Origin: an uncultured bacterium | GTDB taxonomy: Bacteria; Patescibacteriota; Minisyncoccia; Moranbacterales; GWC2-37-73 | Reading direction: 5' to 3' | Length of the DNA: 59,101 nucleotides | Assembly (NCBI GenBank): GCA_903885965.1 | Contig: CAISKQ010000057.1 | Location: 1-59,101 of the forward strand | In this document: positions 1 to 59,101 of the stretch, one piece after another | How the letters are laid out: each line of letters begins with the position of its first letter | Position numbering within the stretch: position 1 is the first letter of the stretch | The notes under the pieces: model-generated | Told to the model about the DNA's origin: nothing | Databases searched by the model: none | Seen by the model: only the letters and a program-made list of their open reading frames with translations | Program-made: the position numbers and the translations under genes

Positions 1-65
1 AAATGGAAACCAACACAGCGACAAAATTAATCTTGATAGTAAAAAAAAGCGAATCTAATATTGGA

Positions 66-136
66 GAGCCGGATGCGGGAAAACTGCTTGTCCGGTTCAA
101 CTAGGGGTTTCAGATGAGAGTCTAGGAATCTACTAT
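66..136 (+). mobile_element. 3' end of a group II intron (domains V and VI)
   Basis: 66-98 GAGCCGGATGCGGGAAAACTGCTTGTCCGGTTC fits domain V (AGC triad, 2-nt bulge). 102-135 folds as domain VI with a GAGA tetraloop and bulged A132. The exact 3' splice site is uncertain (~136-138). Confidence 0.8.
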
Positions 137-176
137 AAAAGAAGAAGGTTAGTGAAAAATATTATTTTCAATTATT

Positions 177-1139
177 ATGCTCGGACACAAACTTAAAAAG
201 AGATTAGCTGATGAGTTTGATCTAGTTAAACAGGCAGAGGATCTTGGTGTCAGTGTTTGGCAAACTCCAAGTTTTTTATTCATTGTAATGGGTTTTGTTA
301 TTCTGGTTGCCATGACTGGGGTATACTTCATTTCAAATAATTATGATTCTCCGGACGTGCTTGTTATTAGCGAATCGGCGGTAGTTGCAATACTCTTTAC
401 TATCGGAAATTTCATCATTAATAGTTTTAATCAGGTGGCTAAGGCCAACAAAATGAAAACTGAGTTTGTTTCAATCGCCTCACATCAACTCAAAACTCCG
501 ATTGCTGAAATGAACTGGCAAATCGAATTGCTTTTATCGAAATTTCCCGAAGGTCTTAGTGAGAAACAGCAGCTTTTAATTGGGCAAATTGAGCGATCAA
601 GTCAAAAAATGGCCAGGCTTGTCAATGATCTTCTTGATGTGGCGCGTATTGACCAAGGGAGGTTGGCACTAACAAAAGAGGCGGTTGATTTATGCGATGT
701 AGTCAGTGATGCTATCGCTAATCAACAACCATTTTCTACTATTGCTGGTATTGAACTGAAATCAGCTTGTCCGGTGAAGTCTCCAAAGATTTTAATTGAC
801 AAAAAAAGAATTGGGGTTGCATTGGATAACCTTATTTCAAATGCGATAAAGTATACAAATAAACAAGGGGTGGTAGAGGTTTTCTTAGAAGTGAAGAATG
901 ATCTTGTTCAAGTTCGTGTGAGAGATAATGGAGTAGGCATCCCAAGCAACGAACAATGCGATATTTTTAAAAAGTTTTTTCGTAGTAATAATTCTATGAA
1001 AAATAATACCGATGGAACCGGACTTGGTTTATATATTGCAAAAAATATTATTGAACAATCAGGTGGTAAGTTATGGTTTCAATCAATTGAGGGCGCTGGA
1101 TCAGAATTTCTTTTCAGTTTACCGATAATTAAAGCATAA
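177..1139 (+). CDS. Membrane sensor histidine kinase (2 TM, HisKA + HATPase_c)
   Basis: H-box FVSIASHQLKTP, N-box NLISNAIKY, G1 DNGVGIP, G2 GTGLGL. Confidence 0.95.
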   Translation: MLGHKLKKRLADEFDLVKQAEDLGVSVWQTPSFLFIVMGFVILVAMTGVYFISNNYDSPDVLVISESAVVAILFTIGNFIINSFNQVAKANKMKTEFVSIASHQLKTPIAEMNWQIELLLSKFPEGLSEKQQLLIGQIERSSQKMARLVNDLLDVARIDQGRLALTKEAVDLCDVVSDAIANQQPFSTIAGIELKSACPVKSPKILIDKKRIGVALDNLISNAIKYTNKQGVVEVFLEVKNDLVQVRVRDNGVGIPSNEQCDIFKKFFRSNNSMKNNTDGTGLGLYIAKNIIEQSGGKLWFQSIEGAGSEFLFSLPIIKA

Positions 1140-1247
1140 GAAAGAAATTCTAGCTTGATTGGCAGTCTGACATTAAAATTCTATTATCGTTTCAGAAAGA
1201 AGACCCAAGTAAACGTTTTTTGTTTTATTAAATAGTAAGGTAATTAA

Positions 1248-1631
1248 ATGTATATGGAAAAAAAGAAACTGCTTATCGTCGAAGATGATCTGGTTTTGCA
1301 AAACTCACTCGAAGAATTTTTGCTTGCAGAGGGATTTGATGTGGTTTGTGCTATTGATGGAGAAGAAGGAATTCAGAAAGCTTTCTCAGAAAAACCAGAT
1401 TTAATTTTATTGGATATTGTACTTCCCAGGAAAGATGGGTACGAGGTATTGAGAGAAATTAAGGAAAATCAAGAAACAACACATGTCCCGATAGTGTTGC
1501 TTACAAATTTAGGAAGCATTGCGGATGTAGAAAAAGCTCTTGAGTTAGGGGCTACGACCTATCTAGTCAAGGCAGATTATAGACTTGATGAAGTGACGCA
1601 AAAAATAAAAGTAATTTTGAATAGAAAATAA
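1248..1631 (+). CDS. Single-domain response regulator (REC)
   Basis: LLIVEDD, LILLDIVLP, LTN, YLVK receiver motifs; no output domain. Confidence 0.95.
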   Translation: MYMEKKKLLIVEDDLVLQNSLEEFLLAEGFDVVCAIDGEEGIQKAFSEKPDLILLDIVLPRKDGYEVLREIKENQETTHVPIVLLTNLGSIADVEKALELGATTYLVKADYRLDEVTQKIKVILNRK

Positions 1632-1739
1632 GACTAGTACTACTTTATCAGGGATGTCTTATGGGGTAGGTAGATATAGAGGAAAAAAATAAAAAAACAA
1701 AAGCCTAGAGCACCTTGGGTGGCTGTAAAACAAAAAATA

Positions 1740-3488
1740 ATGCAAATAGCAAATAAACAATTGAGGGATTTCATCATTGATTCAGGAATGCTGGATAGCG
1801 GCGTGATTGAAGAAAATTTCAATGAAGCAACCAAGCAAGATAAGAAGTTTGGCGATTTATTGATAGAGAAAAACATTATCAGTGAAATTGATCTTAAGAA
1901 GTTGTACTCTTACATCTTAGGAATTCCATTTGTGAATTTGGAAAAAGAGGTAATTGAAAATGACATCCTGCATATAGTGCCAGAACCAATTGCGAAAAAA
2001 TATGGAATCGTAGCTTTTGAAAAAGATGGCAATAATCTGAAGGTAGCGATGAAAAATCCGGAAGATCTTCAGACAATAGATTTCATTCGAAAAAAAACAG
2101 GCCTCAAAATTGTCCCTTGTCTTACTAGTGAGGACAACATTAAGATAGTTTTAAAGCAGTATGAAAAGAGTCTAAAGGCTGAATTTGGAGATATCATTAA
2201 AAAAGATTCTGAGGATGCTGCATTAAATGATTCGGAAGATGATTTGGAAAAGATTGCTCAGGATCTTCCAATTGTGCGCATAGTTGACACCCTTATTAAG
2301 CATGCAATTTTGCAATCTGCCAGCGATATTCATATTGAACCTGACGAAAAAGAAATCCGAGTCAGGTATAGAATTGACGGAATTTTACACGACGCCATGA
2401 CTCTTCCAAAGCAGGTCATGGGTGGACTGATAGCTCGCATTAAGGTGTTGTCAAACTTAAAACTTGATGAACATCGATTGCCTCAGGATGGTCGCTTTAA
2501 GATTGAGAAAGATGGGTACAAGATTTCATTTCGAGTCAGTATATTGCCAGTTTTTGAAGGTGAAAAAATCGTTATGCGTCTTTTAGATGAGACATCGAAG
2601 GGCTTAACGTTGGAAAAAATGGGTCTCTTTGGGGATGATCTTGAGAAAGTTCATCAACATATTAAACGCCCAAATGGCATGATACTGGTTACGGGTCCCA
2701 CTGGTAGTGGAAAAACAACAACTCTGTACACGATAATGGATATTTTGAATACATCCGAGGTTAACATTAGTACCGTTGAAGATCCCGTGGAATATCGCAT
2801 GCAGCGAGTTAACCAAACGCAAGTCAATACAAAAATTGGAATGACTTTTGCTGCAGCACTTCGTAGTCTCCTTCGTCAAGATCCTGATATTATCATGGTA
2901 GGTGAAATTCGAGATGGAGAAACTATGCAGATTGCGATTGAAGCTGCGATGACTGGTCATCTCGTGCTCTCAACTCTTCACACGAACAGTGCTGCTGGAA
3001 CTTTGCCACGCCTTTTAGATATGGGAGCTGAAGCATTTTTGGTTGCATCGACAGTCAATGTTATCATTGCTCAACGGCTTGTGCGAAAATTATGCAATGA
3101 CTGCAAGGTTGCTTATAAGTTTGAAGAAAAAGATGTAAAGAATTTGCAAGCAAGTTTTGACATGGCTGAAATATTGGAAGTTTACAAAAAATCACCACAG
3201 CTGAAGGGCGTTATCGATGCAAAGAGTACTTGGAAAAATATTCAATTTTATAAGGCGCAGGGCTGCGAAAAGTGCAGCAATGAGGGATATCATGGACGAC
3301 AAGGAATTTATGAGGTTTTAGTTATGGATGAAAAAATTGGAAAATTGATTACCTCAAACGCGTCAGCTGATGAAATAGAGAGAGAGGCAAGAAAAGACGG
3401 AATGCATAAGATGTATGAAGATGGTTTCATTAAGGCGGCTATGGGTGTAACATCCATCGAAGAAGTATTGAGAGTGACCAAGGAGTAG
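1740..3488 (+). CDS. pilB: Type IV pilus assembly ATPase PilB/GspE
   Basis: ASDIHIEP, Walker A GPTGSGKTTT, LRQDPDIIMVGEIRD, His box TGHLVLSTLHTN, two CxxC; ATG at 1740 preferred. Confidence 0.95.
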   Translation: MQIANKQLRDFIIDSGMLDSGVIEENFNEATKQDKKFGDLLIEKNIISEIDLKKLYSYILGIPFVNLEKEVIENDILHIVPEPIAKKYGIVAFEKDGNNLKVAMKNPEDLQTIDFIRKKTGLKIVPCLTSEDNIKIVLKQYEKSLKAEFGDIIKKDSEDAALNDSEDDLEKIAQDLPIVRIVDTLIKHAILQSASDIHIEPDEKEIRVRYRIDGILHDAMTLPKQVMGGLIARIKVLSNLKLDEHRLPQDGRFKIEKDGYKISFRVSILPVFEGEKIVMRLLDETSKGLTLEKMGLFGDDLEKVHQHIKRPNGMILVTGPTGSGKTTTLYTIMDILNTSEVNISTVEDPVEYRMQRVNQTQVNTKIGMTFAAALRSLLRQDPDIIMVGEIRDGETMQIAIEAAMTGHLVLSTLHTNSAAGTLPRLLDMGAEAFLVASTVNVIIAQRLVRKLCNDCKVAYKFEEKDVKNLQASFDMAEILEVYKKSPQLKGVIDAKSTWKNIQFYKAQGCEKCSNEGYHGRQGIYEVLVMDEKIGKLITSNASADEIEREARKDGMHKMYEDGFIKAAMGVTSIEEVLRVTKE

Positions 3489-3550
3489 CTGTACATAACT
3501 TAGTGTTATTTTAGGTTTCATATTTAGTTGGGAGGTAAGTAGTTAAATTT

Positions 3551-4777
3551 ATGCCAAAATTTATATATACCGCTAAAAATTATAGTGGTGAAAAGAAGGG
3601 CGGTGAAATTATCGCACGTGATGAAAAGACACTGGCTAGTCAACTCAGAAGTGATGGTTTCTTGGTCACTTCCATAGCACTTGTTCGTGAGGATCAATCC
3701 GCGAGTGGTGTTCAGGTAAAATTTTTTGACAGATTTAGCAATGTTCCGTTAAAGGAAAAGATGGTATTTGCGAGAAATCTTAGTGTAATGATAAGCTCAG
3801 GACTCACTGTTTCGCGAGCTGTTGGTAATCTTGCAATGCAAGTTGAACACAAAGGCTTTAAAAAAATTCTTAATGATATTTTTGAAGAAATACAAAGCGG
3901 AAAAACACTTAGTGAGGGGTTTGCCAAATATCCAGGAGTTTTTGGTGATCTTTTCATAAATATGGTTAAGGTCGGCGAGGTGGCTGGAAATCTTGATGAG
4001 GTGCTTAAAATAGTTTCAGTGCAAATAGAAAAAGAGCATGATTTGAAGGGAAAGGTAAAAGGTGCGATGATTTATCCAGCTGTCATTTTATCGGTGATGA
4101 TTATAATTGGAATACTCATGTTAACCTATGTGCTTCCTCAAATGATGGGCGTGTTTAAGGGTATGAATGCTAAGTTGCCGCCAATGACTCAGTTTTTGGT
4201 TGATCTTAGTGATGCAATGAAAAACAACGGCATAGTTGTGGCGATAGGATTTATTAGCTTGATAAGTTTTTTGAACTATTTTCTTCATCAAAAAGCTGGC
4301 AAAAAAGCTCTGGGATATTTTACAGTACACGTTCCTATTTTCAGCCCTATCGTAAAACAAGTTAATTGCGCTCGCTTCGCTAGAATATATAGTTCATTGC
4401 TAAAGAGTGGAGTCAATTCTGTTGAGGCTCTTGGGATTATTTCAAATACCCTTTCCAATTATTATTACAAAGAAGCATTATTGAAAGGTGTGGAGGACAT
4501 TCAAAAAGGAGTTCCATTGAGCACTATTTTATCAAATCGCCCGGATGTTTTTCCAATTCTTGTATCTCAAATTGTTCAAGTCGGAGAAGAGACTGGAAAA
4601 ACAGAAACAGTATTGCTTCAGTTGGCAGAATATTACGAAGATGAGGTTGACCAGGTAACTAAAAACATGTCCTCAATCATCGAGCCTCTCTTGATGGTTG
4701 TGATAGGTGGGTGTGTTGGTTTTTTTGCCGTGGCTATGCTTTTGCCTATGTATAGCCTGATGGACAGTATTAAGTAG
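3551..4777 (+). CDS. pilC: Type IV pilus platform protein PilC/GspF
   Basis: Two T2SSF repeats (VGEVAGNL, VGEETGK), AMIYP, IIEPLL; follows pilB. Confidence 0.95.
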   Translation: MPKFIYTAKNYSGEKKGGEIIARDEKTLASQLRSDGFLVTSIALVREDQSASGVQVKFFDRFSNVPLKEKMVFARNLSVMISSGLTVSRAVGNLAMQVEHKGFKKILNDIFEEIQSGKTLSEGFAKYPGVFGDLFINMVKVGEVAGNLDEVLKIVSVQIEKEHDLKGKVKGAMIYPAVILSVMIIIGILMLTYVLPQMMGVFKGMNAKLPPMTQFLVDLSDAMKNNGIVVAIGFISLISFLNYFLHQKAGKKALGYFTVHVPIFSPIVKQVNCARFARIYSSLLKSGVNSVEALGIISNTLSNYYYKEALLKGVEDIQKGVPLSTILSNRPDVFPILVSQIVQVGEETGKTETVLLQLAEYYEDEVDQVTKNMSSIIEPLLMVVIGGCVGFFAVAMLLPMYSLMDSIK

Positions 4778-4839
4778 TTATTATTGTATGGGGATATGAA
4801 CATGTTGGCATGTGAATATCTTTTTATTTTCAATAAAAT

Positions 4840-6225
4840 ATGTTTTTTCAAAAATTGAAAAAAAATAAATGCAATGGCTTCACTCTCATAGAGATGATGG
4901 TTTTTATGTTTATGCTTACTATTGCAGGAGTTACTTTCTACAAGGTATTTGCAACAGGAACACTTGCTATGAGTAATGTTAAAAGTAGACTTGGGGCAGT
5001 TCAGCTCGCAAATGAGAAAATTGAAATAGCCCGTAATCTCAAGTATGAAGATGTTGGAACAGTGGGCGGTATTCCAGACGGGAAACTTTCACAAACAGAA
5101 ACAGAGATTCGTTCTGGTAAAACGTATTATGTTCATAGTTCAGTCGTGGCTATAGATGATCCTTTTGATGGAACCTTGGCAGCCGGAACGGACTCTCGAC
5201 CAGCTGATTACAAACAAGTCAAGATTATTGTTTACTGGGAGGATGATAATCCTGCAAAGTCAACATCGGTAGTGGCAACTATCTCTCCGCCAGGAGTGGA
5301 AGCTATGTACACAGGTGGAATTCTTTCTTTGAATATTGTTGATAGTTCAGGTATCGGTATCCCAAATGCCAATGTTAAAATTATCAATGGTTCTGTTTCG
5401 CCAGTAGTTAACGCTCAATATACAACAGATTCTTCTGGCAATCTTTTTCTCCCTGAGGTTATTCCATCTTTGCAAACCTATAGTCTTCAGATTACAAAGA
5501 ATGGCTATTTTCCAGTTCAGACATATGCGCCTTATCCAATAAGTAGTGTTAACCCGATTGATATTCACGCCAGTGTTGTTAATGCAAGCATCAATCAAAA
5601 AACCATTGTAATGGATAAACTTTCAACAATTAATTTGTATACCAAGTCACCGCTTGGAGAAATAATTCCAAATATTGATTTTTCACTAGCGGGCGGTAGA
5701 AGAACTTCTAATACTATAGCTACGCCGCCACTTCCTGTTTGGTCACTTGTTCAAACGGTTTTCAACTCATCAGCTGATGGAAAAAAAACTTTAACGAACA
5801 TAAGTTCAGGGCCTTATTATTTTACATATCCGTCTGGAATTCAAAATGATAAGTATGCGCTTTTGTATCTTGATGCCGCCGCAGATTTATCTAATGTATT
5901 TAACTTACCTCCAAATACTGCGTTGGATGTCAATGTAGTACTGGCTAATAAGGAGACCGATTCTTTGTTGGTTACAGCCCTTACTGATGCTGATAGTGCG
6001 CCTATCGCGGGCGCTTCAGTTGAGCTCAAGAGCGTAATTGGAGCATATGATGTTACAATGACAACGAATAAATTTGGAAAAGTTTATTTTCCAGACTCTA
6101 ATGCAACTCTTGTTGCCGGTGGTTACAAGTTAAGCATTGTGGCTGCAGGCTTTACTGACATCATAGATAAGGATGTTACGATTAATAAATTTACCACTCA
6201 AGAAGTCAAAATGGTAATAGAATAA
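4840..6225 (+). CDS. Large minor pilin (prepilin N-terminus, Ig/carboxypeptidase-regulatory-like C-terminal domains)
   Basis: Class III signal NG|FTLIEMMV; beta-rich C-terminal repeats. Confidence 0.85.
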   Translation: MFFQKLKKNKCNGFTLIEMMVFMFMLTIAGVTFYKVFATGTLAMSNVKSRLGAVQLANEKIEIARNLKYEDVGTVGGIPDGKLSQTETEIRSGKTYYVHSSVVAIDDPFDGTLAAGTDSRPADYKQVKIIVYWEDDNPAKSTSVVATISPPGVEAMYTGGILSLNIVDSSGIGIPNANVKIINGSVSPVVNAQYTTDSSGNLFLPEVIPSLQTYSLQITKNGYFPVQTYAPYPISSVNPIDIHASVVNASINQKTIVMDKLSTINLYTKSPLGEIIPNIDFSLAGGRRTSNTIATPPLPVWSLVQTVFNSSADGKKTLTNISSGPYYFTYPSGIQNDKYALLYLDAAADLSNVFNLPPNTALDVNVVLANKETDSLLVTALTDADSAPIAGASVELKSVIGAYDVTMTTNKFGKVYFPDSNATLVAGGYKLSIVAAGFTDIIDKDVTINKFTTQEVKMVIE

Positions 6226-6227
6226 AT

Positions 6228-6866
6228 ATGATTTTTTTGAAAAAAATAATGAATTCAAGAAAGAGAGGAATAACCCTTGTTGAAACGCTCGTCGCTGTAG
6301 CGATTCTTATTATGGGCATCGGTGGTTTCACTATGCTCGCCGCGAAAAGTTGGAAAATGAATGCATTTGTGATTGAATCCGGAAATGCTACAAGCAAGGC
6401 AACAAGTGCGCTAAATCAAACGATTAAAAGTTTAAGGGAGATTAGGCAAGCTGATGATGGAAGTTACCCGGTTAAGGATGTCGCTAAAAATAGTCTCACC
6501 GTGTATCTGGATGATGACAAGGATGGAAAGGCTGAAAGAGTGCATTATTATCTTGAAACTGCTACACAAACGTTTAAAAAAGGAATTACAAAATCAAGTG
6601 GCACTCCTGCTGCTTATCCTGCCGGCGATCAGACGGTAAAAATTATCTCCAATTACGTCGTTAATACAATTTCTCAGCCAGTTTTTGAATACTACAATAA
6701 TGATTACCCAATTGACGCTATAAACAATCCACTTAGCAGCCCCGTTCCTGCAGATGTCAAGTTAGTAAAAGTTCGTCTCTGGATAAATATAAAACCACTC
6801 ACTGCCCCGGACAATATAAATCTGGAATCTTTTGCTGAGTTTAGGAACCTTAATGAAAACAATTAA
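6228..6866 (+). CDS. Minor pilin, PilW-like
   Basis: Class III signal RG|ITLVETLVAV. Confidence 0.85.
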   Translation: MIFLKKIMNSRKRGITLVETLVAVAILIMGIGGFTMLAAKSWKMNAFVIESGNATSKATSALNQTIKSLREIRQADDGSYPVKDVAKNSLTVYLDDDKDGKAERVHYYLETATQTFKKGITKSSGTPAAYPAGDQTVKIISNYVVNTISQPVFEYYNNDYPIDAINNPLSSPVPADVKLVKVRLWINIKPLTAPDNINLESFAEFRNLNENN

Positions 6867-8472
6867 TATGAAAGTTGAAAATAAGAAAGCTGCTGTATTT
6901 AGAAATGAAAAAGGTTCGGCCATTGCTTATGCGTTGGTTATTATTGTGATGATTTCAATATTGCTTTCCTCGATGGTGCAATTTATTGTAAATAATTCCA
7001 AAAGTGCATATCAAACTCAAAGTAAAGAAGAAGCATTTCAAATTGCTGAGGCTGGGGTTAATTTTTATCGTTGGTATCTTGCTCATGAAACAGATGGGAG
7101 AACTGCTATGCAAATTCGGGATTTTTGGCAAGGTACAAGTCCTGACCCATATGGGCTGAGGAATAACTCCCCATATGAGCGAGACTATGTGGATGCTCAA
7201 GGCGGAGTGCTTGGAAAATACAGTATTGAAACCTCTGCTCCAGATCCTAGTTCAACAATTGTTTACGTCGCTGTTACGGGCTGGACTAGTAAATATCCAG
7301 CTATTAAAAGAACTATAAATGTGCGCTTCAGGAGACCTTCTTGGAGTGAGGATAGTGTGCTGGCTAATGACTTTATGCGCTTTGGCGAGGGAACTACTGT
7401 TAATGGTAAAATACATTCTAATTCTGGCATTCGCTTTGATGGAATTGCAACCAATGTCGTTTCGAGCTCCTTGAGCACTTATGATGATCCGGATCATACG
7501 GGAGGTAGTGAGTTTGGGGTACATACGCATGTTAACGCTCCGCCAGCTAGTGGAATAAACGACAATCAGAGACCTTCGGAGGCTCCGCCAAGCGTCGTTT
7601 CTCCGCGAATCGATGTATTTAAAGCTGGAAGAGATTTTCCTACGCCACAAGTTGATTTTGCAAGTGTTGTTTCTGATATTTCTTTTATGAGAAGTCAGGC
7701 TACGGTGAAATTTGACAATAGTGGGGCGGGACGCAGAATCATTTTAAAGGCCGATGGCAATTTTAATTCTTGCAAAGTAAATTCTTACTCGGTTTATAAT
7801 CCTATCGGGTACACTGGCTCAAGCGGTATTACTGATTACAATGGAGTCATCACTGGAGCGTCAGGTTCCTATGCTTCAACTAATGGACTTAGTTGCGTTA
7901 CAGTTGATTGTTGCGATGCAGGTAGCTGCTCCCTGATTCAAGCTAGTAAGCCAAGTAAAGGCAAGTGCATAAGCATTACAAGCGGGGTTATTCCTAATGG
8001 GGGAATTATTTTTGTGGCAAATAATCTCTGGCTAGAAGGAACAATAAGTGGCAAAAAAGTTTCTTTTGTTGCGGCCGAACTTTCTGACGAGCCTGGATAT
8101 ACTGGCGGAAATAAAAATGTTTTTTTAGGCATGAATAATTTGCGCTATACAAATCATGATGGTAACGACATTATTGGTGTAATAGCACAGGAAGACGTTG
8201 AGGTAATCAAAGATAGCCTTAATGATTTATTTATCGATGGAGCTCTTTTAGCAAAAGGTGGTCGCGTTGGTAGATATTATTATGGAAATTCTAAAAATAG
8301 CATCACAGTTAATGGTTCAATTGCAACGTATGCCAGATATGGATTTGCATACACAGATGGGACAGGATATCAAACGCGTAATCTTGATTTTGATAATAAT
8401 CTATTATACTTTCCTCCGCCGTATTTTCCTACCGGCACACAATACTCCATAGATTCTTGGGAGGAGGACTAG
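6853..8472 (+). CDS. PilX-like minor pilin with large C-terminal domain
   Basis: KG|SAIAYALV (no E5), AFQIAEAG PilX motif, C-terminal SWEE; start 6853 or 6868. Confidence 0.8.
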   Translation: MKTINMKVENKKAAVFRNEKGSAIAYALVIIVMISILLSSMVQFIVNNSKSAYQTQSKEEAFQIAEAGVNFYRWYLAHETDGRTAMQIRDFWQGTSPDPYGLRNNSPYERDYVDAQGGVLGKYSIETSAPDPSSTIVYVAVTGWTSKYPAIKRTINVRFRRPSWSEDSVLANDFMRFGEGTTVNGKIHSNSGIRFDGIATNVVSSSLSTYDDPDHTGGSEFGVHTHVNAPPASGINDNQRPSEAPPSVVSPRIDVFKAGRDFPTPQVDFASVVSDISFMRSQATVKFDNSGAGRRIILKADGNFNSCKVNSYSVYNPIGYTGSSGITDYNGVITGASGSYASTNGLSCVTVDCCDAGSCSLIQASKPSKGKCISITSGVIPNGGIIFVANNLWLEGTISGKKVSFVAAELSDEPGYTGGNKNVFLGMNNLRYTNHDGNDIIGVIAQEDVEVIKDSLNDLFIDGALLAKGGRVGRYYYGNSKNSITVNGSIATYARYGFAYTDGTGYQTRNLDFDNNLLYFPPPYFPTGTQYSIDSWEED

Positions 8473-8560
8473 CACATTGCGTTTTAAGTAATTATGAAAT
8501 ATGAAGAAAATAGTGTAAAATTAAAAGGCTAAAAATGCCTGAAAAATATAAAAATAAAAA

Positions 8561-9646
8561 ATGAGCTTTCTAAATAAAAAAATTTGTAGTAATTCTTCCA
8601 GTATATTCGGACTTGATTTGAGTGACCTTTCGGTTAAGCTTATTAAGTTTGAGAATAATGGTGTGGAAGAGAAAATTGTCAGCTATGGATGTGTGTCTCT
8701 GCCAGTTGGCGCCGTGAGTGATGGTGAGATAAAAAAGAAAGAACAGATTGTGGTGGCAATAAAAAAACTTATTGAAACTTCAGGACCAAAAAAAATAAAA
8801 ACGAAAAAAGTTATCTGTAGCCTTCCTGAGACAAAAGCTTTTTTGCGAATTATAAGTATTCCAAAAATGAATGATAATGAAATAGGCGAAGCTGTTAAAT
8901 GGGAAATGGAAGCGAACATTCCGTTGCCGCTCGAACAGGTTTATTACGATTGGCAAATCGTTACTGAGGCCCTAACTACGGAAAAAAACAAAATAAATCT
9001 ATTAGTCGTTGCAGTGTCAAAAACAACAGTGGACGAAACCATAGAGGTTATTGAGATGGCAGGACTTGAAGTTGTTGGGCTGGAGATAGAATCAATTGCG
9101 CAATCCAGGAGTCTCCTTTGCTGCGATGACTACAAAAAAACAGTTTTGATAGTTGATATTGGAGATAGAAGAACGAGCTTTTCAATTTCAAAGGAGGGTG
9201 TTCCATGTTTTACTTCCAGTGTTCCCCTTAGTGGACAATCTCTTTCTGATGTCATCGCTAAGGGAATGGGTATTTCATTTGAGGAAGCTGAAAAAATAAA
9301 ACTAACCCACGGTATCGGCTGTGATCCTAAAAATGATTCTTTGTTCAAGTTAGTAGAACCAGTTCTTGAAAGTTTTTCTCAGGAGATAGAAAGATCGATA
9401 AATTTTTATTTATCAGGATTGGGATACTCAAAAAATATTGATAAGATAATTATTTGCGGTGGAGGTGCGAATACAAAGGGAATTGTGCCATATCTATCAA
9501 AAAAGTTAGGACGAGAGATTCAACCTGGAAATCCATGGTCGAATGTAAATTTAGGAAAAAAATTGCCAATTATTGAAAAAAGTCAATCATTGCAATATTC
9601 AACAGCTATAGGTTTAGCATTAAAAGCACTCCAATATGAAGATTAG
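8561..9646 (+). CDS. pilM: Type IV pilus alignment protein PilM
   Basis: FGLDLSD, IVDIGDRRT, ICGGGA, AIGLAL actin-like PilM motifs. Confidence 0.93.
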   Translation: MSFLNKKICSNSSSIFGLDLSDLSVKLIKFENNGVEEKIVSYGCVSLPVGAVSDGEIKKKEQIVVAIKKLIETSGPKKIKTKKVICSLPETKAFLRIISIPKMNDNEIGEAVKWEMEANIPLPLEQVYYDWQIVTEALTTEKNKINLLVVAVSKTTVDETIEVIEMAGLEVVGLEIESIAQSRSLLCCDDYKKTVLIVDIGDRRTSFSISKEGVPCFTSSVPLSGQSLSDVIAKGMGISFEEAEKIKLTHGIGCDPKNDSLFKLVEPVLESFSQEIERSINFYLSGLGYSKNIDKIIICGGGANTKGIVPYLSKKLGREIQPGNPWSNVNLGKKLPIIEKSQSLQYSTAIGLALKALQYED

Positions 9647-10190
9647 TCTTGATTTGCTTCCTCAAAACAAAAAAGATGAAATACGAAGAAGTAAATTTTT
9701 TCGTGAACTTTTGCGTACGGAGATATTGTTCTTTTTTCCTATTTTAATTCTCATCGTTATTTTAATTAATGTGCTATATCTGTTGAAGATTCAGCAAAAT
9801 GGAAGTATTGCAGACTATGAATTTCAGCAGAATCAAAGTCAATATCAAGAGTTGGATAAATACGACAAGAATTTTAAAGCTATAAATGAGGCTACTGGTT
9901 TTTTGATAAAAATTCAAAATGGACATTTGCAATGGTCAACCGTCTTGAACCATTTGAGTCAGGTTATTCCAAGTGGTATTGTTATAAATAATTTTTCCAA
10001 TAAGAACTATGACATTTATTTGACTGGGCAGGCCAAAACCCGCGATAAACTGCTTGAATTTAAGGGTAATCTAGAAAAGGATGCATGTTTTGGAAAAATT
10101 AATGTCCCACTCTCAGACCTTGTTGTTAAGGAGAATGTTGATTTTCAAATGGATTTCAATGTTAGCCAGGATTGTTTGAGAAATAAATAA
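9636..10190 (+). CDS. pilN: PilN-like protein
   Basis: N-terminal ISLDLLP (variant of INLLP), one TM, coiled coil, LTGQA; overlaps pilM. Confidence 0.85.
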   Translation: MKISLDLLPQNKKDEIRRSKFFRELLRTEILFFFPILILIVILINVLYLLKIQQNGSIADYEFQQNQSQYQELDKYDKNFKAINEATGFLIKIQNGHLQWSTVLNHLSQVIPSGIVINNFSNKNYDIYLTGQAKTRDKLLEFKGNLEKDACFGKINVPLSDLVVKENVDFQMDFNVSQDCLRNK

Positions 10191-10302
10191 ACAGCGAATA
10201 ATTCAGGATGATTTTATTTATTAGCATGAAAATTTTCTGTGGGATGCAGGTTGCTTGAACTAAAAAAATAGCGAGCGTTTAAATCATTTTTTATATTCTT
10301 AG

Positions 10303-11001
10303 ATGACAAAATTTCTAAAAAATCAACGAGAACTTGTTGTGCTAGCACTATTTTTTGTTGTGATTGGTGGGCTTGGGTATTTTGTCATTATGCCGCTATT
10401 GAAAAGTATTACGCTTGTCAGGGATGGAATACAGGAGGAAGCCATTAAACAAGACATAAGAAGGCAAAAACTAAATGAACTGCCAAAGATAAGGGAACAG
10501 TTTGCAAAAATTAATAATCAACAAAATAAAATAGATATACTACTTAGTAAGGATCAGGCAGTTGTTTTGATTGAGCGATTGGAGAAGCTCTCTCAAGATA
10601 CGGGTAATACAATAGTAATTTCGATTAATGATGGTCTGCAACAAGCAGCTAATCCAGCCCTTGCTAAAGCAGGCTCAGCAACAGCTAACTTGGTAGAGTC
10701 ATTGCCAAGCAATGACTATTTGAAATTAACAATTTCTTTGACTGGGGACTACGATGGACTTTTTAAATTCATTAGTGGCCTAGAAACGTTTGAATATTAT
10801 GGTGATATTATTGGTATTAATATTAGCCACTCAACTGATAGTGGCTTGCCATCCGCGGCCGGTGCAGCGCCGATTAATGGAGTTCTGAATCCATTTAATG
10901 CCCAATTAACACCTGGCGCATCTTCCACAAATACCGCAGCCAAGCAAAATGGCAGCAAATTGGATACCTCGTTGGAAGTAGTTTTTTATACTAAAAAATA
11001 A
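10303..11001 (+). CDS. pilO: PilO-like protein
   Basis: N-terminal TM, coiled coil, ISLTGDYDGLFKFISGLE PilO-type motif; position after pilN. Confidence 0.75.
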   Translation: MTKFLKNQRELVVLALFFVVIGGLGYFVIMPLLKSITLVRDGIQEEAIKQDIRRQKLNELPKIREQFAKINNQQNKIDILLSKDQAVVLIERLEKLSQDTGNTIVISINDGLQQAANPALAKAGSATANLVESLPSNDYLKLTISLTGDYDGLFKFISGLETFEYYGDIIGINISHSTDSGLPSAAGAAPINGVLNPFNAQLTPGASSTNTAAKQNGSKLDTSLEVVFYTKK

Positions 11002-11008
11002 TAGCTAT

Positions 11009-11326
11009 ATGAAAATTTTCACCTTCACAGATTTTAATAAATCAAATGTCATTTCAATCGTGGAATCTTTCCGGAGAAAGATATATCGAGTTATATTTTT
11101 TTTATTGCTTTTGGCGTCAATTTTTTTCGGAGGATATATTTGGCATCAAAATTTATATTCTTCAACATGGACAGCCGATAGAGTGCAGGAGTTTGTAAAT
11201 ACTCAGGATAAGGGAATTGTTTTTAATGAAAATAATTATAAAAAAGCACTTGATATTATAGGCCGTCGTAATCAGGAAAACGCTAAGTCGCCAAGTGCTG
11301 GAAGTGACTTCTTTGTCGGCTACTAG
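11009..11326 (+). CDS. Small single-TM hypothetical protein, last gene of pilus operon
   Basis: 105-aa ORF 7 nt after pilO, one TM. Confidence 0.7.
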   Translation: MKIFTFTDFNKSNVISIVESFRRKIYRVIFFLLLLASIFFGGYIWHQNLYSSTWTADRVQEFVNTQDKGIVFNENNYKKALDIIGRRNQENAKSPSAGSDFFVGY

Positions 11327-11400
11327 TTTTTTGATATGAAAATAGGCAATTTTTGGTTGCTTAATGAACTATCCACGTTAGCTTGCTGTGGGGGGGTAAT

Positions 11401-12165
11401 TCATTTTTGTTGGTTGGTTGTTTTCCAGACAAGCTTGAAAATTTGTTGCATTACGTCAGCGATATCTGGGTTTTCAATCAAAATTCCTTGCAAGTAGCGA
11501 TGTGAAATTATCTGCGTAAAATTGTCATAGACTTCAAGGGAAATATTGCTGGAATAATCTTTTTCAATAAGTGTCCTTAAATCCATTTTTAATTTCTTTT
11601 TTGTTTCTGCTGCTAAATAGTTTTTAATTGATGGGTGGAGAGTTGTGATTGCTGTCCTTTTTATGTTATTTTTTGCGTAGTCATCGTTTAATTGTAACCA
11701 GTATTCCTGTAGAAAATTGGGAGTGTGTTTTTGATGAGCATAAAAAGCAATAAAAGATCTTTCAGGAAGAGGTTTCTTTTGCATTTTGGCGATAAGCTGG
11801 TCATACATTTTTTTAATTCCTTCAAATCCCTCAAAATACGCAACGCTAACTTTTTCATCAGCTTTCTTTTGAATTGCCAGTAGCTCTGGCAGCATTTCTT
11901 TGGTGGCAGATAACTTTTCTTGAGCAATGGCAATACATTCACGTGGTGATTTGGCAATGAAATAATGTTTGTCTGCCTGGGGAATCTTAAGGGCAAATCC
12001 TTTAGAAACTAAGTTATCCAGAACAACATAAGCGGTGGCATTTTTCAGCTTGCTTCTGATTCCAATGGTGTAGGCCGTTGCTCTTTCCAAACCTAAAAGT
12101 GCCAAATAGACACTGGCTTCCTTTTCATTTAGGCCTAAATTCAAGAGTGATTCTGTTAATTCCAT
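11401..12165 (-). CDS. TrmB-family transcriptional regulator
   Basis: LGLNEKEASVYLALL wHTH, YFEGFEGIKKMY, C-terminal GILIENPDIA. Confidence 0.9.
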   Translation of the reverse strand: MELTESLLNLGLNEKEASVYLALLGLERATAYTIGIRSKLKNATAYVVLDNLVSKGFALKIPQADKHYFIAKSPRECIAIAQEKLSATKEMLPELLAIQKKADEKVSVAYFEGFEGIKKMYDQLIAKMQKKPLPERSFIAFYAHQKHTPNFLQEYWLQLNDDYAKNNIKRTAITTLHPSIKNYLAAETKKKLKMDLRTLIEKDYSSNISLEVYDNFTQIISHRYLQGILIENPDIADVMQQIFKLVWKTTNQQK

Positions 12166-12351
12166 AAATCAAGCCTAGCAAGTTTTCATTAATTAGTCAA
12201 TAAATATGATGACTATGAGATATTAACTTAAAAATAGGCTTAAAAAAGCTATAAAAGATAAAATATTAAATCACTAAAGTTGATTATATTTGTATTTCAG
12301 CTTAATAATTAAGCTATTAGTTGATTTAACAATTTACTGTCGGAGGGTATC

Positions 12352-13479
12352 ATGGAAAACTTTGCAATGAATTTGTGGCTCGAATATATTATTGGGAAAT
12401 CTGAAAAAGATGATATTGGAGAAATGTATGCCCAATTAGCAAGGGAATTGCCAAAAGTAATGTCTGTGGTGGCAACGCGGCATTGCAATTTGCAGTGCAA
12501 GCATTGCATTTTTCAAAAAGAGCGGCAATATTTTTTCAATGGAGCTGCTCTAGAAATCGCAGTAAAAACTATTGTTAGCCAAATGTTGCCTAATCCAATT
12601 GTTGTGCATGAGGGTCGAATTTTTGAGCCGAAACATTTAAGTTGGCTTCAGGCAATTCGTCAAATCAGACCAGATAACAAAATTGGAATGATTGATAATG
12701 GCTCATACGCTACGCATATTAGCAAAATTAAATTAGCCGGCTTTAAATTTGATTGGCTGGACATTTCAGTAGATGGCCCAAAAAGAATTCATAATTTTCA
12801 AAGAGGTTCCAAAGATTCTTTTGAAGTAGCGATTAATGGCATCAGAAATGCGCAGAAAGTTTTGACAGCAGACGGTGAAGTAAATTCCTTGATGACGCTG
12901 ACGAAAATAAATTATGCTTCAGTGCTGGAAACTTGTAAAACACTTCCTAAGCAAGTAAGCCAATGGCATATCGCAACTATCACACCAACTAGGGCTGAGT
13001 TAAAGAAATTAACTTTAAGCGAAAATGAATTTAAAATTAGTTGGAATCAAATCAAGTTGGCAAATGTTTTGAGAGTTGTTGTCTTGAAGATTTATGAAGT
13101 CAGTGACATGTTGAAATTGGCTAAAGCTGTTGGTGGCGTAAAATTTTTTGAAGCATTTGAAAAAGCTCAGATGGGATTTTCATCTGTAAATTTTGTGCTT
13201 GAGGGAGTTTTGGTACGTTATTTTCCACAGTCGATGGCACCAAAAGAAACTTTCGTGCTTGATGGTGGAGTTTATCGCGTGCCGTATTATGGAATTTCTC
13301 ATACCCTAGCGGAATTAAATAGGGAAGAGTTAGAGAAATATACAATTGGGAAAGTAACTGCAGAAAGTAATTTCCGCTTGTTATATGAAGAGTGTGTGAT
13401 AGGGTGGCGAGAAAATTTTTCTCGGGAAGCTTTCAAGGAAGAAGCTTTTATTTTTCAACAAATCAAAAATTTACAATAA
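12352..13479 (+). CDS. Radical SAM enzyme without SPASM/Twitch domain
   Basis: CNLQCKHC (CxxxCxxC), IDNG, ISVDG..HNFQRG; SD GGAGGG upstream. Confidence 0.9.
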   Translation: MENFAMNLWLEYIIGKSEKDDIGEMYAQLARELPKVMSVVATRHCNLQCKHCIFQKERQYFFNGAALEIAVKTIVSQMLPNPIVVHEGRIFEPKHLSWLQAIRQIRPDNKIGMIDNGSYATHISKIKLAGFKFDWLDISVDGPKRIHNFQRGSKDSFEVAINGIRNAQKVLTADGEVNSLMTLTKINYASVLETCKTLPKQVSQWHIATITPTRAELKKLTLSENEFKISWNQIKLANVLRVVVLKIYEVSDMLKLAKAVGGVKFFEAFEKAQMGFSSVNFVLEGVLVRYFPQSMAPKETFVLDGGVYRVPYYGISHTLAELNREELEKYTIGKVTAESNFRLLYEECVIGWRENFSREAFKEEAFIFQQIKNLQ

Positions 13480-13493
13480 AGGGGGTGATTAAA

Positions 13494-13565
13494 ATGTCAG
13501 GAGCTAACACTGGATCGAAAGGCTCAAGAAACGGTGGCGCAAACACCGGAAGCGTTGGAAGCTGA
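13494..13565 (+). CDS. 23-aa Gly/Ser-rich peptide MSGANTGSKGSRNGGANTGSVGS (candidate RiPP precursor)
   Basis: ATG 14 nt after the rSAM stop, SD GGGGGTGA at 13481-13488, GANTGS repeated with different codons, terminator immediately after. Confidence 0.75.
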   Translation: MSGANTGSKGSRNGGANTGSVGS

Positions 13566-13567
13566 GT

Positions 13568-13611
13568 AAATAGGGAATGCGTAAATAATTATGCGCGTTC
13601 CCTATTTTTTT
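13568..13611 (+). terminator. Intrinsic terminator of the rSAM-peptide operon
   Basis: AAATAGGGAATGCG...CGCGTTCCCTATTT stem plus T tract. Confidence 0.85.
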
Positions 13612-13653
13612 ATACAACAAAAAACCCAGATGAAAATCGGAGTTTTTTCTTTG

Positions 13654-13727
13654 TGCGCTCTGAGGGATTCGAACCCCCGACCTTCTGGTTCGAAGCCAGA
13701 CACTCTATCCAGCTGAGCTAAGAGCGC
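13654..13727 (-). tRNA. tRNA-Arg(UCG)
   Basis: Cloverleaf GCGCTCT/AGAGCGC, anticodon loop CTTCGAA, GGTTCGAATCC. Confidence 0.95.
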
Positions 13728-13807
13728 GTGTCGAAATTGTAATTTTTTGATTCTTTCGTATTGAATTCTTCGAAATTCAATTTTTAGATTTTCTTAAACT
13801 AAAACTG

Positions 13808-13880
13808 GGCGATCACAGGGAATCGAACCCTGGTTCTCGGTACCACAAACCGATGTCTTAACCGTTAGACGATGATCGCC
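13808..13880 (-). tRNA. tRNA-His(GUG)
   Basis: G-1/C73, anticodon loop TTGTGGT, GGTTCGATTCC. Confidence 0.95.
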
Positions 13881-13898
13881 ATACATAATAAAATCCTG

Positions 13899-13970
13899 TA
13901 CCCCCACCAGGAATCGAACCTAGATCTTCAGCTTAGAAGGCTATTGCTCTATCCGTTGAGCTATGGGGGC
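13899..13970 (-). tRNA. tRNA-Arg(UCU)
   Basis: GCCCCCA/TGGGGGT acceptor, anticodon loop CTTCTAA. Confidence 0.93.
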
Positions 13971-13996
13971 AAATTTCTCTTCTGGTGAGAGAATTG

Positions 13997-14069
13997 TGGG
14001 TTATGCAGGATTCGAACCTGCGACCATTGGCTTAAGAGGCCACTGCTCTACCAACTGAGCTAATAACCC
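13997..14069 (-). tRNA. tRNA-Lys(CUU)
   Basis: GGGTTAT/ATAACCC acceptor, anticodon loop CTCTTAA. Confidence 0.95.
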
Positions 14070-14170
14070 AGAAATTTTAATAACTAGCCAAGTGTAACAC
14101 TTTATTTTCCTCTAGTCAATTGTCAGTCTTGCTGGCAAAATATGGCTAAGTATGTGGCAGTAAAGGTGAC

Positions 14171-15484
14171 CTAGGTTGCTTTAGCCATATCTTTAAGCAT
14201 TTTTTTGTAGTTTTTCCATTCCTCATCTGACCAATTCGATGGTTTGGCACTTAAAACAGGTCCACCTGGATGAGGATATCGGTATGGAGAATTATAAGAA
14301 CTATTAAACACGTCATTTATGATTTCTTTGCCATCTTTGTCAAAAACATGCTGAGTAAAGGATGCCTTTAATGCACCGTCAGGTTGTCGCTCAGTAATGG
14401 TTGGCCCGTCAACAGTTGTTTTTCTTCCATCATCACTGCCATAAAAACTGAAAGTTAAAGTAGTCCCGACTATTTTTGTCTGAATGAGGATATATCCGGG
14501 CGTATTATTTTTAAAGCGAAGGTCTGGTCGCGGAACATAAACTGTTGAGTCCATTCCCTGGGGATTGTAATAAGACACCGGATAGGCATGGTTTTTGCGG
14601 GCAGTAATCTTTAGTCCTGAATAAATGGCCGCACGAAAAGCTGTTGTTGAAACCTGGCAAATTCCTCCGCCAAATTCTGGTTCGGTCACATTATTCTTAA
14701 TGACCAACTCTGGAAGATAGCCATGGTCACCATCAACTTCACCAAGAATATCTACAAATGAGAATTCCTCTCCTGGTTTAATGAGAAGTCCATTGTATCT
14801 TTCAGTTGCTACTTTGATGTTATGCACTCTGTTTACAGGGGAGCCTTTAAAGTTTGAAGTGCCTTCTCCGATAAGCGCAGATACGCCAAGGTCATTTACC
14901 TCGGCATAGTTTATTTCCGGTTTTTTTGAAGCGTAGTCTAATGAAATTTGTTGTGGAATTGTGACTAAATTTAAAGCGTCAATAATTTTTTGCGTACTTT
15001 TCTCAACGTCAAGAGTTATTCCGTCTTGTGCTTCAGCAAAAGTTGATACTTTTCCATCCGTTACTGTGAATTTTGCATCTGTTGGATCATGGTTTATTTT
15101 TCTTGCTAAATCTTCCAAATATGACTTTATTGAATTTTTATCCACGAAAGTTTCTGACTTGAGTTGCAGGTGATTGCGCCACCCAGTACTCATGGTTAAG
15201 TCGCAGAATATATTACTAACAGGACAATAAGAGGTGTTCTCAACTTCAGTTTTATAATTCGGAGATAATCCCAAATTTGATTTTTGTCTTAGCCATTTAG
15301 CAATGGTATCCCCGGAGATATCTTCCGAATATTTATCAATAGAAACCGTCAACGCTTTTGATTGCGCCACGGTGTTAGCAACTTTTGGCGGCTGAGTTTC
15401 AGCTGCCAATGCTGCGGTTTGCGTGCTAAGAAAAAACACAACAAACAAACAAAAATATTGCCTAGTATTCATGTCCTTAAGCAT
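14171..15484 (-). CDS. VanW-family exported protein with PG-binding-4-like region
   Basis: Signal peptide; NRVHNI, GGGICQVSTT, DLRFKN VanW motifs. Confidence 0.9.
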   Translation of the reverse strand: MLKDMNTRQYFCLFVVFFLSTQTAALAAETQPPKVANTVAQSKALTVSIDKYSEDISGDTIAKWLRQKSNLGLSPNYKTEVENTSYCPVSNIFCDLTMSTGWRNHLQLKSETFVDKNSIKSYLEDLARKINHDPTDAKFTVTDGKVSTFAEAQDGITLDVEKSTQKIIDALNLVTIPQQISLDYASKKPEINYAEVNDLGVSALIGEGTSNFKGSPVNRVHNIKVATERYNGLLIKPGEEFSFVDILGEVDGDHGYLPELVIKNNVTEPEFGGGICQVSTTAFRAAIYSGLKITARKNHAYPVSYYNPQGMDSTVYVPRPDLRFKNNTPGYILIQTKIVGTTLTFSFYGSDDGRKTTVDGPTITERQPDGALKASFTQHVFDKDGKEIINDVFNSSYNSPYRYPHPGGPVLSAKPSNWSDEEWKNYKKMLKDMAKAT

Positions 15485-15609
15485 ACCGCAATTGCTGGAA
15501 TATTACAAGAATTAAAGACTTAATGATGGGCCTCTCGATGGGTCCTCGTGGTTTAAGCAAAAAAAAGAAAGCCTTGCGACTTTCTTTTTGAAAAAATTTT
15601 TTGGAACAA

Positions 15610-16146
15610 TTAGAATCCTCGGACTTGGATTTTTTTGATTTTGGTAACATCAGCCTTCGGCAAACGAATTGTCAAAATTCCGTTTTTCAGTGAAGCCTCA
15701 GCTTTGTCGGAGATGATATCAACAGGAAGCACAACGCTGCGAGAGAAAACTCCCCAATAGCATTCTTGATAGTAATAGTTTTCACCACTAACTACTTCTT
15801 CATTTTTTCGCTCACCTTTGATGGTGACCATGTCGTTATTGATTGAAACATCTAAGTCTTCTGGTTTTACCCCTGCGATTGTGGACTTAATGACAACTTC
15901 ACTTTCGGTTTGGTAAACATCAATAGTTAGTTGCCCTTCCGCGTCATTTGAAGAGGTTGTTTCCTCCTCGAAAACATTGAAGTTTCTGTGCCCACCACCC
16001 AGGCTTGAAGAATCTCTATTATTCATAACCATTTCTGTTTCCTCTTCTTCTGCATAAATAGGCATTGAAGATTCACGCATATTATTCGAATCAACGGACG
16101 AGGCGCCAGTTACTCTTTCGAAAAATGATTTTTTTGTTTTTAGCAT
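15610..16146 (-). CDS. Small heat shock protein Hsp20
   Basis: IDVYQT, AGVKPEDLDV, FSRSVVLP, ASLKNGILTIRLPK, IQV tail. Confidence 0.95.
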   Translation of the reverse strand: MLKTKKSFFERVTGASSVDSNNMRESSMPIYAEEEETEMVMNNRDSSSLGGGHRNFNVFEEETTSSNDAEGQLTIDVYQTESEVVIKSTIAGVKPEDLDVSINNDMVTIKGERKNEEVVSGENYYYQECYWGVFSRSVVLPVDIISDKAEASLKNGILTIRLPKADVTKIKKIQVRGF

Positions 16147-16289
16147 TTTAGTGAATGTGAATCGCTGATTTTTTAGTCAGGGATTGATTTTTAAAAATTA
16201 TGTAATTTGCTAGAATAATCCACTTTAAATCAAGTAGTTTAAAGCAATATTCAGCAGTATTTTTCTATGCTTTTATTATATGATGATTT

Positions 16290-16868
16290 TTAGTCTTGTG
16301 CAAGCTCTTGATTGAAACGAAGAAAAAGTTTTAAGTCGATGAAAAGCAAAATTATTAACAGTGCGATGGCAAAGTAACCGGAAAACTGATTTGCTCCAGC
16401 AATGGCCAGATTGTAGAGAACATGTAGGATTGTAGCAAGCAGTAAAGCCAGTAGTGAAAAGTTGGAACCTTTGGAACTTCTGGTTGCAATGAAAAAGCTC
16501 ATGAAGATGGTGGTGCCAAGGTGCAGGGCGGCAATTCCGGCGGTGGTTGGAAGTTGTAAGGTAGGTGAGCTTGCCAAAATGAGCGCAAACTCAACGGCAA
16601 AAAAACCAAGTCCAAACAAGAAAGCATTGAGCAGAAAATTTCTTTCTGAGGAATGTTCCAGAATTCTTTTACTGATGAGTAGATATTTGAAAAGTTCTTC
16701 GATAAAAGCGGTAGTGGCGATGAACACTGGAATAGCGAAAAACTGAGCATAGGATAAGTTGCTAGTAGGGTCAGCGAAGGTTGCAAACAAAATGAAAAAG
16801 ACGAATTGAACAACTCCGGCACCGAGGGCCGCGATGATTCCCCAGAAAAATGATTCAAATTGTTTCAT
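16290..16868 (-). CDS. PrsW-like intramembrane protease-family membrane protein
   Basis: Multi-TM; FIEELFK, GFFAVE, LH, LHVLYN motifs. Confidence 0.7.
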   Translation of the reverse strand: MKQFESFFWGIIAALGAGVVQFVFFILFATFADPTSNLSYAQFFAIPVFIATTAFIEELFKYLLISKRILEHSSERNFLLNAFLFGLGFFAVEFALILASSPTLQLPTTAGIAALHLGTTIFMSFFIATRSSKGSNFSLLALLLATILHVLYNLAIAGANQFSGYFAIALLIILLFIDLKLFLRFNQELAQD

Positions 16869-16973
16869 AAACCCTACGAATATACAAATTAGCTACAAAT
16901 CTACAAATTTAAATTTAAACACTCAGCAAGGATAACAATTAGAACACTGACAACATTTAGAACAATTAGAACC

Positions 16974-19607
16974 CTAAGAAAGTGATTCCAAGTGTTTTTT
17001 GAGTTCGGCAAGTTCGGCTTGTTTTTTGGCAAGGGTTTCTTTTTGCTGGTTGATGACTTGCGCCGGGGCTTTGGAAACAAATTCTTGGTTGGAAAGTCTG
17101 CCGGAAAGTCCTGCAATGAAATTTTCCAGATTGGCAATTTCTTTTTCAGCTTTGATTTTTTCTTTTTCAGTATCGATTGCGCCTTCTAGATTAACAAATA
17201 TGGTATAAGCACCAGCAGTTCTCTTAATGTAATTTCCTAACTCTAATTCTGGTTGATTGTATGAGATTAAGTCAGCCCCTGTCTTTAAGTGCTTAATAAT
17301 TTCTTCTTGAAATTCAGATTTAATCATGTTTGAAAAATCTTTATTGTCTGAATTTATAACGATACTTATTTTTTTATCAAGTTCAATTTTGTTCTCCGTA
17401 CGAACATTTCTAATTGTAGTAATTACAGCCTTAAAGTTTTCCACATATTGCCAACCATCCAGGAGGGTAGCATTATTGCTGAGTGAAGTTGGCCAGGTTG
17501 AAATCATTAGCAATTTTTCTTGCTGGGCTAATGTCCAAATATGTTCAGTGATAAATGGCATGAATGGATGCCAAAGTCGCAGGATTTTATCCAGGACGTA
17601 GCCAAGAACTTTTTGACTTTTTTCAATTTTATTAAATTCTACATACCAGTCGGCGAAATCATTCCAAGTGAATGTTTTCAAGACATCAGCAACAACGGAA
17701 ATCTGTTTTCCGTTAAACAAGCGTTCGGTGTCCTCTATTAATAAATGTAATTTATATAAAATCCACTTATCTGCTGGGGTTTTGATTTCTTCTTCTGAAA
17801 TCTTCTCAACTAATTCAAACCCTTCTTGCGTCAAGCAATATCGGGAAATGTTCCAAAGTTTGTTGGCAAAATTTCGAAAGGTCTCAATCTTTTCTTCGTA
17901 GAGGCGTGAGTTTTGTCCAGGAGCACTATCCATAATAAGGCTCATGCGGAGCGCATCGGCCCCAAATTTATCAATTACGGTCAGAGGATCAATTCCATTG
18001 CCTCGAGATTTGGAAAATTTGTGGCCTTCTTTATCGAGCACTAAGCCAGTGAAAAATAAATTATTGAAAGGCACTTTTCCTGTAGCATAAAGACTCATCA
18101 TAATCATGCGCGATGACCAAAAGAAAAGCAGGTCGCGCCCCATCACCATCATGTCTGAAGGGTAAAAATCTTCAAAATCATTCCCGTGTGATTTTAGGGT
18201 TGTATGTGCCCACTGTCCGGAAGTAAACCAAGTATCAAAAGTGTTCTCATCTTGGGTTAAATTTTTTCCGCCGCAATGTGGGCAGCTGGTTGGTTTTTCA
18301 AGTGAAACGATATATTTTTCTTGTCCGCATTTGTCGCAATACCAAACAGGGAATTGTGGTCCCCACCAAATTTGACGGCTGATGCACCAGTCGCGCATGT
18401 TGCCAAACCAATCAATGAGAATTTTTTTGAGGTTGCTTGGAAAAATTTCAATTAGATTTTCTTCGATAGCTTTCTTCGCCTGTTCCTTGAGCGAATAGTT
18501 TTCTGCGTCAACATTGATAAACCATTGTTTAGAAGTCAGTGGTTCAATGGTTGTTTTGCAGCGTTCGCAAATAGAAACAGCGTGTGAAAATTCTTCAATC
18601 TTTTCCAATAGTCCAAGTTTTTCTAAGTCGCTGACAATTTCTTGGCGAGCTTCGTGAGTTGTCATGCCTGCATATTTTCCGCCGAATTCTGTGATTAGCG
18701 CTTTTTCGTCGATGATTTGGATTTCTTCAAGCTTGTGGTCCTTGCCGATTTGCCAGTCGAGAGGGTCATGCGCTGGGGTTATTTTTACGGCACCAGTTCC
18801 GAAAGCCAAATCAATCCGTTGGTCGGCAATAATCGGAATTGGCCTATTTTGCAATGGCAAGATGGCATTTTCTCCGACCAGCTTTGCGAAGCGTACATCT
18901 TTTGGATTGACGGCAATGGCTGTGTCGCCAAGCATTGTTTCAGGACGAGTGGTGGCAACTGTAATAAAATTTGCTTGCAAATTTTCCAGTGGGTATTTGA
19001 TGAAATATAATTTTCCAGGAGAGTCTTTGTGCAAAACTTCCACGTCAGAAAGGGCAGTAGCGCAGCGCGGACACCAATTGATGATGCGTTTGCCTTTGTA
19101 GATTAAGCCATCCTCATGCATTTTCACGAAGGTTTCTAAGGCGCTTTTTAAAACGTCTGGATCGAGCGTGAATTTTTCGCGTGACCAATCGGCGCTGATG
19201 CCAATCTTTTTTTCCTGACTGCGCATATAGTCAGCGCGGTCCAAACAGAACTCGTAAGTTTTTTTGTAAAACTCTTGGCGGCCAATTTCTTGGCGAGTTT
19301 TTCCAGTTTTAGTTTTCAATTTTTTTTCAAAAACTACTTGAGTTTGAATACCGGCGTGGTCCTTGCCAGGCAAAAGCAGGGTTTTTTCACCCTTCATGCG
19401 GTGGTAGCGACCGAAAATATCCATGACGGTGTAGCCACTAGCGTGTCCGATGTGCAATTCGCCATTGGCATTGGGTGGGGGCAAGATGTTGCAATATTTT
19501 TCTTCAGAATTGATGTTGTCAGGATTAAAGAAACCGCCTTGTTCCCAGCGGGCATAAATTTCATTTTCAACTTCTTGGGGTTGGTAAATTTTAGGGAGTT
19601 CTTTCAT
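16974..19607 (-). CDS. valS: Valine--tRNA ligase
   Basis: PPPNANGELHIGH, DWCISRQIWWG, KFSKS, C-terminal coiled coil FVSKAP. Confidence 0.97.
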   Translation of the reverse strand: MKELPKIYQPQEVENEIYARWEQGGFFNPDNINSEEKYCNILPPPNANGELHIGHASGYTVMDIFGRYHRMKGEKTLLLPGKDHAGIQTQVVFEKKLKTKTGKTRQEIGRQEFYKKTYEFCLDRADYMRSQEKKIGISADWSREKFTLDPDVLKSALETFVKMHEDGLIYKGKRIINWCPRCATALSDVEVLHKDSPGKLYFIKYPLENLQANFITVATTRPETMLGDTAIAVNPKDVRFAKLVGENAILPLQNRPIPIIADQRIDLAFGTGAVKITPAHDPLDWQIGKDHKLEEIQIIDEKALITEFGGKYAGMTTHEARQEIVSDLEKLGLLEKIEEFSHAVSICERCKTTIEPLTSKQWFINVDAENYSLKEQAKKAIEENLIEIFPSNLKKILIDWFGNMRDWCISRQIWWGPQFPVWYCDKCGQEKYIVSLEKPTSCPHCGGKNLTQDENTFDTWFTSGQWAHTTLKSHGNDFEDFYPSDMMVMGRDLLFFWSSRMIMMSLYATGKVPFNNLFFTGLVLDKEGHKFSKSRGNGIDPLTVIDKFGADALRMSLIMDSAPGQNSRLYEEKIETFRNFANKLWNISRYCLTQEGFELVEKISEEEIKTPADKWILYKLHLLIEDTERLFNGKQISVVADVLKTFTWNDFADWYVEFNKIEKSQKVLGYVLDKILRLWHPFMPFITEHIWTLAQQEKLLMISTWPTSLSNNATLLDGWQYVENFKAVITTIRNVRTENKIELDKKISIVINSDNKDFSNMIKSEFQEEIIKHLKTGADLISYNQPELELGNYIKRTAGAYTIFVNLEGAIDTEKEKIKAEKEIANLENFIAGLSGRLSNQEFVSKAPAQVINQQKETLAKKQAELAELKKHLESLS

Positions 19608-19768
19608 TTTTCAGTAATCAGTAACTAGTAATCAGTAACTAGTAAATAAAAACTAGTAACTATTAATTAGCAACTGGAAAATTGTAATTATATTCTTATC
19701 CTAGCAAAGAAAGGGGGAAATTTCAACCAAAAAATTTTCGCTAGCTGAGGGTAAATGATGCAATTGAC

Positions 19769-19885
19769 GCAATATGCTAATTCCCGCATATGCGGGAATT
19801 AGCATATTGCTTTTTTATCCCCATTTTAATTGGTTTTTATTATTCAGTGTATCAAAAAAATGCATATGCATTTTTTTGATACGCT
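19769..19885. repeat. Double-palindrome unit, copy 1 (42-bp + 34-bp perfect palindromes)
   Basis: 19769-19810 and 19849-19882 are perfect palindromes centred on CATATG; related unit at 25833-25962. Confidence 0.9.
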
Positions 19886-19911
19886 TTTGTTTTTTGTTTT
19901 TTCTTTAAAAG

Positions 19912-19965
19912 ACGTGTCAAATCATCTAACTATGACACCGAAACTGCATTTTCTGGAACCTTTGA
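19912..19965 (-). repeat. 54-bp exact copy of the IS end at 22731-22784
   Basis: ACGTGTCAAATCATCTAACTATGACACCGAAACTGCATTTTCTGGAACCTTTGA at both sites. Confidence 0.92.
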
Positions 19966-20290
19966 CACTTTTTTGGCTTTGTGTTAAGCTAAAAACATAT
20001 TCAAGAACTAGGATTGAAATTCCTTTCTTTTTTGCATTTTTTGGGGGTGGAAAAAGTGCATAATCTTTTTTATTTTAAAGCTAAAAAAGCCTTAAAATAA
20101 GCCTAATTCTCAAGTAAAGAGTGAGAATGACAATCGAAACTAATTAAATTAAATAGCCTTAATCTTAAACTCATTTTGGCTCTTTGTTTTTTGATATAAA
20201 CTCAAAAACAAGGAGAAACTGATGAGCGTTGTTTTTATGGTCAATGAAAAGAAAGCCCTCAAGGTGAAGGAGTCCTATGGTGCATTCTTC
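19962..20290 (+). repeat. Diverged copy of the rpoB promoter, 5' leader and first ~21 codons
   Basis: Colinear with 47842-~48170, e.g. shared AAATTAAATAGCCTTAAT and CTGATGAGCGTTGTTTTTATGGTCAATGAAAAGAAAGCCCT. Confidence 0.9.
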
Positions 20291-20404
20291 GCAGGAGCAG
20301 GTTTGTAACCTGCCCCTTATGTTTACTGGTAATATTTTTCAGCTCGCGAACTTTAAGGTTCAAGTTGCAAACTTGAACCTGCAGGAGGTCAAACTGCAAA
20401 ACTC

Positions 20405-21253
20405 TTGGTTGATCATTTCAAAAAAACCAAACAAGTCATCATCACAGGATCTTCAAGTTTCAACTTACTAGACAAAACCCAAGAGTCTCTTGCGGGTAGG
20501 AAAATTGTCTATCATTTGTATCCGCTGAGTTTGGAAGAAATTTATCCTCAAAAAGACGTACTTCAGTTGCAAAAAGAACTGGAGAATTATTTGATTTTTG
20601 GTAATTATCCTGAAATTGTGAGCCAAGAAACTTTCACTGAAAAAATTGAATTGTTGCGTGAGCTGACAAGTAGTTATCTTTATCAGGATATCTTGGAATT
20701 TCAACAGCTTAAAAATTCAGCGGTTTTGCTTAATTTGCTCAAGGCTTTGGCCTTTCAAATTGGACAAGAAGTTTCTTATGCGGAGTTGGCTAATCTTTTA
20801 GGCGTGGATAAAAACACAGTGGAACGGTATGTGGATTTGTTGGAGAAAAATTATATTTTGTTTCGACTTCCGCCATATGCACGCAATAAGCGTCGGGAAA
20901 TTTCAAAATTGCGAAAAATATATTTTTGTGATTTGGGAATCAGAAATGCTTTGATTAATAATTTTAATTTTTTGGCCCAGCGAGATGATGTCGGAGCGCT
21001 GTGGGAAAATTTCATAATTTGTGAGCGTTTGAAATTTCAAGCATATCACAGAATTTATGCAGATAATTATTTTTGGCGGACTTATGATGGTGCTGAAGTT
21101 GATTTTATTGAGGAGCGAGAAGGGAAATTGTTTGGTTTTGAATTTACTTGGAGTGGCAACAAGAGAAAAAGAAATCCTCAGAAATGGCAACAATATCCAA
21201 ATAGCAGTTGGCAAGTGGTAACCAAAAATGATTTGGATGATTTTGTTTGGTAG
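20405..21253 (+). pseudogene. 5'-truncated AAA_14/DUF4143 ATPase
   Basis: IITGSSS, ESLAGRK, KIYFCDLGIRN, EVDFIE present; Walker A/B and ATG start missing. Confidence 0.8.
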
Positions 21254-21448
21254 GATGTGAATGCTGGTTGATTGGCTTGGCTGAGTGAAAAAAGAATTGA
21301 ATTTTTTAGCGACCGCCAGACTCGCGTCGACGAACGGTCATCTCCGCGAGTCGAGGCGGGCAATTTTTTTCAATTATTCTAAAAGTTAAGTTTTGTTTGT
21401 TTGAAATTGTGAAATGAGGCTTTGCTTGGCTATTTTTGACGCGTACTA

Positions 21449-21477
21449 TTGACACAAGACAGAAAATATGCTAAGCT
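21449..21477 (+). promoter_or_regulatory. sigma70 promoter
   Basis: TTGACA-17-TAAGCT with extended TG. Confidence 0.7.
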
Positions 21478-21483
21478 TTTAGG

Positions 21484-21720
21484 TTAGTACAGGACCTACC
21501 GACCAGCCTCAATCCGAACACTCAAATACTCATTTATACGAGCCAAATTGTACTCTAAAGCACTAGGAGGATTCAGAAAGACTTGATTTTTCTTGGTCAT
21601 CCTTGTTCTTTAGTAAAAAATGATTCAAATTTGACTCGCTCACATGCTATCAATATGTGTTCGGATTCATATGAGAATCTAGGGGAGTGGTACGGATTTC
21701 TGCATTGTGCTGAAATCCTT
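21484..21720 (+). ncRNA. Candidate structured leader/ncRNA
   Basis: Nested pairings 21511-21521/21657-21667, 21539-21549/21628-21638, 21555-21560/21608-21613; hairpin 21694-21718. Confidence 0.5.
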
Positions 21721-21782
21721 TGACAATTTTATAAAAGAAAGAAGAAAAAACAATAACTATAAAACCGATAAAGGAGTCTGCC

Positions 21783-22214
21783 ATGGGTGTGTATGTAAAT
21801 ACTATAGCTGGCGTTCGTCAGCAGTTGAGACCTATCAATGAAAAAGGTAGTCTTACTGGCATGGGTGTTGACCCATCCAAGGTTGAAAAATTCAAAAGGG
21901 ATTTTATTGCCACCCCCCCCGATAACAAGATTTTTGTTAGAGTGAGGGGAGCTATAAATTCTGATATTTGTTTTTTTCAGCCATGTCGGTCAACAATGGA
22001 TTTGGTAGTTTTGTTTACGGGTGAAGACATTGCACTTTGCTCAGAGCAAAACCCTAATAATCTTTTGAAAATGACGCCGAGCAAAGAGACTCTCGAGGAA
22101 CTTTTCAAGGGATATTATACTTTTCTTTATGGGATTGCCATTGAGGCAATTGAGGGGTGCAAAACAGCGGAGCAATTTTTGTGTGGAGATTGGAAACATA
22201 AAAAAACTAATTAG
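21783..22214 (+). CDS. Hypothetical protein
   Basis: 143-aa ORF with SD AAGGAG; no family recognised. Confidence 0.65.
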   Translation: MGVYVNTIAGVRQQLRPINEKGSLTGMGVDPSKVEKFKRDFIATPPDNKIFVRVRGAINSDICFFQPCRSTMDLVVLFTGEDIALCSEQNPNNLLKMTPSKETLEELFKGYYTFLYGIAIEAIEGCKTAEQFLCGDWKHKKTN

Positions 22215-22265
22215 CCTGATGCACTACATGATTGGCTGAATCTTTTTGATTTTTTAACATTTTCA

Positions 22266-22469
22266 ATGGGAGCTTTTATGTCAGGAGGCACGGGATCTGG
22301 GGGGGGGCTTGGAATTCTTGAGGTAATAATTGCAAGGGTTCCAAACAATGATGACGGCATGGTTCACTTGGAAGTCCAAATCAGGGAAGTGGACTTAAGT
22401 GAAATTTGCAATGGTTGTAAAGATTGTGACGGCTGTTGCAAGCCCAAGCCCAAGCCCAAAAAGGAGTAG
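22266..22469 (+). CDS. Small Gly-rich/Cys-rich hypothetical protein
   Basis: ORF ending CNGCKDCDGCCKPKPKPKKE, followed by a terminator; start 22266 or 22278. Confidence 0.55.
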   Translation: MGAFMSGGTGSGGGLGILEVIIARVPNNDDGMVHLEVQIREVDLSEICNGCKDCDGCCKPKPKPKKE

Positions 22470-22487
22470 TAGCAAAAAATTGCCAAG

Positions 22488-22527
22488 AACTCACTAATTC
22501 GAGAAATCGGAAAGGTGAGTTTTTTTT
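22488..22527 (+). terminator. Intrinsic terminator
   Basis: AACTCACT...GGTGAGTT plus T tract. Confidence 0.65.
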
Positions 22528-22730
22528 ATTTCTAATTTTTTGTAATTTTTAATCATAACTTGAAAATTGCGAGCTTTGCCTGACTAGGCTCAGATTCTTC
22601 GACTGCGTTTTTTTGTCTTTAGCGACAAACCAACTTCGCTCAGAATGACAATTTCCTTTGTCATGCAACAATGTAGTCAAAAAACAATGTAACAATATAG
22701 CAATTTAACAATGTAGCAATTTTCCCTTCT

Positions 22731-23900
22731 ACGTGTCAAATCATCTAACTATGACACCGAAACTGCATTTTCTGGAACCTTTGAAAATGACGCTAAAGAA
22801 GGGCTTAATTTCTTGTTTAAATCAACATTTTCTAGACCTTTTTTCTTCTGATAAATCTTAAGAAGATTATCTAATTTTTTATCAAGCGTTCTCTTAATCA
22901 AGGCTGGGTTAAGTGTTTGATAAAATGCAGATAATTCTGCTTTTTTCTCTTCCGATATTTGATCAGATTCTATCAAACGACGATAGGGAGTTTTTGCTCT
23001 GCCATACTTCCGTTTAATCTTGCCACCAATTCTTTCTTTGCTTTCTAATTTAATTACTGGCTGAAAAAAATTCTTGTACAACCTCAATTCATTTCGATAG
23101 ATATCATTTAGACATTCTCTTTCCTCCTCACTATCATAACGCAAATAGCCAATCACTTGCCGGATGTGGGTAGAATTTTTCTGTTCAATAAAGCAGTTAT
23201 CATTTTTATGATATGGACGAGAACGAGAATATTTCAATCCTTCTTTTTCAGCATAATCATAAACAGCAAAGTTTAAAAGATTTGTTCCATTGTCAGGATG
23301 AAATTCTTTCCAACCAAAAGGCATCCTTTCTCGACAGCCAGCTATGCCCAAAAGTGCTCCATGTTGACCTTTGCCCATCACAGCCTCACCTTCCCACCAA
23401 GAGCTGAAAATATCGCAGGTAGAGAGATTATTGACATACTGTCCTGAAGCTGAGGTGCCACAACTTTCCACGAAATCAACTTGCACATTGCCAGTTTCCA
23501 ATCTATTCCATTCTGAGCTAGTTTTAGTTGGAACAGTTGAAAGTAGAAACGAACTTTTTTTCTGATATTTTCCTTTCAATTTTAAAACTTCTTTTTCATG
23601 ATTTAGTCTACGATCAATTGTGGCAGATTTCATTTGCTTGAGTTGAGTAGCGATCTCATCCGAACAAATGATTTCTTTCAGCGTGCGTAAGTTGTCAGTT
23701 TCAGTTTCTAGAATTTCTATCAATCTTTGCCCGCAAGGAAAATCAAAGATTGTCCAAATTTTTATTAAAACTGCAATAACTTTAGAATCATACAGGCAGG
23801 CTCTTTTCTTGTATTCTTCTTTTTTCTTAAGCTTCACTTTGTAGTTAAATTTCTTGCTGACATACTTTCTCTCTTGCTTAGTATTGCAACAATATTTTAG
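22731..23900 (-). mobile_element. 5'-truncated IS (integrase-core/rve DDE transposase, ISNCY/IS481-like)
   Basis: SATIDRRL, QVDFV, HPDNG, SRPYHKNDNCFIEQKN, KTPYRRL; N-terminus cut off at the fic stop; end sequence ...GATTTGACACGT. Confidence 0.85.
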
Positions 23901-23901
23901 T

Positions 23902-24969
23902 TTATCCAAAATAATTTTCCACTGAAAACTTGAATTGCTGGAGAAAAATTTCTTTTAGGTAGGAAATATTATTTTGTTCATAAAAAAGCACCATGGCTTT
24001 TTTGTATTCAAGTGCATTTATGTTGCGATAAGACAGCATTGCTTTGTCGTGGGCGTGCAAGATGGCGTTAGCCAGAATGCGGGCAGTGCGTTTGTTGCCG
24101 TCTTCAAATGGTTGGATATAGGCAATCACAGCTAAAACAAAAAGCGCTTGCATAAAAGGATCTTGCAAACCTGAAAGCACGGCTGTTAATTTTTCCATCG
24201 CGATTTCAATTTCATTTCTTTTTGGCAAGGGACGATAAAGTGTGCCAGTGATGCCAACTGGATGATTTCGGAAATCTTTTTTGATGTCTATTTTTTCTGT
24301 TAGCATTTCATGAATTTGTTTGATTTTCTCAAGATTAATCTCCTTGAAATAATCTTTGTTGGCCAAGATGAAATCGAGAGCTTTTTTGTGATTCAAAATC
24401 ATTTGCGCTTCGGACTTTTCCTTGCCTTGGGCAAATTGCATCTCCTTGAGAAGCGCTTCTGTTTCTAATAGCGTGTAGGTGTTGCCTTCAATTGCTGAGG
24501 ATTTCCAGGATAATTCTATAACCAAGCGTTCCCATTCTCTTTTCAAAATCGCAGGACTTTCTTTGCTAAGTTCGTTTTTTGTTTGAAGATATTTTGTATT
24601 TATTTTCTGTAAATCGCTTTCTTCCTCTTTTGAAAAAATAGTTTCATTCAGGATAGAAAAAATGTCATCATTAAAAATGGGCTTGGCATTTCTTTCTGAA
24701 AGGGGGAGGGAAAAGTACTTCACGGTATCAATCTTTTCCAACATTAAATAGCGGGGGGATATTGCATAGGAAACCGACCTTCCTTGACCAGTTTTTTGCA
24801 AAATTCCATTTTTTTCCAAAAATGACAAATCGCGAACAACAGTCAAACGCAAAACTCCGAATTTTTCCTCAATGAGAGGAGAAATATCCCCTGTTTGAAA
24901 GCTTTTTTCTTTTTTGGCAAAAGCCAGAATGAATTCTTGGCGATCACTAAGTGCTTGGTATGGCAACAT
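23902..24969 (-). CDS. Fic-family protein with N-terminal HTH
   Basis: SSAIEGNT, QPFEDGNKRTAR (Fic motif with H->Q), N-terminal TVVRDLSFL wHTH. Confidence 0.9.
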   Translation of the reverse strand: MLPYQALSDRQEFILAFAKKEKSFQTGDISPLIEEKFGVLRLTVVRDLSFLEKNGILQKTGQGRSVSYAISPRYLMLEKIDTVKYFSLPLSERNAKPIFNDDIFSILNETIFSKEEESDLQKINTKYLQTKNELSKESPAILKREWERLVIELSWKSSAIEGNTYTLLETEALLKEMQFAQGKEKSEAQMILNHKKALDFILANKDYFKEINLEKIKQIHEMLTEKIDIKKDFRNHPVGITGTLYRPLPKRNEIEIAMEKLTAVLSGLQDPFMQALFVLAVIAYIQPFEDGNKRTARILANAILHAHDKAMLSYRNINALEYKKAMVLFYEQNNISYLKEIFLQQFKFSVENYFG

Positions 24970-25060
24970 AATTGTATCATTTTTAAGTGTTATTACGCTT
25001 TAATTGTATCATTTATGATGCAATTAGTCAAGCTAGCTGAGCAAAAATGATACAATTAAG
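24970..25060. promoter_or_regulatory. Repeated AATTGTATCAT sites upstream of fic (putative auto-operators)
   Basis: AATTGTATCATTT at 24970 and 25002; inverted ATGATGCAATT and ATGATACAATT downstream. Confidence 0.6.
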
Positions 25061-25201
25061 GGCATATATCATTTCTTGGCATATGTGAGGATTTATAGTT
25101 TCCGAAGGTTGAACCTTCTTTTATGTTGCCAACGCAATTTGACAAATCGTGGGGGGGGGTAGAATAAAATTACAATTTATAATTTCTTTAAAAAGTAACA
25201 A

Positions 25202-25646
25202 ATGTATGGGAGAGATTATGGGGATTACTGAAAACAAAGCAGAAATGCATAAGTCATTAAGCACAGAGGAATTGCTGAAATTAGCAATAATTTCAGATGG
25301 CAACGGCAGTAATGAAGGGCGTGCTGAGTTTGTTCGTTTGCTGGGGAAAACGGATATAAGGCCAGGGGTTGATGCATTTAATTTTCTAAAGGAGGGTAAT
25401 TATGATAATGCTCTAAATGATGCGTTTAGGGAAATTATTGAAAAGTACTATGAAATAACGATTGAGAAAAATGCATTATCTCGTGAACAATGGAATACAT
25501 TGCGAGGTGATTTATTGGAGCGCATACGCAATGTTGAGCATCGTATACGGGAATTTCCAGAAGATCGTGCAGATAATGAAATTGATTTATTAGGAAAACA
25601 ACGAGCTTTAGAGAAGCTAAGATTACGCGAGCCAAAATTAGAGTAA
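25202..25646 (+). CDS. Hypothetical protein
   Basis: Charged helical ORF with promoter-like site upstream and terminator after; start (an internal ATG) approximate. Confidence 0.6.
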
Positions 25647-25664
25647 TTGAGTCTAGGTTATTTC

Positions 25665-25696
25665 AAAAACCGTCACTTTTGAGTGGCGGTTTTTTT
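25665..25696 (+). terminator. Intrinsic terminator
   Basis: AAAAACCGTCACT TTTG AGTGGCGGTTTTTTT. Confidence 0.8.
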
Positions 25697-25832
25697 CTTG
25701 GGAAATCATAAAGATCCTAAAAATATCCTAACGGAATCCATTGCACGGTGCAACTGCCAATTTTTTCTTCAGCCAAATAATCCTTGGTTAAAATGATGTT
25801 TTCAGTAAACTCCTATTTTAGCTATAAGATAA

Positions 25833-25962
25833 ATATGCTAATTCCCGCATATGCGGGAATTAGCATATCGCCTGGGCAACCTCATGTTTACAGGGGTTTA
25901 TTATCTTCTATTACAAAAGCGTGTCAAATAAATGCATATGCATTTATTTGACACGCTTTTGT
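25833..25962. repeat. Double-palindrome unit, copy 2 (36-bp + 50-bp perfect palindromes)
   Basis: 25833-25868 and 25913-25962 perfect palindromes, homologous to 19769-19885. Confidence 0.9.
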
Positions 25963-25996
25963 TTTTTTGAAACATTCTCACATGCTTGAGAATGTG

Positions 25997-26101
25997 ATAC
26001 TAGATTAACTTAATTTGTTACACAATAAGACGTTAGAGGCTAAGCCTCCTATAGGAGGCTTAGCCTCTTTGAAACTAGCGCTAATTTAGTTAATTCGGTA
26101 T
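25997..26101. mobile_element. MITE/REP-like element A, copy 1
   Basis: Imperfect TIR ATACTAGATTAACTTAATT...AATTTAGTTAATTCGGTAT around a central nested palindrome; second copy at 33954. Confidence 0.7.
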
Positions 26102-26172
26102 GAGAATGTTGTTTTGTTGAAGAATTGAAATTTTTAGTGATTGTTAAAAAATTTCAACTTTGAAAAATTAGG

Positions 26173-26336
26173 CTCTGTCACGAAATAAATTGTGCAGTTC
26201 GTGCTCAGATTTGCGTCAGATTTGTTTCAAAAAAATTGAGAAGCTATCGAGATAACTTTGAGATTTTTTTGAGCAAAGATGATGTAAAGATGATGTAAAG
26301 ATTAGTGCTAGATGCATAAGTTATTTCGCGGTAGAG
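26173..26336. repeat. ~165-bp long-hairpin repeat element
   Basis: Termini CTCTGTCACGAAATAA / TTATTTCGCGGTAGAG with internal complementary arms. Confidence 0.6.
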
Positions 26337-26338
26337 AC

Positions 26339-27652
26339 TTATTGCATTTTTAAATTCGCGTTGGGTTGGAGAGTTTTCCAATTTCCCAGGGCGGATTTTT
26401 TTTGGGCGTCAGTCATGGAATCCCAGCGGAAAGATCCAGCTATGCCGATCATGCCAGCGTTGTCGCCAGTTAAACTTAAAGCTGGAATGCAATAGGAAGT
26501 AGTAGGCATGTTTTTTTCGATGGCTTGACCTAGTTGCCCGCGAAGCTCGGTGTTGGCACTGACTCCACCGGCCAGCAAAATGGTTTTCGGTGCGTATTTT
26601 TCAGCTGCCCTGAGCGTTTTAGTAACTAGGACGTCTACGCAGGCTTGCTCAAATTCATGGCAAACCTGCGCGATGTAGTCTTTTGGGAGCTCAACTCCCT
26701 TTGTGGGAGTTGAGCTCCCATTGGCGGCAACAAATTTTTTTACTTCATACAGCACAGCGGTTTTGAGTCCGGAAAAAGAAAAATTGAAATTTTGCTTATT
26801 CAGCATTGGCCGAGGGAAATGGATTTCAAATTTTGAATTTTGAATTTTGAATTTTGAATTAATTTCTGAATTTTTAATTTTAGAATTATTTTCGTTTCGA
26901 AATTCGAAATTCGAAATTCGAAATGTTGCTGCCCAAGCAGCAACATTTGGTCCTCCAGGATAGCCAATGCCGAGAATGCGAGCGACCTTGTCAAAGGCTT
27001 CACCAACGGCATCGTCAACAGTCTGGCCAATGATTTCATATTCCAAATGATCCTTCATCAACACTAACTGAGTGTGACCGCCGGAAACAACCAAACATAA
27101 AATTGGAAATTTTATGTTTGGTAAATTTGAAATTTTGGAAGGGGTATCTTTTTTGATATTTGAATTCTGTTTGGAATTTGTTTCTTGGTTATTGGAGCTT
27201 ACGCTAATTTTATCGGAGATAAAATTAGCGTAGATGTGTCCCTCGATGTGATGAATCCCAATAAGTGGTTTTTCCCAGAGATAGGAAAGGGTTTTGGCAT
27301 AGTTTACCCCCACCAGAAGCGCTGGGATGAGCCCTGGGCCTTGGGTGACCGCAATGGCATCAATATCCGCAGGCAAAATTTGGGCCTCCTGGAGGGCATT
27401 TTTGAGCATCAAATCGATGTTTTTGACATGCTCTCGAGCAGCCAAATTCGGCACAACACCACCCCATTTGGCATGTAGTTTTATTTGCGAGGAGACCTCG
27501 CTAGAAAGAATTGTTAGAATATTTTTTTCCCGACTGAGGATTGAAATTGCAGTTTCATCGCAGGATGTTTCAATAGCAAGAATCGTGAGTTTGCCTGACT
27601 GAGAATTTTCTTTCTTACAGTTTCCTTTAAAAGTAGTGTTATTGGTTGACAT
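26339..27652 (-). CDS. tsaD: tRNA t6A synthase TsaD with low-complexity insertions
   Basis: ILAIETSCDET, HHIEGH, VSGGHT, DDAVGEAFDK, FSFSGLKT, DNAGMI; ATG at 27652 preferred. Confidence 0.95.
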   Translation of the reverse strand: MSTNNTTFKGNCKKENSQSGKLTILAIETSCDETAISILSREKNILTILSSEVSSQIKLHAKWGGVVPNLAAREHVKNIDLMLKNALQEAQILPADIDAIAVTQGPGLIPALLVGVNYAKTLSYLWEKPLIGIHHIEGHIYANFISDKISVSSNNQETNSKQNSNIKKDTPSKISNLPNIKFPILCLVVSGGHTQLVLMKDHLEYEIIGQTVDDAVGEAFDKVARILGIGYPGGPNVAAWAATFRISNFEFRNENNSKIKNSEINSKFKIQNSKFEIHFPRPMLNKQNFNFSFSGLKTAVLYEVKKFVAANGSSTPTKGVELPKDYIAQVCHEFEQACVDVLVTKTLRAAEKYAPKTILLAGGVSANTELRGQLGQAIEKNMPTTSYCIPALSLTGDNAGMIGIAGSFRWDSMTDAQKKSALGNWKTLQPNANLKMQ

Positions 27653-27736
27653 AACAGTGTTTTTATTATATAGTCTCACTGACTTGCTAAATCTCTCGCT
27701 TATTTTATTTGGATAATAATTAATCGATATTATCAC

Positions 27737-28561
27737 ATGGTAGCGAAAAAGGAAAGCATCACTGCTAATCCAAAAGCAAAAAATGTACAAAATATGAAAC
27801 TAAAAAAGCATGCAGCTTTAGCTGCTGATGTTTTTTTGTTTCGTCGCCGCACTGATCTTGGTAGAGATTTGCTGTTCATCAAGAAAGCAGATGAGAAGGA
27901 GGTATTTTTTTCTAATAGTAAGAGATTTTATCGAAGGAAGACAGATATAGAGAGTTGCAAGGATTTAACTGACAATGAATTGATAGAAGTTATTCAAAAT
28001 CAAAATCATCAGGCTTATGTCGATCTTTTCAGGCGTTATCAAAAAAAGCTTTTTTTATACATATATCGCTTAATAAGGGATAGGGACGAAACGGAGGATA
28101 TTTTGCAGAATGTGTTTGCAAAGGCATATAAAAACATTCAGCATTTTGACCTGGAACGTAAATTTTCATCTTGGATATATCGCATTGCACACAATGAGGC
28201 CGTCAATTATTTAAAGCGCAAGAGCAAAAGGTATATTGTTTCATGGGAGGATGTCACGACAAGCAAGGACAAATTGGAAACCGCTAGTAATGAGGAGCCG
28301 ATAGAGGATCAATGGCTGCATCAAGAGATTGCTCAGGAAATAGGGGAAGCGCTCAAAAAACTGCCGAAACAATACCGACAGATATTGAATATGCGATATT
28401 TTAAAGAATATTCTTATGAGCAAATAAGTAAAATTTTAGGTAAACCAGTTAATACGGTTGGAACGATTATTAATCGGGCAAAAAAGAAATTGTTTGAAAT
28501 TGTGAAAGGGGAAGCGCAAAAACGAGAGCAAGTCGTTCTTCGTAGTAGCAATGAAAAATGA
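27737..28561 (+). CDS. ECF RNA polymerase sigma factor with N-terminal extension
   Basis: Region 2 (EDILQNVF, FSSWIYRIAHN), region 4 (YSYEQISKILGKPVNTVGTIINRAK). Confidence 0.9.
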   Translation: MVAKKESITANPKAKNVQNMKLKKHAALAADVFLFRRRTDLGRDLLFIKKADEKEVFFSNSKRFYRRKTDIESCKDLTDNELIEVIQNQNHQAYVDLFRRYQKKLFLYIYRLIRDRDETEDILQNVFAKAYKNIQHFDLERKFSSWIYRIAHNEAVNYLKRKSKRYIVSWEDVTTSKDKLETASNEEPIEDQWLHQEIAQEIGEALKKLPKQYRQILNMRYFKEYSYEQISKILGKPVNTVGTIINRAKKKLFEIVKGEAQKREQVVLRSSNEK

Positions 28562-28755
28562 TAATTTTTTCTTTCGCAAAGCCTTATTTAGGCGTAAATT
28601 TCTTGGTGGAAGGATTTGTTTGATTTATGTTGCAAGATAATAATCAGGTCAAAGTAGAAAAGACTTGATTATTTTTTTATTTCTGCTATATTGTATCAGT
28701 AGTCATTAGAAAAAGAATCAGTCTCTGGTTCTCTGTTTTTTTAAAGAACACATTT

Positions 28756-28827
28756 GGCGCTATCGTCTAGTGGTTAGGACACCAGGTTTTCATCCTGGTA
28801 ACAGGAGTCCGATTCTCCTTAGCGCTA
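28756..28827 (+). tRNA. tRNA-Glu(UUC)
   Basis: GGCGCTA/TAGCGCT acceptor, anticodon loop TTTTCAT; atypical T-loop TCCGATT. Confidence 0.9.
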
Positions 28828-29131
28828 CAAATTTTTAAAAGTCCCATTTCGTGGGGCTTTTAAATTTGTCTAGCGATAAGAGAGAATCGGACGGGCGCGA
28901 GTAGGATGCGATCCACCAGCTGGCGAAAAGCATTCTAATTTTAGTCGAGGACGGTCCTCGACTGAGTTTTATTTTGTCAAACCAAATTCTATGGCTGTAA
29001 ATTCTATGGCAACAAAAGACCCCATGTCCTTTTCGGAGACATGGGGTTTTAACTTTTCATTTTTCTGCTGTTTTGCATGTTTATAAAATTTTCACTTGTA
29101 TATTCTTTAGTCTGTCATATAATTTAGCCAT

Positions 29132-29726
29132 ATGGAACAACTTGGACAAACTACTCTTGATTTTCTTAGGCACTATGGCTACTGCGCTATGCTGCCTGCC
29201 ATTGATGGTTGTGGAAGGCGCTGGCGCAACGGTTGTTTGCGCAATGCTGGCGTCTTTGGGAGTTTTCTTCTGGCCTTTGGTTTTGTTTTTTTCAATTCTG
29301 GGAGATTTGATTGGCAATGTGATTTTGTATTGGGTGGGTTATCGTTGGGGCATGCAGTTTGCGGCCGGCCGGGGAAAATATCTGGGGCTTAATGAAAGGC
29401 GAGTGCTGAAAATGGAAAAATATTTTCATCGGCACGGCGGTAAAACTCTTTTTGTGGTCAAATCAATGACGGGCCCTTATTTGCTGGCTTTTATCACAGC
29501 TGGGATTGTGAAAATGAATTTTGAAAAATTTTTGCGCTATTCTTTTTTGGGCGCGATTGCTTGGAGCAGTTTTTTTGTAGCGATGGGCTATTTCTATGGT
29601 TATCTCTGGAAAAGCATCGCGCGCTATGTCAGTTGGGCCGGGATCGTTATTTTGGTTGTCACAATTGTCATTTTTGTCGTGCTTGGGTTTTATGAGAAAA
29701 AGCAATCAGAAGAATTTTTAAAATAG
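29132..29726 (+). pseudogene. DedA paralog, frameshifted
   Basis: N-terminus MEQLGQTTLDFLRHYGY matches the next DedA; a 4-nt duplication CTGCCTGC at 29192-29199 shifts the frame. Confidence 0.8.
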
Positions 29727-29771
29727 TTTTTTGCTTTCAATATTTCCCAAACCAGCCTATAATTGAAAAAT

Positions 29772-30362
29772 ATGGAGCAAACAGGACAAATCATTTTTCA
29801 ATTTCTCAAACACTACGGCTATTTCGCCATGCTGCCGCTGATGATCGTGGAGGGGCCAGTGGTGACCATCATTGCGGCAATGCTGGCCTCACTAGGGGCT
29901 TTTGCTTGGCCAGTGGTGCTTTTGTTTTCAATTTTGGGTGATATGCTTGGCGATGTGCTACTTTATGGCGCAGGGCGCAAATGGGGTATGGGTTTTGTGC
30001 ACGGTCCAGGAAAATATCTGGGCATTACGGAAAAGTTGGTTTTGAGAATGGAAAAATATTTTCAAAAACATGGAGGCACAACAATCTTTGCGGTCAAATC
30101 GACCACTGGGCTTTGCTGGGCGACTTTTGCTGCAGCCGGCATCGTGAAAATGGATTTCAAAAAATTTCTCAAATATTCTTTGCTGGGCGGAGTGGTGTGG
30201 AGCGGCTTTTTGGTCGCAATGGGATATTTTTACGGTTATCTCTGGCGAAGTATCAAGCAATACATCAGCTGGGTCGGCTGGATTATTTTTGCAGCCGCTA
30301 TTATTTCTTTCATCGCTATTACACTTTACAAGAAAAAACAAGCAAAGGAATTTCTGAAATAG
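29772..30362 (+). CDS. DedA family membrane protein
   Basis: MIVEGP, LGDMLGDVLLYGAGR, YFQKHG, AAGIVKM. Confidence 0.92.
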   Translation: MEQTGQIIFQFLKHYGYFAMLPLMIVEGPVVTIIAAMLASLGAFAWPVVLLFSILGDMLGDVLLYGAGRKWGMGFVHGPGKYLGITEKLVLRMEKYFQKHGGTTIFAVKSTTGLCWATFAAAGIVKMDFKKFLKYSLLGGVVWSGFLVAMGYFYGYLWRSIKQYISWVGWIIFAAAIISFIAITLYKKKQAKEFLK

Positions 30363-30454
30363 TCATAATGAGTGTGCATTTTTTAGGCTGCCATTAAGTG
30401 CAGTTTTTTCTTGCAAAAAGACGCTAAAAAGGTTAAAGTTGGAAGTATAAAATC

Positions 30455-31303
30455 ATGGTAAATCAAATCATAAAATTGGCAGAAAAGGCTGTTGGAAAAG
30501 CGAAAAGTATCCTTTTCGTTGATCCGAGACTTTTATATAAAAAAGAGCGGCATTTGATAAATCAACCGTTTTTTTGGGAGGGCTCAAATGGCAAAGGAGT
30601 TTTGTTGGTGCATGGTTGGTCATCAACCGCCTATGAAGTTCGCCGGCTTGGAAAATATTTAAATGAAAATGGTTATACAGTTCTGGGTTTGATGTTGTCT
30701 GGTCATGGCACCGTACCGAAAGATTTGGAGGGTGTGACAGCTCAGGACTGGATAAATGATGTCGAAGAGGGATATGGGAAACTGAAAAAAAATTGCGAAA
30801 AAGTATTTGTCGCAGGGACCTCAATCGGCGCCAGTATTGCTTTAATTTTAGCTGAGCAAGAAAAAGAGATGTCCGGGATTGTGCTGATGGCAACTCCGCA
30901 CAAATTACGTTTTGAGAGGATTGGCGTTATTTTGGTGAAATTAGCACTTTTTTTTAATCGAAAACAATATCGCACTAAATTTTATCCGCCGACTTTCGGT
31001 TCAGCCGAAAGCATTACCCGGATGATTTCTTATCAAAGTTATCCAGTGGCCAGCGTGTTGGAAGTTTTTGAATTGGTCAGGCGGGCGCGCAGAAATCTTG
31101 GCAGCATTTCCCAACCATGTTTGCTGCTTCAATCTACCCATGATCACATGGTCACCAAAGATAGTATGGAAAAAATTTATGAGAAAATAAGTTCCAAGAA
31201 AAAAAAGAAAATCTATATCCAAAAAGCTTATCATACTTTTATCCCTGACATCAAAAATCAGCACGTGTTTAAGGACATCCTTAATTTTTTTGAGGAGAAT
31301 TAA
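30455..31303 (+). CDS. Alpha/beta hydrolase (carboxylesterase/monoacylglycerol lipase-like)
   Basis: LLVHG, GHGT, GTSIG nucleophile elbow, catalytic D and H near the C-terminus. Confidence 0.9.
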   Translation: MVNQIIKLAEKAVGKAKSILFVDPRLLYKKERHLINQPFFWEGSNGKGVLLVHGWSSTAYEVRRLGKYLNENGYTVLGLMLSGHGTVPKDLEGVTAQDWINDVEEGYGKLKKNCEKVFVAGTSIGASIALILAEQEKEMSGIVLMATPHKLRFERIGVILVKLALFFNRKQYRTKFYPPTFGSAESITRMISYQSYPVASVLEVFELVRRARRNLGSISQPCLLLQSTHDHMVTKDSMEKIYEKISSKKKKKIYIQKAYHTFIPDIKNQHVFKDILNFFEEN

Positions 31304-31310
31304 CAAAGCT

Positions 31311-32537
31311 ATGCGCATCGCCATTTTTACAAATAATTATCTTCCAAATCCATACGGCGTCAGTGGTTCAATCGAAAGTTTTCGCAAAGAACTCGAGCGA
31401 ATGGGCCACACGGTATACGTCTTTGCGCCGAATTTTAAAGGCTATGTGGATGAAAATGAAAATGCTTGTCCGTCGGAGAGGCGGGTTTTTAGGTATCCAG
31501 CAATTGATTTTAAATTTAAGGACATTAGGTTTCCAATTGCAATTCCATATTCCTGCCTCGGTGGCAGACAAGCCTACCGAATTAGTAGGCTTTTGAAAAA
31601 ACTTGAGCTAGATATCATCCACTGTCAACATCCAAACCTTTTAGGCTGGGCTGGGGCAAAATGGTCCAAGAAAAAAAAGGTGCCACTGATCTTTACTTGG
31701 CACACCCTGTATAATCACTATGCTCATTTTGCACCATTGTTACCAGAAAAATTTGCAGCTAATTGGGCAATTAAGAATGCGAGAAACTTTGCCAATGCAG
31801 CTAATTGTATTATCGTTCCAACGCCATCAGTAAAAGAAATGATTTTGCGTTGGGGAGTTTCGAACAAGAATATTGTCTCGATTCCATCCGGGGTTAATGG
31901 GAGTGAATTTGAAAACGCCGACAAGGAGAGTGTGCGCAAAGAACTTGAAATTGCTGAGGATGAAGTCGCCTTACTACTGGTTTCTCGCATCACAGATGAA
32001 AAAAACGTAATTTTTTTGGCTAATGTAATTGCGAGAGTTCTTAGTGAGGATAAAGAAAGTAATCTCAATAAAATAAAATTTATTCTTGCTGGGGATGGGA
32101 ATAAGCTCAGTGAAATTAAAAAAATATTTTCCCACGCCGGTGTTGATGAAAAAGTTTCTTATCTTGGTCTTATTGCTGGAGAACGACGAAAAAATGTGTA
32201 TGCCGCCGGAGATATTTTCGTCTATGCTTCGAAGTCTGAAACTCAGGGCATGATAATTTCCGAAGCTATGTATATGGGTTTGCCAGTCGTGGCCTTGTCT
32301 GCAACTGGTGTAAATGATATGATTACTAACCAGGTTACAGGATTGTTAGTTAAAGAAAATGAACAAGAATTTGCAATGGCCATACGTAGGTTAGTAAATG
32401 ATGAAAAGCTTAGGAAGAAATTTTCTGAAAATGCTGGCAAAATCTCAAGGCAATGGTATACCTCAGCAGTTTGCACTCAAAGACTAATTTCCTTGTATGA
32501 AAAAACGATTTTGGAAAGTAAAGAAAGAAAAAACTAA
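31311..32537 (+). CDS. GT4 glycosyltransferase (diacylglycerol glucosyltransferase-like)
   Basis: MRIAIFTNNYLP..GVS, FTWHTLY, EKN, SETQGMIISEAM. Confidence 0.9.
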   Translation: MRIAIFTNNYLPNPYGVSGSIESFRKELERMGHTVYVFAPNFKGYVDENENACPSERRVFRYPAIDFKFKDIRFPIAIPYSCLGGRQAYRISRLLKKLELDIIHCQHPNLLGWAGAKWSKKKKVPLIFTWHTLYNHYAHFAPLLPEKFAANWAIKNARNFANAANCIIVPTPSVKEMILRWGVSNKNIVSIPSGVNGSEFENADKESVRKELEIAEDEVALLLVSRITDEKNVIFLANVIARVLSEDKESNLNKIKFILAGDGNKLSEIKKIFSHAGVDEKVSYLGLIAGERRKNVYAAGDIFVYASKSETQGMIISEAMYMGLPVVALSATGVNDMITNQVTGLLVKENEQEFAMAIRRLVNDEKLRKKFSENAGKISRQWYTSAVCTQRLISLYEKTILESKERKN

Positions 32538-32592
32538 ATTTTAGTGTAATAAGAACTAGACGCATTAATTTATTAAAAGAAACATAAAAGAT

Positions 32593-33198
32593 ATGAATGA
32601 AGACTTTCTAGAAGAAATAGAGGAATTTTATGATAGACCAATTATTGGAAAACAGCTTCCTGATTTTCAGCTAAAGGCGTTTCATGAGGACGATATAAGG
32701 GACATAAAGTTTTCAGATTATAAGGGAAAATGGATTGTGTTGGTTTTTTATCCTGCAGACTTTACCTTCATTTGCCCAACGGAGCTTGCTGCTGTGGCTG
32801 AGCTTTATCCTCAATTTCAAAAGCTTGGGGCGGAAGTTTTGAGTGTCAGCACGGACACTGCTTTTGTCCACAAAGCTTGGCACGACAGTTCTCCGATGAT
32901 TAAAACGGTAACCTTTCCAATGATTGCTGACCCGACTGGTGTGCTTTGTAAGGCACTCGGAACGTATATTCCACAAGAGGGTTTGTCGCTGCGAGCCACC
33001 TTCATCATTGACCCGGAAGGAATTGTCAAAGCTATGGACATTCATGATAACAGTATTGGTAGAAGCAGCGATGAGATTTTGCGCAAGCTTCAAGCAGCAA
33101 TTTTTGTCAGGGAGCATAAGACCGAAGTTTGTCCAGTCAACTGGCATCCTGGTTCCAAAACCCTTAAGCCAGGGTTGAAATTGGTTGGAAAACTATAG
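32593..33198 (+). CDS. ahpC: Peroxiredoxin AhpC
   Basis: FYPADFTFICPTE, HKAW, EVCP. Confidence 0.95.
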   Translation: MNEDFLEEIEEFYDRPIIGKQLPDFQLKAFHEDDIRDIKFSDYKGKWIVLVFYPADFTFICPTELAAVAELYPQFQKLGAEVLSVSTDTAFVHKAWHDSSPMIKTVTFPMIADPTGVLCKALGTYIPQEGLSLRATFIIDPEGIVKAMDIHDNSIGRSSDEILRKLQAAIFVREHKTEVCPVNWHPGSKTLKPGLKLVGKL

Positions 33199-33286
33199 TC
33201 AGCTTTTTGGATTTTAAATTTTAATATAAAAGGATTTTTTCTTCGCACTGAAAAGCTGAGAAGTTAATGTCTGATAAACTAATTTT

Positions 33287-33874
33287 ATGTATGAAATAAA
33301 AAAATTTGATCATTTGTTAGGCTTGGAAGGATTTTCTGACGAGCTACTTAAAAATCATTTTACCTTGTACGAAGGTTATGTGAATAATATCAATAAGCTT
33401 GTTAACCTTACAGCTGAAATGGTAGAGAGTGGCAACGGGGCAACGCCTGAATTTGCTGAGACAACTCGAAGATTTGGTTGGGAATTCAATGGCATGAGAT
33501 TGCACGAACTATATTTTGAGAATTTGATGAAAGGTGGATCTATTCTTGATCCTGTTTCACCTTTGGGCAAAAAAATTATCGAAGAATTTGGGTCCTTAGA
33601 AAAATGGGAGAAACACTTTCGAGCAATTGCGATGATGCGAGGAATTGGTTGGGTTATTTTGTATCGAGATAATTTTACAGGGGCACTTAATAACGTTTGG
33701 ATTAATGAGCACGACGGAGGGCATTTGGCTGGATCAACACCGATCCTCGTGATGGATGCTTTTGAACATGCCTACATGATTCAATATGGTCTGAAAAAAG
33801 CTGACTACTTGGAAGCATTCTTGAAAAATGTCTGCTGGCACGTGGCCTGTGGTCGCTTTGCTGAGGCGCAGTAA
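33287..33874 (+). CDS. Fe/Mn superoxide dismutase family protein
   Basis: HFTLYEGYV, LHELYF, DAFEHAY. Confidence 0.9.
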   Translation: MYEIKKFDHLLGLEGFSDELLKNHFTLYEGYVNNINKLVNLTAEMVESGNGATPEFAETTRRFGWEFNGMRLHELYFENLMKGGSILDPVSPLGKKIIEEFGSLEKWEKHFRAIAMMRGIGWVILYRDNFTGALNNVWINEHDGGHLAGSTPILVMDAFEHAYMIQYGLKKADYLEAFLKNVCWHVACGRFAEAQ

Positions 33875-33899
33875 GATTTTTTACGAAAATAAAAATGAT

Positions 33900-33930
33900 A
33901 AAAGGCTCATCACAAGAGATGAGCCTTTTT
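33900..33930 (+). terminator. Intrinsic terminator
   Basis: AAAAGGCTCATC...GATGAGCCTTTTT. Confidence 0.85.
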
Positions 33931-33953
33931 GTTTAAAAATATAAAAGGTTGTT

Positions 33954-34057
33954 ATACCGAATTAGCTTAATTCATTCCACCATATTTAGGGACTAAGTCC
34001 CCTATAGGGGACTTAGTCCCTTTGCGTTAAGTAGCACTAATTTAGTTAATTCGGTAT
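33954..34057. mobile_element. MITE/REP-like element A, copy 2
   Basis: TIR ATACCGAATTAGCTTAATT...AATTTAGTTAATTCGGTAT; central GGGACTAAGTCCCCTATAGGGGACTTAGTCCC. Confidence 0.72.
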
Positions 34058-34183
34058 TAGCTGGTAACCATAGGACAAATATAAAAAGCCCTTCTTTGGG
34101 AAGAGCTTTTTTGAAGATGGCAATGTCTCTATGCCAGATTTTTCATTAAACAAAAAGTTTTTATAAATTTTTATAAGTTACTC

Positions 34184-35059
34184 TCATCTTTTTAATTTCA
34201 TATGTATTAAATATGTTTTTTTGAAATGAGCAGGTGGAACTAATTTAGTAGGCAATAGAATAAATTTAGCTTTTAATTTTTTAATCTGGGAAGTTGAAAG
34301 TCTTTTAAATAGGGAAAAGAAATGGGTGGCAAGCTGAAAATGGGCCGCGAATAATTCATAGAAGAAGAATGAAAGAGCAATCAACATCGATGAAATATAT
34401 AGAAATGCAACTAGTGGAACAGGAGATAACTTTTCGGACATTGTGGTAAGGACTTTTCCTGCTGAACTAAAATTAGGGTAGGAACTTTTTTGAGAGTTGT
34501 CAGTCAGGGTGGTGCTGTTTGCAATTAAATTTTTGTTGGAGGCAGCGCCAGCAACTGCTTTTTCAACTGGCAATTCATTGGCTTTGGCGCCAAATTCTTG
34601 AACTGTTACGATTGTTTGTTTTCCATTAATTTTGCCAGTTATAACGGCAACACCAATTTCTTTATATCTAATGTTTAGAATATTTTTTTTGTGGCTTTCA
34701 CTTTTCATGAATGCATCATGTTGTGATTGTGGATCAGCGAAATTTATTGCAAGATTTTCTCCGGCAAATAAATAGTCATAACCGCTGCGACCAATCCATT
34801 GCCATGGGGTTATGCCATCTGGTGAAACGTGGGCAAAATAATTGTGCAAGATCATGTCGTTAGCTTTCCCTGTGGCAGCTTGAGTCAGCTCCTGGTTGAC
34901 TTTCAGTGGTGGGATGTTAAGGTTGGCTCTGTCATTATTGACTAGGTCGACAACTGATTGGGAATTGAAAACAGAAGCAAAGCAACTTTGAAAAGGAGCT
35001 ACTAGTATATAGGCTGCTAGAATTAAGAAACATCCGTTTTTAAATAATTTTTGAGACAT
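34184..35059 (-). CDS. CAP/SCP domain exported protein
   Basis: VNNDR, YFAHVSP, AGENLA, SESHKKNIL, VQEFG; signal peptide and C-terminal TM. Confidence 0.9.
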   Translation of the reverse strand: MSQKLFKNGCFLILAAYILVAPFQSCFASVFNSQSVVDLVNNDRANLNIPPLKVNQELTQAATGKANDMILHNYFAHVSPDGITPWQWIGRSGYDYLFAGENLAINFADPQSQHDAFMKSESHKKNILNIRYKEIGVAVITGKINGKQTIVTVQEFGAKANELPVEKAVAGAASNKNLIANSTTLTDNSQKSSYPNFSSAGKVLTTMSEKLSPVPLVAFLYISSMLIALSFFFYELFAAHFQLATHFFSLFKRLSTSQIKKLKAKFILLPTKLVPPAHFKKTYLIHMKLKR

Positions 35060-35272
35060 TTAAATAAAAGAAAAAGGGCGCTTCACCCGAGTGAAACGCC
35101 CTTTTTGAAGACATTTATACCTTCATTATACACCTTTTTAGGGAAAAGTCAATCTCTCTCTAGGTTATATAATTTTATAAATAAAATCTTGCTTAGCTTC
35201 TGCCCGTTTGATTCCCCATCCCGCTAGCAAAATAAAAACATCCAGGGTAACCCTAGATGTTTTTAAATTTTG

Positions 35273-35344
35273 AGCGGGTAGGGGGAATCGAACCCCCCTC
35301 CTCAGCTTGGAAGGCTGATATAATAGCCACTATACGACACCCGC
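35273..35344 (-). tRNA. tRNA-Gly(UCC)
   Basis: GCGGGTG/TACCCGC acceptor, U73, anticodon loop CTTCCAA. Confidence 0.93.
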
Positions 35345-35512
35345 TTTATTTAACTCTTCCAATTATACTGGAAATAATTTTTTTGTCTAGTGTTGGCATT
35401 TCTTTGCTGATTTTTGGTATGGACAAAATGAAAAAAGTATGCTAAGCTTGAAAAGTCGTAAAAGGCGGGTGATTTTCACCCACCTTTTTAATTTTTTAAA
35501 AAAAACAAAAAA

Positions 35513-36613
35513 ATGATTCAAGCAAGCATCTTCCCTGGACGATATGTCCAAGGAGCAGGCGCACTTTCTCGCCTAGGAAAAGAAGCATCAAGATTTGGAA
35601 AAAATGCTTTCGCAGTTTGCGATCCTTTTGTAATTGAATCCATTATTCCTGCCTATGAAGAGGGAATAAAAAAGGAAATTGAAATTGTGTTTGAGAAATT
35701 TAATGGGGAATGTTGCGACAAGGAAATAAACAGAATAGTCGAATTAGTTAAAAGTGACACAAGCCAAGTCGTTATTGCTATTGGTGGTGGAAAAACAATT
35801 GATACCGCCAAAGCTGTTGCGCATAGTTTGTCTTTGCCGGTAATTATCGCTCCAACAATTGCTTCTACAGATGCGCCTTGCAGCGCGTTGTCTGTTATTT
35901 ATACCGATGAAGGAATTGTGGACCGTTATCTTTTCCTGCCAACAAATCCAAACAGTGTGCTTGTTGATACTTCGGTTATCGCTAAAGCTCCAGTGAGATT
36001 TTTAGTTTCAGGAATGGGCGATGCACTTTCTACTTGGCTTGAGGGACGCTCTTGTCAGTTGAAATATGCAAACAATTTTGCAGGTGAAAAAGGTTCTATG
36101 ACGGCTTATGCGCTAGCTGAACTTTGCTATGATACTCTTTTGGAATATGGTGTGGCTGCGAAAGTCTCAAACGAGGCTGGTGTTGTAACCCCAGCTTTTG
36201 AGAAAGTTGTTGAGGCAAACACCTTGCTTAGTGGTCTTGGTTTTGAAAGTGGTGGAATTGCATCTTGCCACGCTGTACACAATGGTTTGACAGTACTACC
36301 TCAAACACACAAATATTTTCATGGAGAAAAGGTTTCAATTGGAGTTGTTACTTCTTTGTTTCTTACTGACAAGCCTGCTGAAATCATTGATGAAGTCTAT
36401 GAATTTTGTGAATCGGTTGGTCTACCTACGACACTTGCACAAGTTGGCTTGATTGAACCTAGTGATGAAGATCTTATGAAGGTAGCTCAACGAGCATGCG
36501 CTGAAGGAGAAACAATTTATAATGAACTTGTTCCAATCACTCCTGAGGCAGTATTTTCTGCAATTAAAGCAGCTGATGCTTATGGAAAATCAAGAAAAAA
36601 AGGATTATACTAA
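35513..36613 (+). CDS. gldA: Glycerol dehydrogenase
   Basis: PGRYVQG, GGGKTIDTAK, ASTDAPCSALSVIY, HAVHNG, HGEKV. Confidence 0.93.
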   Translation: MIQASIFPGRYVQGAGALSRLGKEASRFGKNAFAVCDPFVIESIIPAYEEGIKKEIEIVFEKFNGECCDKEINRIVELVKSDTSQVVIAIGGGKTIDTAKAVAHSLSLPVIIAPTIASTDAPCSALSVIYTDEGIVDRYLFLPTNPNSVLVDTSVIAKAPVRFLVSGMGDALSTWLEGRSCQLKYANNFAGEKGSMTAYALAELCYDTLLEYGVAAKVSNEAGVVTPAFEKVVEANTLLSGLGFESGGIASCHAVHNGLTVLPQTHKYFHGEKVSIGVVTSLFLTDKPAEIIDEVYEFCESVGLPTTLAQVGLIEPSDEDLMKVAQRACAEGETIYNELVPITPEAVFSAIKAADAYGKSRKKGLY

Positions 36614-36643
36614 GTTGAAAATGAAAGTTGAAATAGCGAAAAT

Positions 36644-36674
36644 AAAAAACATCCCATTTGTGGGGATGTTTTTT
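36644..36674 (+). terminator. Intrinsic terminator
   Basis: AAAAAACATCCC...GGGATGTTTTTT. Confidence 0.8.
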
Positions 36675-36812
36675 GTGTTAGGGATTTTAGTTGTCCACTT
36701 GTTGTGGATAAGTCGGTGGATATCTTTTGCAAAACTGCGTCAATGGCGGACATTTTTGGCAAGAGAGCAGTCTTGCTGGTTTTCTTGCCTTGTGGTATTA
36801 TTATCTAACGTC

Positions 36813-36828
36813 ACACTATATATAGTGT
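36813..36828. promoter_or_regulatory. NrdR box
   Basis: ACACTATATATAGTGT palindrome matches the NrdR consensus, 33 nt upstream of nrdA. Confidence 0.75.
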
Positions 36829-36860
36829 TTTAAGCTAATAATATAAAAATAACAAAAAAT

Positions 36861-39476
36861 ATGAGCATTAAACAAGTTAAGCTGCGCAGTGGAGAATTAG
36901 CAGCTTTTGATCGGGGAAAAATTGAAAGAGCAATTGAACTAGCTTGCGATGCTACAGGAGAAATTGATAATGGCTTTATTATAAAAATGGCAGATGACAT
37001 CATTGCTGAGCTTATTGCTTTTTCTGGCGACAGTCTGAATCCAAGCATTCCTGGTGTGGAAACAATCCAAGACATTACCGAGAAACATTTAATGAAGGAC
37101 GGGATGTATGAAATTGCCAAGGCTTTTATTTTGTATCGCAATAGACAAAGTGAAAAGCGTGACGAGAAAAAGGAAAAATTGCTAAAGCAGTTTGAGAGGC
37201 ATTCTATGCAGGTTATTAAGGCAGATGGCAAGAAAGAACTCTTTGAAATTGGCAAAATTAAAAATGTTTTCGATCGCAGCGTGGTTGGATATGAAGAATT
37301 TTGCTTGTTTGAAAATTTGCTGGAAGCTTTCAAAAAAAATATCGTTGATGAAATTAAAACTTCAGACATCAATAAATTGCTGGTTAAAACTTGCATTGAC
37401 TTGGTGACGGTAGAAAATATTCATTGGCAAGAGGTTGCCGGACGCATTGCGCTGTTTAATTTGTATAAGGAAGCAATTCGCAATCGTAGCCTTGAGCACG
37501 ATGATGTGTATAGTCCGCAGTCGGTGTTGGCACTTTTTCATGAATATATCGAGAAAGGTTTGTATGCCAAGGAATTGCGGCAGACTTATAGCGACGAGGA
37601 AATTCTGCTGGCCGCCAAAAGCATTGATGGAAAATTAGATTTGACCTATGGATACACAACAGTGCTCTCACTCCAAAAGCGCTATTTGCTTAATCCAAAT
37701 AAGATCATTAAAGAATTGCCACAGGAAATGTATTTTTTTGTGGGCTTGTTTTTGGCGATGCCGGAACCAAAAGAAACGCGGGTGGAAACAGCCGTGCAGA
37801 TGTATCTGGCTTGCGCTCAGCAGAAAATTTCGCTGGCAACTCCATCACTCATGAATGCGCGCACAACTTTTCATCAGCTTTCGAGTTGCTTCAAATTGAA
37901 TGTGGATGATGATCTTCGGGCGATTTACCATTCGATTGAGAACATTGCGCAAATTTCAAAATTTGGTGGCGGAGTCGGGGTCTATCTTGGAAATATTCGT
38001 GCGCGCGGAAGTGCAATTCGTGGAGTGATGGGCATGTCAGGAGGTGTTAATCCTTGGGTGAAAGTTATTAATGACACAGCAATTGCAGTCAATCAGCTCG
38101 GTTCACGTCTGGGAGCAATTTCCGTGACGCTCGACATTTGGCACCACGATATCTATGATTTTTTGGATTTGCAAACTGAAACCGGCGACATCAGGTCTAA
38201 GGCTTTTGATATCTTTCCGGCGATTTCAATCCCTGATCTTTTCATGAGGAGATTGCAAAACAATGAGGAAATTACACTTCTTGATCCACACGAGGTTCAA
38301 AAGTTGCATGGGAAATGCTTGCAGGACACTTTTGGTCTGGAATTTGAAAAATTTTATGCAATTTTGGAAAAAGATGAGCGAATCAAAATGAAAAAGGTTG
38401 TACCAGCCAAAGAACTTTTCAAGAAATTTTTGAAAGTGGTAGTTGAAACTGGGATGCCATATGTGTTTTTTCGTGATACGGTCAATAGACTTAATCCGAA
38501 CAAGCATGTAGGAAACATCTACTCTTCGCAGCTCTGCACAGAGATTTGTCAGAACACTTCAGCTTCAAAATTCGTGGAAGAGACATTGGAGGATGGAAAG
38601 ATTTTGATTAAATATGAGCCAGGCGACACTGTGGTTTGCAACTTGGCATCAATCAATGTTGCCAAGGTAAACACGTCAGAGGCGATTGAAAAGATTATCC
38701 CCATTGCAATGCGGATGTTGGATAATGTAATTACGCTGAATTATTATCCAATTCAGGAGGCAAAGAGAACTGCGATGCGATATCGTTCAGTTGGCTTGGG
38801 ATATCTTGGTTTGGCGGAGTATCTTGCCACACAAAAAATTGCCTATGATAGCGAGCAGGCACGAACCGTTACGGATGAACTGTTTTCAAAATATGCGCTT
38901 GCAACTTATCGAGCTTCAGTTGATTTAGCTAAAGAGCGCGGAGCATATCCGCTCTATAAAGGGAGCGAATATGATAACGGAAAAATTCTTGGTCGTAGTC
39001 AGCAGTGGTTTGTGGAAAACACTAAAGATGGTGAGAAATGGAAAAAACTTTTTGCGGATATGAAAGTTTCCGGAGTTCGTTTCGCCTATAACACGGCGCC
39101 TGCCCCAAATACTTCAACTGCTGGCGTAGTTGGCACGACTGCTGCACTGCTGCCGATTTATAAAAAATTTTTCGTGGAAACAAATCTTTCAGCACCGACG
39201 GTGCGGGTTGCTCCAAAGCTTAGCAAGGAAAATTTTTGGTACTACAAAGAATATATCAACATGGATATGAATGAAGTTATTGATATGATGGCGGTGCTTT
39301 ATAAATGGATAGATCAATCAATTTCTTTTGAGTGGATGATTGATCCTTCAAGGGTTAGCCCGGCGCAGCTCTATGAATATTATTTGAAATCATGGAATAG
39401 TGGAATTAAGACTGTTTATTACGTACGTAGTCTTTCGGGTGAGGTAAAGGATAATTGCGTTAGTTGCTCTGGATAA
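36861..39476 (+). CDS. nrdA: Class I ribonucleotide reductase alpha subunit, two ATP-cones
   Basis: ATP-cones (VKLRSG, VIKADG), LSSCF, QLCTEI, CNLASIN, KTVYYVR, CVSCSG. Confidence 0.95.
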   Translation: MSIKQVKLRSGELAAFDRGKIERAIELACDATGEIDNGFIIKMADDIIAELIAFSGDSLNPSIPGVETIQDITEKHLMKDGMYEIAKAFILYRNRQSEKRDEKKEKLLKQFERHSMQVIKADGKKELFEIGKIKNVFDRSVVGYEEFCLFENLLEAFKKNIVDEIKTSDINKLLVKTCIDLVTVENIHWQEVAGRIALFNLYKEAIRNRSLEHDDVYSPQSVLALFHEYIEKGLYAKELRQTYSDEEILLAAKSIDGKLDLTYGYTTVLSLQKRYLLNPNKIIKELPQEMYFFVGLFLAMPEPKETRVETAVQMYLACAQQKISLATPSLMNARTTFHQLSSCFKLNVDDDLRAIYHSIENIAQISKFGGGVGVYLGNIRARGSAIRGVMGMSGGVNPWVKVINDTAIAVNQLGSRLGAISVTLDIWHHDIYDFLDLQTETGDIRSKAFDIFPAISIPDLFMRRLQNNEEITLLDPHEVQKLHGKCLQDTFGLEFEKFYAILEKDERIKMKKVVPAKELFKKFLKVVVETGMPYVFFRDTVNRLNPNKHVGNIYSSQLCTEICQNTSASKFVEETLEDGKILIKYEPGDTVVCNLASINVAKVNTSEAIEKIIPIAMRMLDNVITLNYYPIQEAKRTAMRYRSVGLGYLGLAEYLATQKIAYDSEQARTVTDELFSKYALATYRASVDLAKERGAYPLYKGSEYDNGKILGRSQQWFVENTKDGEKWKKLFADMKVSGVRFAYNTAPAPNTSTAGVVGTTAALLPIYKKFFVETNLSAPTVRVAPKLSKENFWYYKEYINMDMNEVIDMMAVLYKWIDQSISFEWMIDPSRVSPAQLYEYYLKSWNSGIKTVYYVRSLSGEVKDNCVSCSG

Positions 39477-39495
39477 TTCAAAATAAATAACTAAT

Positions 39496-39653
39496 ATGGG
39501 ACTTACTCGTTTGCTTTTTTCCGGTCCACTTTCCGGCGCTTGGAGATTTCTTTGAAAAAGGTGACATCGACGCTGTGATTGTTATTTGAAGTATTAGGGG
39601 GATCGTGGTCGCCTATAAACATGGTCCTCAAAAAACAAACGTGTAAGTCCTAT
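39496..39653. mobile_element. MITE-like element B between nrdA and nrdB
   Basis: TIR GGACTTACTCGTTTG / CAAACGTGTAAGTCC. Confidence 0.6.
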
Positions 39654-39678
39654 GATATATAAAAATTCAATAAAATAT

Positions 39679-40719
39679 ATGGAAAAGATGAAAATGAATT
39701 TAATGTTTAATCCTGAGGGTAACGATGAAGTGTCGGCCAGGACGATTATTAAGGGCCGGACGACCGGGTTGTTTAATCTTAACGTTGTTAAATATTCCTG
39801 GGCAAAGTCACTTTATCAGGTGATGATTGGAAATTTTTGGGTGCCTGAAAAGGTATCAGGACTCAAGGATGATGCCAGGATGTTTCATGGAGACCTTTCG
39901 CCCGAAGAGCAGCGCGCGTATAAGGGAATTTTGTCCTTCTTGATTTTTTTGGATTCAATTCAGACTGTCAATTTGCCACATATTTCTGATTTTATTACTT
40001 CTCCTGAGGTTAATTTGATTTTAGCAATTCAGACTTATCAAGAAGCGATTCATTCTCAATCGTACGCAACGATTTTAGAGTCAGTTGTGGAGAGCAAGGA
40101 GCGCGATGAAATTTATTATTTTTGGCGTAGCGATAGTGTTTTGCTTGAGCGAAATAAATACATTGGTCAGATTTATGAGAATTTTATTCAGGACTCTTCG
40201 GATGAAAATTTTTTCCGTGCAGTCGTGGCAAATTTTTTGCTAGAATCAATTTATTTCTATAATGGTTTTGCCTTTTTTGATACACTTGTTGATAAGATGA
40301 AAATGTTGGCAACTGGAAGGGTGATTGCCTATATTCGTCGTGACGAGTTGACACACATCACAACTTTTGCGAATATTATTAGAGAAATTCATAGTGAATT
40401 TCCGCAGATTTATAGTGAAGAAATTATTAAGGAAATGATGAGCGTAGCAGTTGAGCAGGAAATCCAGTGGAGTAATCATATTCTTGGTAATCGCATTCCA
40501 GGGATGAATGGTCAAACTACCCAGCAGTATACTCAGTGGTTAGCAAACAATCGTTTGGCCATGCTAAATATTGGCCCACTTTATCCGGATGCGGTGACAA
40601 ATCCGTATAAACATCTCGATCGACTTCAGGACGCAAATGGTGACAAGAGCAATTTTTTTGAAAGCACGGTTGTCAATTATACTCAATCAAGTAGTATGAA
40701 TGGCAGTTGGGATTTCTAA
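39679..40719 (+). CDS. nrdB: Ribonucleotide reductase beta subunit
   Basis: NFWVPE, LDSIQ, EAIHSQSY (radical Tyr), ESIYFY, RDELTH, NFFE; start approximate. Confidence 0.95.
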   Translation: MEKMKMNLMFNPEGNDEVSARTIIKGRTTGLFNLNVVKYSWAKSLYQVMIGNFWVPEKVSGLKDDARMFHGDLSPEEQRAYKGILSFLIFLDSIQTVNLPHISDFITSPEVNLILAIQTYQEAIHSQSYATILESVVESKERDEIYYFWRSDSVLLERNKYIGQIYENFIQDSSDENFFRAVVANFLLESIYFYNGFAFFDTLVDKMKMLATGRVIAYIRRDELTHITTFANIIREIHSEFPQIYSEEIIKEMMSVAVEQEIQWSNHILGNRIPGMNGQTTQQYTQWLANNRLAMLNIGPLYPDAVTNPYKHLDRLQDANGDKSNFFESTVVNYTQSSSMNGSWDF

Positions 40720-40809
40720 ATTTATGGATGGGTGCTATAATGTTTAAATTAATGTTTATAGGACCTATAAGTCCTAGCCTGGTTTGTAATTTTTTAAAGA
40801 CAAAAATCA

Positions 40810-41421
40810 ATGGAAGGAAAAAAAATATTGGTCGTGCTTGTCCTTGTGGCAGCAGCAGTGACTGGCTATGTGCTCGTCCAAGACGCCAAAACAAACATGA
40901 ATAATCCTCAGCAAGATATAGGGAGGACTCAAGACAATGTTTCTTCGGATGCAAAGACACCAGCAGATGAGTCAGTAGCTAGCACAAGCTTGAATGCTGC
41001 AGACAAGGCTCCTGCTGAAAGTGCTGCACCGAAAAGTGCTGAGTCGGCGAGCGTGAATGCTATTAAATCTACTAATTCTAATGACAAAAAAATGAAACTG
41101 GAAATTAAAACAACTCAAGAAGGTACGGGCGATCGCGTAGTTAAATCGGGAGATAAAATCTCAGTTCAATATACTGGAAAACTTACAGATGGAACAGTGT
41201 TTGATGCAACATCTTTACATGGTGGAGCTCCTTTTGATTTTATTATTGGACAAGGACAAGTTATCAAAGGCTGGGATCAAGGTCTTCTGGGCATGAAAGT
41301 TGGCGAGAAACGAACAATCACAATTCCTTCAGATTTGGGATATGGCGCAACTGGCGCTGGTTCATCTATCCCACCAAATGCAACAATAATTTTCGATGTC
41401 GAGCTCGTTTCAATTAAATAA
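40810..41421 (+). CDS. Exported FKBP-type peptidyl-prolyl isomerase
   Basis: [33 protein letters not shown]; N-terminal anchor and linker. Confidence 0.95.
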
Positions 41422-41441
41422 TTCATTTAATTCAAAAAACT

Positions 41442-41531
41442 ATGCTTTTATCATACACACATAGATTCACAATCGGACTCAGTCCTGAGGATGATGAAGA
41501 CGATGAAGATGGTAGCGACTTCGGTTGCTAA
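41442..41531 (+). CDS. Possible 29-aa acidic peptide MLLSYTHRFTIGLSPEDDEDDEDGSDFGC
   Basis: ATG after an A-rich leader, between the FKBP stop and the terminator. Confidence 0.4.
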   Translation: MLLSYTHRFTIGLSPEDDEDDEDGSDFGC

Positions 41532-41545
41532 TAAGCCTCAAAAAT

Positions 41546-41579
41546 AAAAAAGAACTCGCCATAAGGCGAGTTCTTTTTT
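41546..41579 (+). terminator. Intrinsic terminator
   Basis: AAAAAAGAACTCGCC ATAA GGCGAGTTCTTTTTT. Confidence 0.9.
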
Positions 41580-41733
41580 ATTGAAATAAAATTTGCTAAC
41601 GGTGCGTAGAAATTTGAGGATACCCCCAGAGGGTATAGGTAAGAATCCTAATTCGCAAGTTTGTGGATTAATGCTTAACTCTTGGTTGTTGAGATTAAAA
41701 AGAAAAAATTTTTCGTAAACAGTTCTTTAAAAA

Positions 41734-43221
41734 ATGAGGTGCATTATGACAAAAAAAATAACTCGTTTATTTCTGAATCCTGATGAAATGGCATTTCGTA
41801 AATATTTTTGGCCGCAGCTAGAAAGCCAAGCTATCACTACGGTTTTTAGGCCAGGAAGTCGCCTGGAAAATGATGAGCGTGGCTATAGGGAAGGTCAAAT
41901 TGTTGTGGCTCGCGTCATTGATTCAATCGGTTCTGATTGGGCTGGAATCCCACCGGAATTCTTTAAAGAATTTTCAAAAACGATTAAAATTAAAAAAACA
42001 CAGGTTAAAAAAATCGGTGATTTAAAAAAGGGAGATTTCGATGGAGCTAGTTCTGATATTCAGGATAAAAAATCACTGAAAACTCAACTGGGGCTTATTT
42101 ATAATCTTTTTCCTGGAGATCTTACCGATGATTCAATTGTAACAATAATTTCTTTTTCCTATCTTTCTATGGCAAATCATCCAATTTCATCAAAAAAAAC
42201 AATCAAAGAGCTTGAAAATGAGGGCATTATCAAAATTGCAAAGATACCGCAAAATAATGCTATTGGTTTTATGTATGGGAAATCACACACAATCACATTT
42301 GTGGAAGATGATTATCCTGCTAAAACTCCAATAATGTGGAATGCTGTTTATGCTGCTTTTGAACTGCCTCATTCACAGGCGATGTTTGTTTCTCAAGCAA
42401 AGCATTTGCCTGAGATCTTGGACGGTCTGCGTCGAGATAGGGATTATCGAGGTGGCGGTTTCGGTGTTGGCTTCAAGGATCAGGCTGCTGCCTATCTTGA
42501 TAAGGTAGATGATATGGCTAGAAAAATTGGCGCTGTGAATGTCGTAGTGAAAAGTTCCGATGGTTTGCTTGTTGGGTACAACACTGATGGCATTGGCTAT
42601 GCAGAAAGTTTGGCTGAATTTTTTATGAAAAAAGGGCAGTACTTGGCTGGCAAAAAAGTCGTATTGATTGGTTCTGGAGGGACGGCTAATGCAATCGCTT
42701 TTGCTTTAGCACTTCGCAAGATGAATGTTGTAATTTTAAACAGAACGGTGGAAAAAGCACAGTTGCTGGCCAAGAGAATTAATGTCCACTTTGGTTTCTC
42801 TGATGATGAATCTGTAAAATTCGGAGCTGAATCAGAAATTTCTAAAGAAGTAATTGATGCAGATGTTGTTTTGAATGTTTCCACTAAGGGAGCTTGTGGA
42901 CATTTGGAAAAATATCTTCCACTTGCTTCGGCAACATTACCAGCAACAAAGGAAAACATTGCGGAAAATTATCGCCTGTCCTTGGAAGTTTTTGAAAAAA
43001 TTCCAAAGCATGCCTTGATTAGTGATGTTATCTTGAGTGATGGTGATACAGCATTTGTCGCAATTGCAAAGGAAAAGAAATTCCAAACTCTCAACGGTGT
43101 TCCTATGGTTATAAACCAGGGTGTTGAGGCGATGTGGCTTGTTCATGGTTTAGAGATGGAGGCTAGGGGAATTTCTAAGATTGATTTGTATAACGTGATG
43201 AAACAAGCTGCTGGTTTCTAA
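41734..43221 (+). CDS. ASCH-like domain fused to shikimate dehydrogenase-like protein
   Basis: C-terminal AVN, YNTDG, GSGGTA, LNRTVEKA, GVPMVINQG; N-terminal TTVFR...DDSIVTIISF resembles ASCH/PUA. Confidence 0.75.
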   Translation: MRCIMTKKITRLFLNPDEMAFRKYFWPQLESQAITTVFRPGSRLENDERGYREGQIVVARVIDSIGSDWAGIPPEFFKEFSKTIKIKKTQVKKIGDLKKGDFDGASSDIQDKKSLKTQLGLIYNLFPGDLTDDSIVTIISFSYLSMANHPISSKKTIKELENEGIIKIAKIPQNNAIGFMYGKSHTITFVEDDYPAKTPIMWNAVYAAFELPHSQAMFVSQAKHLPEILDGLRRDRDYRGGGFGVGFKDQAAAYLDKVDDMARKIGAVNVVVKSSDGLLVGYNTDGIGYAESLAEFFMKKGQYLAGKKVVLIGSGGTANAIAFALALRKMNVVILNRTVEKAQLLAKRINVHFGFSDDESVKFGAESEISKEVIDADVVLNVSTKGACGHLEKYLPLASATLPATKENIAENYRLSLEVFEKIPKHALISDVILSDGDTAFVAIAKEKKFQTLNGVPMVINQGVEAMWLVHGLEMEARGISKIDLYNVMKQAAGF

Positions 43222-43322
43222 TTTTTTTAAAAAAACAAAAAAGGGACTCTAAATGAAGAGCCCCTTTTACCTTGTATATACAAATTTTTTAATATTGAAG
43301 AAACAATAGTTTAGGGTGTAGT

Positions 43323-45467
43323 ATGCATTATATGAAGAACAATCAACGAAAATCAGGCTGGTTTTATGTCAGGCAAGCTTTAATGGGCTTTTTTGATGCG
43401 TTCGTTCTGCTATTTTTCATGTGCGCTGGAGCTTTAGCGTGGCTTTACTATTCGGCAACTCCAGCTGCAAGTGAATTGGTAACGCGTAAGATTGATCAGA
43501 CATCAACAATTTATGATAGCAGTGGCCAGCATATTTTGTATGAATTGCATGGCGAGCAAAATCGCAAAATAATTTCGCACAGTGAAATTCCTGACGTTAT
43601 TAGAAATGCAACAATAGCCACTGAAGATAGCAATTTCTATCACCATATTGGAGTTGATCCTTTGGCAGTTTTGCGTGCGTTGAAGGTAAATATTGAAAAT
43701 GACGAAATTCGCCAGGGGGGCAGCACAATAACGCAGCAACTTGCTAGGAGTGCATTTTTGACAAGAGATCAAACTATTCAGCGCAAAATTCTGGAGGCAG
43801 TTTTTGCAATTAAGATAGAGCGCAATTATTCAAAGGAGCAAATTCTTGATCAGTATTTGAACGAGGTTCCATATGGAGCAAATGCTTATGGCATCGAAAC
43901 TGCCAGTCAAACATACTTCGGAAAATCTGCCAATAATTTAACTTTGGATGAGGCTGCGTTTTTAGCGGCGCTTCCAAAAGCTCCTTCATATTATTCTCCA
44001 TACTCCACAAATCAAAATGAACTGGCGCTTAGACAAAGAGATATCCTTATTCGAATGGGCGAACTAAAGCTTGCATCTCAGACGGAAATTGACAGTGCAA
44101 TTAAAGTAAACACTTTTTTAAAAATCAAGTCGCTCTCTCAGCCGATTGCAGCGCCACATTTTGTTTTTTATGTATTAGGCCAACTGGAAGAAAAATATGG
44201 AAAAGATTTTTTGCAAACAGGCGGACTAAAAATATATACCTCACTTGATTTTGACATGCAAAAAACAGCCGAGCAGGTTGTTGTCAGTGGCGCTGCAAAA
44301 AATATCTCGCGCGGTGCGACTAATGCTGCACTGGTTGCAATTGATCCAAAAAATGGGAACATCCTTGCGATGGTTGGCAGTAAAAATTACTTTGATCAAA
44401 CAATTGATGGTCAAGTTAATGTGGCGACAAGTCCACGGCAGCCAGGCTCCTCTTTCAAACCATTTGCATATGCACATGCTTTTGAACTTGGTTATCAACC
44501 AGAGACTAAGATTCTGGATGCCCAAACTGATTTCGGGCCCGATGGCAGCGGGCATGATTATATTCCGCGAAATTATGATGGAAGATTTCATGGACTTTTG
44601 ACGATGCGCGAAACGCTTGCACAGTCTCTAAATATTCCAGCAGTTAAGACTTTATATTTGGCAAGTATTGATGGCACAATTGATCTTGCACATCGTATGG
44701 GTATTACAACCTTAAATGATCGCAGGCGTTATGGGCTATCCCTGGTGCTTGGTGGTGGAGAAGTAAAGCTTGTGGATATGACTAGCGCTTTTTCAGTATT
44801 TGCAACCGAAGGAATTAAAAATAAGGTGCAATCAGTTGAGAGGATTGTTGATCAATCAGGAAAAATCGTTCAGCAGTCAATAGTTGACTCTAAAAAAGTA
44901 TTAGATACTCAAGTTGCAAGGAAAATTAATTCTATTCTTTCAGACAATGTCGCAAGAACTCCTATATTTGGACCGAAAAGTGCCTTAATCCTTGATGATG
45001 GTAGAGCTGTGGCAGCTAAAACCGGAACAACGCAAGAATTTCGCGATGCTTGGACAATTGGATATACTCCATCGATTGTGGCTGGGGTTTGGGCTGGAAA
45101 TAATGACAATCATCCGATGAAAGATGGAGCTGATGGAGTTTTCGTGGCGGCACCAATTTGGAAAGATTTTATGCAACAAGTTTTGCTAAACAAGCCCAGG
45201 GAAAACTTTGTTGCATACGACAGTCAAGATAGCAACGTAGCTCAGGAAAATGGAATGTCTGCGGTTATCACTTATTACAAAAAAAAATCAGGTAAAAAAA
45301 TATCAGAAGAAAAGGCAAATAAAGCTGATCCATCAAGGATAGGGCAAAGGATTGAGTATATTCCTAGTATTGATGCTCAAAATAGCGCTCTTGAGAATTC
45401 ATTTAGCATTGCGATGCCATCATTATCAGATCCAATGTATGCGAGATGGGCCTCTGGACAAGAATAG
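43323..45467 (+). CDS. Class A penicillin-binding protein (PBP1A family)
   Basis: EDSNFYHH, GGSTITQQL, RKILE, SSFK, SLN, KTGT. Confidence 0.95.
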   Translation: MHYMKNNQRKSGWFYVRQALMGFFDAFVLLFFMCAGALAWLYYSATPAASELVTRKIDQTSTIYDSSGQHILYELHGEQNRKIISHSEIPDVIRNATIATEDSNFYHHIGVDPLAVLRALKVNIENDEIRQGGSTITQQLARSAFLTRDQTIQRKILEAVFAIKIERNYSKEQILDQYLNEVPYGANAYGIETASQTYFGKSANNLTLDEAAFLAALPKAPSYYSPYSTNQNELALRQRDILIRMGELKLASQTEIDSAIKVNTFLKIKSLSQPIAAPHFVFYVLGQLEEKYGKDFLQTGGLKIYTSLDFDMQKTAEQVVVSGAAKNISRGATNAALVAIDPKNGNILAMVGSKNYFDQTIDGQVNVATSPRQPGSSFKPFAYAHAFELGYQPETKILDAQTDFGPDGSGHDYIPRNYDGRFHGLLTMRETLAQSLNIPAVKTLYLASIDGTIDLAHRMGITTLNDRRRYGLSLVLGGGEVKLVDMTSAFSVFATEGIKNKVQSVERIVDQSGKIVQQSIVDSKKVLDTQVARKINSILSDNVARTPIFGPKSALILDDGRAVAAKTGTTQEFRDAWTIGYTPSIVAGVWAGNNDNHPMKDGADGVFVAAPIWKDFMQQVLLNKPRENFVAYDSQDSNVAQENGMSAVITYYKKKSGKKISEEKANKADPSRIGQRIEYIPSIDAQNSALENSFSIAMPSLSDPMYARWASGQE

Positions 45468-45518
45468 GTTATTAATAATGGATTGTCAGTCTATGTATCT
45501 TTGTGGTAGTGTTTATTA

Positions 45519-46355
45519 ATGGAAAAGAAAAAAATTGTTTTCACTATCATTGTGGGCGTTGCAGCTATAGTCGGTATTTTTTTTGGATGGAGAAAGTTTC
45601 AGCAAATAAAAATTTCTCGTCAACAGCCAGTTGTAGTGAGCCGGAACTCAATAACTAGTATTCAAGATGAGACGAGAAGCGGACAAGAACCAGTCAGCGC
45701 AACATCAGTCAATAATAGTCAGCCTACTTCGTTGGAAGACTTATCGGAAATCATTACGCAGAAAAAAAATGATGAACAGGTGGCAAATGATGCACAATCA
45801 ACAAGCAGCAAGTCATTAAATAATAGTCCGCAGAAAGTAGAATCTGTGGTATCAAGCGCGGATAGTGCTGCAGTTAAGAATGGAAATGATACGGGAAAAA
45901 TTGTACAGCGCGTGGTTTCTTGGGGATTTCAAAAATCTGCGGAGCGAAAAATCGACACCATCATCTTGCATTCATCTTATGACGCGTTGGGTAATGATCC
46001 TTTTTCTGTTTCAGGCGTGATTGCTGAATACAAACAAGCGCAGGTTTCGCCGCATTATCTGATTGCGCGCGATGGCACGATTTATCAATTGGTGTCGGAT
46101 CAAAATATCGCTTGGCATGCCGGGGTGGCCAAGATGCCAGACGGTCGCACAGACGTGAATTCATTTTCTATTGGCGTTGAAATCATCAACACGCAAACTG
46201 GAAAATTCACGAGCGCTCAATACGATTCAGTTAATCGCCTCATCGGCGATTTGAAAAATAAATATCCCATCAAAAATATTCTCGGTCATAGTGATATTGC
46301 TCCCGGGCGCAAGACTGATCCTTGGGGGATTGAGTGGAAAAAAGTACAAAAATAA
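45519..46355 (+). CDS. N-acetylmuramoyl-L-alanine amidase (Amidase_2/AmpD-like), membrane anchored
   Basis: IILH, SPHYLI, AWHAG, SIGVE, GHSDIAPGRKTDP. Confidence 0.92.
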   Translation: MEKKKIVFTIIVGVAAIVGIFFGWRKFQQIKISRQQPVVVSRNSITSIQDETRSGQEPVSATSVNNSQPTSLEDLSEIITQKKNDEQVANDAQSTSSKSLNNSPQKVESVVSSADSAAVKNGNDTGKIVQRVVSWGFQKSAERKIDTIILHSSYDALGNDPFSVSGVIAEYKQAQVSPHYLIARDGTIYQLVSDQNIAWHAGVAKMPDGRTDVNSFSIGVEIINTQTGKFTSAQYDSVNRLIGDLKNKYPIKNILGHSDIAPGRKTDPWGIEWKKVQK

Positions 46356-46421
46356 TTTTAAAATTTGATTGTTTAATAAGTTAATAATGGTAAAAAATTC
46401 CAGAATAAGAATTACTAATCT

Positions 46422-46688
46422 ATGATTTTGCAAATATCCTTAGACGGAGACAACATAAAATTATCCTTAAGAAATGGTCGTAAGTGTGTGGATGTTTTGA
46501 CGTGGAATGATGAATACACTTTGAGTGAACAGCTTTTGCCGAATATCGATAAGCTTTTGCAAAAAAATAAAATTGCCAAAAAACAAATTGAAAAAGTGAC
46601 CACCAAGATCACCAAAACTTCTGGGGTGACCAGCGCGCGCATTGTCCAAACAATTGCCAAAGCTTGGAATTTGGGAAGCAGATTCTAG
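46422..46688 (+). CDS. Miniature TsaB-like protein
   Basis: SEQLLPNIDKLL and SGVTSARI resemble the TsaB N-terminal domain; only 88 aa. Confidence 0.6.
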   Translation: MILQISLDGDNIKLSLRNGRKCVDVLTWNDEYTLSEQLLPNIDKLLQKNKIAKKQIEKVTTKITKTSGVTSARIVQTIAKAWNLGSRF

Positions 46689-46697
46689 CTGCTTGAA

Positions 46698-46838
46698 TTT
46701 TAAGCCTTATGCGCTTGCTCTCAAATTCCTAGAGCGTATTTTCTTTGCTAAGTAAGCTCTCCCTGGTCTACTTCAAGTCTTTCTCGCTAAAAAAGTCAGC
46801 TGTAAGTAATTTTTCGATCAAACGCATAAGCCTTAAAA
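46698..46838. mobile_element. MITE-like element related to element B
   Basis: TIR TAAGCCTTATGCGCTTG / CAAACGCATAAGCCTTA. Confidence 0.55.
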
Positions 46839-46944
46839 TAATTCATTGTTTTGATTTGTTTGGGTGAGTGTTGAAATTTGTGGTATACTTGCAATGTACT
46901 AGAAGATGAGCTCATTGAACAACTTTAAAATTTAAAATAAAAAA

Positions 46945-47304
46945 ATGCCAACAAAAACCAAAGTAAAAAAACCAACCAGATCAATCGCCAGCGAAAAAGC
47001 AAGTTCCACTAGAACAGGTTCCAGGGCCAGTCACAGTGATTGGAAAAATTTGGTCCAAGGATTTGTGGAAAATGTGTTTGAGCAGCTTAGTGATAATGTT
47101 TCGCAAAAAGTTCACGCTTGGATTAAGATGTTGAAGCGAAAAACCGTGGGTTCTATTTTGATAATTTTGGGTTTGATTTATTTGATTGTTGGCTTGGCGC
47201 AGTATGTGAATTCAATCTTGAGTCTGTTTTTGCCAGGATTAGGATATGCCATCATTGGAGTCTTGGTGATGCTAGTTGGTTATGTGCTGAGCAGTGACAA
47301 ATAG
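46945..47304 (+). CDS. Two-TM hypothetical membrane protein
   Basis: 119 aa, two C-terminal TMs. Confidence 0.7.
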   Translation: MPTKTKVKKPTRSIASEKASSTRTGSRASHSDWKNLVQGFVENVFEQLSDNVSQKVHAWIKMLKRKTVGSILIILGLIYLIVGLAQYVNSILSLFLPGLGYAIIGVLVMLVGYVLSSDK

Positions 47305-47464
47305 TAAAAACAGTAATTTTTGTCTAGCAAAAAAAGAATACCTACTTGCTGAGTGGGAATAAGATTTAAGTAATTTAATTAATTAATATAAATCACAAAT
47401 CTTACGCAAATTAATTCGCGAATATTCGCAAATTTGTTGGTAATTGATTTGGGACAAAATTCAC

Positions 47465-47722
47465 ATGAATAAACAACAAGTTAAAAAAGTTGCAACCAAA
47501 ACAGTGAAAAAGGCTCAAGCAACTGGAGCTGAGTTTGAAAGAGTTGCCAAAAAAGAATACGAAAAAATTAAAAAACAAATGGACGCCACCGCCAAGAAAG
47601 TTGAAGGTTTCATCAAAAAGAATCCAGAAAAAACGGCGGCAATTTCTGCTGGCATCGGCATGGCACTTGGCACAATCGCTGGCATTTTGGCTTCAGGTGG
47701 AAAGAAGAAGAAAAAGAAATAA
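47465..47722 (+). CDS. ElaB/YqjD (DUF883)-like tail-anchored protein
   Basis: Lys-rich helix, FIKKNPEKTAAISAGIG TM, basic tail. Confidence 0.7.
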   Translation: MNKQQVKKVATKTVKKAQATGAEFERVAKKEYEKIKKQMDATAKKVEGFIKKNPEKTAAISAGIGMALGTIAGILASGGKKKKKK

Positions 47723-47780
47723 CGAAACAGCTTTTAGCTTCGTTAGCTTATAGCTTTTAGGAAATATAAAAATGTTTTTG

Positions 47781-47813
47781 AAAAGGTCGGGATTTGGTTC
47801 TCGGCCTTTTTTT
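47781..47813 (+). terminator. Intrinsic terminator
   Basis: AAAAGGTCGGGA...TCTCGGCCTTTTTTT. Confidence 0.75.
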
Positions 47814-47841
47814 GTTGGATAAAAGTCGGAAAATCAATTTG

Positions 47842-47870
47842 TTGACACTTTTTCCAATCTATGTTAACTT
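47842..47870 (+). promoter_or_regulatory. rpoBC sigma70 promoter
   Basis: TTGACA-17-TAACTT with extended TG; spacing conserved in the copy at 19962. Confidence 0.75.
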
Positions 47871-48102
47871 ATTTATATATTCAAGATTTAGGATAGAACT
47901 TCCAAATTTTATGCACTGCTCAAGGGTGAAAACAGTGCACAACTTTTTGTCAAAATAAAGCCGTTAAAAGCTTTATTAGACGCATAATTCTCAAGCTCAA
48001 ACTGAGAATGACAAACATAATTAGCCAAATTAAATAGCCTTAATTTTAAACTCATTTCGGCTCTTTGTTTTTTGTTTTAATTTCAAAAAATAAAGAGAAC
48101 TG

Positions 48103-51100
48103 ATGAGCGTTGTTTTTATGGTCAATGAAAAGAAAGCCCTGAAAGTGAAGGACTCCTATGGAGCATCTTCATCGCTGAGTCGAAGAAAGTTTTTCAAAAA
48201 GCAATTGGTAGTGTCGCTACCAAACTTAATTGAAGGTCAAATTGATGCGTATCAATGGTTTTTGAAGAAAGGTCTTCGCGAACTGTTCGACGAAATCAAT
48301 CCAATTAATGATTTCACAGGAAAAGATCTTGAACTTTCCCTGACTGACTATTATTTGGATGAGCCGAAAACTTCTGAGCTTACCGCTAAAAGCAAAAACA
48401 TCTCATATGAAGCGCCTCTTCGAGCAAAGGCGCGTTTAGTGATAAAGAAAACCGGAGAAATCAAAGAACAAGAAATTTATCTTGGAGATTTTCCTGTGAT
48501 GACTGAGCGAGGAACTTTTGTGATTAATGGAGTTGAGCGTGTTGTTGTTTCTCAACTTATTCGATCTTCAGGAGTTTTCTTCACGATGGAATATCAGAAA
48601 GGTAAGAAGCTTTTCGGAGCTAAACTTATTCCGAATCGTGGAGCTTGGATTGAAATTGACACAGACTTGACTGGTGTGCTGAATGTCCGCATTGATCGCA
48701 AGCGAAAAATTCCCGTAACTTCATTGTTGCGAGCTTTTGGCATGCAAAAAGATGAAGAAATTTTGGCAGCCTTTGATGGCGCTGATAATGGAGAAGTGAA
48801 TTTCATCAATGAAACATTGGCAAAAGATATTACTAAAAATCAAGGAGAAGGGTATAAAGAAATCTATAAGAGAATTCGTCCAGGAGATTTGGCAACTGAG
48901 GAAAACGCCAAGCAACTTGTTAATGGAATGTTTTTCAATTTCGAAAAATATGATTTTGGTAGCGTTGGACGTTATCGTTTGAATCAACGTTTGATGGTAG
49001 ACCGTGAGGACAACGAAGAAAACAGGGTGCTTTTGATGGAAGACTTGCTTTTGATTATCAAAGAAATTATCCGACTTAATAATGATCCTCAAGCAATGGC
49101 TGATGATATCGATCATCTTGGAAACAGAAGAGTTAGAGGAGTTGGAGAATTAGTTCAAAACAAACTTCGTATTGGTATGTCACGTATGGCTCGAAATATC
49201 AAAGACCGTATGAGTACTTGCGATGTTGAAACTGTGGTTCCTGGACAACTTATCAACTCTCGACCGGTCGCTGCTGCGATTAAAGAATTTTTCTCAAGTT
49301 CGCAGCTTTCTCAATTCATGGATCAGGTGAATCCTTTGGCCGAACTTGAACACAAACGTCGTCTTTCAGCGATGGGACCAGGAGGACTCACGCGAGAACG
49401 AGCTGGGTTTGAAGTTCGAGATGTTCATCATTCTCACTATGGACGAATTTGTCCGATTGAGACGCCTGAAGGTCCAAATATTGGTTTGGTAGGACACATG
49501 GCTTCATATGCCCGAATCAATGATTTCGGATTTTTGGAAACACCCTATATTAAAATTGAAAAAGAAGTTCCTGCAACTTTGGAAGGTCTAGTGAATAGGA
49601 TTTTAAATGAGGACATTGCTGGTGTTGGAAAAGTTTGGGACAAAATTGATGAAACACTTGCCGGCAAGATTATCAAGTCAGGAAAAAAGATTGTTCAAAT
49701 CAAACCACATATTTCAAATGAGATTGAATATGTTAACGCAACTGTTGAAGATCGACAAGTCATTACACATGCACGTGTAGCGACTGATGAAAACCGAAAT
49801 ATTGTTGACAAAATGGTGGAAGCTCGCGTGAAAGGACATCCTGAAATGATTGAGGCTGAAAAAGTTGACCTCATTGATGTTTCTGCCAAGCAATGTATTT
49901 CGATTGCAACATCACTTATCCCATTTTTGGAACATGATGATGCTAACCGAGCTTTGATGGGTTCAAATATGCAACGTCAAGCTGTGCCTTGTATCGTGCC
50001 GCAAGCTCCTTTCGTGGGGACTGGAATCGAAGACAAAGCCGCTGCTGATTCAGGACAAGTTGTGTTGGCTGCCAATGACGGAGAAGTTGTTGAAGTTGAT
50101 GCTGCACATATCGTAGTTAAGGAAGTTGCGCCAGCTGGTGCTAAAAAGGAGAATTTCAAGCGAGAATATCGTTTGCAGAGTTTCGTGAAATCAAATGCGT
50201 TTACCAGCATGAGTCAAATTCCACGTGTGGAAAAAGGTGAAATTGTTAAAAAGGGACAATTGTTGGCTGATGGAGCTGCAACTGAACACGGCGAATTGGC
50301 TTTGGGACAAAATCCACTAGTAGCCTTTATTCCTTGGGATGGATATAACTTTGAAGATGCTATTATTCTTTCAGAAAGATTATTGCGTGAAGATTGGTAT
50401 AGTTCAATTCATATCGAAGATTTTGCGATTGATATTCGCGACACTAAACTCGGAGCCGAAGTTGTGACTCGAGATATTCCAAATATCGGAGAAGAAAGAT
50501 TGAAAAATTTGGATGAAACCGGAATCATTCGTATCGGAGCTGAAATTTCTTCAGGCGACATCTTGGTTGGAAAAATTACTCCGAAAGGAGAAGGAGATTT
50601 GACTCCGGAAGAAAGATTGCTGCGCGCTATCTTTGGTGAAAAATCCAAAGACGTGAAAGACTCTTCGCTTTATTTGCCACATGGTGAACACGGAAAAGTT
50701 GTAGACATTAAAATTCTTTCCAGAGAACAAGGCGACAAGCTTTCAACTGGGGTTATTAAGCAAATTCAAGTTTCAATTGCTCAGCTTCGAAAGGTTTCTG
50801 TTGGAGACAAATTGGCAGGGCGTCATGGAAACAAAGGTGTAATCTCAAGGATTGCGCCAGTTGAAGACATGCCATATCTGCCAGATGGTACGCCGGTGGA
50901 TGTGATTTTAAATCCATTGGGTGTGGCCTCTCGTATGAATATTGGTCAAATTTTGGAAACTCATCTTGGTTGGGCAGCGCTTAAGCTTGGATACAAGGCA
51001 GCAACTCCTGCCCTGGATGGTATGACCGAAGAAGACATTAAAATAGAACTTAAAAAAGCGGGTCTTCCTGAGAGTGGGAAAATTAGATTGATTGATGGAA

Positions 51101-51558
51101 AAACTGGAGAAAGTTTTGATAATGAAACAACTGTTGGTGTGATGTATGTGATGAAGTTGAACCATTTAGTGGAAGACAAGTTGCACATGCGATCAATCGG
51201 ACCGTACTCATTGATTACGCAACAGCCGCTTGGAGGAAAAGCGCAGTTTGGAGGTCAGCGTTTTGGAGAGATGGAAGTGTGGGCGCTAGAAGGATATGGC
51301 GCCGCTTACACCTTGCAAGAAATGCTCACCATCAAATCTGATGATGTACTTGGACGCTCAAAAGCGTATGAATCTATTATTAAAGGAGAAAAAATCAAAA
51401 GCCCAAACATTCCAGCTTCATTCCATGTGCTCGTGAATGAACTTAAAGGACTTTGTTTGGATGTCGAACTTGTTGATTCAAAAATGAAAGAAGATGATGG
51501 TTTGGATGATGAACTCGGTGGCTATGAAAAGACCGAGGAAGATGTTGACCAGCTTTAA
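48103..51558 (+). CDS. rpoB: RNA polymerase beta subunit
   Basis: SQLSQFMDQ, ETPEGPNIG, GDKLAGRHGNKG, GGQRFGEME; start 48103 or 48118. Confidence 0.99.
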   Translation: MSVVFMVNEKKALKVKDSYGASSSLSRRKFFKKQLVVSLPNLIEGQIDAYQWFLKKGLRELFDEINPINDFTGKDLELSLTDYYLDEPKTSELTAKSKNISYEAPLRAKARLVIKKTGEIKEQEIYLGDFPVMTERGTFVINGVERVVVSQLIRSSGVFFTMEYQKGKKLFGAKLIPNRGAWIEIDTDLTGVLNVRIDRKRKIPVTSLLRAFGMQKDEEILAAFDGADNGEVNFINETLAKDITKNQGEGYKEIYKRIRPGDLATEENAKQLVNGMFFNFEKYDFGSVGRYRLNQRLMVDREDNEENRVLLMEDLLLIIKEIIRLNNDPQAMADDIDHLGNRRVRGVGELVQNKLRIGMSRMARNIKDRMSTCDVETVVPGQLINSRPVAAAIKEFFSSSQLSQFMDQVNPLAELEHKRRLSAMGPGGLTRERAGFEVRDVHHSHYGRICPIETPEGPNIGLVGHMASYARINDFGFLETPYIKIEKEVPATLEGLVNRILNEDIAGVGKVWDKIDETLAGKIIKSGKKIVQIKPHISNEIEYVNATVEDRQVITHARVATDENRNIVDKMVEARVKGHPEMIEAEKVDLIDVSAKQCISIATSLIPFLEHDDANRALMGSNMQRQAVPCIVPQAPFVGTGIEDKAAADSGQVVLAANDGEVVEVDAAHIVVKEVAPAGAKKENFKREYRLQSFVKSNAFTSMSQIPRVEKGEIVKKGQLLADGAATEHGELALGQNPLVAFIPWDGYNFEDAIILSERLLREDWYSSIHIEDFAIDIRDTKLGAEVVTRDIPNIGEERLKNLDETGIIRIGAEISSGDILVGKITPKGEGDLTPEERLLRAIFGEKSKDVKDSSLYLPHGEHGKVVDIKILSREQGDKLSTGVIKQIQVSIAQLRKVSVGDKLAGRHGNKGVISRIAPVEDMPYLPDGTPVDVILNPLGVASRMNIGQILETHLGWAALKLGYKAATPALDGMTEEDIKIELKKAGLPESGKIRLIDGKTGESFDNETTVGVMYVMKLNHLVEDKLHMRSIGPYSLITQQPLGGKAQFGGQRFGEMEVWALEGYGAAYTLQEMLTIKSDDVLGRSKAYESIIKGEKIKSPNIPASFHVLVNELKGLCLDVELVDSKMKEDDGLDDELGGYEKTEEDVDQL

Positions 51559-51595
51559 TTTAACTTTCATAACAAGCTTCTTATAAAAAAATTCT

Positions 51596-54500
51596 ATGGA
51601 AAATATTACAAAAGTGAGTGATTTCAATAGTGTTCGTCTGCGACTTGCAAGTCCAGATTCCATTATGAATTGGTCTCATGGTGAAGTTACCAAACCAGAA
51701 ACTATCAACTATCGAACTCAACGTTATGAAAAAGACGGTTTGTTTTGTGAAAAGATTTTTGGACCTTCAAAGGATTGGGAATGTTATTGTGGAAAATACA
51801 AACGTATTCGATATAAGGGAATAGTTTGCGACAAATGTGGCGTGGAAGTTACTCGCTCAATTGTCAGAAGAGAACGCATGGGCCATATCAAACTGGCTGT
51901 GCCCGTTTCACATATTTGGTTTTTGCGCGGCGTGCCTTCAAAGATTGGTCTAGCGCTTGGAGTTGGCGTGCAAGATATGGAAAAGGTTATCTATTTTTCT
52001 GCTTACATTGTCAAAGATGTTAATGAAGAAGTTCGAGATCGAGTGCTTGATCAACTTGATCAAGAATACAAAGCCAAGCAAAAAGAAATCAAATCCGGCA
52101 GCACTGAAAATGATCGCGGAGTTGAAAAAATGTTAGATGAGCTCAAGGATCAATATAAGGGGGTTAAAGATGATTTGAAAAATCTTAAACCGATGCAGAT
52201 TCTTTCTGAATTGGAATATTTCAATCTCTCAACTCGTTATGGTCAAGTTTTTTCAGCTGGAATCGGAGCTGAAGCAGTTCGCAATGTTCTTGAAAATATG
52301 GACATTGAGAACATGATTAAAAAAATCAAGAAAGAACTCGAGAGCGAAGATACAACCGACAAAAAGAAATTATTCAAGCGAATGAAACTTTTTCAAGGAT
52401 TCAAGAAGGCTAAACTTCAGCTTGAATGGATGCTGCCTACTGCTATTCCAGTTATTCCACCTGATCTTCGCCCGATGGTTGCACTTGATGGAGGACGCTT
52501 TGCAACTTCAGATTTGAACGATCTTTATCGTCGTATCATTAACCGAAACAATCGTTTGCGAAAATTGATTGACCTTGGTGCTCCTGAGGTTATCACGCGA
52601 AATGAAAAGCGTATGTTGCAAGAGGCAGTTGATGCTTTGTTTGACAATAGTGCTCGCAAAGGACAGTCATCTGTAGCTGCTTCAACCGGACAACGAAGGC
52701 CACTTCGTTCATTGGCTGATGCGCTTAAAGGAAAGCAAGGACGTTTCCGACAGAATTTGTTGGGAAAACGTGTGGATTATTCAGGGCGATCTGTAATTGT
52801 GGTTGGACCGCAACTTAAACTTCACCAAGCGGGGCTTCCAAAGAAAATGGCGCTAGAACTTTTCAAACCGTTTATCATCAATAAGTTGATTGAAAAAGAA
52901 TATGCTCACAATGTGCGAACTGCTGGTCGAATGGTTGACGCTGAAGCAACTGAAGCCTATGAAATTTTGGACGAAATCATCGAACATCACTTCGTGCTTT
53001 TGAATCGCGCGCCGACTCTTCATCGTTTATCTATTCAAGCTTTCCAACCCGTGTTGATTGAAGGAAAAGCTATTCAAGTTCATCCGATGGTTTGCGCCGC
53101 TTTTAACGCTGATTTCGATGGAGACCAGATGGCCGTACATGTGCCACTAACTGATCAAGCTCGGCAGGAAAGTGCAAATATTATGCTTTCATCAAAGAAC
53201 TTGCTCAAACCTGCTTCTGGAGCTCCGATTGCGGTTCCTTCTAAGGACATCGTGTTGGGAATTTATTTCATCACTCACATTAAAGCTGGGGTGAAAGGCG
53301 AGGGCAAGATTTTTGCTTCTGATGAAGAAGCACTGTTGGCTTATCAATTGGATCATGTTGCTGTTAATGCAAAAATCAAAGTTGATATCAATGGGATTGT
53401 GGAAACTTCAGTTGGAAGAATCATGCTTAATGATATTTTGCCTGAGGACTTGCGCTTTGTGAATGAAGAGCTGACCAAAAAAGAAGTTGAAGAATTGGTG
53501 GCTCAAATTTTGCGAACCAGGGGACAGGAAGAAACTGCAGCTTTCATTGATCGCATCAAAGCGCTTGGTTTCAAGATGGCCAGCAAGTCCGGAATTAGTT
53601 GGGGCATGGATGACTTGAAAATGCCACCAGAAAAAGCAGCTGCAATGACCAAGGCTGAAGAAGAAGTTTTGGTAATCAATGGACAATATGGCATGGGACT
53701 TTTGACAGAAGAAGAAAGAAAGTATCGTGTGATTGAAATTTGGAACCGGACTAAAAATACTATCGCTGATGCAGTGAAAGCCTCAATGGATAAAGAAGGG
53801 TCTGTATACACCATGGTTCATTCAAAGGCTAGAGGTAGTGAATCAGTAGTTGTGCAGATGATGGGTATGAAGGGACTTGTGGCTGGACCGACTGGAGAAA
53901 CGATTGAATTGCCAGTAAAAAGTTCATTCAAAGAAGGATTTAACGTTTTGGAATATTTCATTTCAACTCATGGAGCTCGAAAAGGTATGGCTGACACCGC
54001 TCTTCGAACAGCTACTGCTGGATATTTGACCAGAAGACTCGTGGATGTTTCACAGGACATTATTGTTCGTGAAGAGAATTGTGGAGACAGCGAAGGAACT
54101 TTCCTTCATCGCCAAGATTCAGATAGAATCGGTCAGAGTTTTGCAGTGCGAGTTGAAGGCCGCGTGGTTGTTGACGACGTGCTTGATCCGAAGACAGGCG
54201 AAGTCTTAGTCAAGGCTGGAACATTAGCAACCAAAGAAGAAGGCATTGCTGTTGAAAAAGCGCAAGTTGAAAAAGTCAAAATTCGCAGCGTGGTGGCTTG
54301 CAAAAGCAAACGCGGAATTTGCAAAACTTGTTATGGAATCGACCTTGGTCGCAGCGAATTGGTGGCAATTGGCCAGGCTGTCGGAGTTGTTGCAGCTCAA
54401 GCTATTGGTGAACCTGGAACGCAGCTAACTATGCGTACTTTCCATACCGGAGGTGTAGCTGGAACTGACATTACCCAAGGTTTGCCTCGTGTGGAAGAAA

Positions 54501-55168
54501 TTTTTGAATGTCGACCTCCAAAGGGTGAAGCTATCATCGCCGAAGTGGATGGAAAATTGATCGACGTTGTCACTGAAAACAAAAAAACAGTGACCTTGAA
54601 AATCGAAACTGCCGAAGGTGAAATCAAGGAATACGCTGTGCCGATTGAATCAACTTTGGTTGTTTCCAAAGGACAACTCATTGGCAAGGGAACACGCTTT
54701 AATGAAGGTCACATCGATTTGAAAAAACTTTTCGAAACCATGGGCCAAGAAGCTTTGCAGCGCTATATCATTGGAGAAATCCAAGAAATTTATGCCGCGC
54801 AAGGTGAAGGTATCAATGATAAGCACGTGGAAGTCATCATTCGTCAAATGCTTTCTCGCTTTAAAGTTTTGGAAGCTGGTGACACTGATTTACTGCCTGG
54901 TGACATTGTGGAGCGCGATCAATTCAATGAATCCAATGAGGAAGTTAAAGCTACCAAGGGCGAGCAAGCCACTGGTGAGCCGCTCGTTATGGGAATCACG
55001 AAAGTTGCGCTTTCAACCGAATCTTTCCTTTCAGCTGCTTCTTTCCAAGAAACTGCTCGTGTTTTGATTAACGCTGCGGTGACTGGCAAAGATGATCGTC
55101 TGCGAGGACTCAAAGAAAACGTGATTATCGGACGCCTCATTCCTGCGGGAACAGGATACCGAAAATAA
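51596..55168 (+). CDS. rpoC: RNA polymerase beta' subunit
   Basis: Zn finger, NADFDGD, GEPGTQLTMRTFH, IPAGTG. Confidence 0.99.
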   Translation: MENITKVSDFNSVRLRLASPDSIMNWSHGEVTKPETINYRTQRYEKDGLFCEKIFGPSKDWECYCGKYKRIRYKGIVCDKCGVEVTRSIVRRERMGHIKLAVPVSHIWFLRGVPSKIGLALGVGVQDMEKVIYFSAYIVKDVNEEVRDRVLDQLDQEYKAKQKEIKSGSTENDRGVEKMLDELKDQYKGVKDDLKNLKPMQILSELEYFNLSTRYGQVFSAGIGAEAVRNVLENMDIENMIKKIKKELESEDTTDKKKLFKRMKLFQGFKKAKLQLEWMLPTAIPVIPPDLRPMVALDGGRFATSDLNDLYRRIINRNNRLRKLIDLGAPEVITRNEKRMLQEAVDALFDNSARKGQSSVAASTGQRRPLRSLADALKGKQGRFRQNLLGKRVDYSGRSVIVVGPQLKLHQAGLPKKMALELFKPFIINKLIEKEYAHNVRTAGRMVDAEATEAYEILDEIIEHHFVLLNRAPTLHRLSIQAFQPVLIEGKAIQVHPMVCAAFNADFDGDQMAVHVPLTDQARQESANIMLSSKNLLKPASGAPIAVPSKDIVLGIYFITHIKAGVKGEGKIFASDEEALLAYQLDHVAVNAKIKVDINGIVETSVGRIMLNDILPEDLRFVNEELTKKEVEELVAQILRTRGQEETAAFIDRIKALGFKMASKSGISWGMDDLKMPPEKAAAMTKAEEEVLVINGQYGMGLLTEEERKYRVIEIWNRTKNTIADAVKASMDKEGSVYTMVHSKARGSESVVVQMMGMKGLVAGPTGETIELPVKSSFKEGFNVLEYFISTHGARKGMADTALRTATAGYLTRRLVDVSQDIIVREENCGDSEGTFLHRQDSDRIGQSFAVRVEGRVVVDDVLDPKTGEVLVKAGTLATKEEGIAVEKAQVEKVKIRSVVACKSKRGICKTCYGIDLGRSELVAIGQAVGVVAAQAIGEPGTQLTMRTFHTGGVAGTDITQGLPRVEEIFECRPPKGEAIIAEVDGKLIDVVTENKKTVTLKIETAEGEIKEYAVPIESTLVVSKGQLIGKGTRFNEGHIDLKKLFETMGQEALQRYIIGEIQEIYAAQGEGINDKHVEVIIRQMLSRFKVLEAGDTDLLPGDIVERDQFNESNEEVKATKGEQATGEPLVMGITKVALSTESFLSAASFQETARVLINAAVTGKDDRLRGLKENVIIGRLIPAGTGYRK

Positions 55169-55549
55169 GCTTTCTCTACGAATTACGAACTAATACGAAT
55201 GTACGAATTTTGGAAAAGACGCATTTGATATTAGATTCTTAATTTAAAATTTATCAGGGTTTATCCCGTGAAATTGTTTTACCTTAGTAAAACACCTGCC
55301 ATAGCAGGATTTCACTGTGGGAGTATGGAACAAGAAACGACTCACTTTGGTGGGGCGTTTTTTGTTGTTTGATATTTTGTTGAGATTTACATATATTATA
55401 AGAATGTTAATATGGAAGGAGAATTGAAATTGATATTAAATTAAAGATAAATAACCTAGCGAGTTATTCTGATAAATAGCAAATATTTTTCTATTTGTAT
55501 AAAATATAAATCAAAAATTATTAACATCAAAAAGGTATTCCAATATGCT

Positions 55550-56226
55550 TTGCTGTTAACCCAATATGCTCTGTTGTTAACCATTGTAGTGTTCTTTAGT
55601 GCACAAATAGAAGAGTCTAGCCTTATTGATTACATACTTAAAAATTACATACATTGCTCCATGCGTTCATCTCTTTTTAATAGGTTATCTTTGACTAGTA
55701 TTTTACCTATTTTGGGCGTTGTTTGTCTGTTTGTTATTAGAATCTTAAAAAGTATTTTTTCAAGAAATCAACAGGAGACTAATTTTGAAAATAGTCTATT
55801 TTATATCTTCGAAGATAGTTTGCTGAAATTTTCATCAGGATTCTTTTTTTGGTCAGCTTTATTTGGCCATTTTCTATGATGTTTGTAAAAAATGATGGAA
55901 CGTGGCTTATTTGGCTGCCTTTTGTCTTTATTTCTGGGTTTGTCTTTGCCACTATTTATTCAATAATAAAAGCGTTTATTTTTAGACGAAAACAAGCATT
56001 ACTCGGAATAGGGCAGAAGACAGCAGCGTGGGATGTTATTTTTATTGTTTTAATTTCAGCTTTCGTGATTGCCCCACAGATCGTTATTGCTGTGATTATA
56101 TTGCAGTCATACGATAGCTGTAAGAAACAGCCCGTGTCTAAACAAAATGTGAGAGTGCAGAATTCAGCAGAAAAAAAAGTAACCGCGTCGTCAGATGTCG
56201 TATCTTTGTCTAGCAATCATAACTAA
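55550..56226 (+). pseudogene. Membrane protein gene split at a T7 tract
   Basis: Two overlapping hydrophobic ORFs without good starts; one extra T at 55844-55850 would fuse them. Confidence 0.45.
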
Positions 56227-56568
56227 AGCAAATCAGCGCCAGACTGTTGCGCTATATTTTGATAAAAATGAATCACAAGAAAAGATTAGCTCATACGCAA
56301 TGCATGGTTCCAACCAAAGACTATCTCTGAATTTTTACGAGCTTGTTTGCTTTTTAGACCATTATGAACGACAGTGAATACTGAGCGATTGGCTATAACT
56401 CCTAGCCAAGAGTGTGTCCTAAAAAGTAAACAAGGGAAGTAAAAATTTCTAACTTAGCTTCCAAGAACCATAAATTGCGTATGACCCAAAAGATTAGCAG
56501 TTTTGGAAATGAAATTAAAAAAAATAAGTGGCGTTACTGCAGTCACAATAAAAACAAAAGATGAAGTG

Positions 56569-56973
56569 TTACAAGATTTTAAGAAACCCAAAATGTTTGA
56601 GGGCTGGGAGAATGTTGGGGGCCAGTTCTTCATGGGCAAGTTTTGCTAGCGGAATCCATTTCCACTTCCTGATGTCAGCACCAGGGGAAATTTCACCAAT
56701 TCTTTTAGCGAGATAGTGTGCCAAAATGACATCGCAGTCGCCGTCTTCATTTTGCTTGAAAGTGTGCATGAGAAAAGGAGTTGAATTCAAAATTTCAATT
56801 TCAATTCCCATTTCTTCTTTGGCTTTTCTTTTGGCAGTTTCAATAAGAGTTGTTTCTTTGTTTTCAACTCTGCCGCCGCAAAATTTCCAGAAAGGCGTGT
56901 CACCGTGCTGGTCTAGTAAAACTTTGTTATCTTCAACAATAACTGGCCCCGAGGCAATGATTATTTTTGGCAT
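56569..56973 (-). CDS. NUDIX hydrolase
   Basis: GGRVENKETTLIETAKRKAKEEMG (Nudix box with RE->RK). Confidence 0.85.
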   Translation of the reverse strand: MPKIIIASGPVIVEDNKVLLDQHGDTPFWKFCGGRVENKETTLIETAKRKAKEEMGIEIEILNSTPFLMHTFKQNEDGDCDVILAHYLAKRIGEISPGADIRKWKWIPLAKLAHEELAPNILPALKHFGFLKIL

Positions 56974-57052
56974 ATAGTTTTCATTTAAACATTTAAGCAT
57001 CTAAACATTCAAAAAATTAGAACACTTAGAACAATTAGAACAATTATAACAG

Positions 57053-58819
57053 CTATAACTTTTTCACTAAATACGTATCCTTCAACTTATACCCAGCTTT
57101 GCGATAATAATTTCGCACGCCGACGCCGGAGATGACGACAATTTTTTTGAGATTATATTCTTCCTTGGCGATGCGCTCAGCTTCAAGCAAAAGTTTTTTT
57201 CCAAGGCCAATATGCTGAGGTGATTTTGAATCTTTCTCATCAATCTGGGTCATTTTACCATAGGTGTGCACTTCGCGGATGATAGCTGCGTTTTGAAGAA
57301 CAGGCAACATTTTATACATTTTGTCATTCCCACGCGAACTTGGAATTCGCAAACGCAAAAGCGCAAACAATTTCTTCTTGTCCGGAGAAACATATTGCAA
57401 AAAGATTTCCTTTCCATTGGAAGCAGCATAATCAATTCTGTCTAAAATAATAGGTTCTTTAATGGTGTAACCTTCGCGAACTTCACGGCAACGAATGCAG
57501 GGACAATTTGAATCAGGAATAATAATCTGACGCAGATTGGAAATTGTCGGACCAGCGATGATGGAAGAAGTTGGCACATCACGGATCAGACGAGCAATGC
57601 GGACATAGGGCACAATGGCTTCGTTCTTGATTTTCAAAACCAATTTTTCAAAAACTTGGTTTGCTAGTGGTTTATAATTTTTTATTTTTTCCAAATCCAT
57701 CTCAGCATCCGTATTACACTTCTTTGCGGTCGCAAACTTTTGAAGTATCGGCAATTTTTGTTTTTTCCAAATTTTGTAGAGCAAGCTGTCTTTCAAAACG
57801 ACGGTTGGATAGATTTTAAGCATGTCGGGTTGAAATTCAGGGCTTTGGAAAAGCCTCCTGAACATCTCAAAATCACGCTTGGGGGTCGATCCTGGCAGGC
57901 CTGGCATCATGTGATAGTTCAGCTTAAAGCCAGCATCCTTGAGCATTTTGGTGGCCCTGATGGTGCTTGCAGTGAGGTGTCCACGTCGGTTTAGCTCCAA
58001 AACATCATCAAAAATGCTTTGCACGCCAAGCTCTACGCGGGTGCAACCAAGTTGACGAAAATTGAGCACCTCTTTTTCGTCGATATAGTCCGGTCTGGTC
58101 TCCAATGTTAGGCCAATAATTCTATGCCCCGCCTTTTCATTTTTCTTTTGCTCATCCAAAAGTTTTTCTTCAGCTAAACTCCTCCCATTAGTAAGGGGGT
58201 GAATGCGAGCGAGCGCAGTATTCACGGAGGGATTTGTGAGTCTTGGTTTATTTTTCGAATCCCCCTTTAATCCCCCTTTTCCAAAGGGGGAAAACTCATT
58301 GCACGCCTGAAAACATCTGGTGATAAATTTTTTTTGATAAGCTTTGGGTAGATAAGAAAATGTTCCGCCCATCACAATGAGTTCAATTTTGTCGGTTTTG
58401 TGACCATTAAGTTCGAGCGAACGCAGACGACTTTGGACTTGAAGATATGGATCAAAATGCGAATCAATGGCGCGCATCACGGCTGGCTCATTGGAGAGAT
58501 AACTTTTCGGCATTTCTTTTTCACTTGGGCAATAAATACATTGTCCAGGACAAGGGTAAGCCTTGGTCAGGACAGCCACCACTGCAACACCAGATTGAGT
58601 TCGAATGCGACGGCTGAGTAAAATTTCTTCAAAAGCCGGACTGGGTTGAATGATTTTTGTCGTGACCAATTCATTGTAGCGATCGCGCAAGTCAGCATTG
58701 GTTGGAATTGGAAGTTTGTATTGCTTGGAAAGTTTTTTCTTCAGTTGCAAAAATTCCTCCTGACTGGCCGGAAGCTGCTCGATTGCTGATTTTAGATATT
58801 GGTCGTAATTTTTTTCCAT
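57053..58819 (-). CDS. elp3: Elp3-family radical SAM/KAT tRNA U34 acetyltransferase
   Basis: CPGQCIYCP, MGGTF, ETRPD, ELGVQS, KIYPT, REVHTYG, QHIGLG, ISGVGVRNYY. Confidence 0.92.
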   Translation of the reverse strand: MEKNYDQYLKSAIEQLPASQEEFLQLKKKLSKQYKLPIPTNADLRDRYNELVTTKIIQPSPAFEEILLSRRIRTQSGVAVVAVLTKAYPCPGQCIYCPSEKEMPKSYLSNEPAVMRAIDSHFDPYLQVQSRLRSLELNGHKTDKIELIVMGGTFSYLPKAYQKKFITRCFQACNEFSPFGKGGLKGDSKNKPRLTNPSVNTALARIHPLTNGRSLAEEKLLDEQKKNEKAGHRIIGLTLETRPDYIDEKEVLNFRQLGCTRVELGVQSIFDDVLELNRRGHLTASTIRATKMLKDAGFKLNYHMMPGLPGSTPKRDFEMFRRLFQSPEFQPDMLKIYPTVVLKDSLLYKIWKKQKLPILQKFATAKKCNTDAEMDLEKIKNYKPLANQVFEKLVLKIKNEAIVPYVRIARLIRDVPTSSIIAGPTISNLRQIIIPDSNCPCIRCREVREGYTIKEPIILDRIDYAASNGKEIFLQYVSPDKKKLFALLRLRIPSSRGNDKMYKMLPVLQNAAIIREVHTYGKMTQIDEKDSKSPQHIGLGKKLLLEAERIAKEEYNLKKIVVISGVGVRNYYRKAGYKLKDTYLVKKL

Positions 58820-58927
58820 ATCTTCAAGCCTAATATACAAAAGGGCAATAAGCAAGGGTTTGAGAATTTAAAATTTTTGGAACTTATGCTTGAAAATAAG
58901 TAAAGCAAAAAACTGTATTTTTTCTTC

Positions 58928-58956
58928 TTGGAGAAATGCGGTTTTTTTGATATAAT
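58928..58956 (+). promoter_or_regulatory. sigma70 promoter directly upstream of the intron 5' end
   Basis: TTGGAG-17-TATAAT with extended TG. Confidence 0.65.
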
Positions 58957-58966
58957 CAAGGAGTAA

Positions 58967-59101
58967 GTGCGCCAAGAGAAGCTGAGTGTTTACAGTTGGT
59001 TCAAATCCAACCTGCTTAAAGGCTAACCACCAGAGCAGTACAGAACTCTGCATGTTAATTCAGTAATGAATTAGTGTGAAGCCAGAGCAATGGACTTGTT
59101 A
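58967..59101 (+). mobile_element. 5' end of a group II intron (start of domain I), truncated by window end
   Basis: GTGCG start; GTTGG TTCAAAT CCAAC hairpin; Ic-like CTCTGC...TTAATTCA GTAA TGAATTAG...TGAAGCCAGAG with a GNRA loop. Confidence 0.65.

Follow-up and report, generated by a model that had tools for sequence, protein, structure and literature searches.

An unnamed radical SAM enzyme-peptide (RiPP-like) family with a single cluster motif and a conserved Asn/Gly/Ser peptide core

Bottromycin is a follower-peptide RiPP, in which the core is N-terminal, directly after the Met, and the recognition segment lies C-terminal to it. In the small yyd operon, the radical SAM (rSAM) enzyme YydG acts on the short ribosomal peptide YydF at an aliphatic C-alpha without forming a crosslink, and a protease and an ABC exporter are encoded there as well. 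TvgB and TvgA, which were found via genome neighborhood analysis, belong to a poly-cyclopropylglycine RiPP system (J Biol Chem 2022, PMC9062424); the screen that yielded TvgB targeted an rSAM subfamily described in that paper as binding up to three [4Fe-4S] clusters, and TvgB is termed an RS-SPASM enzyme elsewhere (PMC10878394). The locus described here has something in common with each of these systems. It shares with TvgB/TvgA the pairing of an rSAM enzyme with a small precursor or precursor-like peptide that carries a short, repeated Gly-rich motif (TVGG in TvgA, PMC9062424) free of Cys and aromatic residues. With YydG/YydF it shares a small operon and, putatively, an enzyme whose target is an aliphatic C-alpha of a short ribosomal peptide, with no crosslink made. 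With bottromycin it shares a core-first layout, with a putative recognition segment C-terminal to the core, and with the SPASM maturases and their relatives (NirJ, TIGR04133, HxsB, WgkB, DynA and anSME) the N-terminal rSAM core, residues ~35-240.

The window, a stretch of DNA of 59,101 nucleotides, carries an rSAM gene, a putative peptide gene and a divergent TrmB-like gene (Table 1). An earlier note on this DNA had proposed that a micro-ORF begins 14 nt beyond the rSAM stop codon, that a strong Shine-Dalgarno (SD) sequence stands before it and that a terminator closes the two-gene operon; the coordinates and sequence of the ORF, the SD-like element and the hairpin with its T-run were all found as described, with AGGGGGTGA as the spacer (13480-13493). 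The scarcity of SD sequences among the genes of the window, also claimed, is roughly true, since an SD-like 4-mer precedes the longest-ORF start in 3 of 42 long ORFs, some of whose true starts may differ. Both copies of the GANTGS repeat could be read directly, and they differ in codons (GGA GCT AAC ACT GGA TCG and GGC GCA AAC ACC GGA AGC). The statements that Cys and aromatic residues are absent from the core, that there is almost no leader and that no protease or exporter is nearby are correct for the window, which contains neither a protease nor an ABC exporter near the module and differs in this from the yyd operon. The description of the locus as an islet beside a tRNA, in the sense of a mobile island, fared less well: composition is flat (GC 0.33-0.42 throughout) and so lends it no support. 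This flat GC stands beside the rarity and patchiness of the module in the phylum, where it was detected in 2 of 401 sampled genomes.

Table 1. Coordinates of the rSAM-peptide locus and its neighbors (positions are those of the window).
Feature	Position	Strand	Description
TrmB-like winged-helix regulator gene, 254 aa	11401-12165	-	PF01978 E 6.7e-13; divergent from the rSAM gene
Divergent intergenic region	12166-12351		Presumed promoters; promoter-like sites; palindrome at 12299-12315
rSAM gene, 375 aa	12352-13479	+	PF04055 above cutoff; TAA stop 13477-13479
Shine-Dalgarno-like element GGGGGTGA	13481-13488	+	Ends 5 nt ahead of the peptide ATG
Peptide gene, 23 aa, MSGANTGSKGSRNGGANTGSVGS	13494-13565	+	ATG 13494, stop 13563-13565; two GANTGS cores; putative rSAM substrate
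Intrinsic-terminator-like hairpin	13568-13607	+	16 pairs, then a T-run; closes the rSAM-peptide transcription unit
tRNA-Arg(tcg)	13653-13727	-	Neighbor beyond the terminator

The gene track did not call the peptide ORF. The ORF is very short, the window peptide is absent as a called protein from a collection of 15 billion proteins, and no Rfam or Pfam family matches it, all of which would fit a chance reading frame or a conserved RNA element (an attenuator or a portion of the terminator, for instance) in place of a peptide. The comparison of homologous loci speaks to this directly. The earlier note had set the search for a similar micro-ORF downstream of homologous rSAM genes as the test on which its proposal could fail, and the same kind of micro-ORF was present at these genes. 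The comparison covered 65 family sources, 9 of them duplicates, and 56 distinct loci (G391, the one further rSAM-bearing genome of the phylum sample, was not counted as an independent test, since its contig matches in length one already among the loci). Of the 56, 41 have a relaxed core motif on the rSAM strand between -1000 and +450 nt of the gene, and two peptides (L026 and L070) have variant cores; rSAM-adjacent peptides with the core A-N-x-G-S-x-G or a variant were found at 46 of the 56 distinct loci in total, the other 10 all being cut off on one flank. The motif matched 61 times in 68,380 codon positions of the adjacent same-strand zone, whereas 9 matches were found in 713,606 positions elsewhere in all six frames, a density ~70-fold higher beside the rSAM gene, and 4 of those 9 are further copies of the peptide (L021, two in L025, and L065).

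The pattern of nucleotide substitution also argues against chance or an RNA element. The window and its nearest relative, L001, differ in 11 peptide codons, all of them synonymous; each of the 11 nucleotide changes falls at a third codon position, and there is one additional indel of a single codon, in frame. Beyond the stop codon the L001 sequence is strongly diverged, but the ORF is not. The peptides of L015 and L051 show 9 synonymous and 2 non-synonymous differences. These comparisons show purifying selection on the ORF. Moreover, the protein motif is kept across loci whose DNA has fully diverged, in CPR bacteria and in unrelated phyla, and of 68 distinct candidate peptide ORFs, 54 have an SD-like element ahead of them. 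The motif enrichment and the synonymous-only changes effectively refute a chance ORF or RNA element, which we regard as exceedingly improbable. We conclude that the micro-ORF is a real gene, far beyond chance, and that it belongs to a real rSAM-peptide (RiPP-like) family that has had no name so far. The peptide keeps its adjacency through changes of gene order. Its position, downstream or upstream of the rSAM gene, requires 6 changes on the rSAM tree compared with a mean of 17.1 after shuffling. The two genes are co-located as a precursor-type peptide and a modifying-type enzyme, the arrangement expected of a RiPP system, and the pairing of the enzyme with a precursor-like peptide is supported by these data.

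The family peptides are 19-66 aa long. In 18 aligned peptides the core A-N-x-G-S-x-G is invariant and starts at residue 3-4, with no leader. Most members have a basic, Lys/Arg/Pro-rich tail after the core (..NP[KR]PVK..), and core and NP[KR]PVK together form a repeat unit; multi-core members carry two to four core copies in a single peptide. The tail is wholly absent from the window and L001 peptides. The core differs from that of TvgA in having no Val to cyclopropanate. The parallel with bottromycin is limited to layout, as the enzyme classes are unrelated and the proposed follower role rests here on a predicted complex and the repeat unit.

The rSAM protein scored 34.4 bits against PF04055 (Pfam cutoff 29.5), and its C45-x3-C49-x2-C52 motif (CxxxCxxC) is invariant in 38 of 38 aligned homologs; motif and score together place it in the radical SAM superfamily. 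Of the five cysteines of the window enzyme (45, 49, 52, 195 and 348), the first three are the only ones that are invariant among the 38 homologs, so that there is no C-terminal Cys cluster. In the Cys census the next-best column, C195, reached 58% in the CPR family, and the sister family described below has one Cys at 96%. With no invariant Cys column outside the triad and no match to PF13186, the enzyme lacks a SPASM or twitch auxiliary cluster, and the earlier description of it as SPASM-less is borne out by the alignment and census. An AlphaFold model (pLDDT 92.0, pTM 0.91) shows alternating strands and helices at residues 36-210 that form a partial barrel, followed by a family-specific, Cys-free C-terminal domain. 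Invariant E87-G88-R89, within HEGR (86-89), lies at the end of strand beta2 (83-89), a position that, from its location, may be equivalent to the usual site of the GGE motif of rSAM enzymes. Pfam detected PF04055 alone in a protein whose cluster motif starts at residue 45, and no N-terminal B12-binding domain of the class B rSAM type is present. In the model, only ~35 residues, folded into two helices, precede the cluster loop and leave no room for an RRE, which is defined as a beta3-alpha3 fold (PMC12710340). The enzyme is without three features usual in peptide-modifying rSAM enzymes, namely a SPASM/twitch cluster, an RRE and a conserved Cys H-atom donor.

Sequence searches point to the peptide maturases without placing the enzyme among them. 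No NCBIfam model came near its cutoff; the best partial matches were to the rSAM cores of peptide maturases (1.7e-11 to 1e-6), with scores for NirJ, TIGR04133, HxsB, WgkB, DynA and anSME far below the curated cutoffs (e.g. 43.6 bits against 425), and the Cys-rich C-terminal SPASM domain is missing here. The ESM Atlas returned only generic rSAM clusters. The enzyme has one cluster motif, in contrast to the subfamily binding up to three clusters that was screened for TvgB (PMC9062424), and no sequence model connects the TvgB family with that of the window. The best PDB sequence matches were YydG (2e-4) and anSME (0.009), YydG being the closest solved structure by sequence, although the match covers only the N-terminal ~100 residues. 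This weak match, together with a core that offers no Cys or aromatic residue for crosslinking and a single-cluster enzyme that would favor a redox-neutral outcome, raises the question of whether the enzyme is a YydG- or proteusin-type epimerase that makes D-residues in the GANTGS core. However, YydG is described as having a Cys H-atom donor, Cys223, and a second, C-terminal [4Fe-4S] cluster (PMC5682303), and neither is conserved in the window family, which has no invariant Cys beyond the triad; in addition, Gly, an achiral residue, fills two of the five invariant positions of the core. The usual hallmarks behind the epimerisation idea of the earlier note are thus missing, and we consider such an epimerase unlikely.

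Co-folding of enzyme and peptide had also been suggested. Because the 23-aa window peptide is below the 30-residue guideline of the tool, a homologous pair (L002, 53% identical to that of the window) was co-folded in place of the window pair. With [4Fe-4S] and SAM included, the L002 pair gave ipSAE values of 0.88, 0.87 and 0.87, whereas the best of three controls gave 0.00; in the calibration of the mark, 58 of 80 solved complexes reach it, as do 2 of 110 mismatched pairs, and this calibration is only rough here because our own alignments and small-molecule passengers were used. The partner had a pLDDT of 65-70, and the runs agreed in at least 76% of contacts. In the model the core, not the tail, occupies the barrel beside invariant residues, and invariant D140 (D137 in the window enzyme) contacts G7 and S8 of the peptide. 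Eleven of the 39 invariant enzyme columns are among the 51 interface residues, compared with 5.1 expected (p 0.007), a modest enrichment that disappears when near-invariant columns are added (14 versus 10.5 expected, p 0.14). Contacts made by residues 12-20 of the L002 peptide fit the idea of a follower; the window peptide lacks the follower segment that makes the most confident contacts. The result is a prediction of binding and says nothing about turnover.

A sister rSAM family, homologous over its full length (362 columns; hhalign probability 99.9%, E 1.6e-34), is found in anammox and other bacteria. Peptides of the form N[ST]GSxG[KRN]GK follow the sister rSAM gene at 13 of 19 loci by pattern, with variants recognized by eye in 4 more (the count includes the duplicates L081 and L082), and none of 6 weaker, non-family rSAM loci has such a peptide. 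In two sister-family peptides (L074 and L084) His replaces the Asn, and the reaction site may therefore not be Asn in every member. The sister rSAM and peptide genes sit within an Opp/Dpp-type ABC importer operon that also encodes a family-5 substrate-binding protein and whose 250-aa unassigned protein had no match of 0.9 or higher in the ESM Atlas and no relation to the TrmB-like protein by BLASTP.

The importer operon is of interest since an imported compound could be the substrate of the sister enzyme. In that case the micro-ORF would encode a real, co-transcribed rSAM-binding protein that is not modified, whether as a subunit that assists or activates the enzyme or as a small basic protein that binds nucleic acid or ribosomes and is merely co-expressed, and the rSAM enzyme would act on a small molecule or another protein. 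The Lys/Arg/Pro-rich tails of most members do resemble nucleic-acid-binding tails, the enzyme has neither the SPASM domain nor the RRE that mark RiPP maturases, and a co-fold that predicts binding is what a subunit would also give. Yet the conserved part of the peptide is the short Gly/Asn/Ser core, and the tail is dispensed with in the window and L001; several core copies per peptide are what multi-core precursors typically show and would be unusual in a subunit; and it is the core that the model puts near the invariant residues of the barrel. A role other than that of substrate seems to us rather improbable.

The divergent gene had been called a TrmB regulator, and the N-terminal TrmB-type winged HTH is indeed present. 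The protein scored 48.7 bits against PF01978 (cutoff 25.6), and its family profile matched TrmB (3qph, 6.2e-9) and TrmBL2 (1.1e-6) in the PDB at profile positions 3-123 only, which locates the likeness to 3qph and 5bqt in the winged HTH. Pfam matched the HTH alone, with the C-terminal sugar-binding effector domain of TrmB proper not found, and the NCBIfam TrmB and TrmBL2 models gave 18.8 and 16.6 bits, where the cutoffs are 600 and 530. Its C-terminal domain of ~150 aa is specific to a regulator family widespread in the phylum (176 of 401 sampled genomes). At 48 of the 65 family sources (9 duplicates included) the gene falls into one homology cluster, and it usually lies 110-200 nt upstream of the rSAM gene in divergent orientation; for this conserved neighbor, the role of a local regulator is the simplest reading. 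The intergenic region contains a perfect 17-bp palindrome, AGCTTAATAATTAAGCT, which is not conserved in the 88%-identical L001 or other loci. AT-rich palindromes were present in the TrmB-rSAM intergenic regions compared, none of them common to the loci, and this absence of conservation leaves no support for the palindrome as an operator.

We propose, as the probable explanation, that the locus is a dedicated enzyme-substrate unit with a local regulator, in which the rSAM enzyme would bind the small ribosomal peptide encoded beside its gene and modify it by radical chemistry. The invariant N-x-G-S segment would enter the SAM/[4Fe-4S] barrel, where H-atom abstraction would start the modification; both the modification and its site are inferred. 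In most members, the basic, Pro-rich follower after the core may serve as the recognition handle, resting against the enzyme's N-terminal helix and one strand of the Cys-free C-terminal domain, and in the window clade a second core copy stands in its place. Transcription of the unit would most likely be controlled by the divergent TrmB-like protein. For an enzyme with one cluster and without a conserved Cys donor, we consider a redox-neutral outcome the most likely, either epimerisation or, involving Asn, Gly or Ser, an intramolecular link or rearrangement. Between these our estimates are tentative, with epimerisation and a crosslink or rearrangement given about equal weight, each well short of even, and something else taking the rest.

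The peptide gene accompanies the rSAM gene across dozens of uncultured bacteria. The pair is covered by no NCBIfam or Pfam model, and we found no paper on it or the core motif strings, the lists of predicted rSAM peptides in supplements being beyond the reach of the search. We hypothesize, as the earlier note did, that the pair may represent a new RiPP class. Peptides modified by rSAM enzymes have yielded much new enzyme chemistry and many bioactive molecules, and systematic mining for them has relied largely on SPASM-type enzymes; the PMC9062424 screen is described as explicitly one of a multi-cluster subfamily. With one cluster, no RRE, a core free of Cys and aromatic residues and a core-first layout, the family described here lies outside such mining, and the invariant core provides a ready search handle. 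The system also consists of just one enzyme and one 19-66 aa peptide, a size that makes a direct test practical. A doubtful but more far-reaching possibility is that an undescribed rSAM chemistry acts on the N-terminal Asn/Gly/Ser core with its C-terminal follower, and that the product is released and re-imported as a signal or as a metal or nutrient carrier. If true, this would explain both why the sister family of anammox and other bacteria belongs to an Opp/Dpp/Nik-type importer operon and why the version found in episymbiotic CPR bacteria, minimal-genome organisms for which very few specialized products are known, is wired to a TrmB-like regulator.

The RiPP-like islet proposed in the earlier note (a TrmB regulator, a SPASM-less radical SAM enzyme, hereafter rSAM, and an unannotated 23-aa peptide with two GANTGS copies) is a real finding. 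It represents a family of paired rSAM enzymes and peptides that has no name, in which the enzyme is unusual in having a single cluster and the peptide has an ANxGSxG core. Every element listed for the islet was borne out by reading 11101-13900 together with the ORF listing. The TrmB-like and rSAM genes point apart, with 186 nt between them, and the rSAM stop is separated from the peptide ATG by 14 nt containing AGGGGGTGA. The two GANTGS copies differ in codon usage. The earlier note had also remarked on a strong SD where most genes lack one and on the absence of a protease or exporter nearby; the former observation held roughly, the latter fully. An SD-like 4-mer precedes the longest-ORF start (starts uncurated) in 3 of the 42 long ORFs of the window, rSAM included. 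A strong SD precedes both rSAM and the micro-ORF, and, judged from sequence, the organism seems to start translation mostly without one. Neither a protease nor an exporter was found among the flanking genes, which have no relation to the module and are not kept beside it in other loci. GC content is even across the window (0.33-0.42). The perfect palindrome 5' of rSAM was not conserved in L001, the locus most closely related to the window, or in other loci.

Features of the window and of the modelled rSAM
Feature	Position	Strand	Remarks
Group II catalytic intron match (Rfam RF00029)	64-138	+	41.5 bits vs gathering score 40; at very window start
Type IV pilus assembly PilM, PilN and two proteins without family	8561-11326		upstream flank
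TrmB-like protein, 254 aa	11401-12165	-	TrmB-type winged HTH, PF01978, E 6.7e-13
Perfect 17-bp palindrome AGCTTAATAATTAAGCT	12299-12315		~37 nt 5' of rSAM start
Radical SAM protein, 375 aa	12352-13479	+	PF04055, 34.4 bits vs cutoff 29.5
Peptide ORF MSGANTGSKGSRNGGANTGSVGS	ATG 13494, stop 13563-13565	+	sequence reading and ORF listing
16-pair hairpin, then T-run	13568-13607		directly after peptide ORF
tRNA genes Arg(tcg), His(gtg), Arg(tct), Lys(ctt)	13653-14069	-	right after the peptide's terminator
tRNA-Arg(tcg)	13653-13727	-	first of the four tRNAs
VanW-like and Hsp20	14171-16146		other flank
Modelled rSAM	N-terminus		two short helices
Modelled rSAM	residues 36-210		partial barrel, strands and helices alternating
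Modelled rSAM	residues 243-334		C-terminal domain, helices and short strands
Modelled rSAM	residues 341-373		long terminal helix

The earlier note had proposed that rSAM homologs be collected and the sequence downstream translated. Loci were fetched from one-genome-per-species contigs (33) and metagenome contigs (56), and in many of them translation 3' of the rSAM stop showed ORFs starting M[SAT]GANTGS[AK]G. Searched with a strict six-frame pattern, 45 of 90 sources contained the motif, always in a small ORF beside rSAM and on the rSAM strand in every locus except L065. Loci lacking a downstream peptide carried variant copies between the TrmB-like gene and rSAM (e.g., MTANTGSAGKGR.., MCEAGANAGSAGRGRK.., MPTANSGSAGKSRK.., and, in L013, MAGANAGSTFRGKP..). 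After nine duplicates were dropped, 56 distinct family loci were scored with a relaxed core pattern in an adjacent zone, defined as the rSAM strand from -1000 to +450 nt of the gene. Such a match was present in this zone at 41 loci. The pattern occurred 61 times in 68,380 codon positions of the adjacent zone versus 9 times in 713,606 elsewhere (six frames), and four of the nine outside matches were further peptide copies (L021, two in L025, and L065). Variant cores were seen in L026 and L070, and altogether 46 of the 56 distinct loci have the peptide. The other ten are all truncated: seven stop at or inside the rSAM 3' end, and three have less than 81 nt upstream and no downstream sequence. 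No locus with both flanks available was found to be without a peptide.

Alignment of 18 peptides, two of them from a sister family described below, revealed the invariant positions A4, N5, G7, S8, and G10. Most peptides of the CPR family, i.e., that of the window-type rSAMs, have a basic, Pro-rich continuation (e.g., ..QQNP[KR]PVKK..), and many consist of two to four units of core plus NP[KR]PVK. As far as sequence can tell, this arrangement matches that of multi-core precursors carrying a putative follower-type recognition segment. The window and L001 peptides are atypical, having two cores without the basic follower. Many peptides contain GSxGxGK (e.g., L030 5068-, L015 5118-, L029 5100-), which is like the Walker-A/P-loop string G-x4-G-K; the position after it usually holds P or L in place of S or T, and the likeness is probably a coincidence. 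On a contig labelled Nanoarchaeia (L012, duplicate L048), a family rSAM is accompanied by the upstream variant peptide MPNLNCGSHAQVVNAQAINTGSHAQSTDSKPMPADHTEEE (1549-1668), which has a His after each core and a tail that is acidic instead of basic.

The peptide ORF is under purifying selection and probably translated. Between the window and L001, whose rSAMs are 88% identical, 11 codons of the peptide ORF differ, all by synonymous third-position changes, and one codon is deleted in frame; heavy divergence sets in directly past the peptide stop. Comparison of the L015 and L051 peptides gave 9 synonymous and 2 non-synonymous codons, and that of two paralogs within L022 gave 11 and 3. An SD-like element lies ahead of 54 of 68 distinct candidate ORFs, a list that also contains a few obvious false positives. 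Five of ten peptides looked up exist as called proteins in public collections, all nameless; the window's own peptide was absent as a called protein from the collections searched. A peptide profile search recovered 37 small proteins (28-66 aa; 32 at E <= 1e-3), none with a Pfam domain and all unnamed or "hypothetical protein". 3' of the peptide, L001 and the window can be aligned until the border of the first tRNA gene is reached.

A word-indexed search with the enzyme yielded 42 rSAM protein clusters, all from metagenome-derived bacteria and named, if at all, "hypothetical protein", "radical SAM protein [Patescibacteria group bacterium]", "MoaA/NifB/PqqE/SkfB family", and similar. With a profile run exhaustively against 1.84 billion representatives, 81 proteins reached E <= 1e-30 and 203 reached E <= 1e-10. 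C45, C49, and C52 were the only invariant Cys residues in an alignment of 38 homologs, the next-best Cys column being 58% conserved. No NCBIfam model came near its cutoff against the window rSAM; the best partial matches covered N-terminal core regions, those of SPASM-type maturases and of NirJ. The nearest solved structure by sequence is that of the peptide epimerase YydG (E 2e-4 over ~100 residues), followed by anSME (E 0.009). AlphaFold2, run with the family alignment, gave a confident model with a mean pLDDT of 92.0 and a pTM of 0.91.

In 48 of 65 family sources (counting duplicates), the TrmB-like protein belonged to a single homology cluster. Its gene is usually divergent and 110-200 nt from rSAM, or 460-790 nt if a peptide sits between. 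The protein is conserved along its full length, sometimes better than the enzyme (75% vs 53% in L002). Members of the TrmB-like family occur in 176 of the 401 phylum genomes sampled, often in 2-6 copies, and those of the rSAM family in only 2 of the 401. The most economical interpretation is that this rare accessory module acquired its local regulator by co-opting a paralog of a regulator common in CPR bacteria. No operator shared between loci was found in the TrmB-rSAM intergenic regions. In L001 (3051-3814, equivalent to G004:C23:27911-28659), the rSAM-adjacent TrmB-like gene shows up as two overlapping ORFs matching profile positions 2-132 and 124-244, reflecting either a frameshift or an assembly error.

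Weaker rSAM matches (25-31% identity) came from metagenomes and from contigs labelled Brocadia, Desulforudis, and Cohaesibacter, to which a second search added Jettenia and Scalindua. This sister family shares 362 homologous columns with the CPR family, including the C-terminal domain (hhalign probability 99.9%, E 1.6e-34). In 13 of 19 sister loci (L081 and L082 being duplicates), the pattern detected peptides such as MIMNLGANSGSAGKGKPKK or M..NSGSVGRGK.. after rSAM; four more had variants recognized by eye (ANLGSLGRGK, ANLGSANRGK, and two with HSGS[RK]GKGK), and two were truncated. The peptide pattern was absent from six rSAM loci with even weaker matches, which do not belong to the family. 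The sister rSAM and peptide sit inside a complete Opp/Dpp-type ABC importer operon that encodes an ATPase with an oligo_HPY domain, a family-5 substrate-binding protein (best partial matches Opp4A, DppA, and NikA), two permeases, and, just upstream of rSAM, a conserved ~240-250-aa protein without family (L075 2314-3066, L083 3190-3906, L081 3201-3914; 51% identity between L083 and L075). The latter, which had no Pfam, NCBIfam, or Atlas match and was unrelated to the TrmB-like protein in BLASTP, could be a partner protein.

Because the window peptide (23 aa) is below the 30-residue guideline for co-folding, the L002 pair was used, which is the closest pair with a longer peptide (35 aa; enzyme 53% identical to that of the window). 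Alignments were supplied for both chains, and [4Fe-4S] and SAM were included. Three runs scored 0.88, 0.87, and 0.87, and the best of three controls scored 0.00; 58 of 80 solved complexes attain the mark applied, as do 2 of 110 mismatched pairs, a calibration that is only rough here because our own alignments were used and small molecules were present. The partner was modelled at a pLDDT of 65-70, and the runs had at least 76% of contacts in common. In the model, peptide residues 2-21 contact the enzyme, invariant D140 (D137 in the window) contacts G7 and S8 of the peptide, and peptide residues 12-20 run along enzyme residues 275-283 and the N-terminal helix. The 51 interface residues include 11 of the 39 invariant enzyme columns (expected 5.1; p 0.007), an enrichment that loses significance with nearly invariant columns included. 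The predicted complex of this homologous pair supports binding, as distinct from catalysis, with the peptide core in the barrel.

In its working, the system is comparable to a RiPP pair that depends on an rSAM enzyme, and its nearest analogy in logic is TvgA/TvgB, for which a repeated TVGG motif is described (PMC9062424). The window rSAM falls outside the SPASM/twitch maturases, the YydG-type epimerases, and the B12-dependent rSAMs. The enzyme would cleave SAM reductively and take a hydrogen within N-x-G-S. YydG is described as having both an additional cluster and a Cys hydrogen donor (PMC5682303). According to the Cys census, an auxiliary cluster as electron acceptor and a conserved Cys as hydrogen donor are both missing in the family, and therefore neither standard crosslinking nor standard epimerase logic fits cleanly. 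The interpretation in the earlier note was largely right. The most likely outcome, which could well be wrong, is a redox-neutral one: epimerisation in which something other than Cys donates the hydrogen, or else intramolecular linkage or rearrangement of Asn, Gly, and Ser. No name for the family was found in curated models, source annotations, or the literature searched, whose supplementary tables might list it. The family is rare in CPR bacteria and has its sister family in anammox and other bacteria. This rarity in the phylum argues against a housekeeping-cofactor role, and the fact that the sister pair lies in an importer operon suggests that the product may be released and then taken up again, for example as a signal or carrier.
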